Shown here: one piece after another, positions 1 through 64,000 of the stretch
Position numbering within the stretch: the first letter of the stretch is position 1
How the letters are laid out: every line of letters begins with the position of its first letter
Source: Vicinamibacterales bacterium
GTDB lineage: Bacteria; Acidobacteriota; Vicinamibacteria; Vicinamibacterales; JAMQPK01
Direction of reading: 5' to 3'
DNA: 64,000 nucleotides
Assembly: GCA_963782595.1 (NCBI GenBank)
Contig: CAWAKJ010000002.1
Coordinates: 1,385,564 to 1,449,563, forward strand
Position numbers and translations under genes: made by a program
The notes under the pieces: model-generated
Databases searched by the model: none
The model's input: the letters and a program-made list of their open reading frames with translations, nothing else
What the model was told of the DNA's origin: nothing

Positions 1-1
1 C

Positions 2-649
2 GGTCCTGTCATCGGCGTCGATGCCGCCGAGCAGGCGAAGCACGTCGAGGCGGCGAGGCAACTTAGTCTGAGCCTGCTCTACTGGCTCCAAACCGAAGCC
101 CCGCGGTCCGACGATGGCATCGGATATCCAGGCTTACATCTTCGGCCCGACGTCGTCGGCGGCACCGCCGATGGGCTCGCACCCGCACCTTACGTCCGCG
201 AAACGAGGCGGCTTCGTGCGGAATTCACGGTTGTCGAGCAGCACATTGCGCATCCGCTCAGGCCGGACGGTCCGGAGATCTTCAGCGATTCGGTCGGGAT
301 TGGCTGTTATCGGATCGACCTCCATCCTCGCGTGAGTGGAGCTGGCTATCTAGACATGGGTTGCTGGCCGTTCCAGATTCCGCTTGGGTCGATGATCCCG
401 GTGCGGGTCGAAAACCTGCTCCCCGGCGGCAAGAACCTGGGCGTGACCCACATTACCAACGGCGCCTTCCGCGTGCATCCCGTCGAGTGGAACATTGGCG
501 AGTCAGCGGGACTTCTTGCCGCGTTCTGCCTCGAACGACACACCCTGCCGAGGGTCGTGAGGCACCGTCCCGCGCTCCTCGAAGAATTTCAGGCACTCTT
601 GTGCAGCCAGGAGATCGAGCTCCGCTGGCCATCTCTTTCCCCGGTGTAG
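2..649 (+). CDS. FAD-dependent oxidoreductase (FAD_oxidored family), 5'-truncated by window edge
   Basis: Frame 2 is open from base 2 to TAG at 649; motifs [48 protein letters not shown] are typical of this family's C-terminus. Confidence 0.8.
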
Positions 650-658
650 AGGTTCATC

Positions 659-1825
659 ATGGATTCGTCCATCCGACTGCAAATCGCCATTTCGGGCTCG
701 TACGGCGGAATGAATCTCGGCGACGAAGCGATTCTTGAAGGGATTCTGCGCCAACTGCGCGCGACGGTGCCTGCCGACATCCTGGTCCTGTCGAAAAACC
801 CGGCCGACACACTGGCCCGCCACGACGTGGAACGTGTGATTGCGCCGCGGTCGCTCACAAGACGAGAGATGGCCGCGGAGATACAGCGCCTTGATCTGCT
901 GATTCTCGGCGGTGGGGGCATTCTCTACGATCGAGATGCGGAAGAATACGTGCGAGAGGTGTTCATTGCCCACGAACTGAACGTACCCGTCTTCGTGTAT
1001 GCCATCAGTGCGGGCCCCCTGACAGAGCAGAGGGCGAGACACGCCGTTCGTGATGCGCTGAACGCGGCACCCTCCACGGTGGTGACCGTGCGGGATCGCC
1101 TGGGACATCGCCTGCTCGAAGATGTCGGCGTGACCCGGGAGATTCACTTGACCGCGGATCCCGCGTTCCTGCTCGAACGAGAGACACTGCCGGCTGACGC
1201 GTTGAGAGCCGAGGGCGTCGACGTCACCAGGCGGCTGGTTGGATTCTCCGTCAGAGAGCCAGGTCCAGCCGCACCCGACATCAACCCGGACGAATACTAT
1301 GGGTTGCTGGCCAACGCGGCCGACTTCATGATCAAGCGATACGATGCCGATGTCGTCTTCGTGCCGATGGAGAAGACCGATGTCCAGCACAGCCATGCCG
1401 TCGTCGCGCACATGCAGAAGGCCGAGAGCGCGGAGATTCTGAGGCAGCGTTACACGCCGCGGCAACTCATCGACGTGATGGGCCATTTCGAGTTTGCGGT
1501 GGGAATGAGGCTGCACTTCCTCATCTTCGCCGTTCTGTGCGGAACGCCGTTCACCGCGCTGCCGTATGCGTCGAAGGTCGCGGGATTGCTCGAGGATCTC
1601 GAGATGGAGATGCCTCCGCTGGGCAGCATCGGCATCGGCCAACTGATCGCCCAAATCGATCGGTCATGGGACACGCGCGACAGCATTCGAACGGCCATCG
1701 ACGCCCATCGCTCCAAACTGAGGGCGAGAGCGGCGCAGACCAACGAGCTGCTGCTCGAGGTGCTTCGAGAGCGGGCCGATCAACCAGTTCCAGTTGCGCA
1801 GGCTGGTCACACCGCCGATCGGTAA
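659..1825 (+). CDS. Polysaccharide pyruvyl transferase family protein (CsaB-like)
   Basis: GSYGGMNLGDEAIL, LILGGGGILYD, VTVRD and GMRLHFLIFA motifs. Confidence 0.85.
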   Translation: MDSSIRLQIAISGSYGGMNLGDEAILEGILRQLRATVPADILVLSKNPADTLARHDVERVIAPRSLTRREMAAEIQRLDLLILGGGGILYDRDAEEYVREVFIAHELNVPVFVYAISAGPLTEQRARHAVRDALNAAPSTVVTVRDRLGHRLLEDVGVTREIHLTADPAFLLERETLPADALRAEGVDVTRRLVGFSVREPGPAAPDINPDEYYGLLANAADFMIKRYDADVVFVPMEKTDVQHSHAVVAHMQKAESAEILRQRYTPRQLIDVMGHFEFAVGMRLHFLIFAVLCGTPFTALPYASKVAGLLEDLEMEMPPLGSIGIGQLIAQIDRSWDTRDSIRTAIDAHRSKLRARAAQTNELLLEVLRERADQPVPVAQAGHTADR

Positions 1826-1862
1826 CGTAGAACAGAAAGTGAAGGCTTCCGCTCACTTTGTA

Positions 1863-1918
1863 CGTAGTGTCCGCCTTCAGGCGGACCGGGTGAAGTCCGG
1901 CTAAAGCCGGACACTACG
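1863..1918. repeat. GTAG-type REP doublet (palindromic repeat)
   Basis: CGTAGTGTCCGCCTTCAGGCGGAC...GTCCGGCTAAAGCCGGACACTACG; related copies at 21875 and 57151. Confidence 0.8.
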
Positions 1919-2039
1919 TCGAAGCTGAACTTCCTTCTGCAAACGCGATGACCGTCCCCTGACCCCCTGTTCTGTTCTGAAAAGCGCTGTCATCAAATCG
2001 ACTTAGATCCATTATCAGAATGGTTGTCTAAGCACGATC

Positions 2040-2888
2040 ATGCGAGCTGAACAAGTGACCGACCCCGTGGCTTATCACGGCGAAGGTCCGGTCTGGTCTG
2101 AGCGTTGGGGCGGACTGCGTTGGGTGGACATGCTGGCTGGCGACATCTTGTCGCTGACTGCCGACGGTGAAGTAGGCCGTCAGCATGTTGGTAATGTCGC
2201 CGCAGCCGTCCGACCACGCCGCAAAGGTGGCGCCGTTATCGGCGTCGAGCGGGGCTTTGCGCTGGAGGACACGGACGGAGCAATAACATATTTGGGCGAG
2301 CTCTGGACGAACGATGGCGTGCGAATGAACGAAGGCGGTTGCGATCCGGACGGTCGCTTTTACTGCGGCTCGATGGCTTATGACCAGCAGCCGGGCGCGG
2401 GCGCGCTCTACCGGCTCGACGCGGACGGCTCGGTGCGCGTGGTGCTGAAGCATGTCACCGTCTCGAATGGACTCGAGTGGAGTCCGGACGGCTCACGCGT
2501 CTATTACAACGACACGGCGACTCATCAAGTGTCCGTCTTCGACTATGACGGCGTGAACGGATTGACCGGGCGACGCGTGCTCGTTGACCTTTCAGCCGAG
2601 TCCATGCGTCCCGATGGATTGACGGTTGACGCAGAAGGCGGCGTCTGGGTCGCGCTCTCCAACGGCGGCGTAGTGCGCCGGTACACCCCGGACGGCGTAC
2701 TCGATGAGGTGGTCGAGCTGCCCGCAAGAAAAGTCACCGCCTGCGCATTCGGTGGCTCGCGGCTGGACCAGTTGTTCATCACCACATCGCGGGAAGGTAT
2801 CGCTCGCGGCAGCGACCCATTGGCTGGCTCACTGTTCCGGGCGCTCGTCGATGTGAGAGGTCTTCCGGTTCGTGAGTTCGCCGGATAA
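2040..2888 (+). CDS. SMP-30/gluconolactonase/LRE family sugar lactonase
   Basis: HGEGPVW, RMNEGGCDPDGRFYCGSM, SNGLEWSPD, PDGLTVDAEGGVWVA, TACAFGG. Confidence 0.9.
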   Translation: MRAEQVTDPVAYHGEGPVWSERWGGLRWVDMLAGDILSLTADGEVGRQHVGNVAAAVRPRRKGGAVIGVERGFALEDTDGAITYLGELWTNDGVRMNEGGCDPDGRFYCGSMAYDQQPGAGALYRLDADGSVRVVLKHVTVSNGLEWSPDGSRVYYNDTATHQVSVFDYDGVNGLTGRRVLVDLSAESMRPDGLTVDAEGGVWVALSNGGVVRRYTPDGVLDEVVELPARKVTACAFGGSRLDQLFITTSREGIARGSDPLAGSLFRALVDVRGLPVREFAG

Positions 2889-2935
2889 TACGTCCCCTCG
2901 TCGAGCGTTCGCGGGCTGACCAGAAAGAAACAATC

Positions 2936-4375
2936 ATGATGAAACGACTATTACTGCTCGGCGCGACGGGCGATCTCGCCGGACGCTTTCTGCTGCCCGC
3001 CCTCGCGGAGCTTTATAACGAGGGCAATTTGCCCGAAGGCTTCAGTATCGTCGGCGCCGCCGTGGAAGACTGGGACGACGAAACGTTCAGGCAGCACGCC
3101 GTCCAAAAGCTCGAACAGCACACCGCGACGGACGTGTCGGCAGCTTCGCGCGAAGCGGTCGTGCGCGCGCTTCACTATCGGAAGATTGATTTCAATGACG
3201 CGAGCAGCATCGCCGCAGCTCTCGTAAATTCGGGCGGCGAATCTTCAGCCGGTGATGGAGCGGAGCCGGTCGCGGCGTATCTGGCGCTGCCGAGCGGGGT
3301 GTTTCCCGCCGCGGTGACAGCGCTCGGAGCGGTTGGGTTGCCGAAAGGCAGTCGCATCGTGCTGGAGAAGCCGTTCGGCGAGAGTCTCGAAAGCGCGGTG
3401 GCGCTGAACGCCCTTCTGAAGCGCGTGTCCGGTGTCGCCGGCGAAAAGGCTGTGTTCCGGGTCGACCATGCCTTGGGACTGGCGACGGTGCAAAACCTGC
3501 TCGGCGTGCGGCTCGCCAATCGCGTATTCGAGCCGATTTGGAACAGCGCCCACATCGAACAGATTGACATCATCTGGGATGAAACGTTGGCGCTGGAGAA
3601 TCGAGCCTCTTACTACGACCGCGCCGGTGCGCTCAGGGATGTTGTTCAGAATCATCTGCTGCAAATCTTGTGCATCATCGCCATGGAGCCGCCATTCACC
3701 ATCGGTGAGCGAGATTTGCGCGACGGCAAAGCCGACGTGCTGCGCACGGTGCGCCCGCTGACTCCGGCTGACGCCGCGCGGCAGTCTCGCCGCGCTCGCT
3801 ACACCGCCGGTCGGCTGGCGGCCACCGGCGGGGCGGACGGGCGCAGTGTTCCGGCTTACGTCGAGGAGAAAGGGGTGGACCCGGCGCGCGAAACCGAAAC
3901 CTTCGCCGAGATCGCGCTGGAGCTCGACAGTTGGCGGTGGGCTGGCACTCGCTTTGTGCTGCGAACCGGCAAGGCGCTTTCGCAGCGGCGCAAGGAAGCC
4001 GTCGTGCGATTTCGTCCGGTTCCGCATCTGCCGTTCGGTGGCGATGTCGCCAGACCCGCTGCCGATGAGCTGCGGATCGGACTGGACGGTCCCTACGATT
4101 TCACGCTGTGTCTGACGGGCCTGGAAGCCGGGTCGCCACCGCGTCTCGTGCCGATGACTCTCACCGCAAGACTTCTCGCGCCCGAATTGCCCGCGTACAG
4201 CCGCGTTTTGATGAACGTTCTAACCGGCGACAGCGCCTTGTCAATCAGGGGCGACGAAGCTGAAGACGCGTGGCGCGTCGTCACTCCCGTGCTGGAAGCG
4301 TGGGCTGATGGACGAGTGCCGATGGAGGAGTATCCGGCCGGCTCCGATGGACCGCTTTCGACGGCAGAGGCTTAG
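2936..4375 (+). CDS. zwf: Glucose-6-phosphate dehydrogenase family protein (atypical active-site motif)
   Basis: GATGDLA, VLEKPFG, RVDHALG, YYDRAGALRDVVQNHLLQ, RTGKAL. Confidence 0.85.
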   Translation: MMKRLLLLGATGDLAGRFLLPALAELYNEGNLPEGFSIVGAAVEDWDDETFRQHAVQKLEQHTATDVSAASREAVVRALHYRKIDFNDASSIAAALVNSGGESSAGDGAEPVAAYLALPSGVFPAAVTALGAVGLPKGSRIVLEKPFGESLESAVALNALLKRVSGVAGEKAVFRVDHALGLATVQNLLGVRLANRVFEPIWNSAHIEQIDIIWDETLALENRASYYDRAGALRDVVQNHLLQILCIIAMEPPFTIGERDLRDGKADVLRTVRPLTPADAARQSRRARYTAGRLAATGGADGRSVPAYVEEKGVDPARETETFAEIALELDSWRWAGTRFVLRTGKALSQRRKEAVVRFRPVPHLPFGGDVARPAADELRIGLDGPYDFTLCLTGLEAGSPPRLVPMTLTARLLAPELPAYSRVLMNVLTGDSALSIRGDEAEDAWRVVTPVLEAWADGRVPMEEYPAGSDGPLSTAEA

Positions 4376-4376
4376 C

Positions 4377-5666
4377 ATGGCGAATTCAACAACCAATACG
4401 CGGTACGTCACGATGGTGGCTGCCGGCGCCGCCCTCGGCGGGTTTCTCTTCGGCTTCGACACGTCGACGATGAACGCGGCGATTAACGGCATCCGCCCGA
4501 CGCTCGACCTCAGCGCCGGGGCAGTTGGTTTCATCGCTGCCATCGCGCTCATCGGCGCCGCCATCGGGGCGTGGTTCGCGGGTCCGGTGTCAGCGAGGTT
4601 AGGTCGCAACCGGGTGATGTCCATCGCAGGCGCGCTGATTGCGATCGGCGCGTTGGCTGTCGCGCTTAGCAATCAATTGGTGCTGCTGGGTTTGTTCCGG
4701 CTCATGGTCGGGTTAGGGATAGGCGCGGCGAGCGCCGTGGTGCCTCCGTACATCTCCGAGGTCTCGCCGCCGGGCATTCGGGGACGACTCGGCTCGTTGT
4801 GGCAGTTCGCCATCGTCATCGGACAACTGCTCGGTTTGTTCGCGGCTTACGGGCTGACGTGGTCGGCTGGGTCGGAGGCCGCCCCTTTGTTCTTCGGCGC
4901 GGCGGCGTGGCGCTCGATGTTCGTCGTGGTTGCCATCCTCGCGGGAGGCTATCTCTTCATCTCTCGGTTGTTACCTCAATCGCCGCGAGACTTGCTGCGT
5001 CACGGCAACGAAAACGAGGCGAGAGCGTTGCTGACCAGGATAGGCGGCGAATCGGTGAACGGGCGGGTCGCTGTCATCCGTGAGGCACTGGGGGAAGAGG
5101 GCAAGGTCGCGACGGTCAAAGATTTGCGCGGCTCTACCTTCGGGCTGAAGGCCATCGTCTGGACAGGGATTCTGCTAGCCGCATTCCAGCAACTGGTCGG
5201 CATCAGCGTCGTCAAGACCTACTCGAACGCCTTGTGGCGATTGGTCGGGTTTTCCACGGGCGCGTCATTCACCATCAGCATCGTCACCGTCCTCGTCAGC
5301 GTCGCCTCGACGGTCGTGGCGATTGTGATTATCGATAAGGTCGGTCGGCGGACGCTGCTCCTCACCGGTGCGGGAACAATGGCGTTGGCGTTGGCGACGC
5401 TGGCGGTGTGCTTCGCGACGGGGACGGGCAGCGGCGACGACGTGAGCCTTAGTCGTGGGGCCGGCATCACCGCGCTTGTCGCAATCAACGTGTTCGCCGT
5501 CGCGTTCGGAGTGACTTGGGGACCGGTGATGTGGGTGATGTTGAGCGAGCTGTTCGACGGTAATCTCCGAACTGCCGCCGTCTCCGTCTGCACCGCAGTC
5601 AATTGGATGACCAATTGGTCCGTCACCCGAACGTTCCCATTGTTCGCGGGCGTCGGATTCGGTTAA
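4377..5666 (+). pseudogene. MFS sugar porter, apparently lacking the last transmembrane helix and PETKG tail
   Basis: GGFLFGFDT, PYISEVSPPGIRGRLGSLWQ, FQQLVG, DKVGRR, GPVMWVMLSELF; the ORF stops at FPLFAGVGFG where the integrase remnant ends; ATG at 4377 chosen. Confidence 0.7.
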
Positions 5667-5839
5667 GAAATCTGACGGGTTGGATCAGCTGGGAGACGTG
5701 TGGCGGTGAAAGTGTGATCGCTTTCATGATCACGCGAAATGTCGAGACGTGCCGCTGCGTCTTTCAAATCGCTACCGCAGACGATGTCATACCTCGCAAA
5801 TACACTCGCGGTTTTGTGGCCGGTCAACCTCGACGTCAT
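5663..5839 (-). pseudogene. Tyrosine recombinase/phage integrase C-terminal remnant
   Basis: Minus strand translates as MTSRLTGHKTASVFARYDIVCGSDLKDAAARLD..., matching the integrase box II region (GH...RY catalytic Tyr); TAA at 5663-5665. Confidence 0.75.
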
Positions 5840-6166
5840 CGACCCCGTCGGTGTAACGCAACTGTTCCGGTTGCTGGAGTCCAGCGACTCGACAGAATAG
5901 ACTCGGGACCGCTCCTGCGTCCCGTCCGAGACAACCTAACCAGCGATAGAGCGGGCAGGCGACCGCCCTTTCGAGCCGAAGTCGGGCGCAAACAAGCCAT
6001 TGAAGGACCTACCGCGTACAATCTGTGGCACTCGACGCTCACAATGGTGCAATCGCGCATGATTGGTAGACCCAAGTTGCGACCAGTCGCTTCAGCAGGG
6101 AGAGAGACTGCGAGCGCAGTCTCGGGTCGGTCGGATGCCTCCCGTCCAGTCCCCGGACGACTCGAG

Positions 6167-9100
6167 ATGCCGCCAACCCAGTCCGTCGATCCGCCAGTCC
6201 AGACTCTCGCGCAAACGCTGCCTGTCGCGGCCCTGAGATGGGAAGACTTTGAACGTCTTTGCCTTCGGCTCGCCCGGTTAAACGCATCGGTCGAATATTG
6301 TCAGCTGTATGGTGTCCGGGGACAGAAACAGGAGGGCATCGACCTTTATGCACGGAGCAACGGCGGCGGCGATTACGCTGTCTATCAGTGCAAGCGGGTG
6401 GCCCGATTCGGTCCAGGCGCCATAGAGAGCGCGGTTAGAGCATTCCGACGAGGTACCTGGTTTGAAAGAGCTTCAGCGCTATACATCTGCACCTCCGATG
6501 ACGGATCGAAAGTTCGGACGGTGGAGGAATTTGAGCGTCAACAGAGGGCTCTGCGAAGGCACGGGAAGTCCCTCGTACTGTGGGACGTGGGTGAGCTGTC
6601 ACGGGCCCTCAAGAACGAACCGCTAATCGTTGATGACTTCTTTGGTCGTCATTGGACTAACGCTTTCTGTGGTGAGCCGGCCGCGACCGCACTCGGCGGG
6701 CGGCTTGATGCCGCAGCAGTTGTAGCATTTCGGAGTCGCCTCCGGAGCTTTTACACCGATGTGTTCAACGGCCATGATCCCGGGATTCCGATTCCACCGC
6801 GCCCAGGAAAGGCGCCGATTCCACTTCAAGAGCGCTACGTTCTTCCAGATGTCCTGGTTTCGCAAATCGTGCGATCGTCGACGTCGTCACGTGAGCCCAG
6901 CGAGATCGCTCTAAGCTCGCAACCAGACCGACGTTCAGCCACCGCTGCGCCCAGTATCCAGCGCGAACGCGAGCAGCTGACAACTTGGCTCGCTAAAGCC
7001 GACCACAGCATCATTCTTGGCGCACCAGGCTCTGGGAAGAGTTCTTTCCTCCGGTACCTCGCGCTTGACCTGTTATGCGACGAACCTCAATTTGAAGAAC
7101 TGGCTCACCGTTGGGGTCAACGCCTGCCGGTCTGGATACCATTTGCCTTCTGGTGCCAGCAGGTGTCGTCCGGTGCTGAGCCCTCGCTGCGCGAATGTGT
7201 GCGCCGCTGGCTTTCGCAGTGGAGCATGAACGAACTGTTCCCACTGGTTGATGCGGCAATACAGGATCACCGGCTTCTGCTTCTGGTGGACGGCATTGAC
7301 GAGTGGACTTCCGAGGATGCAGGGCGGATTGTCTCCCATTTACTCCAAGGCTTCGCGACTCTTCATCGCGCGGCCGTTGTCGTTACGAGTCGACCCTACG
7401 GCCTGCAACGCATCTCATTCACGGGAGCGAGCTGGCAGGTGGCTGAACTAGCTCCGCTATCCGCAAGGCAGCGTGAGGAACTCTGTCGGCAGTGGTTCTT
7501 GCTGAAGGCCACCAGAGACGTATCAGAGCGCGAGGAAATCGCGAGTGCGTCGGCAACGTATGCGACCCGTGAGGCAGAACGGCTCACTGCCGAGCTTGCA
7601 CGGTCCTCCGAGCTGGCTCCGCTATCCACAGTTCCGCTTCTGCTTCTCTTGTTGATATTCATGCGGTTTCAGAGGACGGCGCTCCCAAGAGGACGCTTCG
7701 ACGCGTACGATGGGATGCTTGATCATGTCTTGCGCGAGCACCCCAAGGCAAAACGTGTCGCCGCATCGATCACTGATGATGGAGACCTGTTGGACGAAGT
7801 GTCCACCCGACAGGCCCTTGCAAATCTCGCTTTCGTCGTGCAGCGCGAACATCCAGACGGCGTGATAGCCGATGCGCAATTTGAATTGGTGGTTCACGCG
7901 TTCTTAACGGACAGAGCCGATACGGGGCTAGGGCTGTCACCCGTCGAGGCGAATCGATACCTACCCCAGTTCTCACGCCTAGCCGAAGGTACGCTCGGAG
8001 TGCTGATCCGCCAAGGTACCCACGATCTGAGCTTCATTCATCGTTCCTTCCAGGAATATCTTGCGGCGGAGCACTTGGCGCGACTTCCTGTCGCCACGCA
8101 GGAGCAAATACTCGAGAGTCATTGTCGGGTCCCTCAATGGCGTGAGGTTATTCTGGGTCTCTTCTCCAAGATGTCCAGACCTGACGATGTGCGTCGACTG
8201 GTGGAGGTAATCGAGCCGCACTCGGACGAGTCGGTTTCGGGTCTCGCGGTGAGGGAGTTACTAGCCGAGATCGCTTTTGGCGAGTTCGGTGTGCCGCCGG
8301 ACGTTGTCGACCGTGTAACCGCTGAAGCGCTGACGCGGATCGAGCGTCACTTCTGGCTGCCGCACCGGCAGCGACTTCTAACCTCTGCCCTGGACGGACT
8401 ACGGTCAACACGGCTACGTGAACGCGTCCATCGCCGGATACGCCGCTGGGTGTTTGACCGAGGCGTGTGGTCTGACTGGAGCGACCCCATGTCGCGGTGG
8501 CCATACGACGAGAACGTGGTATCAGGGCTGATCAGCGCACTCCACAGTGAGAGTGCGCATATACAACGTGGAGCAAGTCGCGCGCTCGCCGGACTCGCCA
8601 CCAATGTTCCCGCAGTAGGCGACATCATGGCATCGCTTGCGACAGCGGCTGCGTCGCCACTGGCGCGAGCAGCTGCCCTTAACGGATTGCATCAAGGATG
8701 GCCCGCACACTTACAGCTGGATTCGGCGATCAAGCACGCCCGGGAGTCCATCTGTGGTGAGCTTCGTCTCACCGCGATAGGCGCCCTTGTGCATCGAGCA
8801 GAGCACGTTGAAAGAGACCTTGAGGAGTTGCTTGCCCTCGGGGATCACGATAACCAATGGGAATTGGATTACGCGTGGCGATCTGACGTTGCAGAGCTAC
8901 TGACACTCGGCTGGCCGGCCAATCCCCGGCTCAAAGAAATCTGTTTGAAAGCGACGAACCGGTGGATGACGTCCGATGGAAGGCTCGAACGAAAGATTGC
9001 GTGGGAAGTCCTGCTCAGAGCCTTTCCTGGCGACTTGGATGTGTCTCAGCGATGTGTTGATGAGATCAACCACGAAGACCACCCGTTCAGCGGCGCGCAC

Positions 9101-11020
9101 CTCGGCGCCTGGAAGGCCATAGCCACTAATTTCCGGGACGACGCGGCGATAGGTGCCGCAATCGAGACGTGGGCGTCGAGGGAGAAGTACGTGGGCCTCG
9201 AGCTCAGTCACGCAGCGCTAGTGACCAGGCCAGACACAATAAAGTCGATCCTCGTTCGGGGGCTGAGTGGGAGTTTTCCGCATTGGCCGGTGAAAGCTCT
9301 TCTGGATGGATGGGGTATGGGCGACGAGGAGGTATCGGCAGCCTTGATCCGAGTCGCCCTTGGGGCCGCTGACCGCGCTACGAACATCGCGACTGAGATA
9401 CCACGAATTCTCGTCGACCAAGCTCACGCTCGCGCCCGATTGCTCGAACTCATCGCTGACCCAAAGTGTGACCGCCCAGACTTTGTAATCAAGGGACTCG
9501 CGTCCTTAACGTCGCGAGGTGATGAAGCTGAGTTGGCGGATAAGTGTCTGCGACGTCTGGGTTCGGACGAGCCATCGGGAGCACTCGTAGACGGAGGTGC
9601 GGACCAACTAATCGAGTTTTTCGGAAATGACTCCGCCGTGCGCGCCTACGCGGTCAAGTCGCTGGATTGGCGGCAACCGCCCCTGGCAGCTGCTGCCGTT
9701 GCACTTGCAGATATTCCTGAAGCCCGCCTATCGATTGTCGACCGAATTGGACATCTACCGACGCTCCTGCGCCGACAGATCGTAGAGGGACTATCGACCT
9801 CAACGGACGAGGAGTTCGCGCAGTCCGTATTGCATTCGTACGACGTCGAGGCGAATGGCGAGCTCAAAACGTCGGCCGCCGTTGCCTATTTCAGCCGCAT
9901 TGACCCCGGCACCGTACTGGCGTCCACAGCTGCCGAGCGGCTTGGCCGAAATCTCAGGGTCGTAGGGCCCGATTATGATGAACGCCGCCAAGCGGCTTTT
10001 GCGGCACTGACAACTATTAAACGGTTGGATGTGATGGTTCCGTTGACTGAGCACATTGGCGAGGTTCGGCCGCTCGCAATCAGTCTGGGGCATCATCACC
10101 AGCCGAACCTGCCACTTTTAAGGGTGATCGCCCAGAACTGGCAATCGATAAAAGACGCGTTCGGCGATAGCGCATCCAGTCGGCTGGCCGGCCACTTATC
10201 GGCTCCATTCTGGCAGAGTATGGCGCTGGTTGCCCGCGAGTCCATAGATGTTCGGGATGCTCTCCTCGAAGCTGTAAACGGCGATTCCAAGCTCGCAAGG
10301 ACGCCGGAAGTTCTTCTTCTGCGCGCCAACATCCAGCCACGATCACTTGCCCTGCGCGATGCTTGCATCAATGCGTTGGACGAGAGCGGCCGCCAACAAT
10401 GGGAGTTTGATTCAGTAGACGAGGCCGCAGATATTTTGGGTGAGCAGTTCGGAGCTGACTCGGAAACCCTGTCATTGCTTAAGAAACTCGATCCGTCATT
10501 TCGCAATCAGGGCGTCATCCTATCGCTATGTGCGGGATGGCCAGAGAGCCCTGAACTCGCCAGCGTATTCGAGGCATTCACCGGAGGCGATCGTCATCTG
10601 GCCCTCAACTACCCAACGATGTTCGCTCTGAAGTACACGTGCACGCCTGCCGGCGATCTGGTCAAGACGCTCGATGACGATCTCAGAAGAGGCACACAAT
10701 TCATTCTGCCGCTCATGGTCAAACCGATACGGCGACGGCTCGCGAGAGATCGCGACGCGCAGGAGGCTTTTGAGAGCGTAATCAACGACGATGCATCGCC
10801 GACTGCCAAAGCCACGACGATACGGCTGTTGGCGATAGCTGCGGGCCTTAATGATCAGCTGAGAGCGTGGTCGGAACTCGAGGTGCGGCGGCAGCTCGCA
10901 CAGGTACCCGCCCCAGAATTAGCTTTCGACCTTATCTCAAACAGCGTACGCGCCCTAGCTGATTCGCTGCTGGACGCTCTCTCAGGCCCGAGTGCAGGCC
11001 GTCTGATGTCATCGAGCTGA
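6167..11020 (+). CDS. NACHT/STAND NTPase with N-terminal PD-(D/E)xK (Mrr-like) nuclease and long helical-repeat C-terminus; probable NLR-like antiphage protein
   Basis: N-terminal WEDFERLC...QEGIDLY...YQCKR; Walker A GAPGSGKS; Walker B LLLVDGIDE; VTSRP; PLLLLL; FIHRSFQEYLAA. Start uncertain (ATG 6167 chosen; the ORF is open from 5603). Confidence 0.85.
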   Translation: MPPTQSVDPPVQTLAQTLPVAALRWEDFERLCLRLARLNASVEYCQLYGVRGQKQEGIDLYARSNGGGDYAVYQCKRVARFGPGAIESAVRAFRRGTWFERASALYICTSDDGSKVRTVEEFERQQRALRRHGKSLVLWDVGELSRALKNEPLIVDDFFGRHWTNAFCGEPAATALGGRLDAAAVVAFRSRLRSFYTDVFNGHDPGIPIPPRPGKAPIPLQERYVLPDVLVSQIVRSSTSSREPSEIALSSQPDRRSATAAPSIQREREQLTTWLAKADHSIILGAPGSGKSSFLRYLALDLLCDEPQFEELAHRWGQRLPVWIPFAFWCQQVSSGAEPSLRECVRRWLSQWSMNELFPLVDAAIQDHRLLLLVDGIDEWTSEDAGRIVSHLLQGFATLHRAAVVVTSRPYGLQRISFTGASWQVAELAPLSARQREELCRQWFLLKATRDVSEREEIASASATYATREAERLTAELARSSELAPLSTVPLLLLLLIFMRFQRTALPRGRFDAYDGMLDHVLREHPKAKRVAASITDDGDLLDEVSTRQALANLAFVVQREHPDGVIADAQFELVVHAFLTDRADTGLGLSPVEANRYLPQFSRLAEGTLGVLIRQGTHDLSFIHRSFQEYLAAEHLARLPVATQEQILESHCRVPQWREVILGLFSKMSRPDDVRRLVEVIEPHSDESVSGLAVRELLAEIAFGEFGVPPDVVDRVTAEALTRIERHFWLPHRQRLLTSALDGLRSTRLRERVHRRIRRWVFDRGVWSDWSDPMSRWPYDENVVSGLISALHSESAHIQRGASRALAGLATNVPAVGDIMASLATAAASPLARAAALNGLHQGWPAHLQLDSAIKHARESICGELRLTAIGALVHRAEHVERDLEELLALGDHDNQWELDYAWRSDVAELLTLGWPANPRLKEICLKATNRWMTSDGRLERKIAWEVLLRAFPGDLDVSQRCVDEINHEDHPFSGAHLGAWKAIATNFRDDAAIGAAIETWASREKYVGLELSHAALVTRPDTIKSILVRGLSGSFPHWPVKALLDGWGMGDEEVSAALIRVALGAADRATNIATEIPRILVDQAHARARLLELIADPKCDRPDFVIKGLASLTSRGDEAELADKCLRRLGSDEPSGALVDGGADQLIEFFGNDSAVRAYAVKSLDWRQPPLAAAAVALADIPEARLSIVDRIGHLPTLLRRQIVEGLSTSTDEEFAQSVLHSYDVEANGELKTSAAVAYFSRIDPGTVLASTAAERLGRNLRVVGPDYDERRQAAFAALTTIKRLDVMVPLTEHIGEVRPLAISLGHHHQPNLPLLRVIAQNWQSIKDAFGDSASSRLAGHLSAPFWQSMALVARESIDVRDALLEAVNGDSKLARTPEVLLLRANIQPRSLALRDACINALDESGRQQWEFDSVDEAADILGEQFGADSETLSLLKKLDPSFRNQGVILSLCAGWPESPELASVFEAFTGGDRHLALNYPTMFALKYTCTPAGDLVKTLDDDLRRGTQFILPLMVKPIRRRLARDRDAQEAFESVINDDASPTAKATTIRLLAIAAGLNDQLRAWSELEVRRQLAQVPAPELAFDLISNSVRALADSLLDALSGPSAGRLMSSS

Positions 11021-11165
11021 AAGGCATTGTTTCCCGGGGATCTGTGGCCGCGAACTGGTGGTCAAGAGAGCGGACGTAGATCGAGGAGTAGATTGTGATG
11101 GCTCTGCTATTTTGTGTCTTCACGACTGTCCGAATTCTGTGATTACCGCAGCGCGCGGAGCGGAT

Positions 11166-11306
11166 TTACTGCAAGGGGCTGCCGCTATCGTAGACGCAAA
11201 ACACCTCGCTTTCCGGCCCGCGCAGGCGTCGTCCGTGTTGAATCGGCTCCTCTTCGTAATTCACGCCTACGCTGTCTAGAAAGCTCTTGAGATCCTCGAT
11301 TTTCAT
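11166..11306 (-). pseudogene. 46-aa ORF resembling the N-terminus of predicted nucleotide-binding/TIR-like domain proteins; probably truncated
   Basis: GGAGG upstream; MKIEDLKSFLDSVGVNYEEEPIQHGRRLRGPESEVFCVYDSGSPLQ*; family resemblance from memory only. Confidence 0.4.
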
Positions 11307-11455
11307 CGTGTTTGCCAGCCTCCGTCAGATGTGCGCGCCAAGCGGCACGCATCGTAGCATGTGCGTCATCAAATGCTGGTGATCGAAACCTGTCGAGGTC
11401 GAGAAGGTTGCGCTGCTGGACGACAGGGTACCGGGCGTCGACCACTGGAGCGGGC

Positions 11456-11490
11456 AAAAAAAAGGGCTACGGCGTTGCCGCAACCCTTTT
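11456..11490 (-). terminator. Intrinsic terminator downstream of tRNA-Val
   Basis: Minus strand GGGTTGCGGC-AAC-GCCGTAGCCC followed by T8. Confidence 0.8.
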
Positions 11491-11533
11491 CAACCAGCCG
11501 TTGCAAATTCGTTGCAAACTGATCGGCGAAAGC

Positions 11534-11608
11534 TGGTGGGCGCTAGTGGATTCGAACCACTGACCCCCGCCGTGTGAAGGCGATGCTCTACCGCTGAGCC
11601 AAGCGCCC
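11534..11608 (-). tRNA. tRNA-Val(CAC)
   Basis: GGGCGCTTGGCTCAGCGGTAGAGCATCGCCTTCACACGGCGGGGGTCAGTGGTTCGAATCCACTAGCGCCCACCA; cloverleaf, anticodon CAC, encoded CCA. Confidence 0.95.
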
Positions 11609-11638
11609 AACCTTCGGAACGAATAATTTTAGCCTAAA

Positions 11639-12262
11639 TCAACACGTCCCATACAACCGATCGCCGAAGTCGCCGAGGCCGGGCAGGATGTATTTCTGCG
11701 CGTTCAGCTCGCGATCGACGACTGGAGTGTAGATCTCGACATCGGGGTGCGTTTTTTCGACGAGCGCGATGCCTTCTGGCGCGGCGACGATGCAGACAAT
11801 GCGCACGGTATTCGCGCCAGCCTTCTTCAGTACATCCAGGGCGGCAACCGCGCTGCCGCCCGTCGCCAGCATCGGATCGACGAGCACCACATAACTCGAC
11901 GGCAGGTTGTCTGGAAGCTTTGCGTAGTACTGCGACGCGACGGCGGTCGATTCGTCGCGCTGCAGGCCGATGTGACCGACCCGCGCCGACGGCAGGAGCT
12001 GCAACACTGCGTCGAGCATGCCCAATCCCGCTCGCAATACCGGCACGACGACCACGTCGCGCGCCACACGGCGTCCTTCGGCTCGTTCGAGCGGCGTCTG
12101 GACGACAGCCCGCTCGGTTGGCAGGTCGCGCAGCGCCTCGGCGACCAGCAGCACGCTGATGCGGTTGGCAATCTGGCGAAACGCTTCGGTTTCGGTATTG
12201 GTGTCGCGAAGCTGGCTGAGTGCGTCGTGAATCAGCGGATGCGGCACGATGTGCACGGGCAT
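11639..12262 (-). CDS. upp: Uracil phosphoribosyltransferase
   Basis: HPLI..LRD, PVLRAGLGM, VDPMLATGGSA, YILPGLGDFGDRLYGT. Confidence 0.97.
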   Translation of the reverse strand: MPVHIVPHPLIHDALSQLRDTNTETEAFRQIANRISVLLVAEALRDLPTERAVVQTPLERAEGRRVARDVVVVPVLRAGLGMLDAVLQLLPSARVGHIGLQRDESTAVASQYYAKLPDNLPSSYVVLVDPMLATGGSAVAALDVLKKAGANTVRIVCIVAAPEGIALVEKTHPDVEIYTPVVDRELNAQKYILPGLGDFGDRLYGTC

Positions 12263-12313
12263 GCGGAGTGACTATATACCAGCCTGCCTCGCCGTAGCGC
12301 GCAGCGCGCAGCC

Positions 12314-12344
12314 GGGGGATTTGGGATTAGGGATTGGGGATTAG
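12314..12344 (+). repeat. GGGATT(A/G) heptamer tandem array (four G-tracts)
   Basis: GGGGGATTTGGGATTAGGGATTGGGGATTAG; related arrays at 39924 and 55412. Confidence 0.85.
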
Positions 12345-12356
12345 TAGAATCGCCCG

Positions 12357-13772
12357 ATGAAACGCACCGGGCTGCTTGGTCTCGTTGTGATTGCGTCGGT
12401 TGTGGCGACGACCACCGCACAGAACGCTCCACGACAGGTCTCTCTCGTGATTTCGGGCGGCGCGGTCGTGACCGTTGACGGCGCCCGCAACATCTACGAC
12501 CCCGGCTCGGTCGCGATTGACGGTACGACCATCGTCGCAGTCGGCCCGGCGACGGACATCGCCGCGCGCTTCAAGGCGGCCGACGAGATCCAGGCGACGG
12601 GCTCTATCGTCATCCCGGGCCTCATCAATACACACACGCACGCGCCGATGGTGCTCTACCGCGGCCTCGCCGACGACCTGCGGCTCCAGGAATGGCTCGA
12701 GAAGTACATCTTTCCTGCTGAAGCGAAGACGGTTTCTCGAGAGATGGTGCGCGCCGGCACTCGACTGGCTGCCCTCGAAATGATTCAGTCGGGCACCACG
12801 GTCTATGCCGACATGTACTACTTCGAGGAAGAGATCGCGCGAACCACAAAGGCGGTGGGCATGAGGGGCGTGCTGGGCCAGACGATCATTCAGTTTCCAG
12901 TGCCAGACGCCAGGACGCCACAGGAAGGGCTGGCACGAACCGAGGCTTTTCTCAAGGAGTTTGCCAACGACGACTTGATCGTTCCAGCCGTGGCGCCACA
13001 CTCGCCCTACACGCTCGATTCGAAGACGCTGCTGTCCTCGCGCGCGCTGGCCGCCAAATACGGGGCGCCGGTGTTGATTCATGTCGCCGAGACGGAAACC
13101 GAGCTGGGCACTTCGAAGAAAGAGCATTCAGGGCTGACGCCGGTCGGATATCTTCAGGCGATCGGGTTCTTCGGCCCGCGCACAGTCATCAAGCACGGCG
13201 TGTGGGTCGACGCCGCGGATATGAAGATTCTGAAGAGCCATGAGTCTGCTGTTTCACACAATCCGGAAAGCAATATGAAGCTCGCGAGCGGCATTGCTCC
13301 TGTGCCCGAGTATCTCGCCAACGGCATCACGGTAGGGCTGGGCACCGATGGGGCTGCGAGCAACAACGACCTCGACATGTTCGAGGCGATGCGCGTTGCG
13401 GCGTTGCTGCATAAGGTGAAAACCGGCGATCCCCGGGCCGTGCCGGCCACGACGGCGCTGGCGATGGCCACCATCAACGGCGCGAGGGCGTTGGGGCTGG
13501 AGAGACTCATCGGCTCGATCGAAGCGGGGAAGCGCGCCGACCTGGCGATCGTCTCGACGGCGAGCGCGCGGATGACGCCGATGTACGATCCGGTGTCGCA
13601 TCTCGTCTATGCGGCCCACGGCGGAGATGTGCGGACGGTGATGGTGAACGGCCGCGTTCTGATGCGCGACCGGAAGATGTTGACGCTCGACGAGCCGGCG
13701 GTACTCGCGGAGGCGCGCAAGCTGGCCAATGCTGTACGCTCGGCTGTCGGGATTACTCCTGAACGCCGATGA
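12357..13772 (+). CDS. Amidohydrolase, MtaD/SsnA-like (MTA/SAH or nucleoside deaminase) with signal peptide
   Basis: PGLINTHTH, ADMYY, APHSPY, HVAET, HNPESNMKLASG, GLGTDGAASNN; N-terminus MKRTGLLGLVVIASVVATTTA. Confidence 0.85.
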   Translation: MKRTGLLGLVVIASVVATTTAQNAPRQVSLVISGGAVVTVDGARNIYDPGSVAIDGTTIVAVGPATDIAARFKAADEIQATGSIVIPGLINTHTHAPMVLYRGLADDLRLQEWLEKYIFPAEAKTVSREMVRAGTRLAALEMIQSGTTVYADMYYFEEEIARTTKAVGMRGVLGQTIIQFPVPDARTPQEGLARTEAFLKEFANDDLIVPAVAPHSPYTLDSKTLLSSRALAAKYGAPVLIHVAETETELGTSKKEHSGLTPVGYLQAIGFFGPRTVIKHGVWVDAADMKILKSHESAVSHNPESNMKLASGIAPVPEYLANGITVGLGTDGAASNNDLDMFEAMRVAALLHKVKTGDPRAVPATTALAMATINGARALGLERLIGSIEAGKRADLAIVSTASARMTPMYDPVSHLVYAAHGGDVRTVMVNGRVLMRDRKMLTLDEPAVLAEARKLANAVRSAVGITPERR

Positions 13773-14265
13773 AGGGCAGATGCCTGAACTGTCCGGCGTG
13801 ATCGAGGCCATAGCCGACCACGAACTTGTCCTCGATCTCGAATCCGATGTATTCCACTTTCACGTCCACCTTGCGCCGGCTCGGCTTGCTGAGGAGGCAC
13901 GCCGTGCGGAGGGATTTCGGGTCGCGCGCGCGGAGCACGTCCTGCAGGTAGTTCAATGTCAGGCCCGTATCGACGATGTCTTCGACGATAATGACGTCGC
14001 GGCCCTGGAGCGGCGCGTCGAGGTCTTTGAGCAGTCGAACCTCGCCGGAGCTCTTCGTGGCTGCGCCGTAGCTCGAGACGGCGATGAAGTCGAGTGTCAC
14101 CGGACGTGGAGCAATCGCACGCGCGAGATCGGAAAGAAAGATGAACGCGCCTTTCAGCACGGCAACGAAGTGGAGCGCGTCACCATCGGGATAGGCGGCA
14201 TTGATCTCTGAGGCCAGCGTCGCGATGCGTTGTTGAATCTGTTCTGCAGTGAAAAGGGTCGTCAC
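13753..14265 (-). CDS. hpt: Hypoxanthine phosphoribosyltransferase
   Basis: VLKGAFIFLSDL, SSYG, IIVEDIVDTGLTL, FVVGYGLD; GTG start at 14265 inferred. Confidence 0.95.
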   Translation of the reverse strand: MTTLFTAEQIQQRIATLASEINAAYPDGDALHFVAVLKGAFIFLSDLARAIAPRPVTLDFIAVSSYGAATKSSGEVRLLKDLDAPLQGRDVIIVEDIVDTGLTLNYLQDVLRARDPKSLRTACLLSKPSRRKVDVKVEYIGFEIEDKFVVGYGLDHAGQFRHLPFIGVQE

Positions 14266-14283
14266 AGTGGCGCGAACGATAAC

Positions 14284-14913
14284 ATGAAACGGTTCGAGAT
14301 CATCACCGAGGCCGACGCGCGCGTGCTTGAGTTCGGCGAAACGGTTGCGCTGCGCCCGGGCGGCCACGTGACGCCGCTCGCGGCCGATACGTTGAAAGCC
14401 CGGCGCGTGACGGTCGTGGCCGAAAATCTGCTCGATCGGGCAGAAGAGGACCTCGCGCCGGTTTCCGACATCAGACGACTCGCGATCGGCAGCGATCACA
14501 GCGGGCTGGCGTTAAAAGCGACGATCGTCGCAGCTTTACGGGCGAGGGGCATCGCCGTTAACGATCTGGGCACGCTTACGTCCGAGCCGGTTGACTACCC
14601 GGACACGTCGGCTCGCGTGGCCAGGTCCGTCGCACGCGGCGAGGCCGACGCGGGCATCGTTATCGACGGGGCAGGGATCGGGTCGGCCATTGTGGCCAAC
14701 AAGATTGCCGGTGTCAGAGCCGCAGTGTGCCACGACACGACGATGGCCCGCTATGCGCGTCAGCATAACGGCGCCAATGTGTTGAGCCTCGGATCGACGC
14801 TGATCCAGCCGAAGGATGCGCTCGACGTCATCAGCGTGTGGCTGTCAACGCCGATGAAGGAACCGAGGTACATACGGAGGCTGGCGAAGATACGGGCGTT
14901 GGAACGAGCCTGA
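14284..14913 (+). CDS. rpiB: Ribose-5-phosphate isomerase B with ~55-aa N-terminal extension
   Basis: AIGSDHSG, VDYPD, DGAGIGSAIVANKIAGVRAA, ARQHNGANVL. Confidence 0.9.
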   Translation: MKRFEIITEADARVLEFGETVALRPGGHVTPLAADTLKARRVTVVAENLLDRAEEDLAPVSDIRRLAIGSDHSGLALKATIVAALRARGIAVNDLGTLTSEPVDYPDTSARVARSVARGEADAGIVIDGAGIGSAIVANKIAGVRAAVCHDTTMARYARQHNGANVLSLGSTLIQPKDALDVISVWLSTPMKEPRYIRRLAKIRALERA

Positions 14914-14986
14914 TCGGAAGATTCGCCGAGCGCCCAAGGGCGCGAGGTACAGGTCGCGGGGGTGGGGCCCCGCGACAAACTAAAAA

Positions 14987-15877
14987 ATGAACTGGGCTGA
15001 TTTACAACGCATCATCGCAGAAGAAGTCGCCGCGGCGCTGGCGCGCGGCCGGACGCGCACGTGTGAATGTCATGCCGTCCTCTACGACTGCTGTCCGGAT
15101 CGCGTTCAGGGCGTCATCGATGCCGGCGCGTCGCGCCTGGGTCTGTACGCGGGCGAAAAAGTGCCGTCGGGCGTTGCGGGTCTTATCGATCACACCCTTC
15201 TGAAAGCTGACGCGTCGCGCCAGGAGATCGAGAAGCTCTGCAAGGAGGCGCGCGACTTCGGGTTCGCAACCGTTTGTGTCAACCCGACCTGGGTATCGCT
15301 CGCGTCGCGACTGCTGCATGGGTCTTCGGCCGGCGTGTGCACGGTTGTCGGATTTCCGCTCGGCGCGACGACGACCGATGTGAAGCAGTTCGAGACCCGC
15401 CGCGTCATCTACGACGGCGCGAACGAAGTAGACATGGTGATCAACGTCGGCGCACTCAAATCGGGCGATCTCGCGGTCGTCGAGCGCGACATCGGGGCGG
15501 TTGTTGGTGCGTGCAGGGACTGCGGCGTGCTGAGCAAGGTCATCATCGAAGCGGCGCTGCTGACCGACGAGGAAAAGGTGACGGCGTGCTCGTTGTCGAA
15601 AGCCGCCGGGGCCGACTACGTCAAGACGTCGACGGGTTTTGGTCCGGGCGGTGCGACGGTCGCCGACGTCGCCTTGATGCGTCGCGTGGTGGGACCGGAG
15701 ATTGGCGTCAAGGCGGCCGGTGGCGTGCGCGACTACGAGACGCTGAAGAACCTCGTGAGCGCCGGCGCCAGCCGCGTGGGTGCGAGTGCCGGAGTCAAGA
15801 TTGTGCAGGAATCGAAGGGCGGTACCCAACCATCCGCCACGACGTCAAGCGCCGCTCCGCCAAAGTCGTCTTACTGA
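14987..15877 (+). CDS. deoC: Deoxyribose-phosphate aldolase with N-terminal extension
   Basis: [45 protein letters not shown]. Confidence 0.95.
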
Positions 15878-15881
15878 GCGT

Positions 15882-15957
15882 CCGCCTTCGCGTCAGGCGC
15901 TTCGGCGCGACAACCTTCGCGTGGCTTGCCAACCGAAGTCGCGCAGCGAGCGAAGGT
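15882..15957. repeat. CCGCCTTCGC-family palindromic repeat between deoC and tRNA-Gly
   Basis: CCGCCTTCGCGTCAGGCGCTTCGGCGCGACAACCTTCGC...GCGAAGGTT; related sequences at 32415, 54299 and (reverse) 12281. Confidence 0.65.
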
Positions 15958-16031
15958 TGGAGCGGGGTACGGGAATCGGACCCGCCTAGCTGGCTTGGGA
16001 AGCCAGAGCATTACCACTATGCTAACCCCGC
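15958..16031 (-). tRNA. tRNA-Gly(CCC)
   Basis: GCGGGGTTAGCATAGTGGTAATGCTCTGGCTTCCCAAGCCAGCTAGGCGGGTCCGATTCCCGTACCCCGCTCCA; anticodon CCC; T-loop TCCGATT. Confidence 0.9.
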
Positions 16032-16166
16032 GAAAGCCCGTCGCTATTGATCGAAACCGCTATCCGACTATTCTCGACTGACCCTGAAAACCCCCAAATT
16101 GCACTCGTCGGGGATGTAAGTTTACACCGGCATTTACTCCGGCGGAAACCAGTAGTCGGTCGGTAG

Positions 16167-16379
16167 TCATGGGAGAGACCGGATTGCCTTCCGCCAGAAA
16201 TAGACTGCAAGCAAGGCGAAGATGACACCGAATCGTATCTCCCACCACACGATCCCGTCAGTCCATGATCCCTCAAAGAATCCATGACTCAGACTGTAGC
16301 CAATCAGGCCGGTCACGAGAAACAGTCCCGCCATTGCGGTTGTGCTGAAGGCTGCCGACAGAGGTGTTGTCCGTCTCAT
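16167..16379 (-). CDS. Small two-TM membrane protein
   Basis: Two hydrophobic segments with a basic C-terminus. Confidence 0.55.
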   Translation of the reverse strand: MRRTTPLSAAFSTTAMAGLFLVTGLIGYSLSHGFFEGSWTDGIVWWEIRFGVIFALLAVYFWRKAIRSLP

Positions 16380-16486
16380 TCGCCGTAACTCTGCGCCTTG
16401 GAACGCAATCTACTCGTGAGCGTTCCCGGACTATTCTGTAGTGTAGGTCCAACACAATGATGTGCGCCAGTTTTCGGAGGGCGAGC

Positions 16487-16843
16487 ATGGCGACGATTCA
16501 TAATCTGATGGCCGGACTCGGGGCAACGGCGGCAGTTGTGGCGTTGGTGAGTGTGTCGTCCAGCTCGGCCCAAAAGTCACCGGCGTGTGCGGAGCGTCGC
16601 AAACAGGCAATTCGCCTTGCGCGTCAGATCAACACTCTTGAGTTACAGCAGTCCGTCGCCAAGAAGGCGTTTCTGCCGTTGAGCGCGCTTGCCGGAGTAG
16701 TCGTGCCTGATGGTCTCACCGTTCAGTTGGTTCACAGCGCGTCTGAGTTCGTCTTTTCGATCAAGGACACTCAGCCGGACTGTGGGCTCGCCGTATTCTC
16801 GGATCAGAACTACCTAATTTACACCGCTCAACCACTGCAGTAA
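16487..16843 (+). CDS. Small secreted hypothetical protein
   Basis: GGAGG before ATG 16487; signal-peptide-like N-terminus; two Cys. Confidence 0.6.
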   Translation: MATIHNLMAGLGATAAVVALVSVSSSSAQKSPACAERRKQAIRLARQINTLELQQSVAKKAFLPLSALAGVVVPDGLTVQLVHSASEFVFSIKDTQPDCGLAVFSDQNYLIYTAQPLQ

Positions 16844-16849
16844 GCGCGC

Positions 16850-17098
16850 ATGACGCAAGTAAATCTTCTTAGGTTCCTGCCGCGGTGGAAGCCTATTCTT
16901 CGTATCGGTGGAATCGTCGCGGCTTGCGTCGGGCTTCTCTGCTTACCGCTTGGATTTGGTGTGAGCCCGAAGCGTGATCTCAGCGCCTTCAGCAGGATCG
17001 CGGATACGGGAGCCTTTGTGAAGATCGGCCTGGCGCTGATCTTCGGCGGTCTGCTAGCAGTATTCGTATCGCGATATGCGCCCGGCGATATGGAATAG
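16850..17098 (+). CDS. Small two-TM membrane protein
   Basis: Starts 6 bp after the previous gene; two hydrophobic helices. Confidence 0.5.
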   Translation: MTQVNLLRFLPRWKPILRIGGIVAACVGLLCLPLGFGVSPKRDLSAFSRIADTGAFVKIGLALIFGGLLAVFVSRYAPGDME

Positions 17099-17108
17099 CC
17101 CAAGGATG

Positions 17109-17312
17109 CTAGATTGGATTGAGCCACTCTTGCAGGGCGGGAATAGGACATGCGTCCGTGTGGTACTCGTCCAGCTCGCCACACAGCCTGCACTCCAGCA
17201 CGATACCTCTGTTGCTCTCGTTCGGTCGGACGACCGTGGCAACGCTCAAGAGTGCCACAACCGCATCCTCAACTACGGCATCCCGCTCGTTCCGCGTGTT
17301 CTGCTGTGCCAT
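17109..17312 (-). CDS. Small putative zinc-binding protein (CxxC-x6-H-x3-C)
   Basis: GGAGG RBS; CRLCGELDEYHTDACP. Confidence 0.6.
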   Translation of the reverse strand: MAQQNTRNERDAVVEDAVVALLSVATVVRPNESNRGIVLECRLCGELDEYHTDACPIPALQEWLNPI

Positions 17313-17532
17313 CGCTGGCGCACCTCCACCGGCGGTGGCGGAGCAAACTCAACGCCGCTTTTACGAGAATTGATGAACGGCAATCAGCCGGCGGCGAAAT
17401 CGAGATCTATCTGTGTGATAGGGAGAATATGGGCGTGGTGCGGATTCATGCCCGGGGCCAGATCGTTCTCAAAACGGCACACGCTGTTTCACGTGTGTGG
17501 AACACTCGGCACGTTCTGAAAGCTCGTAAGAA

Positions 17533-18336
17533 TCACTGCCCGTCAGTCTTGACGATCGCACCGCGTAAGCCGGCCCTCTCAACCGCCACCCTCACCAGCC
17601 CGGCCGAGATGGCCGCCGTCACGAAACGGCGCGCGTAGGCGAGTCCGGCTTCGCGACCCTTCGGGATTCCGAGCGCGTGCTGTTCGACACCGTAGTGACC
17701 GTCAAGCACCCTGGAGCCGGGCAGCCGGTCGGCGATCTCGAACAGAATCGACTTGTTGGTGGCAAAGGCGTCCAGCGTGTGAAGCGAGAGCATCTGCGTC
17801 ACATTGTCGATGGTCGCCACTCGTACCACAGAGGCGCTCTTCAGCAGCGTGGGCAACGTCGTCGATGTCGTGCTGCCCTCCATCGCCCCGATACGAACAC
17901 CCGGATTATCCAAATCGGTCGGCATGACGATCGAGGAACCCTCCGGCACCAGGTATCCGGCCTCGACTTCCAGGTATGGCTGCGTGAAATCCATCTCCTT
18001 CGCGCGCGCGGGCGTCGCGTTCGTAAACACGACGTCCACGTTCCCCAATCTCATGCCTTCGAGCATCGCGCCGTTGTTGGGATACACCATCGGCTCGAAC
18101 GACACATCGAGCCATCGGGCGAGCTCACGGCCCAGCTCGAATCCGACGCCTGATGGCCGGCCCGGGACGGACAGCAGCAGAGAGGAAGGGTTTCCGACAT
18201 TAAGCCCGACACGCAGCCTGCCGGTCGGGGCGAGAACTTTCCTCACTTCTGGGGTCGTGTTGGTCTCCTGAGCCTCGCTGCGCGCGATGGGCAGCGCCAG
18301 CATCAGACCCGCCGTCAGCAAACAGAGGGCTCTCAT
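17533..18336 (-). CDS. Polar amino acid-type ABC transporter substrate-binding protein (SBP family 3)
   Basis: Signal peptide MRALCLLTAGLMLALPIARSEA; LAPTGRLRVG, RAKEMDFTQPY; ATG 18336 overlaps the upstream stop. Confidence 0.85.
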   Translation of the reverse strand: MRALCLLTAGLMLALPIARSEAQETNTTPEVRKVLAPTGRLRVGLNVGNPSSLLLSVPGRPSGVGFELGRELARWLDVSFEPMVYPNNGAMLEGMRLGNVDVVFTNATPARAKEMDFTQPYLEVEAGYLVPEGSSIVMPTDLDNPGVRIGAMEGSTTSTTLPTLLKSASVVRVATIDNVTQMLSLHTLDAFATNKSILFEIADRLPGSRVLDGHYGVEQHALGIPKGREAGLAYARRFVTAAISAGLVRVAVERAGLRGAIVKTDGQ

Positions 18337-19121
18337 GGCCGTTGGACCAGCTCGATCCTCGCGCCTTCGGGACCTTCGATGAACGCCAACCTCATGCTCG
18401 CGCCGCTCGGCAAGGTCAGCGGCCGCGGCTCGGTCGTGACCTTGACGTTTTTCGTCTTGAGAGCCGCGACGGCGGCGTCGACGTTCGTCGGGCGGAATCC
18501 CAGATGGTCGATCGCATGCCCCGCGCTCGGAGTCGTTTCGCCTTTCTGCACGAGGATCCATACGCCGCCGTAGTTGATCCCGTCAATTCGTTCCTTCATC
18601 TTCCCGACGGCGCCGCCGAACGTGGCCGCATACCACGCCAGCGCCGCGCCTGGATCGGGCGCGCGGAGATGAACATGATGCAGCCCCAGCTTTGCCGGGT
18701 CCTGAACGATTTCCAGGCGCACGCCCCACGGATCCTCAACGAATGCCAGCTTGAAGAGTCCGGCCACCTCGCGGGCCGGCGTCACCACCTTGGCGCCGTC
18801 CGCTTCGAGGCTTTTCATGGTGGCATCCAGATCGACGACTGAGAAGCCGACGTGGTCGATGGCGCTGCCCAGGCTGGGTTTCGCCGTCGCGTTTCGCTGA
18901 AAAATGATTCGCGTCTCGCCGAACGTCAACCGCTCGAGCCCCTCGGCGGTCGGCTGGCCGTCGAAGTGCTTTCGATACCATTCCACGGCGGTGGCCTGAT
19001 CGGGGACGGCCAGGTGGATGTGATCGACCATGTTCTTGAATTCGGTCTGCGCGAAGGCATCAGTTGCCGCCACCATCATCATCACCGCGCAGAACGTCAT
19101 CGCACGCTGTATGATTCGCAT
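18333..19121 (-). CDS. Secreted tandem VOC/glyoxalase family protein
   Basis: Two VOC repeats (DHIHL..., DHVGF, FVEDPWGVRLEIV; HHVHL..., DHLGF, FIEGPEGARIELV); GGAGG RBS. Confidence 0.85.
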   Translation of the reverse strand: MRIIQRAMTFCAVMMMVAATDAFAQTEFKNMVDHIHLAVPDQATAVEWYRKHFDGQPTAEGLERLTFGETRIIFQRNATAKPSLGSAIDHVGFSVVDLDATMKSLEADGAKVVTPAREVAGLFKLAFVEDPWGVRLEIVQDPAKLGLHHVHLRAPDPGAALAWYAATFGGAVGKMKERIDGINYGGVWILVQKGETTPSAGHAIDHLGFRPTNVDAAVAALKTKNVKVTTEPRPLTLPSGASMRLAFIEGPEGARIELVQRP

Positions 19122-19143
19122 GACACCTCCTGAGCGAAGCGAC

Positions 19144-20949
19144 GTGATATCCCGACTACGCTTCTTCGTCATTGCTGCCATCCTGACCCTTCTCATCTCG
19201 CCGGTCGCAGCCGATGAAGGCTGGGTCGTCGAACGCATGCGGGTCGACATCGCTGTCCAGCCAGACGGGTCCCTGCGGTTCGTCGAAGACATCGACGTCG
19301 ATTTCAGAGGTCTCGAGCGCCACGGCATCTTTCGCGACATTCGTTATCGGCTGGCTTACGACGCCTCCCGCATCCGGCAGTACGGCGTCGAGTTGGAACA
19401 CGTGACGAGCAACGGCGCAGCGGTGCCGGTCGAGACGACACGCGAAGGGACGCTGGTTCGCTTCAAGATCGGCGATCCCGACCGCACGACGAACGGCCGC
19501 ACATCCTACCAGATTCGCTACACGGTCGTGAATGCGCTCAATGGCTTTTCCGACCACGACGAGCTCTACTGGAATGTCACTGGCAGCTGGCCAGTGCCTA
19601 TTGAGTCGGCTTCGATCGTCGTTCGCCTCCCACAGGAGGGCGTGGAACGGGTGGCGTGTTATCAGGGTGCGGCCGGCTCCACAGACCCATGCAACGCGCG
19701 GTTGGGCAGAGGAGAGGCGGCCGAATATTCGACCGCCCGGCGGCTCGGCGAAGGGGAGCAGATGACAGTCGTCGCAGGCTTCCGGCGCGGGATAGTGCCC
19801 GAACCGCGCCCTGCGCTGCTGCCCGCTCCGCTTTTCGGCAGCGCGTTGTTCGATCGCACGCCAGGCCTCCTGGCGTCTTCTACGTTGCTGCTTGCGGGCG
19901 TCCTGGCCGGGCTGGGGAGGTTGTGGTGGCGGGAGGGCCGCGACCGCCGATATGTCACGCAGTCCTACCTGACGCAGTCAAAGGAGGAGGAGGTCCTTCC
20001 CCTGTTTGAGTCCGACAGCTCGGGCGTCGAATTCGAGCCGCCTCAAGCATTGCGCCCTGCTCAAATCGGCGTGCTGCTGGACGAGCGCGCGGATGTCCGC
20101 GATCTGACCGCGACCATCGTCGATTTGGCGGTGCGAGGCTATCTGCGAATCACAGAGGTTCCAAAGGTAGGCTGGTTCGGGGCCCGAGACTGGCGCCTCG
20201 ATCAGCTCAAAGGGGCGGACGACAGTTTGCTCGGGTACGAGAGGAAGGTGCTCGAGGGTCTGTTCGCCGGAGCAACGACGACAGACAGCGGCCCCGTCAT
20301 GGCCTCGCAGAAACTGTCGGCGCTCAAAAAGAAGTTCTACACACACCTCGCCGGCATCAAGACCGCACTTTACACCGACGCCGTCAGCCATCGCTGGTTC
20401 GTCCGCAATCCCGACAAGGTTCGGCAAGCGTATTTCATGGCCGGAGCCGTCACCGCTGCCTGCAGCGTATTTCTGACGACGGTTCTCGGACACAGGTGGG
20501 GCGCCGGACTCCTTGGACTGCCAATCGCCGTCGCAGGAGTTTTCATGATGGTGTTTTCTGGTGCCATGCCGCGGCGAACGGCATCGGGGCGCGAGATGAT
20601 GCGCCGAAGTCTGGGCTTCGCGAAGTACATAAAGACGGGCGAGACACGACAGCTGGAATTCGCAGAACGCGCCAACATCTTCGCCGCATATCTTCCCTTC
20701 GCTATCGTGTTCAAGTGCGTCGATCGCTGGGCGAACGCGTTCAAAGACATTGCGATTCAGCCATCGGCAGGTAGTTGGTACGTCGGGCAGAGTCAGTTCA
20801 ACGCATCTACGTTGTCTTCGGATCTCAGCTCGTTCTCATCGACGGTCTCGACTGCGCTGACCAGCACGCCCGGCGGCTCGGGCAAGAGTGGTTTCAGCGG
20901 CGGATCATCCGGTGGCGGCGGCGGAGGCGGGGGAGGTGGAAGCTGGTAA
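19144..20949 (+). CDS. DUF2207 domain membrane protein
   Basis: HGIFRDI, DELYWNVTG, ATIVDLAVRGYL, YLPFAI, C-terminal SGFSGGSSGGGGGGGGGGSW; start uncertain. Confidence 0.9.
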   Translation: MISRLRFFVIAAILTLLISPVAADEGWVVERMRVDIAVQPDGSLRFVEDIDVDFRGLERHGIFRDIRYRLAYDASRIRQYGVELEHVTSNGAAVPVETTREGTLVRFKIGDPDRTTNGRTSYQIRYTVVNALNGFSDHDELYWNVTGSWPVPIESASIVVRLPQEGVERVACYQGAAGSTDPCNARLGRGEAAEYSTARRLGEGEQMTVVAGFRRGIVPEPRPALLPAPLFGSALFDRTPGLLASSTLLLAGVLAGLGRLWWREGRDRRYVTQSYLTQSKEEEVLPLFESDSSGVEFEPPQALRPAQIGVLLDERADVRDLTATIVDLAVRGYLRITEVPKVGWFGARDWRLDQLKGADDSLLGYERKVLEGLFAGATTTDSGPVMASQKLSALKKKFYTHLAGIKTALYTDAVSHRWFVRNPDKVRQAYFMAGAVTAACSVFLTTVLGHRWGAGLLGLPIAVAGVFMMVFSGAMPRRTASGREMMRRSLGFAKYIKTGETRQLEFAERANIFAAYLPFAIVFKCVDRWANAFKDIAIQPSAGSWYVGQSQFNASTLSSDLSSFSSTVSTALTSTPGGSGKSGFSGGSSGGGGGGGGGGSW

Positions 20950-20975
20950 CTGTCTTCCTGATCGCGGCCGCGGGA

Positions 20976-21491
20976 ATGGTCCTTGTAACCGTCTTCATCT
21001 ACAACGGCCTCGTGAGAACGCGCCTGAGAGTACGGGAAGCGTGGAGTGCGGTCGACGTGCAGTTACAGCGGCGATCATCCCTGATTCCGAATCTGGTCGA
21101 GACCGTTAAGGGCTACGCTGCTTACGAGCGCGACACCCTCACACGAGTGGTCGAGTCGCGCGCGGCGCTGACGGCGGCGTCTGGCCCCCGGGCGGCGGCC
21201 GCGGCGAATGCCGCGCTCACCGGCGCGCTCGGCACGCTCTTCGCCTTGGCTGAAGCGTACCCCGATCTGAAGGCGAACCAAAGTTACCTGCAGCTCCAGC
21301 TTGATCTGAGCGACACTGAGAACAAGGTTGCCTTTGCCCGCAACTATTACAACGGTGCGGTCGAGGAGTACAACACAAGGGTTCAAAGTGTGCCTGGAGT
21401 GTTTGTTGCGGGGTTGTTCGGTTTCGGCGCCGCCGAGTTCTTCACGGCCGACGATCACGCAAGGGCTGTCGTGGAAGTCGATGTAGGCTAG
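20976..21491 (+). CDS. lemA: LemA family protein
   Basis: YNGLV, AWSAVDVQLQRR..LIPNLVETVKGYA, AEAYPDLKAN, ARNYYN; start uncertain (may be ~20943). Confidence 0.93.
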   Translation: MVLVTVFIYNGLVRTRLRVREAWSAVDVQLQRRSSLIPNLVETVKGYAAYERDTLTRVVESRAALTAASGPRAAAAANAALTGALGTLFALAEAYPDLKANQSYLQLQLDLSDTENKVAFARNYYNGAVEEYNTRVQSVPGVFVAGLFGFGAAEFFTADDHARAVVEVDVG

Positions 21492-21772
21492 CTCTCGACG
21501 GCAGGCTTCGGTGACAGGGGCAATGCACCGAGGTCGTTCGAGCGGGCGGCGGAGGGTGTGACGGGTTTCAGACTGTCCAATTGTTCCTGCAGGTGAGCAA
21601 TCCGGCGAGCGTGGGCTTCGAGCTCCGCGCGATGGCGTTGCGCCTGCAGTTCAACGGTACCAAGCCGCACGACCAGTTCCGCGTACTCGCGCCGCGAGAC
21701 GCCGGAACGGGGCGAGGGAGCATCCAGACGAGAACGTCGTCTGGGCTCTGGACGATTGAGTTTTCTGGCCAC
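21488..21772 (-). CDS. Small coiled-coil hypothetical protein
   Basis: Heptad-rich central region; GTG start. Confidence 0.45.
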   Translation of the reverse strand: MARKLNRPEPRRRSRLDAPSPRSGVSRREYAELVVRLGTVELQAQRHRAELEAHARRIAHLQEQLDSLKPVTPSAARSNDLGALPLSPKPAVES

Positions 21773-21874
21773 GGGCTAGCTCACATCGACCGGAGATGTC
21801 GTGCGCCAATACACGAACAGCGCGAATCAGGCGCACTCGCGAACAGCCAAGCAAGATCGATGCTGTAGCTCCTT

Positions 21875-21921
21875 GGTCCGGCTGAAGCCGGACACTACGT
21901 CTGGCTGAAGCCGGAACTACG
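21875..21921. repeat. REP-type palindromic repeats
   Basis: GGTCCGGCTGAAGCCGGACACTACG followed by the degenerate copy TCTGGCTGAAGCCGGAACTACG. Confidence 0.75.
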
Positions 21922-21929
21922 AACGTCCG

Positions 21930-23279
21930 CTAGCCACGGATGATCGACAGCACCTCATCGCGCTTGTGTTCCATTTGTTCCTCGGTCGTGCTTTCGAGGT
22001 TGAGCCTGAGCAACGGTTCGGTATTCGACGGCCGGACATTGAAATGCCAGTCGGGGTATTCGACGGAGATGCCGTCGAGCTTTGAGATCGTCGCGCCCTT
22101 GTATCGCGCTTCGATGGCGGCCATCGTCGCCGCCATCGCATCCATGGTCGCCATCCTCGTGTTGATCTCGCCGGAGATGAAGTACTTGGCGCGCAGCGGC
22201 GCGAGCAGCTCCTTGAGCGGCTGATTCTTCTTCGACATGAGCTCCAGCATCAGCAGCGCAGGAATGAAGCCGTTGTCGCAGTAGAAGTTGTCGCGGAAAT
22301 AATAGTGACCGGTCACCTCGCCTCCAAACACCGCGTGCAATTCGCGCATGCGGCCCTTGAAAAACGCGTGACCCACCCGGTTCATCACTGCCTTGCCGCC
22401 ATATTTTGCCGCGACGTCCTTGACGGCATAGCTCGCCCGAAGGTCGTAGACGATGGTCGCGCCGGGCTCCTTCAGCATGAACGCTTCCGCGAGCAGCGCC
22501 GTCACGAAATCGCCCGCAACGAACTCGCCGTCCTCGTCGATGAAGAAGCAGCGGTCGGCGTCGCCGTCCCACGCGATGCCGATTTCGGCGCGATTGGCCT
22601 TGACGCGGGCGACGATGTCGCGCCGGTTCTCCTCGATGAGCGGATTCGCTTCGTGAGTGGGGAAGGTGCCGTCCACGTCGAAGCAGAGCGCGTCAACGTG
22701 GCAGGGCAGCGCCTTGAAGAGCGGTGGCGCCACCACCCCGGCCATGCCGCACCCCGCGTCGAGCACGACCTTGTACGGCTTGACGATGGCCGGGTCGATG
22801 AAACCGAGCACGTGCTTCACGTACCCGTCGAGGACCGATCGCTGGTTGTACGCGCCGGGCGTGGCGGCAGGCGCCGGAATCCGGTTCGCCCCGAGCATGT
22901 CGCGAATGTCTGAAATACCGGCATCTCCACTGAGCGGGGTATTGCCGCGACCGACCATCTTGCAACCGTTGTATTGCTTCGGATTGTGCGAGGCAGTGAT
23001 CTGCGCGCCGCCGTCGAGGCCCTCGGTGCCGACGGCGTAGTAGATCATGTCGGTGGCGATCATGCCGTAGTCCACGACATCTGCACCCTGCTCGCGCGCG
23101 CCCGCAATGAATGCGGCGGCCAGGCTGGGCGACGACACCCGCATGTCTCGGCCCACGCCGATTCGCTTGGCCTTCAGGTAGGCGACAAACGCGCGACCGA
23201 TTTGATGAAATGTCGGCTCGTCGAGCTCGCTCGGGTAGTTCCCCCGGACGTCATACGCTTTGAAAATGGTGGGGTTCAT
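21930..23279 (-). CDS. Phosphomannomutase/phosphoglucomutase
   Basis: IFKAYDVRG, ITASHNP, WDGDADR, GGEVTGHYY, RPSNTEP. Confidence 0.95.
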   Translation of the reverse strand: MNPTIFKAYDVRGNYPSELDEPTFHQIGRAFVAYLKAKRIGVGRDMRVSSPSLAAAFIAGAREQGADVVDYGMIATDMIYYAVGTEGLDGGAQITASHNPKQYNGCKMVGRGNTPLSGDAGISDIRDMLGANRIPAPAATPGAYNQRSVLDGYVKHVLGFIDPAIVKPYKVVLDAGCGMAGVVAPPLFKALPCHVDALCFDVDGTFPTHEANPLIEENRRDIVARVKANRAEIGIAWDGDADRCFFIDEDGEFVAGDFVTALLAEAFMLKEPGATIVYDLRASYAVKDVAAKYGGKAVMNRVGHAFFKGRMRELHAVFGGEVTGHYYFRDNFYCDNGFIPALLMLELMSKKNQPLKELLAPLRAKYFISGEINTRMATMDAMAATMAAIEARYKGATISKLDGISVEYPDWHFNVRPSNTEPLLRLNLESTTEEQMEHKRDEVLSIIRG

Positions 23280-24328
23280 AGACGGCTGTATTCCGCGATG
23301 TGAGTGTTGTCTCCAAGCACGCCACCCATCAGGTAGGCGTTGCGACCGATCTCTCCAGAACGCCCGACGATGGCATCCACCAGGTGGGCCTCACGGCCTA
23401 TATGCGATTCGGGCCACACAATCGCGCCCGAGATGTGCGCGTCTTCCTCGACGTGGCAGTTTCTCCCGAGCACGGTGTACGGGCCGAGCCGGGCGCCGGC
23501 CTTGACGACGCATCCCTCGTCCACGAAAAGAGGACCTTCAAGACGTGCGCCGGTGTCGACGCGCGCGGCGGGCGAGACCCAGGCCAGTCCCTGCGCACTG
23601 TTGAACGGCGGCATCGAGTATCGCCCATCCATGATGTCGCGATGCACCTGCATGTATTTTTCCGGCGTGCCGATGTCGATCCAGTAATCGCGATAGATCG
23701 ACGCCAGAAATGTCTCGCCGCGTTCGATGAACGACGGAAAGAAACTGCGCTCGATCGACCATGCGACGTTTTCCGGAATTCGATCGAACGTGCCGGGCTC
23801 GAGCACGTAGATGCCCGCGTTGATCGTATTGCAGGTGATTTCTTCGAGCTTCGGCTTCTCGAGAAAGCGCAGGATGTTGTTGTCGGCGTCGGTCTCGACC
23901 AGCCCATAGGCGGTCGGGTTATCCACGGGCGTGAGCACAATCGTCGCGCGCGCGCGACGGCTGCGGTGGAACTCGATGAGGCCGTTCAGATCGACCTGTG
24001 TCAGCACGTCGCCGTTGAACACGACGATCGTATCGTCTACCCCTCGAGCCGCGTAGCGGACCGCGCCCGCCGTGCCGAGCGGCGTCGGTTCGACCACATA
24101 CCGGATTCTGATGCCCGCGTCCCGTCCGTCACCGAACACCTCTTCGATACGGCGTGGCTGATAGTTGAGACTGAGAATGACCTCGTCTATCTCCGGCACC
24201 TGGGTGATGAGATCGAGCTGATAGTGCAGAAACGGGCGGTTGAAGATCGGAACGATGGACTTGGGTGCGTGGATGGTGAGAGGACGGAGCCTGGTGCCCT
24301 GGCCTCCAACCAGGAGAAGCGCCTTCAT
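23276..24328 (-). CDS. NDP-sugar synthase (mannose-1-phosphate guanylyltransferase-like)
   Basis: GGQGTRLRPLT..PK, PLGTAGA, NGDVL, FLEKP, WIDIGTP, C-terminal LbH repeats. Confidence 0.9.
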   Translation of the reverse strand: MKALLLVGGQGTRLRPLTIHAPKSIVPIFNRPFLHYQLDLITQVPEIDEVILSLNYQPRRIEEVFGDGRDAGIRIRYVVEPTPLGTAGAVRYAARGVDDTIVVFNGDVLTQVDLNGLIEFHRSRRARATIVLTPVDNPTAYGLVETDADNNILRFLEKPKLEEITCNTINAGIYVLEPGTFDRIPENVAWSIERSFFPSFIERGETFLASIYRDYWIDIGTPEKYMQVHRDIMDGRYSMPPFNSAQGLAWVSPAARVDTGARLEGPLFVDEGCVVKAGARLGPYTVLGRNCHVEEDAHISGAIVWPESHIGREAHLVDAIVGRSGEIGRNAYLMGGVLGDNTHIAEYSRL

Positions 24329-24367
24329 ATCGAAGCGTGATGATACTGCATTACAATTAGTCGAGAC

Positions 24368-24982
24368 GTGCGCCACACCATCAACCTGCCGAATGCCCTG
24401 ACCGCGACGCGCATTTTTCTGGTGCCGCTGCTGGTGGTGGTCTTGCTGACCAATTTCGAGGGACGCCTCATCTTCGGCGTGCGCAAGGAGTTGATTGGCG
24501 CGGCCATTTTCGGTCTGGCGTCGATTACTGACTGGCTCGACGGATATCTGGCGAGGCGGCGCAAGCAGGTGACCGCTTTCGGCCAGATGATCGATCCGAT
24601 TGCCGACAAGCTGCTGACCTCGGCGGCATTCATTTCGCTCATTCAGATGGGGCTGGCGCCGGCCTGGATGGTGGCCGTCATCATCGGGCGCGAGCTCGCG
24701 GTCACCACGCTGCGCAGCATCGCGTACGCGCGGGGCGTGGTGATTCCGGCATCGCCGCTGGGAAAAGTGAAGATGATGGCCCAGGTGATCGCGATTCTGG
24801 CGCTGATTCTCGGAGAGGAAGAGCGCCTGCGGTCGCTCGGGACGATCGGCTATGCCGCGCTTTGGGTGGTGGTGGCGACGGCGTTGATTTCGGCGGTGGA
24901 TTACTATCGGCGCTTCAGCAGGATTCCATCCAAGGTCGAGTCGTTCCCGGCGGTGGAAGAGCGCCGATCGAGAGCATCGTAA
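24368..24982 (+). CDS. pgsA: CDP-diacylglycerol--glycerol-3-phosphate 3-phosphatidyltransferase
   Basis: NLPNALT..R, TDWLDGYLAR, GQMIDPIADK. Confidence 0.92.
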   Translation: MRHTINLPNALTATRIFLVPLLVVVLLTNFEGRLIFGVRKELIGAAIFGLASITDWLDGYLARRRKQVTAFGQMIDPIADKLLTSAAFISLIQMGLAPAWMVAVIIGRELAVTTLRSIAYARGVVIPASPLGKVKMMAQVIAILALILGEEERLRSLGTIGYAALWVVVATALISAVDYYRRFSRIPSKVESFPAVEERRSRAS

Positions 24983-25020
24983 AAACCGCTCCGGGAGCCT
25001 TTTTCAAAAGCAGAAACTGC

Positions 25021-25055
25021 GTAGGGCGGGTCTTGTAGTGCAAGACCCGCCCTAC
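25021..25055. repeat. GTAG-type perfect palindrome between convergent genes (REP or bidirectional terminator)
   Basis: GTAGGGCGGGTCTTG-TAGTG-CAAGACCCGCCCTAC, 15-bp perfect stem. Confidence 0.75.
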
Positions 25056-25062
25056 AGAAACT

Positions 25063-25896
25063 TCATCTCAGCGCGGCGATCAGATCGCCGGTCGTGATCG
25101 CGGTCTTGGCCACGGTCACCCGCACTGTCGCATCGTCCGGCCGCACCGCGACCACCATCACCTCACCGATTTCCACCAACGGCGATTGTTTGATCGCGGC
25201 CCCGAAGACGTCCGAGCGGCCGGTCGTCTCGACTCTCAGCTCGCGCTTATCCCTGAACACCAGAAACCTCTCGCCGACGACGACGCCTGCGCTCGTGCCG
25301 CGATCAATCGTCATGTAGTCGCCGGGGGCAGCGGTGTGGAGCCCTTCGATGCCGGTGACGATATGCCCCATGTTGTCGTACTGCGGCACGTTGCCTGCCA
25401 TGGGTTGAGCAGAGACCATCGGCTCGACGAAAGGCTCGAGGTAGTCATCCAAGAGGATGCCTTCGCACGAGTGCAGGATGGTGGCTGTGGAGACCATCGT
25501 ATCGACGCCCAGAATCTGCACCCATCCCGCCGTATGGATCGTTTTCGGCACGTCTCGGTCTGTTGCCGTACTGGTCACGCGCCTCACGAAATAGCGCTGG
25601 CCCGTCTGGATGCCGGCGTTGGACCCGCCGCTGATGACCAGAACGTCCGGCGCGGACAGCAACTGCCGATGCGTGAAGTCCTGCGATCCGACGACGCGGA
25701 GTGGCGCGGCATTCGGGGATGCCGTCTCGTTGGTCAGCAGGGCCGGCGCGCACGCCAGGTCGTTGAAAGCCCATGACGGCGCGGGTATGAGGCCAGGGGC
25801 CGCCACGGGTGTTTGAGCGGCCTGGGGTGTCTGGGCCGCCGCAGGGACGGCCAGGAGAAAGACGTACAGCACACACGTCGCGTTACGGTAACGCAT
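25063..25896 (-). CDS. Secreted hypothetical protein (FlgT C-terminal-like beta domains)
   Basis: Signal peptide; IDRGTSAGVVVGERFLVFR, EIGEVMVV, ITTGD motifs. Confidence 0.65.
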   Translation of the reverse strand: MRYRNATCVLYVFLLAVPAAAQTPQAAQTPVAAPGLIPAPSWAFNDLACAPALLTNETASPNAAPLRVVGSQDFTHRQLLSAPDVLVISGGSNAGIQTGQRYFVRRVTSTATDRDVPKTIHTAGWVQILGVDTMVSTATILHSCEGILLDDYLEPFVEPMVSAQPMAGNVPQYDNMGHIVTGIEGLHTAAPGDYMTIDRGTSAGVVVGERFLVFRDKRELRVETTGRSDVFGAAIKQSPLVEIGEVMVVAVRPDDATVRVTVAKTAITTGDLIAALR

Positions 25897-26008
25897 GTCG
25901 GAAATCCTCAGGGAACGTAGGTTATGGCCCTGCCGGCTCGGCGACCGTAATAGGGCAGAGCTTCTCGGCCTTCTTATCGGACTTTTCGAGGGTTTCCGCT
26001 AGCGTAGG

Positions 26009-26848
26009 TCATGGCCCTGCCGGTTCGGCGACCTTCGGTTCCTGCCCCGGTTCGGCGACCTTCATTTCCTGCTTCAGCCGCGTGATGCGCCGCCTGGCCT
26101 CTTCGAGGTGCTCGCTTTGCTCGTACTCGCTCACGAGGCGCTCGTAATAGGGCAGAGCTTCGGGCTTTCGATTGGACCTTTCAAGGGTTTCCGCCAAGTA
26201 GAAGTAGAGGCCGTCTTTCCTCGTGTATTCCGGGTCGTTCTTGAGGATCTCTTTGTATCGGCTTTCGGCACCCGCAAAGTTCCGAATGCTCAGATAGAAC
26301 TTCCCGACTTCAAAATCCCAATCCGACAGCCGATCCTTGCTTGCACGAAGATTCTTGCGCACCTCGTTGATGAGCTTGCTGTTCGGATACCGATCGACAA
26401 AGGTCTGGAACTCGCGAATCGCTTCCTTGGTCTCGGTCTGATCCCGCTGAGGATTGAGCATCTGGTTGAAGTGCACCATCCCCAACTGCATCTGTGCGTA
26501 GTCGGCGCGCGGGTTGGTCGGGTAGAACGCCAGGAATTCGCGATATTCGTTCTGCGCGTAGACGTAGGACCCCGCGTTGTTTTCGCCGAGATACGAATCG
26601 CCGACGCCCAACTTGGCCTCGGCGCGGAGCGGGCTTTGCGGATACGATTCGAGCAGTTCGGAAAAGTACTGGCGCGATCGTGTCCACTGTCGTTCCTTGA
26701 GGGCGGCGTTCCCGCGGTCGAGGAGAATCTGGTCCGCCTCTCCGGGAGCGGCGGTGACGGGTGGATTCGATCCACAGCCGCTCAGCGCCATAGCAAAAAG
26801 CAGGACCAGGCAATAGAGCGCAGAGAAGTTCGTGCTGGGAGTATTCAT
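26009..26848 (-). CDS. bamD: Outer membrane protein assembly factor BamD (lipoprotein, TPR)
   Basis: Lipobox LSGC; YPQSP, FLAFYPTNPRADYA, RDQTET, YPNS. Confidence 0.9.
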   Translation of the reverse strand: MNTPSTNFSALYCLVLLFAMALSGCGSNPPVTAAPGEADQILLDRGNAALKERQWTRSRQYFSELLESYPQSPLRAEAKLGVGDSYLGENNAGSYVYAQNEYREFLAFYPTNPRADYAQMQLGMVHFNQMLNPQRDQTETKEAIREFQTFVDRYPNSKLINEVRKNLRASKDRLSDWDFEVGKFYLSIRNFAGAESRYKEILKNDPEYTRKDGLYFYLAETLERSNRKPEALPYYERLVSEYEQSEHLEEARRRITRLKQEMKVAEPGQEPKVAEPAGP

Positions 26849-27777
26849 TTAGTGAGCCACCGATACTGCTGCTCCAGGCCGTTCTCGAGAGAAACCTTGG
26901 GGGTAAAGCCGAGGTCGCGGCGGGCCGCTGAAGTATCGGCGTAGGTGTGGCGCATATCGCCTTTCTGTTCCGGTTCGCGTTGAATGGCGACCTTTTTTCC
27001 AGTCACCGTTCCAATCAACTCGAGCACGTGGTTCAGCGTGACCCGGGAGCCACCACCAATATTGTACACGCTGCCTGGCCGGCCCCGGTCGGCTGCGGCC
27101 ATGTTTGCGTCGACGATATCGGCGACGAACGTAAAGTCACGTGTCTGTTCACCATCACCGTACACAGTAATGGGATTGCCATCCCTCACCGCCGTCAGAA
27201 AGCGGTGAAACCCCATGTCGGGCCGCTGACGCGGACCGTACACAGTGAAGTACCGCAATGCGACCGCCGGCACGCCGTAATTGGCCCAATACAGCTGGCC
27301 CAGGTGCTCTGCCGCGAGCTTCGACACTCCGTAGGGCGACAGGGGCTGCAGGTATGTATCCTCGCGCATCGGCAGCGGCACATCGTCGCCATAAACCGAA
27401 GAACTTGAAGCGTATACGTATCGTTGGATCGGCATGCCCACGAGCGCTTCAAGGAGGCGCTGAGTCGCCTCGATGTTGTTCCTTGTATAGACGTCGAAAT
27501 CGCGTCCCCAGCTTTTCCGCACCCCCGCCTGTGCAGCCAGATGGAAGACATGAGTCACGCCGGCGAGCTGCGGCTTGAGGTCGATGTCCTGCAGCGCGGC
27601 CTCGATAAACGAGAACTTGGGCCGATCGCGAACAGTGGCCAGGTTGGCCTCTTTCAGAGACCGGGCGTAATAATCGGTGAAACAGTCGATGCCGGTGACG
27701 CTGGCGCCCGCATCGAGGAGGGCTGCGGAAAGATGTGATCCGATGAATCCGGCGGCGCCGGTGACCAATGCCTTCAT
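26845..27777 (-). CDS. NAD-dependent epimerase/dehydratase (UDP-glucuronate 4-epimerase-like)
   Basis: TGAAGFIGS, HLAAQAGVR, SSSSVYG, YGVSK, FTVYGPRQRPDM. Confidence 0.92.
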   Translation of the reverse strand: MKALVTGAAGFIGSHLSAALLDAGASVTGIDCFTDYYARSLKEANLATVRDRPKFSFIEAALQDIDLKPQLAGVTHVFHLAAQAGVRKSWGRDFDVYTRNNIEATQRLLEALVGMPIQRYVYASSSSVYGDDVPLPMREDTYLQPLSPYGVSKLAAEHLGQLYWANYGVPAVALRYFTVYGPRQRPDMGFHRFLTAVRDGNPITVYGDGEQTRDFTFVADIVDANMAAADRGRPGSVYNIGGGSRVTLNHVLELIGTVTGKKVAIQREPEQKGDMRHTYADTSAARRDLGFTPKVSLENGLEQQYRWLTK

Positions 27778-28184
27778 TCGACGAGCAGCTCCCGAATATA
27801 GTCGGGCAGCCGGCAGGGTCGCCCGCTCGTATCAATCGCCGCGTGAACGGTGCGGCCTGTTGCGTTGAGGGTGCCGTCGGCCGGCCGCGTAATCTCGTAC
27901 TCGAACTCGACCCGTGCCGGCGACAGCAGCCGGCCCGTCGTCTTCAGCCGCAGCTCGTCGTCGTATCTGGCGGGCGACTTGTAATCGCAGTGGGCTTCGA
28001 TGACCGGCAGGCCGATGCCTTCTTCCTCCATCTCGCGGTAGCTTCGCCCGATAGCTCGCAGCAGCTCGCAGCGCCCGATTTCGAACCACATGAAGTAGTT
28101 CGCGTGATACACGACGCCCATCTTGTCGGTTTCGGCGTAGCGCACTCTGATGTCGATGGTTTGTGGCGTCTTCGAGGTCATCAC
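27774..28184 (-). CDS. YbgC/FadM family acyl-CoA thioesterase
   Basis: VRYAETDKMGVVYHANY..WFEIGR. Confidence 0.92.
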   Translation of the reverse strand: MMTSKTPQTIDIRVRYAETDKMGVVYHANYFMWFEIGRCELLRAIGRSYREMEEEGIGLPVIEAHCDYKSPARYDDELRLKTTGRLLSPARVEFEYEITRPADGTLNATGRTVHAAIDTSGRPCRLPDYIRELLVE

Positions 28185-28858
28185 GAAGCGACGGCTGCGG
28201 CCGCGTTCTTCAACGCCCTGGTTGCCGCGGTCGGATCGGACGAGTTGAAGATGGCGGAGCCGGCGACGACAATCTCGACGCCTGCGTCCACCACGAGGGC
28301 GATGTTCGAGAGGTCGATGCCGCCGTCGATTTCGATGGGCGCCTTGTTGGCCGCCCGGTCGAGCATGCGCCGGATCGCGACCACCTTTTGCACGCTCGTC
28401 GGAATGAACTTCTGTCCGCCGAACCCTGGATTGACCGACATCACCAGCACGAAATCGACTTCGCCGGCGATTTCCTCGATCGCCACCGGTGGTGTCGAAG
28501 GGTTCAGCACGACGCCGGCCTTCACACCGAGGCTCTTGATGAGGCCGACCGTGCGATGCAGGTGTGGCAGCACTTCGACGTGCACCGACAACATGTCGGC
28601 GCCCGCAGCGACGAACGCTTCGGCGTACTTGTCTGCATCGGTGATCATCAGATGCACGTCGAGCGGCACCTTCGCCACGCGTTTCACCGAGCGGACCACG
28701 GCGGGTCCGATAGTGATGTTGGGTACGAAGTGACCGTCCATCACGTCCACGTGGATGAGATCGGCGCCACCGCTTTCGACGGCCGCGATCGCGTCGCCGA
28801 GCGCTGCGAAATCGGCCGAGAGAATCGATGGTGCGATGCGCACTTGTCTACCGTTCAC
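28181..28858 (-). CDS. rpe: Ribulose-phosphate 3-epimerase
   Basis: IAPSILSADF, HVDVMDGHFVPN, DVHLM, MSVNPGFGGQ, IDGG. Confidence 0.96.
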   Translation of the reverse strand: MNGRQVRIAPSILSADFAALGDAIAAVESGGADLIHVDVMDGHFVPNITIGPAVVRSVKRVAKVPLDVHLMITDADKYAEAFVAAGADMLSVHVEVLPHLHRTVGLIKSLGVKAGVVLNPSTPPVAIEEIAGEVDFVLVMSVNPGFGGQKFIPTSVQKVVAIRRMLDRAANKAPIEIDGGIDLSNIALVVDAGVEIVVAGSAIFNSSDPTAATRALKNAAAAVAS

Positions 28859-29576
28859 TGCTGACCTCGAGCGAAATCGGATCGCCCGCCGCGATCTGAA
28901 ATCCCGCCGTCGGGAATTGACGGAGAACAGTGCCGGCGGGTACTCCGGGATATGGCAGCTCGCCGACAACGGTGACGCGGAATCCGCGCGTGCGCAGAAG
29001 ATCGACGGCCCGCGTTCCGGCCACGCCAATTAGATCTGGCATCACGTAGTACCGGCTCTGCTCGCCCCGGTTGATGAGAAGCGCCACCTCCGTGCCGCGC
29101 GCGCTTCCCGGGGGTTCCTGTGCCATGACAGTGCCGCTGGGAAAATCGGCCGAGCGTACTTCTACCAATGAGGCGACCGACAAGCCGTCCTGCTGCAGAC
29201 GCAACTGGGCGGCCCGCTCGGATTCACCGGTGAGCGCTGGAATGATCGTGATTCTCGAGCCCTGGCTGACCCACACGCGAATTGTGCGCTGACGGCGCGT
29301 GATCGCCCCTGGTGCAGGATCCTGCAGCGCGATACGGCCGGCGGGAATCTTCGGATCGAGCCGCTTACTCTCGTCGACCGTCAACGCCAGGCCCATCTGC
29401 TCCAGCGTAGCGGTCGCTTCCGCGACCGTGTGATTGCGCAGATCGGGCGCCGGCATCTCGCGAACCTTCAGCGCGACGCGCATGGCGGTGACGGCAAAGA
29501 TGAGATAGGTCGCGACCAGACACGCGGCAATGGCAAACAGCCGGCCGGCGCTCCACATTCGGGTTCTGAACAGCAT
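28848..29576 (-). CDS. Membrane-anchored PASTA domain protein (three repeats)
   Basis: N-terminal TM; PDLRN..., IPALTG..., MPDLIG... repeats with Q-x-P motifs. Confidence 0.88.
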   Translation of the reverse strand: MLFRTRMWSAGRLFAIAACLVATYLIFAVTAMRVALKVREMPAPDLRNHTVAEATATLEQMGLALTVDESKRLDPKIPAGRIALQDPAPGAITRRQRTIRVWVSQGSRITIIPALTGESERAAQLRLQQDGLSVASLVEVRSADFPSGTVMAQEPPGSARGTEVALLINRGEQSRYYVMPDLIGVAGTRAVDLLRTRGFRVTVVGELPYPGVPAGTVLRQFPTAGFQIAAGDPISLEVSSER

Positions 29577-29585
29577 GAAGACCCC

Positions 29586-30944
29586 TTATTTTACACGGCG
29601 CAAGACGGCGCCGTAGAAGGCCTCGAGGCCGTGCTTGTGGGGCAGCGTGCGCAGGACACCGGTGTCGTCCAGTACTGGCTGCAGTGCTGCACTGAACTGC
29701 GCGGGCGACTCGATGGTCAGGTTTACGGCCCTGAACCCGGCGCCGGCCTCCAGGAACGCCGACACGACCGCGTCGTTTTCCTCTGGCTCGCTCGAACAGG
29801 TGGAATAGATGAGCCGCCCACCCGGGCGGACCGCCTCTGCCGCGTGACCGATCATGGTCAACTGCGCGTGCGCCAGGGGCGCGAGGTCGGCCTCGGTTCT
29901 GCGCCAGCGAATTTCAGGATCGCGCCGCACGGTTCCGAGACCCGAGCACGGAGCATCGACGAACACGATGTCGAATTCCGAGGAAAAGGGAAGTCCGGCT
30001 TCGAGATCGGCCTGCTGAACCTGAATATTCCGTGCGCCGCTGGCGTTGACCGTCTCGCGCAGGAGCGCAACACGCGCGCTGCGGACATCGGTCGCGACAA
30101 TCTCCGCCCGGTCGCCAGCCATCGACGCCATGGCGGTCGTTTTGCCGCCTGGCGAGGCGCAGGTATCGAGCACGCGCATGCCGGGTTCCGGGGCGCCCAG
30201 CAGCGCGACGAGCTGCGACGCTTCATCCTGCAGGAAGAACTGGCCGGTGCCTGCGAGCGGTGTTCGGAGGGGATTGCCCGATTTGACGACGAGGCCGTCG
30301 GGGGCATAGCGCGCCGGCTCGACGTCAACGCCGTGTTCAGCCAGGGCTTTGACCACTGTTTCGCTGTCGCCCTTCAACCGGTTCACTCGAAGCATCAGCG
30401 GGGCAGGGGCGTTGTTGAAATTCTCCCAGGCTTCTGCGGCGTCAAATCCGTAGCGATCCAGCCATCGGCGCGCAAGCCAACCAGGATGCGACAGCGACAC
30501 TTCCAGATAGGCCAGGGCATCGCCATCTGGTGGACGTGCCGGAAGCGGCAGTTGATGCGAATTCCGTGAGATGGAACGCAGCACGGCGTTCACCAGCCCT
30601 GCGGCGCTCGTTTTCCTCGCGCGCCGAGTCATGGCAACCGCATCGTTGACGGCCGCTGCTGCCGGAACCCGATCGAGGTGAAGCAGTTGATAGATGCCGA
30701 GTCGCAGAATCTGCAGCACCTCGAAGTCGAGCTTCGTCGGAGGCCGCTTGGCAAAATGCGCAATGAGATGATCGATCTGGCGCTGCCACCGAAGTGTGCC
30801 TGTCACAAGATCCGTCGCCAGGGCTCGATCGCGCTCGTCCTGTAACGCCGGTCTGACCTCGGCAAGCGCGGCGGGTAAATCGAGACGGCCCGCGTTGACA
30901 TCGCAGAGCGCGGTGAACGCCGCCGTCCGCGCGGGAGCGATCAT
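29586..30944 (-). CDS. rsmB: 16S rRNA m5C967 methyltransferase RsmB/Sun
   Basis: NusB-like N-terminus, QDEASQ, DTCASPGGKT, DAPCSGLG, YSTCS. Confidence 0.95.
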   Translation of the reverse strand: MIAPARTAAFTALCDVNAGRLDLPAALAEVRPALQDERDRALATDLVTGTLRWQRQIDHLIAHFAKRPPTKLDFEVLQILRLGIYQLLHLDRVPAAAAVNDAVAMTRRARKTSAAGLVNAVLRSISRNSHQLPLPARPPDGDALAYLEVSLSHPGWLARRWLDRYGFDAAEAWENFNNAPAPLMLRVNRLKGDSETVVKALAEHGVDVEPARYAPDGLVVKSGNPLRTPLAGTGQFFLQDEASQLVALLGAPEPGMRVLDTCASPGGKTTAMASMAGDRAEIVATDVRSARVALLRETVNASGARNIQVQQADLEAGLPFSSEFDIVFVDAPCSGLGTVRRDPEIRWRRTEADLAPLAHAQLTMIGHAAEAVRPGGRLIYSTCSSEPEENDAVVSAFLEAGAGFRAVNLTIESPAQFSAALQPVLDDTGVLRTLPHKHGLEAFYGAVLRRVK

Positions 30945-31912
30945 GGCGCCTCGGTGCGGACGAAACGCGCTCCAGGAACAATCGGCCGGCCGGCCAGGAA
31001 TTCTCGCGCGGTGACAGGCCGCCGGCCCTCCCGCTGCAATATCAGCAGCCGCAGCACTCCGCGGCCGGTTCCGACGAGCAATTGGTCGCCGCGTGCTTCG
31101 AAAACGGATCCCGGAACCGTTTCGGGGGTGCCGCTTTCGTCCGCGATCTCGGATTTCAACAGGATGGTGCGCTCGCCCTCCAGCTCCGAGTAGGCATGAG
31201 GCCACGGATGGAGCCCACGGATCTGGTCGTGGATCTCGCGTGCCGATCGGGACCACTCGACGATACCGTCGGCCTTTTCGATCTTCGGCGCGTAGGTCGC
31301 CTCAGAATCGTCCTGAGGAACTTCGGTGGCACGGCCTTCGGCGAGCGCGTCAACCACGCCGACGAGTGCCCGAGCGCCAATCTCGGCGATATCGCGTTCC
31401 ACTTCGGCGCTGGTTTCGTGCTCGGAGATGGGGCGCACCACCTTTGCCATCATGGGTCCGGCGTCGAGTGCCTGGACGAGGCGCATGATCGTGACGCCGG
31501 TCTGGGCGTCGCCAGACATGACGGCTCGGTGAATCGGGGCAGCGCCGCGATACTTCGGCAGGAGTGAGGCATGCACGTTGATGAGACCCAGCCGCGGGGT
31601 CTCCAGCACCTCGCGCGTCAGAATCCTGCCGTATGCCGCGACAACACCGAGATCGGCCTGCAAGCCGCACAGCGCGTCGAGGAACGCCTCGTCGCGAAGA
31701 CGCGCAGGCTGAAGCACGGGCACACTGTACCGTTCGGCCAGCTCCTTGACCGGTCCGGGCTGCGACTTGTGTCCTCGTCCCCGTGCACGATCCGGCTGAG
31801 TGACGACGCCCACCACGGGATGCCGCGATCGGCTGAGTGCCTGCAACGTTGGAACGGCGAAGTGGGGAGTACCGAAGAAGACGACTCGAAGCGGGGCGGC
31901 GAGCGTCACCAT
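30941..31912 (-). CDS. fmt: Methionyl-tRNA formyltransferase
   Basis: FFGTPHFA, VTQPDR, NVHASLLPKYRGAAPI. Confidence 0.96.
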   Translation of the reverse strand: MVTLAAPLRVVFFGTPHFAVPTLQALSRSRHPVVGVVTQPDRARGRGHKSQPGPVKELAERYSVPVLQPARLRDEAFLDALCGLQADLGVVAAYGRILTREVLETPRLGLINVHASLLPKYRGAAPIHRAVMSGDAQTGVTIMRLVQALDAGPMMAKVVRPISEHETSAEVERDIAEIGARALVGVVDALAEGRATEVPQDDSEATYAPKIEKADGIVEWSRSAREIHDQIRGLHPWPHAYSELEGERTILLKSEIADESGTPETVPGSVFEARGDQLLVGTGRGVLRLLILQREGRRPVTAREFLAGRPIVPGARFVRTEAP

Positions 31913-32415
31913 TTGCCGGCGCGCGAGAGCTTGCGGATTTTCTTGACGATCAGATCGCGCTTGATGCCGCGGACGCGATCGAGAAACAGTTTGCCGTCGA
32001 GGTGGTCCATTTCGTGCTGGAGCGCGCGGGCGAGCAGATCCTTGCCTTCGACCGTTCGTAGATGGCCGTTCCGATCGAGGCCGCTGATGACGGCCCGCAT
32101 CGGGCGGGCGACGGTGGCGTTGAAGCCCGGAACGCTGAGGCACCCCTCTTCTTCGAGCTGCATGCCCTCGAGCTCGAGAAACTGCGGGTTGACGAACACC
32201 ATGAGGTCCGCGGCATTGCGGCCGACCGACAGGTCGATCACGAAGATTCTGAGGGGAACGCCCACCTGCGGCGCGGCCAGTCCGATGCCGGGTGCGGCAT
32301 ACATCGTCTCGATCATGTCGTCGATGAGCCTTTGAAGGTCGGAGGTCAGCTCGCCGACTTCCGTCGCCCGCTCGTGCAGCGGGGCCTCGCCGAATTTCAG
32401 AATCGGGCGAATCAC
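31906..32415 (-). CDS. def: Peptide deformylase
   Basis: GIGLAAPQVG, EGCLS, QHEMDHL. Confidence 0.97.
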   Translation of the reverse strand: MIRPILKFGEAPLHERATEVGELTSDLQRLIDDMIETMYAAPGIGLAAPQVGVPLRIFVIDLSVGRNAADLMVFVNPQFLELEGMQLEEEGCLSVPGFNATVARPMRAVISGLDRNGHLRTVEGKDLLARALQHEMDHLDGKLFLDRVRGIKRDLIVKKIRKLSRAGKW

Positions 32416-33746
32416 CCGCCTTCGCGCCTCCGTTGCTGGTGGCGCTCCGGCGCGGCAGGCCCGCCTTCGCGCTCCCGGTGCTCCGCCCTTCGACCCTGCT
32501 CAGGGCGCCCCGAGCCGTCGTCGAGGGGCGACGCTGCAAGCGCCCGGCTTTGGAACCGCGCCTGCAGCCGTTCGGCGGCGCTGGCGTAATTGCGCGCAAT
32601 CTCGCCAAGCGAGTCGCCGCTGAATTTCTCCAGGAAGGCGTCTGCGAGCACCAAGACGACTACCGCTTCGCCGACGACAGCGGCGGCGGAAATTGCGCAG
32701 ACGTCACTTCGTTCGATGACGGCAGGAGCCTCGCTCATGACCGACAGATCGACCGACCGCAATGGCTTCATCAGCGTCGCGATGGGCTTCATGAATCCGG
32801 AGACTCTGAGGTCTTCGCCGTTGGTGACGCCCCCTTCGAGACCGCCGGCGTTGTTCGTGGGCCGGGCCACACCAATCGGCGGCTTCGCCCGAGCCGGCGC
32901 GGGTACGATTTCATCGTGCATCTGCGATCCAGGAACAGACGCAGCCTTGGGTCCGATACCGATGCCGACGCCCTTGATCGCAGGAATCGACATCATGGCC
33001 TGCGCGAGGCGGCCGTCCAGCTTGCGATCCCACTGCACGTAGCTCCCCAGTCCGACGGGAAGACCGCGAACGACAACCTCATAGGCCCCGCCTGCCGTAT
33101 CACCAGCGTCGCGGCACCGATCGATCTCGGCAATCATTCGTACTTCGGCGGCCGGATCGGCGCATCGCAGGGCCGAATCGGGACCGATGTCTCGCGCGGC
33201 CTCGAATGTGACTCGAAGGGGCGAGTCGAGACCGATGCCGTTGACCTGGTAGACGTGGCTGACGATGTCGATGTCGAACTTCTTCAACAGTTGACGCGCA
33301 ATCGCACCAGCAGCGACGCGAGCGGCCGTTTCGCGCGCGCTGGCACGCTCGAGCACGTCGCGAATGTCGGTGCGGTCGTACTTGATCACGCCTGCAAGAT
33401 CGGCGTGCCCGGGACGGGGGCGGGTCACGACGGGCCTCGTCGCGCCTGTCGCGCCGGCCGGTGCCTCGTCTTCGGCATGCATCGTCTGCTGCCAGTTCTC
33501 CCAGTCCTTGTTGCGAATGAGCAGGGCAATCGGAGAGCCGAGCGTTTCGCCCGCGCGCACGCCCGAGAGAATCTCTGCCTTGTCGGACTCGATGGCCATC
33601 CGCCGTCCGCGGCCATAACCCCCTTGGCGCCGCTTCAACTGCTCGGTGATGGCCTCGAAATCGATGTGAAGGCCGGCCGGCATGCCCTCGAGAATGGCAA
33701 CGAGCCCCTTGCCATGCGACTCGCCGGCAGTGAGAAAACGCAGCAT
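32412..33746 (-). CDS. aroC: Chorismate synthase with repeat-derived C-terminal tail
   Basis: TAGESHG, RRQGGYGRG, RPGHAD, ERASARET, MKPI. Confidence 0.96.
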   Translation of the reverse strand: MLRFLTAGESHGKGLVAILEGMPAGLHIDFEAITEQLKRRQGGYGRGRRMAIESDKAEILSGVRAGETLGSPIALLIRNKDWENWQQTMHAEDEAPAGATGATRPVVTRPRPGHADLAGVIKYDRTDIRDVLERASARETAARVAAGAIARQLLKKFDIDIVSHVYQVNGIGLDSPLRVTFEAARDIGPDSALRCADPAAEVRMIAEIDRCRDAGDTAGGAYEVVVRGLPVGLGSYVQWDRKLDGRLAQAMMSIPAIKGVGIGIGPKAASVPGSQMHDEIVPAPARAKPPIGVARPTNNAGGLEGGVTNGEDLRVSGFMKPIATLMKPLRSVDLSVMSEAPAVIERSDVCAISAAAVVGEAVVVLVLADAFLEKFSGDSLGEIARNYASAAERLQARFQSRALAASPLDDGSGRPEQGRRAEHREREGGPAAPERHQQRRREGG

Positions 33747-33849
33747 TTCACAGTCATTCTATACGAAGTTTCTGCACTGTCCGGCCGCGACGGCGCGCGA
33801 TTGCGCCTGTTTTTCGCAGGCGAGGCGATTGCACGTGGAGAGGCATCGC

Positions 33850-36798
33850 ATGGCCACGCTCATCGCCGATCGATTTCTTCTCCATGGAACGGCAACGCCG
33901 GCGCAGGACTTCAATCTGATTGCCATCGATCTTGCGTCGGGCAATCGCGTTCGTCTGCAATTGGCTCTCGCCGGCCCACGCAGCGAGCAGCAGACCTGGG
34001 TCGATGCGTGCGCACGTGCCTACGCCGAGGGACGGCTGGTTGATTTCGGCTTCATCGGTACGGCGTACCGCTTCGAAGCCTTTCCACGGCAGCGCGCACA
34101 CGACAGCAGGCACATTGCCGCTGCGGAGAGCCTGCTCGAATGGCTCGAGCGCTCACATCCCTCGTCTATGCGCGTGCTTTGCGTACCGCAACTGCCAGCC
34201 GCGCGCGATCTTCGCTTGCGCGGATTCGTGCCCTGCCATGTCGCGCTCCTCGACCACGTCGCGCTCTCCAGCGACATCCGGGTCGTGCTCGCGAAACGAT
34301 CGGTCGTGCTGCTGGATTCGCGCGGCGTACCGAACAACGTCGCATTGGCCGTACTGCGGCTTCGCCAGTTGAATGTCCGAGACGTGTGCGCCATCGTGCA
34401 GCAAGAGCCGCGGAAGAGGATGCAGATCGCCGCCGCGGCCGAGAGCAGAGCGGCCTACGACGGGCCTGCCTCGCCGGGTCTGAAGAGCAAGACCCGGCCT
34501 ACTGTGCCCGATGCACGCGTCGCCCAGATGTTGACCGAGGCCGAGCGGATGCTGCAGCGCGGGCGTCACTCCGCCGCCGAGCGTGCGCTTCGCGGCGCCG
34601 CAGGAGCGGCCGGGCGGAGAGGCGACTGGATTCGAGCCGGCGATGCAGGACTGGCACTCGGGCAGCTTCTGCTCACACGGGGCCGCGCGGCCGATGCAAA
34701 GGCAGCTTTCGGAGAAGCCCACAACTATTTTCAGCAAGGGCAGGCGGCGGGGCCGGCGATCGACGCCACGATTCACCTCGGTCTCGCACAGACCGACCTG
34801 GCGGACCTGGTCGAGGCGGAGCAGACATGTCGTGCGGCATATTCCGCTGCCGCCGCGCTTCGGCATCCGGAATCGACGTTGTCTGCCGGAATCGCACTCG
34901 CGAGGACACTGCTGTGGCAGCAACGACAAACAGATGCCCGGGCAATTCTCGGAGCGGTAACCCCGACCGGCGATGCCGTCTGCTGCACGAGATACTGGTG
35001 TCTCGTCGCCAGGCTCCACATCGCAGGCGGTGCACTTTCCGAGGCACGCGAGACCATCGCACGTGCGCGTCGCGCCGCGAACGACGGGTCACCTGTGCTC
35101 GAGTCGCTTGTCCGGTTACATGAGGCGAGCATTCAGGCGCGTCTCGGCGACGTCGACGCCCTTCGCCTTCACGTGGCAGCAGGACTGGCCGCGGCACGAT
35201 CGGCGCATCTGCCGCTGCAGGCAATCAAGTTGAGGCTGGTGCAGGTGGACGGCCTTGTCCGCGCTGAACGCCCGGGGGCCGCACGTGCTTCATTGAAACG
35301 TTTCACCACGATTCGCCACGGGGCCATTCCACCGCTATTGAAACTGCACATCGAATCCGTGTTGAAGGCGCTCGACCAGCCAGCGTCGGCGCGCGAATCG
35401 GCGGTCCGCTTCCAAGTGGAAGACTGCGGAGGCAGCGTGGCGGAGCTCGACAGCGTGCGCAATCTTCTGGCCCTTTCACATCAACCCGAGGACGAAGCGG
35501 AAGCACTCGAACGGGTGGCCGCCGCCGTGCGACGGCATACGCATGCCGCGGGAGTTGGCATCTTCGGGTCACATAGTTCGGTCACGCGTCTGGTTGGAGC
35601 GTCAGGCACGGCCAGTGAGCAGCTGGCACAACGGGCGATCAATGTCGGTCAGCCTATCGCTCCCGGCCCTTCGGGGACCTGGATAGAAAGCGCCGTCCCA
35701 ATCCAGTACCTCGGGCGCTTTGTGGGGGCTATGGCCTTCCGATGGAGCATGGAGGGGCCCGAGAACGCCGGACGCGCGCTGGCATTCGGAGCGGCAGCGG
35801 CGGCTGTGTGCGCCCCCCTGGTGTATGTGCTCGTCGAGCGCCAGAACGCACCGTCTGTTGAGCAGGCGCCGTTCGATCTGGCCGGCGCAAGCTCGGCGAT
35901 CGGCGAAGTGCGAAAGGCCATCGCTCGCGCAGCCAACGCGCCCTTCACCGTTCTGATCGAAGGGGAAAGCGGATCAGGTAAAGAGCTCGTCGCCAGGGCG
36001 ATTCATCGTGCGGGTGGCCGCCGCGATCGGCGCTTCTGTGCGCTGAACTGCGCGGCCATGCCCGAAGACCTGATCGACGCTGAGCTGTTCGGTCACGCCA
36101 GAGGCGCATTCACCGGGTCAGTGGGAGAGCGGCTTGGCCTGTTTGAAAGCGCCGACGGCGGTACTGTGTTCCTCGACGAGGTCGGCGAGTTGTCGGCGCG
36201 AGCGCAAGCCAAGGTGCTGCGGGTGCTTCAGGAGGGAGAGATTCGCCGCGTCGGCGAAAACTTTACTCGAACCTTCGACGCGCGCCTCGTCGCTGCGACC
36301 AACCGGTCTCTGCGCGCCGAAGTCGAGGCGGGGCGGTTTCGGCAGGACCTGCTTTACCGGCTCGATGTCATCCGTATCAACGTGCCGCCGCTGCGCGATC
36401 GCGTCGACGACATCCCGCTACTGGCCGCGCGCTTCTGGAAGCAGGCCGCCGAACGCATTGGCAGTCGAGCGGTGCTCGGACAGAGCGTGCTTTCGGCGCT
36501 GGCGCGGTATGATTGGCCGGGCAACGTTCGAGAACTGCAGAACGTGCTCACCGCGCTGGTCGTGGCGGCGCCTGCCCGCGGTGTCGTCGGCGCGTCCCAG
36601 ATCCCCGTAGCGATTGCCCGAGCCGCCGAAGTGACGCCACACGAGTCGCTCGAGAGCGCGCGGCTCAAGTTCGAACAGCGATTCGTCCGCGCGGCGCTTG
36701 CGCGCGCGGCCGGACATCGCGGGCGCACGGCCGCCGCCCTGGGCCTCAGCCGTCAGGGCCTCGCAAAACTGATGCAGCGCCTTCATCTCGATGCTTAG
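33850..36798 (+). CDS. Sigma-54-dependent enhancer-binding protein (degenerate N-terminus, TPR region, GAF-like, AAA+, Fis HTH)
   Basis: [48 protein letters not shown]-terminal HTH; start at ATG 33850 after GGAGAGG. Confidence 0.9.
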
Positions 36799-37717
36799 GT
36801 ACCTCATCCGACGGCTCGTGCTGACCATTCCGGTCCTGGTCGGCGTGGCGACGCTCGTGTTCGCCCTCATCCACTTCATTCCGGGAGATCCGGCGGCCGC
36901 CATGCTGGGCGAAGGCGCGACGCCGGAAGAAGTGAACCAGTTGCGCGAGCGTCTGGGACTCAACCGGCCGCTGCTGGTGCAGTACGGCTCGTTTCTCCAG
37001 GGTTTGCTGCATGGCGATCTCGGTGTCTCCTTGCGCAACGATCAGCCTGTCACACAACAGATTCTCGAGCGCATGCCCGCAACGGCTGAGCTGGCGTTTG
37101 CCTCGATGTTCGTGGCAGTGGCGATCGCGGTACCGCTGGGGATTGTCGCAGCGGTCTGGCGCGGCACGTCGATCGATGTTGGCGCGATGACGTTGTCCCT
37201 GGTGGGCATGTCGGTGCCGAATTTCTGGCTCGGACCTCTGCTGGCGATTATCTTTGCGGTAGAACTTGGCTGGTTGCCGGTCGGCGGACGTGGCACACCC
37301 GCGCATCTCGTGCTGCCGGCCGTCACGCTTGGCGCCGCGCTTGCCGCGATCCTCGCGCGCATGACGCGGGCCAGCCTGCTCGAAGAGTTGCGCGAGCCGT
37401 ACGTGCTGGCGGCCCGCGCGAAGGGTGTGTCGCGCACGCGCGCCATCCTTCATCACGCGTTTCGAAACAGCCTGATTCCGATCGTCACGATTCTGGGCCT
37501 GCAGTTCGGCGTTGTGCTGACCGGCGCGGTCATCACCGAGACCATCTTCGCGTGGCCTGGCATCGGGCGCCTGCTGATTCAGTCCATCAATTTTCGCGAC
37601 TACCCGCTTGTGCAGGGCTGCGTGCTCCTCATTGCGCTGACGTATGTCGGCGTGAACCTCGTCACCGACCTCACCTACAGCTTCCTCGATCCCCGCATCC
37701 GGGTGGATCGATCGTGA
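36791..37717 (+). CDS. Peptide/nickel ABC transporter permease (DppB-like)
   Basis: PGDPA, DLGVSL, PNFWLG, EAA loop ARAKG, DPRIR. Confidence 0.93.
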   Translation: MLRYLIRRLVLTIPVLVGVATLVFALIHFIPGDPAAAMLGEGATPEEVNQLRERLGLNRPLLVQYGSFLQGLLHGDLGVSLRNDQPVTQQILERMPATAELAFASMFVAVAIAVPLGIVAAVWRGTSIDVGAMTLSLVGMSVPNFWLGPLLAIIFAVELGWLPVGGRGTPAHLVLPAVTLGAALAAILARMTRASLLEELREPYVLAARAKGVSRTRAILHHAFRNSLIPIVTILGLQFGVVLTGAVITETIFAWPGIGRLLIQSINFRDYPLVQGCVLLIALTYVGVNLVTDLTYSFLDPRIRVDRS

Positions 37718-38511
37718 TCAAGATCGGTGCGGTCGTTGTCCTGATGACGGTCGTCGCCGCGATCCTGGCGCCATGGGTTGCGCCCTACGATCCCGCGTTC
37801 CAGGAGCTGGCCCTGCGCCTCGATCGGCCGAGCTTCGCGCATCCGTTCGGTCTCGACGAACTGGGGCGCGATATTTTCTCGCGCGTGCTCGCCGGTGCGC
37901 GCATTTCGCTCTTTGTCGGCCTTACCGTCGTGGGCATTTCGTCGGCCATCGGCATTCTGCTGGGCTCGATCGCCGGCTACTTCGGCGGGTGGCTGGACGA
38001 TGTCATCAGCCGCACGATCGACGTGCTGCTCGCGTTCCCTGGCATTCTCCTTGCCATCGCGCTCGTGGCGGTTCTGGGACCGAGCCTGGGAAATGTCGTG
38101 ATGGCGCTCGCGGTGATCGGATGGGTCGGATACGCGCGGCTGGTACGAGGTCAGGTACTGAAGGCGCGCGAGCTCGAGTTCGTTCAGGCCGCTCGCGCGC
38201 TCGGCGCCGGCACAGGGCGCATTCTCTTCAGGCACGTCATACCCACGACCATGTCGGCTGTGATGGTGCAGGCGACTCTCGGCATGGCGGGCGCGATTCT
38301 GGCGGAAGCCTCGCTCAGCTTTCTCGGCCTCGGCGTTCAGCCTCCGACGCCGAGCTGGGGCACGATGTTGAATGGGGGACGGTTGCATCTGCTCGACGCA
38401 CCGCACCTCACGATCTTTCCGGGCGCGGCCATCGCGTTGCTGGTCCTGGGGTTCAATTTTCTGGGCGACGGCTTGCGCGATCTGCTCGACCCAAAGCGCT
38501 ACCGGGCTTGA
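37714..38511 (+). CDS. Peptide/nickel ABC transporter permease (DppC-like)
   Basis: HPFGLDELGRD, AARALGA, EASLSFLGLG, GDGLRDLLDP. Confidence 0.93.
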   Translation: MIKIGAVVVLMTVVAAILAPWVAPYDPAFQELALRLDRPSFAHPFGLDELGRDIFSRVLAGARISLFVGLTVVGISSAIGILLGSIAGYFGGWLDDVISRTIDVLLAFPGILLAIALVAVLGPSLGNVVMALAVIGWVGYARLVRGQVLKARELEFVQAARALGAGTGRILFRHVIPTTMSAVMVQATLGMAGAILAEASLSFLGLGVQPPTPSWGTMLNGGRLHLLDAPHLTIFPGAAIALLVLGFNFLGDGLRDLLDPKRYRA

Positions 38512-39896
38512 AGACGTCGCGCGAGCGCGCCTGCCGCCACATCGGCGGGATTTTTTTCAAGTGCGCGCTGTACGGTGGCCCTCGCCTGGTCCAGCTGTCC
38601 TGCCTTGGCCTGCGCGTCGGCAAGCCGGACGAGCAGTGAAGTGTCGCCGGTCCCGAGCGCTTCCGATTTCTGATACCACACAGCGGCAGACACCGCGTCG
38701 TTCAACTTCATCGAAAGGTCCGCGATCCGCACGGCGTACGAGGCCCTTTCCCGGTCTTCGTCCACGAGCACCGAATATCTGACGAGGGCCTGACGCGCCT
38801 CGTCCAGGTGTCCGAGACGCTGGGCGACCGTGGCGAGATACGGCAGGATGTCCGGGTCGGTCGGGAAGCGCTGTGCTGCCTGCCGGAGCGCCGTCTCGGC
38901 CCGAGCGTGCTCGCCCGAAAGTATCAGCGCGCGTCCGAAGTGTCCCAGCGTCTCGCTGCTGGCGGTTGTCTGCGTGGCAATCGGTTCGAGCGCTTCGAGT
39001 GCCTTTCGCAGGTCGCTCGGATCGCCACTGTCTTCGGCAGCTTCCAGCCAGACCTGCCCGAGCGCCGCATAGACGCCAGGGGTTTCGGGAAACAGCTCCG
39101 AGGCCCGGCCAAGCGTGACCACGGCAAGCTCGCGGTTGCCTGCCCGCAGGTGCCCGAGGCCGACAGCAATCAGCCTCTCAGGTTTGGCAGGGTCGAGCGC
39201 AAACAGCGCATTCAACTGCTCGAGCTCGTCGCGGGTGCGACCCTGCAGCCGATACAACTCCGCAAGCTCCTCCCGGGCCGGAATAAAGGCAGGTGAGAGC
39301 GCGATCGCGCGATCGAAGGCCGCGCGCGCTTCGGGAAGCTGCTCGCGGTCCTTTAAACACAATCCGAGCACGTAATGCGCTTCGTGAAAGCCGGGATTGA
39401 GCTTGACCGCCTGCTGCAGGGCCGAAAGGGCGCGTCCAATACGCCCGTCGCCTCGCGACGCCAGGCCGAGCTTATAGAACACGGTGGGGGAGCGGTCGTC
39501 GAGGCGGATATAGGCCTCGTAGTTTTCGGCAGCGTTCGCAAAGCGCCGCAGCTGGACGTTGACGTCTCCCAGTTTCTCGAGCGCTCGGGTGGAGCTCGGC
39601 TCGAGCTGGTTGGCCGTCCGCAGGTCGCGTAGCGCCGCGGCGAGCATGTCCGGCGTATCTCCGCGGCGTTGATGCGCCTCGCCGCGTTTCAGGTGCGCCG
39701 GCATCGAGCCGCGCTTGAGCGCAATGGCTTCGCTGTACGCCTCGATGGCCACAAACGTCTCCCCCCGAATGAGCGCATCATCTCCTTGCTTGATGAGACG
39801 GAGGTACTCGCGGTCGCGTTCGACCGCCTGATCGGCGAGGATGCCGGCCGCAGCAAGGCCCGCCAGCACAACGATGGCGGCAATGATCTTTTTCAC
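38499..39896 (-). CDS. Membrane-anchored or secreted TPR protein
   Basis: N-terminal hydrophobic helix followed by many TPR-like repeats. Confidence 0.85.
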   Translation of the reverse strand: MKKIIAAIVVLAGLAAAGILADQAVERDREYLRLIKQGDDALIRGETFVAIEAYSEAIALKRGSMPAHLKRGEAHQRRGDTPDMLAAALRDLRTANQLEPSSTRALEKLGDVNVQLRRFANAAENYEAYIRLDDRSPTVFYKLGLASRGDGRIGRALSALQQAVKLNPGFHEAHYVLGLCLKDREQLPEARAAFDRAIALSPAFIPAREELAELYRLQGRTRDELEQLNALFALDPAKPERLIAVGLGHLRAGNRELAVVTLGRASELFPETPGVYAALGQVWLEAAEDSGDPSDLRKALEALEPIATQTTASSETLGHFGRALILSGEHARAETALRQAAQRFPTDPDILPYLATVAQRLGHLDEARQALVRYSVLVDEDRERASYAVRIADLSMKLNDAVSAAVWYQKSEALGTGDTSLLVRLADAQAKAGQLDQARATVQRALEKNPADVAAGALARRLQAR

Positions 39897-39923
39897 GACT
39901 CGGGCATGGTACCAAAGAATCTA

Positions 39924-39995
39924 GGGATTAGGGATTGGGGACTAGGGATTGGGCTCAGACAGTCGCAAGTCTCGAGTCGAAAGTCGCGAGTCGGC
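39924..39995 (+). repeat. GGGATTA heptamer array followed by AGTCGCN heptamer array
   Basis: GGGATTAGGGATTGGGGACTAGGGATTGGG then AGTCGCA AGTCTCG AGTCGAA AGTCGCG AGTCGGC. Confidence 0.8.
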
Positions 39996-40164
39996 ACCGA
40001 CTGGCAATAGCTCTCTTGAACGCGCTCGCCAACGGCAATTTCTCAGCGTTCCTCACACGCCGCTCAGGACGTGGCCGGCATGCGGCGCCTATGCTGCCTC
40101 CCCATGGAGGCAGCTATGGAACCCGTGAAGCGAATCGACTCCTAGTCCCTATTCCGTAAGTCAG

Positions 40165-40192
40165 GGAACATTCCGACCGAACCGGGGTCGAA
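40165..40192 (+). promoter_or_regulatory. Putative ECF-sigma (autoregulatory) promoter
   Basis: GGAAC-N17-GTCGAA ending 35 bp upstream of the ECF sigma start. Confidence 0.6.
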
Positions 40193-40227
40193 TCCCCCAG
40201 AACCTGCTATATTCGAGGATACCCACG

Positions 40228-40854
40228 ATGGCAGGAAATTTCTCAGTCAAACCGGCCGAAGCAATCGGGTGGTCATCCGAGGTCGCCAGCGGCGAAGCCG
40301 CGCTCATCCAGCGTTGTCTGGAGGGGGACGAAACGGCACACGCAGCCCTCGTGTTCGAGCACCATCGCCTCGTCCTCGGTCTCGCGACGCACCTCCTTGG
40401 CGACCGGGAAGAGGCGCTCGATCTGTCTCAGGAGGTCTTCTTGCGGGTATTCCGCACGCTGAACCGCTTCCGTGGACAGTCGTCGCTGCGAACCTGGATC
40501 TTCCGCATCGTCGTCAACCAGGTCCGCAACCGTCAGCGATGGTGGAGGCGCCGCCAGCGAGCCAACCAGGTCTCGCTCGACGAGCACATCCGCGATCACG
40601 GCGAGATGGTGCTGGGGGCTGAGGCGTGCACCCCGGATCGCGAGCTTGCGCGCAAGGAACTCGGCGCACGACTGAAGATGGCGATTCATAATCTGCCGTT
40701 CGAACAACGGACGGCTCTGGTGCTGCGGGAGATTGAGGGTTTGAGGTACGAGGAAATCGCGTTCTCGCTCGGGCTGCCCGTCGGCACCGTCAAGTCGAGG
40801 CTCACGCGCGCGCGTCAGGCGCTGCGCGAAGAGCTGGGGGACCTGCGATGCTGA
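40228..40854 (+). CDS. ECF sigma factor (sigma-70 group 4)
   Basis: DLSQEVFLRVF, FRGQSSLRTWIFRI, LREIEGLRYEEIA, GTVKSRLTRAR. Confidence 0.95.
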   Translation: MAGNFSVKPAEAIGWSSEVASGEAALIQRCLEGDETAHAALVFEHHRLVLGLATHLLGDREEALDLSQEVFLRVFRTLNRFRGQSSLRTWIFRIVVNQVRNRQRWWRRRQRANQVSLDEHIRDHGEMVLGAEACTPDRELARKELGARLKMAIHNLPFEQRTALVLREIEGLRYEEIAFSLGLPVGTVKSRLTRARQALREELGDLRC

Positions 40855-41642
40855 CCTGGAACTGCGAACGCGTGCGCGGCGAGCTGTCGGCCTTCTACGA
40901 CGAAGAGCTGCCGGTGGATGCCCGCATTGCGATTTCCGATCACCTCGACGCCTGTGCGTCGTGCCGGCTCGAGGCAGAGGATCTGGAGTTCATCGGCGAC
41001 GCCCTTCAGGCCACCGCCCGCGTCGAAGACGTGGCCGTCATGCCGGGGCTCAACCGCTTGCAGAGCGACTTCCTCGAGCGCTGGGATGCCGAAGAAAAGG
41101 CGTCGCTCGGACAGTCGATTCGAGACCTGTTCGACGATTCGCGGCGGACGTCGGCCTGCATTGGCGTTTCGGTGGTCGCATCGCTCTGCCTGGCCATGAG
41201 CGCCTTCCTGCTCGCGCAAAGCCCTATCCGCCATCCCGAGTCGCTGAAGGCGGCCATGACCTTGAGCTCGCGGGCCCGCACGGCCGATATCTACCTGCCG
41301 TCGGTCGAGTTTCTGCCGCGCGCGAATGCCGAGGCGATTATGCCGGCCACGGTCGTCAATCGCGACGACGAAGAAGTGGCGTTTGCAGCCCTGGTGACAG
41401 CTGACGGCAATCTCGAAGGGCTGGAGCTCATCGGCGAGCGCATGCCCGGCCGCCGCGGGTTGCCGACTCACGAGCAATTGGTGGAGCTGTTGAATGCCGC
41501 GGCGACCGCCCGCTTCGAGCCCGCCCGCGCAGCCGGCACCCCTGTCTCACAGAATGTGGTGTGGCTGGTCTCTCACACGACCGTCCGAGCGCCGCTTCGC
41601 GCCTACATCCGCGTGCGTGTCGACGGATGGAAGATGTTGTGA
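40848..41642 (+). CDS. zf-HC2 anti-sigma factor with TM helix and TonB-C-like periplasmic domain
   Basis: HLDACASC ZAS motif; TM segment; ARFEPARAAGTPV. Confidence 0.85.
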   Translation: MLTWNCERVRGELSAFYDEELPVDARIAISDHLDACASCRLEAEDLEFIGDALQATARVEDVAVMPGLNRLQSDFLERWDAEEKASLGQSIRDLFDDSRRTSACIGVSVVASLCLAMSAFLLAQSPIRHPESLKAAMTLSSRARTADIYLPSVEFLPRANAEAIMPATVVNRDDEEVAFAALVTADGNLEGLELIGERMPGRRGLPTHEQLVELLNAAATARFEPARAAGTPVSQNVVWLVSHTTVRAPLRAYIRVRVDGWKML

Positions 41643-41738
41643 TTCAGAAACTAGAATCTAAAATCTAGAATCTGAAATCTAAGATCTCCGCGCTAGTTCT
41701 CAGATTCTAGATTTTAGCTTTTAGATTCTAGCTTCCAG
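41641..41738. repeat. Inverted TAGAATC/GATTCTA heptamer arrays between convergent genes
   Basis: CTAGAATCTAAAATCTAGAATCTGAAATCTAAG...CTCAGATTCTAGATTTTAGCTTTTAGATTCTAG. Confidence 0.8.
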
Positions 41739-41740
41739 GA

Positions 41741-43978
41741 TCACTTACTTCCCACCACATCACCCCGGGCTGTCGCGGAATTGTTCTTCGCGTCGTACGC
41801 CCTGATTATCAGTCCCTTGGCTGTGTCGCCGTTGTCCAGCGTCAGCTCGAACTGTTCCTGGCGCGAGTCGAAGATGCCGTCGCGTGGATAGACGACCAGC
41901 CAGCGCTGTGCATCCAGTGAGTATTCCACCTTCGAGACCGACGACCAGTCGTCTCTGACTTCGAACTGAATGACCGTTCGACCGTTGGACGGGCGCGAGG
42001 TGGTGACGGTCACCACCGGCGGGCCGTTATCGATGTCGAACGCCGAGCTTTCGAGCTCGCCGTCGAGTGCTGCGCCGGGCGTGTTCGATGCCTCGTCCGA
42101 GGCGACGACCTTGACCAAATATGTTCCGTTGGGCACCGATGTCGTGTCCCACACGAAGATGGCTTCCTCGAGCTCGTCTTTCAGCGACTTCCACGCCGTT
42201 TCGCCCTCGCGCCGGTACAGAATCTCGTACCGCAGCTCGTCGTCGTTGGCGTCTTCTGCACGCCACACGAACGTCTGCAGGCCGCGCTGATAGACCCGAC
42301 GTCCGAGCGCCGACGACGAGCTTCCTGGCGTGGCTGTTGAGCTCAAAATGCGACGGTCCGGCGCCTGGTCGTCGAAGCCGGCAATGTCGGGGTCACCAGT
42401 GGGATAGGGCTTCTGAAACACTGTGCCTGCCGGGTGTACCGTGAGGCTCGTCACCTTTGGCCGCAGATTGCGTTGCACGTAGGCGGCAGAGACCGATGTG
42501 AGCATCGGGCTCGTCTGCTTGCCCGTGAGCACAGCTTTCCACTGCAGATAGCGCGCATTCGGGCTCTTGATCTCTTCGCCGTTGGCGACCGAATACGGCC
42601 CGCTCCACGCGCTCCAGGTGTCGTCCGGCGTGGCCGTGTTGCCCGTTCGCGTGAAGACGTCGACGCGGCCGCCTCCGGCGATCGCGGCGCGCCAGCTCAA
42701 CGTCCCCCAGTCGGCAACCGTCTGCGCATCGCGAACGACCGACGTGTAGGTGCCTTCCGCTGCGCGTTGCGAGGACAGCTTAAACACCTTCCCGGGATTC
42801 GACGTGGCGTAATAAACGTTGCCCTTGGCATCGCGCGCAAAGCCCGTCACCTGCTGAGCCGCCGCCTGCAACAGCAATGTCGCAGTTGCTGGATCCCCCG
42901 TCAGGCCGTAGAGCTTGCCGTTGCGGCCCGTTCCGACGATCAATGCACCGTTGGGATCGAACATCAAGTCGTAGGGCGAGTCTTCGCCCGATTCCCAGAG
43001 AATGTCCCATAGTCCGTCGGGCCGGATTCGATAGATGGCGCCGCGGCCTCCCCGCCGATCTTCTCGTGCGGGCGCTTCGGTCGTCCCGATGGACGCTCCT
43101 CCCGTATCGACCACTGCGATCGCCGTGACTTCGGTGGTCACCGTCGGCACCGGCTCGCGCGGGGCTGAAGGACTCGTCTCGGCCGGGGGACTCACAGACG
43201 GCTGGCTGCCCGCCGGGGTGCGTCCGCTCAGGGCGGCAAGATAGATGTTTCCCTGGGGATCGATGCGGATGGAGCGGACCTCCTGGAACGTCGAATCGAG
43301 CAGGAGGAACGCCTTGCCGGCGTTGTCCACGCGGAATAGTCGTCCGGGACTTTCGGTTCCCGCCAGCAACTGGCCCGTCCGCTCGAACGCGAGCGAAATG
43401 ACGTGCGTGGCTTTCGTCGCGTAGAAGACGGCGCTTTTACCGTCGGGCGTGATCTTGTAGATCAGGCCCTTTTCCCCGGTGCCCGCGTACAGATTACCCT
43501 GTGGATCGAGCGCAAGGCTCCAGATGTACTTGTCCTCCGGATCGAAGTAGGGCGTGCCTTTACCGGTCCGGTCGATCTTGTAAATGCGTCCGTCAGGCGA
43601 CGTCGCGGCATACATCGTCCCGTCGGGCGCCAGGACGAGGGCGTGCACCTCGAGCTCGGTTGAATCGAAGAAGGTCGTCGTTTTTCCCGCCGGGTCGATC
43701 TTGAAGACCTTGCCCTCGTTGCCGCTGCCCACATATATGGAGCCGTCGGAGGCCACCGCCATCGCCCACAGGAACGGCGAGGTAGTCTCGGCCACTATCT
43801 CAGTCGCCGGTCCGAGGACGAGTCGGCCATGGCTGTCGACGGACAGATTTTCGACTTCGCCACGCAGAAAGTCGTTGAGCGTCGCCGTCTGCCAGAAAAC
43901 CGGTTTGGATGCCGACAGCGTTGCGGCAGAAGCCGCAACTAGAGCGAGCACGAGGAGATTTCGCAGAGATAGACGCAT
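41741..43978 (-). CDS. Secreted beta-propeller protein with C-terminal FN3/Ig-like domains
   Basis: Signal peptide; repeated W-x-L-A-x-D..G.L.Y.G.T.G..G..Y.I blades; WDTTSVPNGTY.VKV.ASD. Confidence 0.8.
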   Translation of the reverse strand: MRLSLRNLLVLALVAASAATLSASKPVFWQTATLNDFLRGEVENLSVDSHGRLVLGPATEIVAETTSPFLWAMAVASDGSIYVGSGNEGKVFKIDPAGKTTTFFDSTELEVHALVLAPDGTMYAATSPDGRIYKIDRTGKGTPYFDPEDKYIWSLALDPQGNLYAGTGEKGLIYKITPDGKSAVFYATKATHVISLAFERTGQLLAGTESPGRLFRVDNAGKAFLLLDSTFQEVRSIRIDPQGNIYLAALSGRTPAGSQPSVSPPAETSPSAPREPVPTVTTEVTAIAVVDTGGASIGTTEAPAREDRRGGRGAIYRIRPDGLWDILWESGEDSPYDLMFDPNGALIVGTGRNGKLYGLTGDPATATLLLQAAAQQVTGFARDAKGNVYYATSNPGKVFKLSSQRAAEGTYTSVVRDAQTVADWGTLSWRAAIAGGGRVDVFTRTGNTATPDDTWSAWSGPYSVANGEEIKSPNARYLQWKAVLTGKQTSPMLTSVSAAYVQRNLRPKVTSLTVHPAGTVFQKPYPTGDPDIAGFDDQAPDRRILSSTATPGSSSSALGRRVYQRGLQTFVWRAEDANDDELRYEILYRREGETAWKSLKDELEEAIFVWDTTSVPNGTYLVKVVASDEASNTPGAALDGELESSAFDIDNGPPVVTVTTSRPSNGRTVIQFEVRDDWSSVSKVEYSLDAQRWLVVYPRDGIFDSRQEQFELTLDNGDTAKGLIIRAYDAKNNSATARGDVVGSK

Positions 43979-43985
43979 TCGATTC

Positions 43986-45809
43986 TTACTCGATGTTGAT
44001 CGTCAGCATGCGCGACCCGACCACGGCGAACTCGGTCGGCAGGTTCCATTCGCCAAGGGTCGCGTTCCGCAGCGGCACGAAGTCGCCGGTGCTGCGGTCG
44101 GCTTCAAATACCCCCAGGACGGACGGAGGCAGCGACGAGAGCGGCTCTCCGCTGATGACGGCACCGGCGTCGGAGGCCAGGAGGCGCACGTAGAGACGGT
44201 TGTTCTTCCGTATGGTGTTCAGCGCGCGCATCAACTGCGGCATGCTGCGCGGCTCGGTCGGTTGCCGCACTTCGCGGCGCTCCCACTGAGCGAGCCTGGT
44301 GCCATCGGAAACCATGACAGACAGCGAGCCGCTCGCGTTCGCCGGTATGTCCAGCGGCACAGTGCGCACAATCTCTTCGCCGCGATAGGTGCGCATCAGC
44401 ACCTTCAACGGCACCGAGCGGCCGGCCCGGGCACGTACGCCATCGAGCCACACGCGCTCGATCGTCGCCGTGCGCGGCTGCTCGGTCGACTGGATCGAGA
44501 GGTCTACGGATTCGATTTGAATCGGTTCGAAGTCGTTGTCGAGCAGGAACGTGAGCGGCGCCATCACCGAGCCGGCGGTATTGAGCGACGCGCTGCTCCC
44601 GGAGAATAGATCTTCGATCTTGATTTCGCCGTGTGATTTGACGTTCATCGTGCCTTTGATGTTGAACGTCGCGGCGCCTGTCTCGCGCTCGTACGAGGTG
44701 AGCGTGCTCAAAATCGACACGTAGGTGAAGAGCGGCGTAAACAACTCGTCGCTGACCACTTTGAACGCGAACTGCTTCTGGAATCCGCGCTCGGACTCGA
44801 GCGAGATCTTGACCGGGATGGTGGCCGGGGCGCTGCCCGTCAGTCCCGCGATCGTTGTCGCTCTGTCCTGGTGGACGGTGCCGACCACATCGCCCAGTGT
44901 GGCGATCTTCATGGACGAGGTCATGCTGGGCAGCAGGGTATGGATGTACGCCTTGGTCATCGGGAATGCGATCGGCCCAAGGTTGAAGAACGGGTGCCCA
45001 AAGGCATATACGCGATTGCCAATGACCTCGGTAACCGTTCCGGTGGCGCCCATATTGAAGTCGCCGCTGACGATGTTGACGCCAATCGCAGAGCCGGGGC
45101 GCAACGGACCGTCGGAGACGGCGGAGGACTGCCCTCCGGCTGCGCCCGCAACCGGCAGGAATCCGTAATCGCGGAACGACGCGCCGAGCATCTCGACGAC
45201 ATCCGGTGAGAATCCGCCGAGGCTCAGCGGAGTGGCGATCGGCCGCAGCATCGTCGCAACCTGTCCGCTGACGCCGTCGCCGAGCACCTGCACGTCGCCC
45301 GAGCGATCCGCGAACGGCCGTACCCAGGACATTGACGCGCGCATGGCGGCGGCCACGCTGTCGCGGGTCACTGGTAATTCAAGCCGCGCGCGTGTGCCAA
45401 TCGGCGCTCGGGGTGTATCGAGCGTCGCAGCGTCGATCATCTCGGCGATCGGGGTGATACCGGCGATTGGTTCCTTTGAAAACGCGCCAAGAGAGTACGA
45501 AACGGCCCCGACGAGCTGACCGTCGATATAGACGGGGCTGCCGCTCATGCCGGCAATGACACCGGTCTGGGCCAGCGGTCCGCCTTCGAGCTTCGCAAGG
45601 ATGAGATCGCGCTTGGGGCCGATCACGTTCTTCAGAACGCCGATGATATGAACCTTGAACTCTTCAATCTTGTCGCCCTGCCAAACGGTGTATCCAGTTC
45701 CGATGGTCCCTGGCTTCACCTGGTCGATCGGATAGTACGGCGGAGCAGCCGGTAAGGACACGACGAGCAGCGCCAGGCTCGTGCAGAGGGCGAAAAGAAG
45801 TCTCTTCAT
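43986..45809 (-). CDS. SpoIVB peptidase S55 domain protein
   Basis: Signal peptide; GVIAGMSGSPVYIDGQLVGAV, AFGHPF. Confidence 0.88.
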   Translation of the reverse strand: MKRLLFALCTSLALLVVSLPAAPPYYPIDQVKPGTIGTGYTVWQGDKIEEFKVHIIGVLKNVIGPKRDLILAKLEGGPLAQTGVIAGMSGSPVYIDGQLVGAVSYSLGAFSKEPIAGITPIAEMIDAATLDTPRAPIGTRARLELPVTRDSVAAAMRASMSWVRPFADRSGDVQVLGDGVSGQVATMLRPIATPLSLGGFSPDVVEMLGASFRDYGFLPVAGAAGGQSSAVSDGPLRPGSAIGVNIVSGDFNMGATGTVTEVIGNRVYAFGHPFFNLGPIAFPMTKAYIHTLLPSMTSSMKIATLGDVVGTVHQDRATTIAGLTGSAPATIPVKISLESERGFQKQFAFKVVSDELFTPLFTYVSILSTLTSYERETGAATFNIKGTMNVKSHGEIKIEDLFSGSSASLNTAGSVMAPLTFLLDNDFEPIQIESVDLSIQSTEQPRTATIERVWLDGVRARAGRSVPLKVLMRTYRGEEIVRTVPLDIPANASGSLSVMVSDGTRLAQWERREVRQPTEPRSMPQLMRALNTIRKNNRLYVRLLASDAGAVISGEPLSSLPPSVLGVFEADRSTGDFVPLRNATLGEWNLPTEFAVVGSRMLTINIE

Positions 45810-45856
45810 GTTGTTGAATCTATTGGGAATCCTTTCTAGTTATAGTGGCACATGTC

Positions 45857-45886
45857 TTGACAATTTCAAAGGCTTCCTGCTACTCT
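45857..45886 (+). promoter_or_regulatory. Sigma-70 promoter of the leader/aromatic superoperon
   Basis: TTGACA-N18-TACTCT with TGn extension. Confidence 0.7.
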
Positions 45887-45895
45887 CGGAGCCTC

Positions 45896-46009
45896 ATGGC
45901 CTCCACCAAACGCGCCCCGCGCCCGATTGTCGTCGCGTTGGGCAAGCTGTCGTTTGGTTTTGGTTGGTGGTATTACGCCCGAACTGAAGGGGCAACTGCC
46001 TTGGCCTGA
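45896..46009 (+). CDS. Putative attenuator leader peptide (37 aa) with a Phe/Trp/Tyr cluster
   Basis: MASTKRAPRPIVVALGKLSFGFGWWYYARTEGATALA*; lies between the promoter and the terminator preceding aroD-aroE. Confidence 0.85.
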   Translation: MASTKRAPRPIVVALGKLSFGFGWWYYARTEGATALA

Positions 46010-46033
46010 GATCGAACGTAACCCGGAGCCAAC

Positions 46034-46072
46034 AAAGCCTCTTCAGCCGACCTGGTTGAAGAGGCTTTTTTT
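46034..46072 (+). terminator. Attenuator terminator hairpin
   Basis: AAAGCCTCTTCAGCC-GACCT-GGTTGAAGAGGC followed by T7, directly before ATG 46073. Confidence 0.9.
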
Positions 46073-47506
46073 ATGTCCAGACCATTGTTCGTCATTACCG
46101 TCGCTGCGCCCACAACGGCGGAGCTGCGCCGCCGTCGCGACGCTGCCTCACAGGCAGGGGCCGATCTGGTCGAGCTGCGGCTGGATTCGGTCAGCGACCC
46201 CGATGTGGCCGGCGCACTGGACGGACGAAAGGGCCCAGTCATCGTCACCTGCCGGCCCGAGTGGGAGGGCGGGGCATATAAAGATGCGGAGGCTGACCGC
46301 CGGAAGATTCTCGAGTGCGCGCTCCAGCAAGGCGCCGAGTACGTCGATCTCGAGTTCAAGGCGGCATTCGCCTCCGAGCTGATTCGGTCGACCGGCGGAC
46401 AGCGCATCGTGTTGTCGTCGCACGACTTTCAGGGTGTACCCGCGGATCTGATCGATCGCGTTCGGGCGATGCGGGCAGCGGGCGCGGAGATCGTCAAGAT
46501 CGCGATTACCGCGCACTCATTAGCCGACAATCTGCACTTGCTGCAACTCGAGCGCGCCCGGAACACGATTTTGATCGGGATGGGGCCCGTGGGCGCACCG
46601 ACTCGCGTGCTGGCGGCGCATTTCCACTCTCACTGGAGCTATGCGGGCGATGCGCACGCGCCCGGGATGATCGCCGCGGCCCGCATGCTCGACGAGTTCA
46701 GATTTCGGGAGGTGACCGATGCGACGTCGATCTACGGCGTCGTCGGCTCGCCACTGTCGCATTCGGTGTCTCCTGCGATGCACAACGCTGCGATCCGGGC
46801 GGCGGGAGTCGATGCCGTGTACCTGCCGCTCGTAGCCTCGAGCGCCGACGACTTCACAATGTTCGCCACGGCGCTGGGGGTGCAGGGCGTCAGCATCACC
46901 ATTCCCTATAAGGTCGATTTGTTTCAGCGTGCAGACGAGGTGGACGAGCTCAGCAGGAAAGTGGGGGCCGTCAACACATATCGGCGTGCGGGCGCCGGAT
47001 GGGAAGCGCGCAATACGGATGTCAGCGGGTTTCTGGCGCCACTCGCTGGCCGGTTGAATCTTCGCGGGGCGCGTGCCGCCATCCTCGGGACGGGCGGTGC
47101 GGCGCGCGCGGTGGCGGTGGCCCTCGGATCGGCAGGTTCCGTGGTGACGGTGTACGGACGCAACCGCGGCAGGGCCAGGGATGTCGCGGCGTTGGCCGGC
47201 GGCGCGGCGTCTGCCTTTCCCGTGGAAGCAAAGAGCTGGGATCTTCTGGTGAATACGACACCGGTCGGGATGTTTCCCAACATCGACGAGACACCATTCG
47301 AAGGAACATTCGACGGCCAGTGTGTGTACGACCTGGTCTACAACCCGATCGACACCCGCCTGCTGAAAGAGGCGGCCGCCGCTGGATGCGAAACGATTGG
47401 CGGACTCGACATGCTGGTCGCGCAGGCCGAGGACCAGTCCGAGTGGTGGCTCGGCAGGCGACCGCCCGCCGGGTTAATGCGTGAAGCCGCAGTTCGACAC
47501 TTATGA
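46073..47506 (+). CDS. aroE: Bifunctional type I 3-dehydroquinate dehydratase / shikimate dehydrogenase
   Basis: ELRLD, TCRPEWEGG, SSHDF, IVKIA (AroD); HSVSPAMHN, SITIPYK, AVNT, NTDVSG, GTGGAARA, DLVYNP (AroE). Confidence 0.93.
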   Translation: MSRPLFVITVAAPTTAELRRRRDAASQAGADLVELRLDSVSDPDVAGALDGRKGPVIVTCRPEWEGGAYKDAEADRRKILECALQQGAEYVDLEFKAAFASELIRSTGGQRIVLSSHDFQGVPADLIDRVRAMRAAGAEIVKIAITAHSLADNLHLLQLERARNTILIGMGPVGAPTRVLAAHFHSHWSYAGDAHAPGMIAAARMLDEFRFREVTDATSIYGVVGSPLSHSVSPAMHNAAIRAAGVDAVYLPLVASSADDFTMFATALGVQGVSITIPYKVDLFQRADEVDELSRKVGAVNTYRRAGAGWEARNTDVSGFLAPLAGRLNLRGARAAILGTGGAARAVAVALGSAGSVVTVYGRNRGRARDVAALAGGAASAFPVEAKSWDLLVNTTPVGMFPNIDETPFEGTFDGQCVYDLVYNPIDTRLLKEAAAAGCETIGGLDMLVAQAEDQSEWWLGRRPPAGLMREAAVRHL

Positions 47507-48981
47507 AACAGACAACGTTCGATACCTTCGTCGAGCTCGCGCAACGAAGCACTTTCGTTCCGGTGGTGAAAGAGCTGGTTGCCGATCTCCTCACGCCGGT
47601 CTCGGCGTTTCTACGTATCGCCGAGCACTCCGACTACGCGTTCCTCCTCGAAAGCGTCGAGGGTGGCGAGCATGTCGGCCGCTATTCGTTCCTGGGCAAG
47701 GATCCGTTCGTGATGCTTCGCTCGCGCGACGGCAAAACCATCGTCGAAAAAGCCGGGGCGACCACCGAACGAGCCGAACCGTTCGTCGACGTCCTGCGGG
47801 CGATGATGGCCGACTTCAGCTCGCCGTTCGTCCCTGAACTGCCCAGATTCACCGGTGGCGCCGTCGGCTATCTTGGTTACGACACGGCCGCGTGGTTCGA
47901 GCCCATTACGCTCCAGAACGACGGTCAGCCGGATCCGGCCTTGCGGGACGAGGCGGGCTTCATGATCTTCGACACCGTGCTCGCGTTCGACCACGTGCAG
48001 CATCGCATCCTCATCATCGCGAACGCCCGAATTACACCGGACGACGATCTCGAGGCGCTGTATCAGTTCGCCTGTACCAAGATCGATTTTCTCGAACGCG
48101 AACTGCGGCGCGATCTGTCCCATCCGCTCCCGAAGCCGGGCCATGCCGTCGAGGTGACGTCAAACGTGTCGCGCGACCGTTTCATCGAGATGGTCAAGAC
48201 CGCGAAGGAATACATCGCCGCCGGCGACGTTTATCAGGTGGTGCTGTCGCAGCGGTTCGAATCGCAGATCACCGCCGACGCCTTCACGGTGTACCGCGCG
48301 CTCCGTCACGTCAATCCATCGCCTTACATGTACTTTCTCCGCATGGGGAAGGTATCGATCGTCGGGTCGTCACCCGAAATGCTCGTCCGCGTGGAAGGTG
48401 GCATGGCGCAGACGCATCCGATTGCGGGAACCCGCCCGCGCGGCAAGAGCGACGAAGAGGATACGCGCCTGGCCGAGGAACTGAAGCGCAACGAGAAGGA
48501 GCGATCGGAGCACGTGATGCTCGTCGATCTCGGGCGCAACGACCTAGGCCGTGTCTCGCAGTTCGGCACGGTGCGCGTCCCGCAGTTCATGGGGCTCGAA
48601 AAATATTCGCACGTGATGCATCTGGTATCGATCGTCGAGGGGAAACTCGCCGACGATCAGGATCGGCTCGATGCGCTGGTGGCCTGTTTTCCGGCGGGGA
48701 CCGTCTCGGGCGCCCCGAAGGTACGCGCGATGGAAATCATCGCGGAGCTCGAGCCCGATCGACGCGGCATCTATGCGGGCGCGGTGGGATACCTCGACTT
48801 CGCCGGCAATCTCGACTTCTGCATCACCATTCGGACGCTCGTGATTACCGGGCATCGTGCGATGGTGCAGGCAGGCGCAGGTATCGTCGCCGATTCCAAT
48901 CCGCAGGCGGAGTATCAGGAAACGCAGGACAAAGCGAAGGCGCTCATCAGGGCGCTCGAACTTGCGCAGGAGGGCCTGTGA
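47503..48981 (+). CDS. trpE: Anthranilate synthase component I
   Basis: LLESVEGG, NPSPYMY, EHVMLVDLGRND, PAGTVSGAPK. Confidence 0.95.
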   Translation: MKQTTFDTFVELAQRSTFVPVVKELVADLLTPVSAFLRIAEHSDYAFLLESVEGGEHVGRYSFLGKDPFVMLRSRDGKTIVEKAGATTERAEPFVDVLRAMMADFSSPFVPELPRFTGGAVGYLGYDTAAWFEPITLQNDGQPDPALRDEAGFMIFDTVLAFDHVQHRILIIANARITPDDDLEALYQFACTKIDFLERELRRDLSHPLPKPGHAVEVTSNVSRDRFIEMVKTAKEYIAAGDVYQVVLSQRFESQITADAFTVYRALRHVNPSPYMYFLRMGKVSIVGSSPEMLVRVEGGMAQTHPIAGTRPRGKSDEEDTRLAEELKRNEKERSEHVMLVDLGRNDLGRVSQFGTVRVPQFMGLEKYSHVMHLVSIVEGKLADDQDRLDALVACFPAGTVSGAPKVRAMEIIAELEPDRRGIYAGAVGYLDFAGNLDFCITIRTLVITGHRAMVQAGAGIVADSNPQAEYQETQDKAKALIRALELAQEGL

Positions 48982-49544
48982 TCCTCGTGATCGACAACTA
49001 CGACTCGTTTACCTACAACCTCGTTCAGTATCTCGGTGAGCTTGGCACGCAGCCGTTCGTGCGCCGGAACAACGAGATCACGCTCGACGAGATTGCGGCG
49101 CTCAATCCCGAACGCATCGTGATCTCGCCCGGGCCGGGGCGGCCGGAGCAGGCGGGCATCACGATCGACGTGATCAAGCGGTTCGGCCCGACGACGCCGC
49201 TGCTGGGCGTCTGCCTGGGACACCAGGCCATTGGCACGGCCTTCGGCGGGTCCGTTGTGCGCGCCAATGCACCGATGCACGGCAAGACGTCGAGCATCAG
49301 CCACGACGGCCTTGGCGTCTTCAAGGGCATCGCGAGCCCGCTCAGTGTGGCGCGCTATCACTCGTTGATCGTAGATCGCAACGGATGGCCAGACGAGCTC
49401 GAGGTGGCGGCTCAAGTGGACTCCGAAGGCACTGTGATGGCCCTGAGGCACCGGACGTTACCGATCCACGGCGTACAGTTTCACCCGGAGTCGATCATGA
49501 CCCGCGAGGGGCAGCATCTTCTTCGCAACTTTCTGAACCTATGA
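48978..49544 (+). CDS. trpG: Anthranilate synthase component II (glutamine amidotransferase)
   Basis: IDNYDSFTYNL, SPGPG, GVCLGHQ, QFHPES. Confidence 0.95.
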   Translation: MILVIDNYDSFTYNLVQYLGELGTQPFVRRNNEITLDEIAALNPERIVISPGPGRPEQAGITIDVIKRFGPTTPLLGVCLGHQAIGTAFGGSVVRANAPMHGKTSSISHDGLGVFKGIASPLSVARYHSLIVDRNGWPDELEVAAQVDSEGTVMALRHRTLPIHGVQFHPESIMTREGQHLLRNFLNL

Positions 49545-50566
49545 CGATCTCCGGGTTGCTCGAAAAATTGATGCGGCGAGAGAACCTCACCGCCGAGGAG
49601 TCGTCCGACGCGATGGACGCCATCATGAGCGGCAACGCCACGTCGGCGCAAATCGGCGCCTTGCTCGTAGGCCTGACGATGAAGGGAGAGCGGCCGGCAG
49701 AAATCGTCGGCCTCGCACGGACGATGCGCGCACATGCCGTGCCGTTGTCGAAACGGTTCGAGGATGTATTCGATACCTGCGGCACCGGCGGCGATCGCTC
49801 GGGGACGTTCAATATCTCGTCGGCGGCCGCGCTCGTGGTCGCCGCAGCCGGTTTGCGCGTGGCGAAGCACGGCAATCGATCCGTGTCGAGCCAATGCGGA
49901 AGCGCAGATGTCTATGAGGCGCTTGGGGTGAACGTGGCCGCAGAACCGGCCGTGGTGGAGCAGTCGCTCGACCAGATCGGGATTGCGTTCTTCTTTGCGC
50001 CGACGTTTCACCCATCGATGCGGCACGCGGCGCCAGTCCGGCGCGAGCTCGCGATACGAACCGCATTCAATCTGCTCGGCCCCTTGACCAATCCAGCCGG
50101 CACCAGATGTCAGCTCGTTGGCGTGCCACACTCGGAGCTCACCGAGCTCATTGCGAAAGCGTTGCTCCTGCTCGGATCCGAGCGCGCATGGGTCGTTCAT
50201 GGCGCCGACGGCATCGACGAGATGTCAACGACCGGTCATACGAAAGTGTCGGAATGTCGGAACGGCGCGATATCGACGTTCTATGTGCACCCGTCCGACT
50301 TTGGAATCCCGAAAGCGGACCGGAGTGCTCTGAAGGGCGCCGATGCGGCCACGAACGCGGCGATTGTCCACGAGATTCTGGCGGGCGAGAAGGGGCCACG
50401 TCGCGATGTCGTGCTGCTGAACGCCGGCGCATCGCTCTTCGTCGGCGGGCGCGCGGCGTCTGTTCGCGAGGGGATCGCGCGGGCCGCCGAGGCCATCGAT
50501 TCGGGAGCCGCCAGGCGCACGCTCGACGCGATGGTTGCAGCATCGAAAGCGGAGCCGGCTGTATGA
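49541..50566 (+). CDS. trpD: Anthranilate phosphoribosyltransferase
   Basis: DTCGTGGD, FNISS, KHGNRSVSS, FNLLGPLTNP. Confidence 0.96.
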   Translation: MTISGLLEKLMRRENLTAEESSDAMDAIMSGNATSAQIGALLVGLTMKGERPAEIVGLARTMRAHAVPLSKRFEDVFDTCGTGGDRSGTFNISSAAALVVAAAGLRVAKHGNRSVSSQCGSADVYEALGVNVAAEPAVVEQSLDQIGIAFFFAPTFHPSMRHAAPVRRELAIRTAFNLLGPLTNPAGTRCQLVGVPHSELTELIAKALLLLGSERAWVVHGADGIDEMSTTGHTKVSECRNGAISTFYVHPSDFGIPKADRSALKGADAATNAAIVHEILAGEKGPRRDVVLLNAGASLFVGGRAASVREGIARAAEAIDSGAARRTLDAMVAASKAEPAV

Positions 50567-51390
50567 CGTCGACGGTGCAGACGCCGGACGTTCTGGCCGC
50601 GATTATCGCCGCGACCCGGCACATGATTTCGGTCCGCTCGGCCGACACGCCGCTCGACGAAATGGAGCGCCGCGCGGCCGCCGCGCAGCCGCGCCCCGGC
50701 CTTTTCCGGCAGGCGCTGGCACGGGACGACCGCATTAACGTGATTGCCGAGTGCAAACGGAGGTCCCCCTCGCGAGGGGTATTGAAGGCGGAGTACGACC
50801 CGGCGACCATTGCCGAAGGGTACGAGCGAGCCGGGGCGGTGGCCATCTCTGTGTTGACCGAGCCGACGTTCTTCGACGGCTCGGTCGATCACCTCGTTGG
50901 CGTGCGTCGCGCGACGCGCCTGCCGATCCTGAGGAAAGACTTCATCGTCGATCGGTACCAAGTGCTGGAGGCAAGGGCGGCCGGCGCAGACGCGATTCTG
51001 TTGATTGTCGCCGGCCTTGATCCCGCCGCCCTGAAGAGCCTGCATCAGACGGCCACCGACGCTGGGCTGGACGTGCTGGTGGAGATTCACGATCTGCACG
51101 AGCTGCCGGTCGCGCTCGATGCGGGCGCGTCGATCATCGGCGTCAACAATCGCAATCTGAGTACGCTGACCGTGAATACGGAGGTCAGCGACGCCGCCGT
51201 GGAGTTGATTCCCGATGCAGTCGTGGCCGTTGCCGAAAGCGGGCTGAACACAGGCAGCGATCTGATGCGGCTGAAGTCTGCCGGGTACGACGCGTTTCTC
51301 ATGGGCGAGCGCTTGATGACAAGCGAGGATCCGGGCGCGGCCCTGGCCAGCCTGTTGAAAGGCAGCGGGGCGAGGGGCCCCCGCGACTAA
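50563..51390 (+). CDS. trpC: Indole-3-glycerol phosphate synthase
   Basis: IAECKRRSPS, ISVLTE, LRKDF, GVNNRNL, AESG. Confidence 0.96.
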   Translation: MTSTVQTPDVLAAIIAATRHMISVRSADTPLDEMERRAAAAQPRPGLFRQALARDDRINVIAECKRRSPSRGVLKAEYDPATIAEGYERAGAVAISVLTEPTFFDGSVDHLVGVRRATRLPILRKDFIVDRYQVLEARAAGADAILLIVAGLDPAALKSLHQTATDAGLDVLVEIHDLHELPVALDAGASIIGVNNRNLSTLTVNTEVSDAAVELIPDAVVAVAESGLNTGSDLMRLKSAGYDAFLMGERLMTSEDPGAALASLLKGSGARGPRD

Positions 51391-51392
51391 AT

Positions 51393-51998
51393 ATGTTCGT
51401 GAAGATCTGTGGCATCACGCGCTCCCAGGATGCGGACCTGGCTGTTGGGCTTGGCGCCAATGCGCTGGGATTTGTGTTCTGGCAGGGCAGTCCACGATAC
51501 CTGGATCCGGCGACGGCGAAAGCGATTGTTGCGAGCGTCCCCGCGTCCGTTTTAAAGGTCGGCGTGTTTGTGGACGAACCGGCCGAAGACGTCTTGCGAA
51601 TCATGGACGACGTCGGGCTCGACGTCGCGCAGCTGCATGGACACGAGAGCCCGGAATTCTGTCGCGCCTTGAACCGTCGGATTTTCAAAGCCGTGGGATT
51701 GGAAGAAGGCGGGACCGTGAACGTCGCCGGATTCGACCCTGACGTGGTGCTCCTGGTGGACGCGCACGATCCCGCGCGGCATGGGGGAACGGGCAGGACG
51801 GCGAACTGGGACTCCGCGCGCGACATCGCCGCCACGCGCCGCACGATTCTCGCCGGCGGCTTGAACGCGGCGAACGTGAAGCTGGCGATTCGCTCGGTGC
51901 GCCCGTTCGGCATCGATGTCTCGTCGGGCGTCGAGTCGTCGCCGGGCGTCAAGGATCCGAACCGGCTGAGGAGCTTCTTCGAGGCACTACATGACTGA
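51393..51998 (+). CDS. trpF: Phosphoribosylanthranilate isomerase
   Basis: VKICGIT, QLHGHE, GGTG, LAGGL, DVSSGVE. Confidence 0.96.
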
Positions 51999-53223
51999 CA
52001 CACGATTCGGCCACCGCGATCCGAACGCGCGCGGCTACTATGGCGACTACGGCGGAAAATTTGTTCCGGAGACCCTGGTCGCGCCGGTTGAAGAGCTCGA
52101 GCGGGCCTATCTCGACGCACGGCACGACAATGACTTTCTGCGCGAGTTCGATCGGCTGCTCGCGCACTATGTCGGCCGTCCCACCCCGGTGTACGAAGTC
52201 ACGCGGTTGAGGGCCGCGCTGCCGAAACCGGCGGCCCGCATGTTCCTGAAGCGCGAGGATCTGGCGCATACGGGCGCGCACAAGATCAACAACGCCCTGG
52301 GACAGGCTCTTCTCGCCAAACGGATGGGCAAGACCCGGGTAATTGCCGAGACCGGCGCCGGGCAGCACGGCGTGGCGACGGCCACCGTCTGCGCGCTCCT
52401 CGGTCTCGAGTGTCACGTCTATATGGGCACCGACGACATGGCGCGACAGGCACTGAATGTCGTGCGCATGCGGCTGCTTGGTGCGACTGTCCGAGGCGTG
52501 TCGGCGGGAAGCCGCACGCTGAAGGACGCGATTAACGAAGCGATGCGCGACTGGGTGACCAATGTCACCGACAGCTACTATCTGCTCGGGTCGGTGCTGG
52601 GTCCGCATCCGTATCCCCTCATGGTTCGCGAATTTCAATCGGTCATCGGACGAGAAGCCCGCGAACAATTTCAGCAGATGAACGGCCGGCTGCCAGACGT
52701 CGTCGTCGCGTGCGTCGGTGGCGGCAGCAACGCGCTCGGTATTTTCGACGCTTTCATCGCCGACACATCCGTTCGCCTCATCGGTGTCGAGGCAGGTGGG
52801 GAAGCGCTCTCGGCCGGCCGTCATGCGGCGCGATTTGCAACCGGGCTCGCCGGCGTCCTCCAGGGCACGCGCACTTACGTGCTGCAGGATGCGAACGGCA
52901 ACATCGAGCTCACGCATTCGATTTCGGCGGGCCTCGACTACGCCGCCGTCGGTCCCGAACACGCGTGGCTCCGCGACATGGGCCGCGCGGAATACTCGTG
53001 GGTTGGCGACGGTGAGGCGCTCGACTCGTTTCAACTGCTGGCGCGCACGGAGGGCATCATTCCAGCGCTCGAGTCGGCGCATGGCGTGGCGTACGCATGC
53101 CGGCTGGCCCAGGAGCTTGGACCTTCGGCGCACGTGCTCGTGAATCTGTCGGGCCGGGGCGACAAGGATGTCGACAGCGTTGCACGGCTCCTCGACGAGA
53201 AAGGGGCTCGTGGCGCCGTCTAG
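51991..53223 (+). CDS. trpB: Tryptophan synthase beta chain
   Basis: [39 protein letters not shown]. Confidence 0.97.
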
Positions 53224-54019
53224 GATCTCGGACGCGTTCAGCCGTATCCGGGCGGAGAACCGCACGGGACTCGTGACGTATGTCACCGCAGGTGATCCCG
53301 ACCTGGATCGTTCGGCCGACATTCTGCGCGCGCTCGATCGCGCCGGCGCCGACGTGCTGGAGGTCGGTATCCCGTTTTCGGAGCCGCTGGCCGACGGCCC
53401 GGTCATTCAGCGCGCGACGGAGCGGGCTCTTGCGGCGGGCACGACCGCGTCGGGCGTGCTCGATCTCGTTGGACGCGTGCGTCCGGGGATAAGGGCGCCG
53501 ATTGTGCTGTTTACCTACGCGAATCCTGTGCTCAGGATGGGCGTCGATGCCTTCGGCGATCGGGCGCGCGCCGCCGGCGTGGACGGTATCCTCGTGCTGG
53601 ACTTGCCGATCGAAGAGGCCGGTGGATTCCGCGACGCTATGGCCGCGCGCGGCATCGACATGATCTTTCTGCTGAGTCCTACCACCACGGATCTTCGTAT
53701 GAACGAAGCGGCAAGGCTGGGGCGGGGCTTTCTCTACGGCATTTCGCGGCTCGGCGTAACCGGGACACGCGACACGGTGGCAGACGGCGCCGAGGCGCTG
53801 GCGGGCCGCATGCGAGGGGCCACCTCGCTGCCGATCGCGTTGGGCTTCGGCATCTCATCGCCCGAACACGTCCGCCAGATTGGACGATTTGCCGATGCGG
53901 CGGTCGTCGGCAGCGGGTTGGTGGGCGTGATCGCGGAAGCGGGAAAAAGCCCCGATCTGGTTGAAAGGGTAGAATCTTACGTTCGCTGGCTTAAGGACGA
54001 GACCCGGCGAGAACATTGA
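53210..54019 (+). CDS. trpA: Tryptophan synthase alpha chain
   Basis: [35 protein letters not shown]. Confidence 0.96.
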
Positions 54020-54354
54020 TGACCATTGACGAGCTCAGACAGCAGATCGATCGGCTCGACGAACGGCTTGTCGAGCTGCTCAGCGAGCGCGCGCACTGCG
54101 CGCTCGAGATAGGCAAGTTGAAGCAATCGCTCGGACTCGAGGTGTACCAGCCCGACCGCGAGGCGGCGGTGCTGCAGCACGTGCGCACCCACGGCAAGCA
54201 TACAGGCAGCCCGCTCGAGGGGGACGCCATCGTGCGGGTCTTCGAACGGATCATCGACGAGGCGCGGCGCATCGAGCGCGCCACGGCTCATAAGACGGCC
54301 CGCCTTCGCGGAGACGCTACGGCGGGGCAAGCCGAAAAAATGGAGGATCGATAG
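54016..54354 (+). CDS. Chorismate mutase (AroQ/type II) with repeat-derived tail
   Basis: LRQQIDRLD..LVELLSERA, IGKLK, YQPDRE. Confidence 0.92.
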   Translation: MMTIDELRQQIDRLDERLVELLSERAHCALEIGKLKQSLGLEVYQPDREAAVLQHVRTHGKHTGSPLEGDAIVRVFERIIDEARRIERATAHKTARLRGDATAGQAEKMEDR

Positions 54355-54356
54355 CC

Positions 54357-55403
54357 ATGGTAGTGGTGATGGAAGAGCGGGCAACCGAGGCGCAGATTGA
54401 AAAAGTGGTCGCGACTCTGGTTGACGCAGGCATGGATGTGCACCGATCGACGGGCGTCAACCGCACGGTCCTCGGTGTCGTAGGAGCGCATCGAGTGGAT
54501 TCCGCATTGATCTCAGTGATGGACGGCGTGCACGAAGTGCTTCGCATCACCGAGCCCTACAAGCTGGCGAGCCGCACCTTCAAGCCAGAAGGCACGGTCA
54601 TCGTCATCGACGATGTGCGGATAGGCGGCGATGAGGTCATCGTGATGGCCGGTCCCTGCTCGGCAGAGAACGAAGAGCAGGTGTTCACCACGGCAGCAGC
54701 GGTGAAGAAGGCGGGCGCGAAGATCTTCCGCGGCGGCGCGTTCAAGCCGCGCAGCTCGCCGTACAGCTTCCAGGGCCTGGGCGAAGACGGCCTGCGGATG
54801 CTGCGCGCGGCCGCTGACCAGCACAACATGAAGCTGGTATCGGAGGTCATGGACGTCAGCCAGATCGAAGTGGTCGGCAAGTACTCGGACATCTATCAGG
54901 TTGGCGCGCGCAACATGCAGAACTTCACCCTGCTGCGCGAGCTCGGCCGGATGCGTAAACCCGTGCTGCTGAAGCGCGGTATCGCGGCGACCATCGAAGA
55001 ATGGCTCCTCTCGGCAGAATACATCCTCGCCGGCGGCAACAACGACGTCATTCTCTGCGAGCGCGGCATCCGCACGTTCGAAAGCTACACGCGGAATACG
55101 CTCGACATCTCCGCGATCCCGGTCATCAAGAAGTTGAGTCATCTGCCGATCATCACGGACCCGAGTCATGCCACCGGCAAACGCAACAAGGTTGCGCCGA
55201 TGGCGCGCGCATCGGTGGCCGCGGGCGCCGACGGCATCATCGTCGAAGTGCACTGCAATCCGGACAAGGCGCTCAGCGACGGCGCGCAATCGATGTTCCC
55301 CGCGCAGTTCGACCGTGTGATGGCCGAGCTGCGCATCATCGCGCCGGCAATCGGCCGCAGCATCTGCGTAGAGCCGGTGGTGAAGCGCGGTTGGGGACGC
55401 TAA
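54357..55403 (+). CDS. aroF: DAHP synthase type I-beta with N-terminal regulatory domain
   Basis: AGPCSAE, GGAFKPRSSPYSFQG, GARNMQNF, LCERGIRTF, DPSH. Confidence 0.95.
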   Translation: MVVVMEERATEAQIEKVVATLVDAGMDVHRSTGVNRTVLGVVGAHRVDSALISVMDGVHEVLRITEPYKLASRTFKPEGTVIVIDDVRIGGDEVIVMAGPCSAENEEQVFTTAAAVKKAGAKIFRGGAFKPRSSPYSFQGLGEDGLRMLRAAADQHNMKLVSEVMDVSQIEVVGKYSDIYQVGARNMQNFTLLRELGRMRKPVLLKRGIAATIEEWLLSAEYILAGGNNDVILCERGIRTFESYTRNTLDISAIPVIKKLSHLPIITDPSHATGKRNKVAPMARASVAAGADGIIVEVHCNPDKALSDGAQSMFPAQFDRVMAELRIIAPAIGRSICVEPVVKRGWGR

Positions 55404-55411
55404 AACTTCCA

Positions 55412-55442
55412 GGGATTAGGGACTGGGGATTAGGGATTAGGA
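55412..55442 (+). repeat. GGGATTA heptamer tandem array (five G-tracts)
   Basis: GGGATTAGGGACTGGGGATTAGGGATTAGGG. Confidence 0.85.
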
Positions 55443-55463
55443 CCCGGAAGGGAACCGTGATCG

Positions 55464-56369
55464 GTGTCTGAAGGAAAGCAGTTGCCGGTGCTGCAACCCG
55501 GACGCAGCCCGGGACAGCCGCCGATCTTTCAGCGTGTGGGCATCGTCGGCCTGGGCCTCATCGGAGGATCGATTGCGCTCGCCGCGCGCCAGATCTGGCC
55601 GGACGGGCTCGTCATTGGCGTCGATCGGAAAGACGTGCTCGAGCGCGCCATGGTGCTCCACGCCATCGACGTCGCCGCGGACGACCCGGTCGTCCTCGCC
55701 GAGGCGGATCTCGTGATTCTCGCCGCGCCGATTCAGCAGAATCTCAACCTTCTGCGGGAGCTGCCCGAGAACGTTCCCGGCTCGGCTGTCATCACCGACA
55801 CCGGAAGCACCAAGCGCGAGATGGTGGAGGCGGCCAAATCGCTCCCGGAGCGATTTACGTTCATCGGCGGCCATCCGCTGGGTGGCGCGGCGCGCAGCGG
55901 TATCGAACACGCGCGGCCGGACATGTTTACGGGGCGCCCATGGCTGTTTACCCCGACCAGGGGACACGACATGCAGGCGCTCGACAAGCTCCAATCGTTT
56001 GCCGCCGGACTTGGCGCGGTTCCTCGAAGTCTTTCCCCGGAAGATCACGATCACCTGCTCGCGTTCATCAGCCACCTTCCACAACTCACAGTCAGTGCGT
56101 TGATGCACGTGGTCGGACAAGCCGTCGGCCGGGACGATCTCAGCCTCAGCGGCCGAGGGTTACAGGACACCACGCGCCTGGCCTCGAGCCCGGCGGATAT
56201 ATGGAAGGAAGTCTGCGCGACGAACGCCGATGAAATCGGGTCTGCGCTCGACGCCCTGATTGCAGTGCTGCAGCAATTGCGGGCCGATCTCGAGACGGGG
56301 AAGTCGATCGACGAAGTGTTTGACTCGGCGAACCTGTGGCGGGAAAGACTTCTCTCCAACAAATCGTGA
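55464..56369 (+). CDS. tyrA: Prephenate/arogenate dehydrogenase
   Basis: GLGLIGGS, TDTGSTK, GGHPLGG, HD..LAFISHLP, DTTRLASS. Confidence 0.93.
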   Translation: MSEGKQLPVLQPGRSPGQPPIFQRVGIVGLGLIGGSIALAARQIWPDGLVIGVDRKDVLERAMVLHAIDVAADDPVVLAEADLVILAAPIQQNLNLLRELPENVPGSAVITDTGSTKREMVEAAKSLPERFTFIGGHPLGGAARSGIEHARPDMFTGRPWLFTPTRGHDMQALDKLQSFAAGLGAVPRSLSPEDHDHLLAFISHLPQLTVSALMHVVGQAVGRDDLSLSGRGLQDTTRLASSPADIWKEVCATNADEIGSALDALIAVLQQLRADLETGKSIDEVFDSANLWRERLLSNKS

Positions 56370-56503
56370 TTTGCTGTCTCGACGCAGAGGCGCAAAGCCG
56401 CAGAGCTCTTTTCCACCCGGACCACGATGGCGCGCGTGTCACGGCTGGCGCTCTCCTACCGGCGGCATTCGAGTCCCTCTTCGCCTGCCTTCTACACAGA
56501 GTG

Positions 56504-56658
56504 CTCGGAGCTGTGCATCGACGTCGCGCAAGTGGCGCGCGAGGAGAAGACCAACAGTCGAATATCAAGAGCCCGGATCATGCAGCTCTTGTATTCGGCT
56601 GTTGGTCTTCTCCTCGCGTGGGCCGCGTCCGCGGCCCACGACGTCGATGCCTCCGACG
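56504..56658. repeat. Nested inverted-repeat element (34-bp stem plus flanking stems)
   Basis: 56538-56572 pairs with 56585-56618; 56515-56526 with 56639-56650; internal GTGGGCCGCG/CGCGGCCCAC hairpin. Confidence 0.75.
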
Positions 56659-56748
56659 GGAGAACGCTGCGCACCTACGGAGGCTGTCACGCTGCTGGTG
56701 TTCATCGCGTCTTCGTGTCTTCGTGTCCTTCGTGTTATAGCTTTCGTG

Positions 56749-57147
56749 GTGAGCATCAACATTCCAGCGGCTGTCGTGAGCGACATGTTGGCGCATGCGC
56801 GTACGGAGGCGCCCCGCGAGTGCTGCGGATTGCTGGTCGGGGCGGCCGGCTCGGTGGTGCGCAGCGTGCGCACGAGGAACCTCGACCCGAGCGCGGCGAG
56901 ATATCTCATCGATCCTGAAGATCACTTCAACACCGTGCGCGCAGCGCGCGCCGACGGACTCGAGATCATCGGTGCGTACCACTCGCACGTGGCAACCGCG
57001 CCTGTTCCATCACAGACAGACATCGCAGAGGCGACCAGCGGCCCGGATTTTTTCTACGTGATTGTGTCGCTCGAGAACGCGGAGGCACGCGCGTATCGAA
57101 TCGACGCGGGCGTGTACGAGCGTGTCGCGCTGAGCGTTCGGGCCTAG
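56749..57147 (+). CDS. JAB/MPN (M67) metallopeptidase, Mec/CysO-cysteine peptidase-like
   Basis: PRECCGLL, GAYHSH....PSQTD JAMM motif; start uncertain. Confidence 0.9.
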   Translation: MSINIPAAVVSDMLAHARTEAPRECCGLLVGAAGSVVRSVRTRNLDPSAARYLIDPEDHFNTVRAARADGLEIIGAYHSHVATAPVPSQTDIAEATSGPDFFYVIVSLENAEARAYRIDAGVYERVALSVRA

Positions 57148-57150
57148 TAC

Positions 57151-57202
57151 GTAGCGTCCGGCTTTAGCCGGACCGACACGTCCGGCTGAAGCCGGACACT
57201 AC
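57151..57202. repeat. GTAG-type REP doublet
   Basis: GTAGCGTCCGGCTTTAGCCGGAC...GTCCGGCTGAAGCCGGACACTAC. Confidence 0.8.
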
Positions 57203-57213
57203 TTCTTGAAACT

Positions 57214-57651
57214 CTAGAATCCCCCGCCGAGCAGCCTGACGAGGGTCGTTTGCGAGGTCAGCACCCGGTCGCGGTGCTTGAGGCGAAACACGATGCGAAA
57301 GGCGCCGGCGCGCTTGTACGTGTGAGATTGCGTATACCGGCGGCGTATCTGTGAGACACCGGCCTCGTACGGGTCACAGTCGATCGAGGCCTCCGATACC
57401 GTGCCGTCGCCCCAGTTCCACTCGATGGTCGGGCAGTAATAGTCATGGAAATCGTCGTCTCCGCCTTTGAACTCTGCCGTGGCGGAAATACGCACGGGAA
57501 CCATGCCTGTGCCGGGAGTGGCTTTGAGTGAGAGCGAGGGCCGCTTTGGTTCCTTCTTCTGCTCCTCTTTCTCCGATTGCGCGGCAGGCGTACTCGAAGT
57601 GACCACGAATGCAGCAGTGCAAATCGACGACGCCAGGAGGAGGCGCATCAT
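57214..57651 (-). CDS. Secreted PKD-domain protein
   Basis: Signal peptide; WNWGDG, HTYKRAGAF. Confidence 0.75.
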   Translation of the reverse strand: MMRLLLASSICTAAFVVTSSTPAAQSEKEEQKKEPKRPSLSLKATPGTGMVPVRISATAEFKGGDDDFHDYYCPTIEWNWGDGTVSEASIDCDPYEAGVSQIRRRYTQSHTYKRAGAFRIVFRLKHRDRVLTSQTTLVRLLGGGF

Positions 57652-57711
57652 GTAAGTCTCATCCTACAGCCCTGGAATGCCAAGGGCAAGAGTGCACTAA
57701 AATCCAACCCT

Positions 57712-59208
57712 ATGGATGTGTTCGCGTGCCAGCTTCATGAGGTGGATACCGATCTTGTCATTGTTTCTGCCTTCGAAGAGCAGGTCTCTGAGATCGCGCG
57801 GTGGTCGAAGGCGACCGACGGCGAACTGGATCGCGCCGTGGCGTCGAAGGAGTTCAGCGGAAAGCTGTACGAAGCGTTCCTGACGCCGCTTGTGGCAGGC
57901 GATTTTCGCGCGCGCAGGCTCGCTGCGGTCGGACTGGGCCCGCGCACTGCCTTCACGCTAGAACGGGCGCGGCGCGCCGCAACCGCAATGGCACTGATCG
58001 CCCGGCAGAAGAAGATCGGCCGGATAGCTTTTGCCGCCGTCGGCGCCCTTGAGACACCGGACATGATCCAGGCAATCGCCGAGGGTCTGACGCTTGCGGA
58101 GTTCGACGCCGGACAGTACAAGACCGCCGGTTACGAACCGTTTACGCTTCGCTCATCAGGCATCATCGTCACCGAGCAGTCTCGCCAGGTGGCTGAAATT
58201 GCCGCGCACCGCGGACGCGTGATTGCCGAGCACTGCAATCTGGCGCGTCAACTCGACAACGAACCCGGGAACGCCCTTACTCCGTCGGTCTTCGCCGCGC
58301 GTCTCGCCGAAATCGCACAAAGCGGCGGGCTTTCGGTTCGCGTGCTCGACTCTACCGAGCTCGAGCGGCTTGGCATGGGTATGCTGCTCGGTGTCGGCCG
58401 TGGAAGCGCGGAGCCGCCGCGCCTGGTCGAGATTCGGTACGAACCGGCCGGCGCTCCTAAGACGCCTGTGCTCGGATTCGTGGGCAAGGGCATCACGTTC
58501 GACACGGGTGGTATCTCGATAAAGCCCGCGCTGGACATGGATCGAATGAAGGACGACATGGCAGGCGGAGCGGCCGTCGTCTGTGCGATGCGCGCCGTGG
58601 CCGCGCTGAACGTCCCGATTCGAATCGTCGGCGTGGTTCCGATTGCCGAGAACATGCCGGGGGGCCGCGCTATCAGGCCAGGCGACGTGTTGAAGAGTGC
58701 GTCAGGCAAAACGGTGGAGGTCGTGAACACAGACGCCGAGGGCCGGCTCATTCTTGGCGACGCACTCTGGCACGCGCAACAGCTCGGCGCCACGCATCTG
58801 GTGGACATTGCGACACTCACAGGCGCCATCACCGTCGCGCTCGGAAAGATCACGACGGGACTCTTCGGCACGCCGCCGCCGTTCGTCGAGCACGTGCGCA
58901 GGGTCGCCGAGCGCGCGGGGGAGCAGTGCTGGCCGCTGCCGCTGTTCGAGGAGTACAAGGATCAGCTGCGCAGCGAAATTGCCGACATGATCAACACGGG
59001 CGGGCGCCCTGGCGGTGCCATTACCGCCGCGCTGTTTCTGCAGGAGTTCACCGGTGGCCTCCCGTGGATCCATCTCGACATCGCAGGCACTTCATGGACA
59101 GAGGAAAACAAGCCCTACATGACGAAGGGACCGACAGGCGTGGGTGTGAGGACCTTGATTGAAGTGGCGAGCGGGCTTGGAACGTGGAATCTAAACGCTG
59201 AAACCTGA
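57712..59208 (+). CDS. pepA: Leucyl aminopeptidase (M17)
   Basis: GKGITFDTGG, MKDDMAG, NTDAEGRL, ATLTGA, HLDIAG. Confidence 0.95.
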   Translation: MDVFACQLHEVDTDLVIVSAFEEQVSEIARWSKATDGELDRAVASKEFSGKLYEAFLTPLVAGDFRARRLAAVGLGPRTAFTLERARRAATAMALIARQKKIGRIAFAAVGALETPDMIQAIAEGLTLAEFDAGQYKTAGYEPFTLRSSGIIVTEQSRQVAEIAAHRGRVIAEHCNLARQLDNEPGNALTPSVFAARLAEIAQSGGLSVRVLDSTELERLGMGMLLGVGRGSAEPPRLVEIRYEPAGAPKTPVLGFVGKGITFDTGGISIKPALDMDRMKDDMAGGAAVVCAMRAVAALNVPIRIVGVVPIAENMPGGRAIRPGDVLKSASGKTVEVVNTDAEGRLILGDALWHAQQLGATHLVDIATLTGAITVALGKITTGLFGTPPPFVEHVRRVAERAGEQCWPLPLFEEYKDQLRSEIADMINTGGRPGGAITAALFLQEFTGGLPWIHLDIAGTSWTEENKPYMTKGPTGVGVRTLIEVASGLGTWNLNAET

Positions 59209-59248
59209 CAACCTGGTCGATGGGCCGATCGTGCCCGTTGACCTACGA

Positions 59249-59524
59249 CTATCGCCCATGGACCAGCGGCTGTATCTCGGTCTTGGCGATCGGCTCCGTC
59301 GGCGTCAACCCCAACGGCTGTGTCTGCATGTCCTCGTCGGGATCCAGTCGCGCCCGGAGTTTGCGATAGCCAATAATGACGGCAGCAAGCACCAGCCCGA
59401 ACAGTGCGGCTCCCACGGCCATTGCGCCGGTCAGGCCGATGGCCTCGAGCATCACGTCGCCGAGTCCGGAAATCTCGTTCGGCTCGATGATCTTGACGAT
59501 GATGGGCGTACTGGGGACTTGCAT
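59249..59524 (-). CDS. Small single-TM membrane protein
   Basis: One long hydrophobic helix followed by RKLRAR; TACAAT 7 nt upstream of ATG. Confidence 0.6.
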   Translation of the reverse strand: MQVPSTPIIVKIIEPNEISGLGDVMLEAIGLTGAMAVGAALFGLVLAAVIIGYRKLRARLDPDEDMQTQPLGLTPTEPIAKTEIQPLVHGR

Positions 59525-59561
59525 CGCATCAATTGTACAGCAGGGGCGGGGTGAAACTGGG

Positions 59562-59908
59562 AACTAGAATCTACAAACTAGAATCTAGAAACTACAATCT
59601 CTGGCGAGCCGAACGTTGAAATAATTGCGTTCTTCCAGTGAAACGTATCGATTTCCCGCCGTTGTCGCGACGGTCCTGAACGTGCATCCGCGTCGGTATG
59701 GACTCTGGAGGACTTCTCGCACGAGCGGAGCGATTTGCGCTCGACTCACTCGAGTTCTACCGAAAGTTGTCGAAAGCGCCCGAAGCCCAAGTCCCTGGCG
59801 TGCAGTCGGGAAGCGGAACAAACTGCGAGCCGGCATAAGAAAGGCGCGCGCAGCTATCTGATGAAGCTCCCAGATTCTAGTTTGTAGATTCTAGTTTGTA
59901 GATTCCAG
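59562..59908. repeat. Inverted TAGAATC-type heptamer arrays flanking a four-helix-bundle gene remnant
   Basis: Left AACTAGAATCTACAAACTAGAATCTAGAAACTACAATCT; right AGATTCTAGTTTGTAGATTCTAGTTTGTAGATTCC. Confidence 0.75.
59698..59838 (+). pseudogene. Four-helix-bundle (23S rRNA IVP-like) protein N-terminal remnant
   Basis: MDSGGLLARAERFALDSLEFYRKLSKAPEAQVPGVQ... resembles the family N-terminus (L..R...FA.....F...L......Q) and then terminates. Confidence 0.55.
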
Positions 59909-59915
59909 GATCAGC

Positions 59916-61895
59916 CTACTGTAACGCCGCCGTCTGGACCTTCTTCAGCGAGTCCTGATAGCGCAGGACCCCGGCCAGGAGCGATTCCGCGATGCGCTGA
60001 CGATAGGCCGGCGTCTTCAGGAGCCGCGCCTCCTGCCGATTGGTCACAAACGAGATCTCCGCGAGCACACTCGGCATCGCGGCGCCGATGAGCACCATGA
60101 ACGGCGCCTGTTTGACGCCGAGATCCCGCAGGACCTTGTTCCCCGGTCGCATGCCCCGAATCAGCGCGCGCTGAATGCTCGACGCGAAATCGCGCGACTC
60201 GTTCAGTTTGTTGTTCAACGTAATCGCCTTGACGATCTCGGGCAGGCTGTTCATCGTCTTGCCCGAGGTCGCGTTCTCTCGCGCCGCCACCGCTTCGGCT
60301 TGCGGGTTGAGCGCAAAATTCAGGAAGTAGGTTTCCACGCCGCGAGCGGCGACGTTCGCGCTCGCGTTGGCGTGAATGGAAAGGAACAGATCTGCCGACT
60401 CCCTGTTGGCGATTTCAGTACGCTCGTCGAGCGAGATAAATGCGTTGGTTCGCCGGGTCAGGACGACGTCCATGCCGGCCTGCTCTGCCAGGAGTGTCTC
60501 CAGGCGCAGGGCGATGTCGAGCACGAGCTCGGCTTCGGAGATGCCATGAGCAGAGGCGCCAGGGTCGTGACCACCATGACCCGCATCTATGACGATGCGG
60601 GAGACACCGAGGCCGAGCTGCCGGGAAACGGAAAACTTACCGCTGGAGTTCGTTGCAGGCGCCACTGGCTTCCGTACAGCCGCCGGCTTCTCTACGGCGA
60701 TGGTGCCGGGAGTCTCGGCGTCGACTGCGTCAGGCGCCTTCGGTGCAATGGGTGCAATAGGTGAGATGGTTGCACTCGGTGCGGGTGCACTGAGTGCGTT
60801 GGATGCAATCGGTGCGTTGAGTGCAATCGGTGCAGGGCGTGGGAGGGGTGCCAAAGGTGCGACGGCTGCAGTAAGTGCGATGGGTCTGCTGGCTGCTACA
60901 GGCAAACCGACCCGCCGGGAGGCACTTGATGCAACTGGCGTGTTGGGGGCAATGGCAGCCCGAGGCCGAATGAGCGGAATCGGTGTTCCAGCGCCCGTGA
61001 GCGCCTTCGAAGCGATGAGCCTCGGCCCAAGGTGTTCGGCGCGCTCTGCGTCAATCACGATGCGATACGGGTTGTACAGCGTAAACACGCTGTAGTGGCG
61101 CACGTTCTCGAGATCGAGCACGATTCGCGTCGTGCTGTTCGGGTGGCGGCCCATTCGTATGTGCCGAACGACGTCGGAGTTGTACCGGAAGGTCGAGTCA
61201 ACGAGCGCCGGCACCGTCTTCGTGCCCCGAAGATCGAAAAACAACCGTGCTGGACCTTCGATGCGCTCCTGATAGAAGGAGACCTCTCGGTCGAGCTCCA
61301 CGGTCACACGAACCACGTCGGGGAGCACCTCGCGTTGTATCCCTCGGATTGTGCCGATCGATGTCGTCGATGTCGCTGCCGGTGCTGCAGTCGATACCGG
61401 CGCTGCAACCGTTGTGGCAGCTGGCGCGGGCGGTGGTGTCTCCGGAGCAGCTGGCGCCACCGCTTCGAGCTCGGCCAGCTTCACGGACGCGATCTTGCTG
61501 AGGCTGCTGTGCGGATATTGTTCCGTAAGCCAGTGCAGCAACTGAAGCGCGCGGTTTCGGTCGCGCTGCTCCTCGAAGCGCCGGAACGACTCGGCCGAAA
61601 GGTTCGCCGCCTGCCAGAGCGCGTTGTCGGTGTATCCATTGGACGGGTAGCGCCGGACGAAACTCCAGTATCTGTTGATGACGAGGCGGAAATCGTCGGC
61701 CGTCGACGCAGCGGAGTTGAAGACAATCTGATCCTGCATCAGCAACGTCGCATAGCGAGCGCCGGAGGCCGTCTCGAAGATCGCATCCGGGTCAGAGGCG
61801 CCACCCTCCGTTGGATTGGCCGTTTGAGCGCACACGTACACTCCGAACAGCAGCATCAGCACCGCTCCCGCCAGATACCTATCTGAGTTGCGCAT
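59916..61895 (-). CDS. N-acetylmuramoyl-L-alanine amidase (AmiC-like, AMIN domain, TPR-like N-terminus)
   Basis: IDAGHGGHDPG, FLSIHAN, GVETY, PSVLAEISF; start uncertain. Confidence 0.92.
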   Translation of the reverse strand: MRNSDRYLAGAVLMLLFGVYVCAQTANPTEGGASDPDAIFETASGARYATLLMQDQIVFNSAASTADDFRLVINRYWSFVRRYPSNGYTDNALWQAANLSAESFRRFEEQRDRNRALQLLHWLTEQYPHSSLSKIASVKLAELEAVAPAAPETPPPAPAATTVAAPVSTAAPAATSTTSIGTIRGIQREVLPDVVRVTVELDREVSFYQERIEGPARLFFDLRGTKTVPALVDSTFRYNSDVVRHIRMGRHPNSTTRIVLDLENVRHYSVFTLYNPYRIVIDAERAEHLGPRLIASKALTGAGTPIPLIRPRAAIAPNTPVASSASRRVGLPVAASRPIALTAAVAPLAPLPRPAPIALNAPIASNALSAPAPSATISPIAPIAPKAPDAVDAETPGTIAVEKPAAVRKPVAPATNSSGKFSVSRQLGLGVSRIVIDAGHGGHDPGASAHGISEAELVLDIALRLETLLAEQAGMDVVLTRRTNAFISLDERTEIANRESADLFLSIHANASANVAARGVETYFLNFALNPQAEAVAARENATSGKTMNSLPEIVKAITLNNKLNESRDFASSIQRALIRGMRPGNKVLRDLGVKQAPFMVLIGAAMPSVLAEISFVTNRQEARLLKTPAYRQRIAESLLAGVLRYQDSLKKVQTAALQ

Positions 61896-64000
61896 CGACT
61901 TCGTCAAAGTACCCCTTGTCTACCAGGACTTCACGAGGTTTACCGCCGACACCGGGCGAGACGAGCCCGTCCATTTCCATCATGTCGACCAGGCGCGCGG
62001 CACGGCTGAACCCGATACGGAGTCGTCGCTGCAGATACGAAATCGACGCCTGGCCGCTCGAAACGACGATGCGCGATGCTTCGTCGTAGAGGTCGTCTTT
62101 TTCCATGTCCATCGCGTCGAGCTTTTTCTCTTCGGCAGTGATCGACGTGTTGTAGACCGGCTTGCCCTGCTTGCGGAGAAAGCTCGCGAGGCGCGCGCTC
62201 TCCTGTTCCGAGATGTACGGCCCGTGCAGGCGCACGGCGCGCGACGAACCCGGCGGCATGAAGAGCATGTCGCCCCTGCCGAGCAGCTGCTCGGCTCCGT
62301 TGCCGTCGAGAATGGTGCGCGAGTCGATCTTCGACTGCACACGGAACGAGATGCGCGAGGGCAGGTTGGCTTTGATGAGGCCGGTGATGACGTCCACCGA
62401 GGGCCGCTGCGTCGCGAGAAGCAGGTGCACGCCGACCGCTCGCGCCATCTGCGCCAGGCGCGCGATCGACTCTTCGACGTCCCCCCGCGCGACCATCATG
62501 AGATCGGCAAGCTCGTCGATGACGACGACGATGTAGGGGAGCGGGAGCAGTGGCTCTTCGGATTCGGCCGAGTGCGGCTCTTTCGCCATGTGGGCGGCGT
62601 TGCGGTTGAACTGCTCGATATTGCGCACGCCGGCCGCGGCGAGCTTCTTGTAGCGCTCCTCCATTTCCTTCACGGCCCAGCGCAGCGCGTTGACGGCCTG
62701 CTTCGGATCGACCACAACCGGCGTCATCAGATGCGGGATGTCTTCGTACATCCCGAGCTCGACGCGCTTGGGATCGATCATGACGAGCCGCACCTCTTCG
62801 GGCGTCGCGCGAAACAGAATGCTCGACAGCATCGAATTGATGGCGACCGACTTGCCGGTGCCTGTCGATCCGGCAATCAGCAGGTGCGGCATGATCGCAA
62901 GGTCCGCCATGTACGGCTCGCCGTGGATGGTCTTGCCGAGCGCCAGTGTCAGTTTCGAGTTCGACCGCTGGTACATTTCCGATTGCAGCAGCTCGCGCAG
63001 TGAGATCTGTTCGCGCGTGTGATTCGGAATCTGGATGCCCACCGTCGACTTGCCCGGTATGCGATCGATGAGCACCGACTCGGCCTGCATCGCGAGGCAC
63101 AGATCGTCGGCGAGCCCGGTGATTTTTCCGTATTTCACGCCGGCGTCGGGCTTGAATTCGAACGTCGTCACGACCGGACCGGGATGAATCTGCGCGACGG
63201 CGCCTTCGACGGCGAACTCGCGGCATTTCTCTTCGAGAAGGCGCGCCCCGTCCATCAGCTCGCGTTCGTCGATTTTGCGTTCGGTCTTGGGCGCATCCAG
63301 CAGCGACAGCGGCGGAATCGTGAACGCGCCGATACGGCGTGGCGGCCGGGGCTCGGGATCCGGGAGCGGCAGCGGCGGATTCTCGACCGTCTTCGGCCGC
63401 TTGGCCATGAGCGGCGGCCGGCGATCTTCGGCCGGCATCGCGGTGTTTGCGTCGGCGACCACGGCTGGCCGGACGAACGCGGGCTCTACAGGCTTCCTCG
63501 CAACCTCTGGAGGCGCCGACGGTTCGCTCTTTCTGCTTTGTTTGGCAAGCAGCGCCTGGCGCTGTTTCGCGCGGCGGCGCTCGTCGAGCCAGCTTCTGAA
63601 CAGGCCAAACATGCGCGAGCTGCCCGACCTGCTGACCTGAGTCGCCGATGAGAACACCCTTCCCAGCGACAGCTGTGTCGAAAGCACAACCGCGAGGAAG
63701 AGCAACGTCAGAATCACGATGATCGACCCGGTGCGGTTCAGGTACTCGGCCAACCACGACGCGACCCATTCACCCAGGTAGCCACCAGAGCGGAACGGCT
63801 TGCCGGCAACGTCCACGCTGCCAAACGCGAGGCTCATAAGCGAACTGACGCAGCCGAACAGCAGGCCCGCGCCGACCAGCTTGGTGTACTGCGCCTCGAG
63901 CGAGCGGCACCAGAAGTAGTGCCAACCCAGGATCACCATGGCCGCCGGCAGCAGATACGACGAATAGCCCAGCAGCTGAAACGACAGCTCCGCCAGGAAC
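61879..64000 (-). CDS. ftsK: DNA translocase FtsK, 5'-truncated by window edge
   Basis: PHLLIAGSTGTGKS, IDPKRVEL, IDELADLM, ATQRPSVDV, gamma domain LQRRLRIGFSRAAR. Confidence 0.96.
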   Translation of the reverse strand, partial: FLAELSFQLLGYSSYLLPAAMVILGWHYFWCRSLEAQYTKLVGAGLLFGCVSSLMSLAFGSVDVAGKPFRSGGYLGEWVASWLAEYLNRTGSIIVILTLLFLAVVLSTQLSLGRVFSSATQVSRSGSSRMFGLFRSWLDERRRAKQRQALLAKQSRKSEPSAPPEVARKPVEPAFVRPAVVADANTAMPAEDRRPPLMAKRPKTVENPPLPLPDPEPRPPRRIGAFTIPPLSLLDAPKTERKIDERELMDGARLLEEKCREFAVEGAVAQIHPGPVVTTFEFKPDAGVKYGKITGLADDLCLAMQAESVLIDRIPGKSTVGIQIPNHTREQISLRELLQSEMYQRSNSKLTLALGKTIHGEPYMADLAIMPHLLIAGSTGTGKSVAINSMLSSILFRATPEEVRLVMIDPKRVELGMYEDIPHLMTPVVVDPKQAVNALRWAVKEMEERYKKLAAAGVRNIEQFNRNAAHMAKEPHSAESEEPLLPLPYIVVVIDELADLMMVARGDVEESIARLAQMARAVGVHLLLATQRPSVDVITGLIKANLPSRISFRVQSKIDSRTILDGNGAEQLLGRGDMLFMPPGSSRAVRLHGPYISEQESARLASFLRKQGKPVYNTSITAEEKKLDAMDMEKDDLYDEASRIVVSSGQASISYLQRRLRIGFSRAARLVDMMEMDGLVSPGVGGKPREVLVDKGYFDEVDAQLR

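Follow-up and report, generated by a model that had tools for sequence, protein, structure and literature searches.

The window, by which we mean the whole 64 kb stretch of DNA analysed here, carries a predicted aromatic amino-acid operon of ~11 kb with 12 ORFs, consisting of aroD-aroE, trpEGDCFBA, the genes for chorismate mutase and DAHP synthase, tyrA, and a JAB-domain ORF (Table 1). An earlier note on this DNA had listed aroD-aroE, trpE, G, D, C, F, B and A, chorismate mutase, DAHP synthase and prephenate dehydrogenase as the downstream genes, and all of these were found. The operon covers steps required for all three aromatic amino acids. Calling it an entire aromatic superoperon was nevertheless an overstatement, since the sole match to prephenate dehydratase (pheA) in the genome lies ~678 kb away, and no match to further common-pathway enzymes was found among the 12 ORFs scanned. 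A coarse genome-wide scan for uORFs followed by terminators re-found a candidate upstream of pheA and chose the wrong frame at the aroD-aroE leader locus; it gave no clear His or Leu leaders, and was too coarse to show their absence.

Table 1 Positions (in the window) of the leader elements and of the genes downstream
Feature	Position	Strand	Basis and details
Promoter	45858-45887	+	-35 TTGACA 45858-45863, 18-nt spacer, -10 TACTCT 45882-45887, TGC before -10
Leader ORF (uORF), 37 codons + TGA	45896-46009	+	In-frame homologues in 30/30 loci
Regulatory codon cluster	45953-45976	+	TTT GGT TTT GGT TGG TGG TAT TAC = F G F G W W Y Y
Antiterminator 5' strand CTGAAGGGGC	45984-45993	+	Inside leader ORF; pairing, geometry, folds
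Upper antiterminator hairpin	45997-46034	+	TG..TTGGCCTG (45997-46008, including stop codon) x CGG.GCCAACA (46024-46034)
Intrinsic terminator	46034-46072	+	5' arm 46034-46048, loop 46049-46053, 3' arm 46054-46068, T-run to 46072
Likely Shine-Dalgarno sequence of aroD-aroE	46058-46064	+	GAAGAGG in terminator 3' arm, 8 nt before ATG; putative function
aroD-aroE fusion (type I dehydroquinase + shikimate dehydrogenase)	46073-47506	+	Pfam PF01487, PF08501, PF18317
trp genes, whole block	47503-54019	+	Pfam matches, ORFs
trpE	47503-48981	+	Pfam match, ORF
trpG	48978-49544	+	Pfam match, ORF
trpD	ends 50566	+	Pfam match, ORF; start not fixed
trpC	ends 51390	+	Pfam match, ORF; start not fixed
trpF	51393-51998	+	Pfam match, ORF
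trpB	51991-53223	+	Pfam match, ORF
trpA	ends 54019	+	Pfam match, ORF; start not fixed
Chorismate mutase	54016-54354	+	Pfam PF01817
DAHP synthase with N-terminal ferredoxin-like domain	54357-55403	+	PF00793 with PF18152
Prephenate dehydrogenase, tyrA	55464-56369	+	PF02153 with PF20463
JAB-domain ORF	ends 57147	+	Last ORF before closing hairpin
Terminator-like hairpin closing the gene row	57156-57197	+	Hairpin scan

The promoter, the uORF, the terminator and the antiterminator complement named in the earlier note could all be read directly from the sequence at their positions. A consensus promoter scan did not pick up this promoter, because TACTCT matches TATAAT at only three of six positions. 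The arrangement TTGAC(A/G)-N18-TAnnnT was present in all 29 distinct sequences from relatives, with an invariant 18-nt spacer. The leader ATG lies 9 nt past the -10 hexamer, a distance that is the same in 14 of the 29 sequences and from which the leader mRNA is predicted to be probably leaderless or nearly so. The window's genus lacks a Shine-Dalgarno sequence before the leader AUG, so that translation of the uORF would depend on leaderless initiation. The uORF encodes MASTKRAPRPIVVALGKLSFGFGWWYYARTEGATALA followed by the stop, and its only aromatic residues are F at codons 20 and 22, W at codons 24 and 25, and Y at codons 26 and 27. This cluster exceeds chance; of ~128,000 windows of eight codons taken from all six frames of the 64 kb, it alone contains six aromatic codons, and the share of aromatic codons in 12 genes of the window is 5.7% (3941 codons). 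The leader region also folds better than shuffled sequences (z = -3.67). A 260-nt contig spans 45905-46163, and RNA as the source of its library is a guess, DNA being equally possible.

The terminator hairpin has 16 pairs according to the hairpin scan, a folding energy of -24.4 kcal/mol and seven T residues, and, as the earlier note had it, stands immediately before aroD-aroE, with the T-run ending at 46072 and the ATG at 46073. The gene upstream of the leader is divergently oriented and the terminator therefore closes no other gene. Its pairing is well kept in relatives (93.8% of alignment cells paired), and at least 118 genome records contain exact matches to the terminator pattern. The proposed burial of GAAGAGG within the 3' arm is visible in the sequence, the role of this motif as the Shine-Dalgarno sequence of aroD-aroE being putative.

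The antiterminator strand lies within the uORF, with 7 nt between it and the last Tyr codon and 13 nt between it and the stop codon. It can pair with GCCTCTTCAG (46037-46046) in the 5' arm of the terminator at 10 of 10 positions, one of them G-U, with an energy of -15.8 kcal/mol. This antiterminator, which had been proposed in the earlier note, held up in relatives, where 96.2% of 290 alignment cells were paired versus at most 60% when the partner was slid along; the observed pairing was attained in 88 of 500 column shuffles. Changes between A and G occurred in the strand at three positions, essentially only opposite U, and positions opposite C or G were near-invariant. Covariation proper was scarce because the helices are nearly invariant. 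An upper antiterminator helix, which includes the stop codon, was formed in every stalled-ribosome fold of the window and was paired in 76.7% of alignment cells versus at most 50.4% with a slid partner, with little covariation.

In computed folds with the ribosome masked, a check that the earlier note had put forward, the nascent RNA formed an antiterminator of at least 7 bp in 87 of 91 sequences when a ribosome was placed at the last Trp codon. Five of the 96 sequences were omitted from these folds, namely L076, an unrelated Mucilaginibacter terminator, L094, in which the leader frame is shifted, and L041, L063 and L065, in which the codon cluster picked automatically was not the right one or lay at a distance from the strand. 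In the window, stalls at F20, W24, W25 and Y26 gave an antiterminator of 10 bp, and a stall at Y27 gave 7 bp. When folded without a ribosome, before the 3' arm is made, the antiterminator was still preferred in 70 of 91 sequences, including the window.

A uORF with an aromatic codon cluster and a terminator were found in front of aroD-aroE in all 30 loci of relatives examined, which were taken upstream of aroD-aroE and came from 24 species of the window's genus and from other families of the order. A covariance model, R1, was searched against 49 further genomes from this order and matched over its full length in 47. This model also flagged contigs that are apparently binned under the wrong taxon. 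Using the terminator pattern alone, 80 loci were collected, of which 77 lie just upstream of aroD-aroE and one upstream of trpE; these 78 have a W-containing uORF in all cases except the frame-shifted L094. The sequences are related and these 80 were chosen by their terminator pattern, so that the counts are not independent. L003 was dropped since it is identical to L002, and L076 was left out of the fold, codon and strand-variation counts. Two genomes marked as unpublished, G202 and G225, were included in a single tally, and none of the present results depends on them.

The geometry of the leaders is regular. The last aromatic codon precedes the antiterminator strand by 7 nt in 57 of 96 leaders and by 10 nt in 19. 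The gap between the strand and the stop codon is 13 nt in 66 of the 96, and at most 13 nt in 93, being longer in only three; it is shorter in 26, and the stop falls inside the strand in five. The N-terminal parts of the leaders vary freely in length and sequence. W/Y-rich uORFs also lie upstream in nine loci from other classes of the phylum, where chorismate mutase follows trpE-A in six and DAHP synthase is located alongside in eight.

The frame of the uORF is the richest of the three frames in aromatic codons in 94 of 95 sequences. Of 94 distinct sequences, 92 have two or more W codons, 87 have one or more for Y and 56 one or more for F, and all three residues are present in 48. Phe codons are absent from 38 of the 94 sequences and are variable in position where present, yet they occur in all 24 loci of the window's genus, 22 of which have two. 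Judged by these codons, Trp and Tyr are the core of the leader, and Phe is lineage-specific but kept in the window's genus. The earlier note had proposed trivalent sensing, which these codons support in part. The synonymous codons used in the leaders are TAT (70) and TAC (59) for Tyr, and TTT (63) and TTC (24) for Phe; the window's own genes favour TAC (43 vs 23) and TTC (89 vs 40).

The prevalence of W raises the alternative of an attenuator that senses the Trp codons alone; those for Tyr and Phe would then be passengers, or would be retained owing to peptide or RNA chemistry. W is the only one of the residues found in nearly all leaders, F is frequently missing, and seven of the 12 ORFs in the operon are trp genes. 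Moreover, the available text of PMC11802643 reports that a Tyr codon in the Corynebacterium glutamicum AroR leader is not accompanied by a response to Tyr, so that the presence of a codon is no proof of sensing. On the other hand, an aromatic codon stands four positions ahead of the antiterminator strand in 83 of the 94 sequences (Y in 64, F in 12, W in seven), with both Tyr codons in use, and F stands in place of Y among sister sequences, as in WWWRYVF and WWWRFAF. Furthermore, the Tyr codons fall outside the identified helices, and the operon also holds tyrA, chorismate mutase and DAHP synthase. Sensing of Trp alone seems unlikely to us.

We consider it likely that the leader is a ribosome-dependent, that is, leader-peptide, transcription attenuator acting on the 12-ORF aro-trp operon. 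This is the reading of the earlier note, and the retention of both uORF and terminator in 30 of 30 loci speaks for it. The analysis shows the sequence elements with their conservation and spacing, and predicts the alternative folds; that the uORF is translated, that ribosomes stall on it and that each amino acid evokes a response is what we infer from sequence. The transcript would start a few bases ahead of the leader AUG, with translation of the uORF under way while the polymerase advances. During starvation, scarce charged tRNA-Trp or tRNA-Tyr would cause the ribosome to stall in codons 20-27, and in the window's genus scarce charged tRNA-Phe would probably stall it as well. The stalled ribosome would leave the strand CUGAAGGGGC, 7 nt further on, free to pair with the 5' arm of the terminator once this has been made, giving a long hairpin (45984-46046). 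With this hairpin in place no terminator would form, and the 3' arm with the likely ribosome-binding site of aroD-aroE would be left open. When amino acids are plentiful, fast decoding would bring the ribosome to the stop codon 13 nt beyond the strand, where it would cover the G+C-rich half of the strand; the 5' arm of the terminator would then pair with the 3' arm, and transcription would end at 46072. An assumed ribosome footprint of roughly 12-15 nt on either side of the P site underlies the default state as well as the part given to the terminating ribosome.

The earlier note had proposed a different protector (anti-antiterminator), a helix between the FGFG codons and a segment upstream of the terminator. 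Such pairing, TTGGTTTTGG with CCGGAGCCAA, is possible over 10 positions, three of them G-U. However, the energy of this duplex, -13.7 kcal/mol, is no better than that with shuffled partners (mean -15.7 kcal/mol, 35 of 50 shuffles as good), and therefore we did not adopt this protector for the genus. There was also no convincing covariation in this helix, 75.6% of its pairs being formed and mostly invariant within the genus. A local hairpin between the antiterminator strand and GCCTT was also rejected as protector; its variable pair was an A/C mismatch nine times and G/C four times, with no covariation. Relatives of the WRWYW type do have a strong helix of the protector kind, between the Trp-codon region and a segment just past the stop codon. 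The limit of 13 nt on the stop-codon distance in nearly all leaders suggests that the terminating ribosome acts as protector, and in the window's genus the ribosome at the stop codon probably takes this role.

The fixed position of the stop codon could also mean that the peptide itself matters, either because the nascent chain, on sensing a free amino acid, halts the ribosome at the stop, or because the released peptide acts in trans. The first version has a precedent in TnaC, which causes arrest in this way, and the arrest peptide would here consist of the aromatic block plus a conserved tail, A-[T/S]-A-L-A-stop. The tail A-x-A-L-A-stop and the 13-nt stop distance are both retained in 66 of 96 leaders with some synonymous change, the Leu codon being TTG in 43 and CTG in nine cases, and arrest at the stop would place the ribosome over the antiterminator strand, resulting in the same regulatory sign. 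The tail nucleotides, however, make up the upper antiterminator helix, which accounts for their conservation without a function of the peptide. In addition, the five leaders that stop inside the antiterminator strand have no tail at all, and the N-terminal parts are free in length and sequence. A trans-acting peptide, peTrpL of Sinorhizobium, has been published (available text of PMC7298713), and a function of the peptide in either form nevertheless appears very improbable for the present leader.

Finally, the switch could be set by an RNA-binding protein, an uncharged tRNA or a small ligand, the ORF being incidental. Consistent with this, leaders of the genus have no Shine-Dalgarno sequence before the AUG, and the trp genes of B. 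subtilis, which are nested in an aromatic operon, use TRAP. A scan of 45700-46200 against Rfam at E-values up to 10, however, gave no family at threshold; the best match, Phe_leader (22.2 bits vs 55), covered the terminator only and the rest were chance matches. Trp_leader (RF00513) gave no match at E up to 10 in this region. T-box and riboswitch readings were dropped, as no model of either kind matched 45700-46200 at E up to 10. Despite divergence of the N-terminal part, the leaders retain the open frame, its aromatic codons and the place of the stop, and the distance between promoter and AUG suits leaderless initiation. We regard a switch set without the ribosome as very improbable.

A ribosome-dependent attenuator would have implications beyond this locus. 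It is conceivable, although we put this forward tentatively and lean slightly against it, that the leaders form a phylum-wide, undescribed attenuator family of Acidobacteriota, located on a supraoperon of trp, chorismate mutase and DAHP synthase genes. Its often leaderless uORF would integrate the charging of tRNA-Trp and tRNA-Tyr, and in some lineages, including the window's genus, of tRNA-Phe, and a terminating ribosome, fixed 13 nt beyond the strand, would serve as anti-antiterminator instead of a 'segment 1'. Should the reading as a ribosome-dependent attenuator hold, an abundant and poorly cultured soil phylum would gain a clear, testable regulatory element for its aromatic amino-acid operon. 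The leader would also be a natural example of a single uORF that reads two or three related amino acids, and its highly regular spacing would allow the stalling model to be tested quantitatively. With model R1, the start of the operon could be annotated in metagenome bins. To our knowledge, nearly all work on leader-peptide attenuation, a textbook mechanism, has been done in Proteobacteria and Actinobacteria, and published authors wrote that they were aware of no leader-peptide system beyond these two groups. A literature search that covered few subscription journals gave no description of this leader in Acidobacteriota. The mechanism is classical, and its mixed-codon version in Acidobacteriota appears to be undescribed.

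A close classical counterpart is E. coli trpL, with which the leader shares a short uORF with adjacent Trp codons. In trpL, as would be the case here, where the ribosome stands decides between an intrinsic terminator immediately in front of the first structural gene and an alternative helix that involves the terminator's 5' arm. Unlike trpL, to which it has no sequence or model similarity, the present leader has mixed W, Y and F codons and an antiterminator strand that lies within the ORF and ends 13 nt ahead of its stop. Moreover, no convincing 'segment 1' was found in this genus, the leader mRNA is probably leaderless, and the operon adds common-pathway and Tyr-branch genes. Multivalent leaders are known from E. 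coli ilvL and thrL, which respond to branched-chain amino acids and to Thr/Ile, respectively; here, too, one uORF carries codons for several amino acids that depend on the operon, but ilvL and thrL contain many more regulatory codons and have protector stems. The aromatic supraoperon of B. subtilis likewise contains trp genes among aro genes and tyrA in one transcription unit behind a terminator/antiterminator leader, but there the Trp-activated RNA-binding protein TRAP, and not a translating ribosome, sets the switch. Mixed aromatic codons are found in the aroR leader of C. glutamicum, for which the original study is reportedly that of Neshat et al. in 2014. According to the available text of PMC11802643, this leader lies upstream of aroF, contains Phe-Tyr-Phe and responds to Phe but not to Tyr, so that in both cases a mixed aromatic leader peptide attenuates, or in the present case would attenuate, an operon encoding DAHP synthase; the aroR leader, however, has no Trp codons, the organism possessing a separate trpL, and it belongs to the Actinobacteria and is unrelated in sequence. 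Leader peptides at the very start of the transcript have a parallel in another phylum, in Deinococcus deserti, where attenuator uORFs, one of them on trpEGD, begin at or 1 nt past the transcription start, and for which the available text of PMC4007540 does not describe a mixed aromatic content such as that of the leader presented here.

The region upstream of aroD-aroE contains all the elements described in an earlier note, i.e. a promoter, a short upstream open reading frame (uORF), a terminator and an antiterminator, and we consider it highly likely that it is a genuine, strongly conserved leader-peptide attenuator. The six aromatic codons of the uORF all lie within eight codons and none occur elsewhere in it, a density that is unique among the approximately 128,000 windows of eight codons in the 64 kb, where the aromatic codon background of the window's own genes is 5.7%. 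The T-run is directly followed by the next gene's ATG (46073), and since the upstream gene lies on the opposite strand, the terminator ends no gene.

Features of the leader region and of its gene row (window coordinates)
Feature	Position	Strand	Remarks
Upstream gene	43986-45809	-	opposite strand
-35 TTGACA	45858-45863	+	read in sequence; 18-nt spacer before -10
-10 TACTCT	45882-45887	+	read in sequence
uORF, 37 codons, MASTKRAPRPIVVALGKLSFGFGWWYYARTEGATALA	45896-46009	+	read in sequence
Antiterminator, CTGAAGGGGC x GCCTCTTCAG	45984-45993 x 46037-46046	+	10/10 positions paired, -15.8 kcal/mol
Terminator hairpin	46034-46068	+	terminator scan; T-run to 46072; fold -24.4 kcal/mol
Prok-JAB ORF	56260-57147		start codon not fixed
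Closing terminator-like hairpin	57156-57197		hairpin scan

When relatives were compared for the uORF and its aromatic codons, both were present upstream of aroD-aroE, with a stop codon and the same terminator, in 30 of 30 loci inspected, these being the best 30 of an aroD-aroE protein search that gave a match in 40 of 41 related genomes. Within the window's genus the peptide ends in ...SFGFGWWYYA(Q/R)TEGATALA, and the clusters in the order's other families include WWWYYY, FFAGFWWYY, WWWWRYEY, WWWY, WWW, WYW and WPCRWAW. A covariance model of leader and terminator, built from 29 distinct sequences and searched against 150 further genomes of the class, matched at full length in 47 of the 49 other genomes of the order (partial in one, none in one), and in 10 of 101 genomes of the class's other orders, there with the terminator part only. 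Scanning 185,579 species genomes for the exact terminator pattern gave at least 118 records, and those listed were nearly all labelled Vicinamibacterales, Vicinamibacteria or Acidobacteriota. Among the matches listed, 80 loci were placed: 77 just upstream of aroD-aroE, one upstream of trpE, one too short to tell and one unrelated (Mucilaginibacter). Five loci (L037, L042, L072, L082 and L110) are labelled Acidimicrobiia, Bifidobacterium breve, Bifidobacteriaceae or Betaproteobacteria, yet carry this leader; their aroD-aroE is 50-81% identical to that of the window, and these contigs look like they were assigned to the wrong taxon in binning.

The promoter, TTGAC(A/G)-N18-TAnnnT, was found in 29 of 29 sequences, and the distance from the -10 hexamer to the ATG is 9 nt in 14 of them, including the window. 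Assuming the usual distance from -10 to start, transcription in the window would start 0-3 nt ahead of the AUG; Deinococcus deserti has documented leaderless leader peptides (PMC4007540). In 94 of 95 sequences, the reading frame that runs uninterrupted to the conserved stop is also the richest in aromatic codons over the 36 nt preceding the 5' strand of the antiterminator (hereafter the strand). The N-terminal parts of the uORF vary freely, both in sequence and in length (30-49 codons, counted from the first ATG), which is typical of leader peptides. In one locus, L094, the WWYY codons are out of frame with the conserved tail AEEAGAMH, reflecting either an assembly frameshift or a decayed leader.

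The earlier note called the leader trivalent, for Phe, Trp and Tyr. Codons were counted in the 12 codons preceding the strand in 94 distinct sequences, which are mutually related and partly chosen by their terminator pattern. At least two Trp codons occur in 92 of the 94 leaders and at least one Tyr codon in 87; at least one Phe codon is present in only 56, and all three amino acids together in 48. The arrangement is regular: with codons numbered backwards from the strand, Trp stands at codon 6 in 58 leaders and at codon 5 in 67, codon 4 is Tyr in 64, Phe in 12 and Trp in 7, and codon 3 is Trp in 36 and Tyr in 28. Tyr and Phe are exchanged between sister leaders (WWWRYVF versus WWWRFAF), which speaks for selection of an aromatic codon other than Trp at that position. 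Synonymous use in the leaders was TAT 70, TAC 59, TTT 63 and TTC 24, and the window's own genes favour TAC and TTC, a rough comparison, the leaders being related and from other genomes. Phe codons at two further-upstream positions characterise the window's genus, with at least one Phe in 24 of 24 loci and two in 22; a few other lineages likewise have upstream Phe codons (FFAGFWWYY, FFAWWYY). Trp and Tyr are very probably the signals of the attenuator, and Phe is a plausible third signal within the window's genus.

The antiterminator proposed in the earlier note proved right. Its pairing is kept in 96.2% of 290 alignment cells, compared to 60% at best with the partner slid out of register, and the strand varies between A and G at three positions facing a U in the partner, while it is nearly fixed when facing C or G. 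Terminator pairing is kept in 93.8% of cells. With both helices nearly invariant, genuine compensatory changes are scarce. The last aromatic codon lies 7 nt from the strand in 57 of 96 sequences and 10 nt in 19. From strand end to stop codon the distance is 13 nt in 66, 10 nt in 7, 8 nt in 2 and 7 nt in 12 of the 96; it exceeds 13 nt in only three, and in five the stop codon lies inside the strand. If a ribosome is taken to cover roughly 12-15 nt on each side of the P site, then with this spacing a stall at any codon of the cluster would keep 7 nt or more of the strand accessible, and a ribosome at the stop would cover the strand's G+C-rich 3' half. With the nascent RNA folded up to the terminator loop, an antiterminator of at least 7 bp was predicted in 87 of 91 sequences with the ribosome at the last Trp codon, in 82 with it at the last aromatic codon, and in 70 without any ribosome. 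In the window, the antiterminator is predicted to be a long hairpin (45984-46046), in the upper part of which TTGGCCTG, including the stop codon, pairs with the segment preceding the terminator. This predicted upper helix explains the strong conservation of the peptide tail A-x-A-L-A-stop.

The protector helix suggested between the FGFG codons and CCGGAGCCAA could form physically, and a shifted version of it occurs in the full-length fold, but it found no support: the duplex energy in the window is -13.7 versus a mean of -15.7 for shuffled partners, 35 of 50 shuffles were equally good, and covariation in this helix was lacking in the alignment of relatives. Relatives of the WRWYW type show strong complementarity between the Trp-codon region GCGTGGCGGTGG and CCGCCACCGCGC, just past the stop codon, with a mean duplex energy in that group of -21.0 versus -15.0 when partners are swapped in from the window's group, thus this helix may be a classical 'segment 1' in some lineages. 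For the window's genus we infer that the main anti-antiterminator is the terminating ribosome, in which case an untranslated leader would tend toward read-through. The sequence GAAGAGG in the 3' arm of the terminator, 8 nt before the ATG, is paired in the predicted terminator fold and free in the antiterminator fold, making a second, translational layer of control, as proposed before, plausible in the window; it does not apply generally, since the start codon lies 7-19 nt past the T-run in several relatives.

Pfam identified, downstream of the leader, the aroD-aroE fusion, trpE, trpG, trpD, trpC, trpF, trpB and trpA, followed by a type II chorismate mutase, a DAHP synthase with a ferredoxin-like N-terminal domain, prephenate dehydrogenase and a JAB-domain ORF, all in a single direction and overlapping or nearly adjoining. 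Given these genes, the operon covers the pathway's first step and two of its middle steps, the Trp branch in full and, on the Phe/Tyr side, the branch entry and the Tyr step. It is a large aro/trp/tyr operon, but 'entire aromatic superoperon' was an overstatement: the genome's sole prephenate dehydratase match lies ~678 kb away, and the remaining common-pathway enzymes had no match among the 12 ORFs scanned. The Prok-JAB ORF also belongs to this gene row, lying between tyrA and the closing terminator.

A candidate second attenuator lies upstream of pheA (L149:1240-1500; G000:C2, about 752200-752460, in the window's own genome). It has a TTGACA promoter, a uORF (MTRRPVLSFFVTVVVTVTGITRMPVDELRML) and a strong hairpin with T-run, followed by the sole prephenate dehydratase gene. 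Of 24 other genomes of the genus, 22 have kept this DNA, and the conserved peptide core is TVVVTVTG, i.e. Val/Thr and not Phe, which is odd for a pheA leader. Between this terminator and pheA lies a short GT-rich element (L149:1466-1497, query positions 231-262), which occurs at dozens of places in genomes of the genus, G000 included, and is thus apparently a short dispersed repeat. Four loci in another order of the class (L155, L156, L157 and L159) have the same kind of terminator before aroD-aroE; their uORF stops before the strand and reads (Y)WRPxFHHxYH by eye, i.e. one Trp, Phe and Tyr and three or four His codons, and these leaders may differ in codon mix and be laid out more classically. 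Other classes of the phylum have W/Y-rich uORFs (L166, L168, L170-L174, L177, L179, L180-L188), such as AWRYWYW, YAWRYWSW, WRWWYNY, YFWCWY and GWWWW, ahead of trpE, DAHP synthase or aroD-aroE, and several of these are accompanied by a terminator-like hairpin. The gene order trpEGDCFBA / chorismate mutase / DAHP synthase recurs there: among nine loci, chorismate mutase follows trpE-A in six and DAHP synthase lies alongside in eight. From these few loci, mixed Trp/Tyr leaders on a trp/chorismate mutase/DAHP synthase operon seem to characterise the phylum.

No Rfam family covers the window's leader element, and no earlier description of it was found in the literature searched, most of it outside subscription journals. 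Its mechanism is the same as that of classical attenuators, and multivalent leaders are known for ilv and thr. A mixed aromatic leader, AroR (Phe-Tyr-Phe), has been described upstream of aroF in C. glutamicum and is reported to respond to Phe only (review PMC11802643). The element of the window is an attenuator of known mechanism that appears to be new in its form, in an under-studied phylum.
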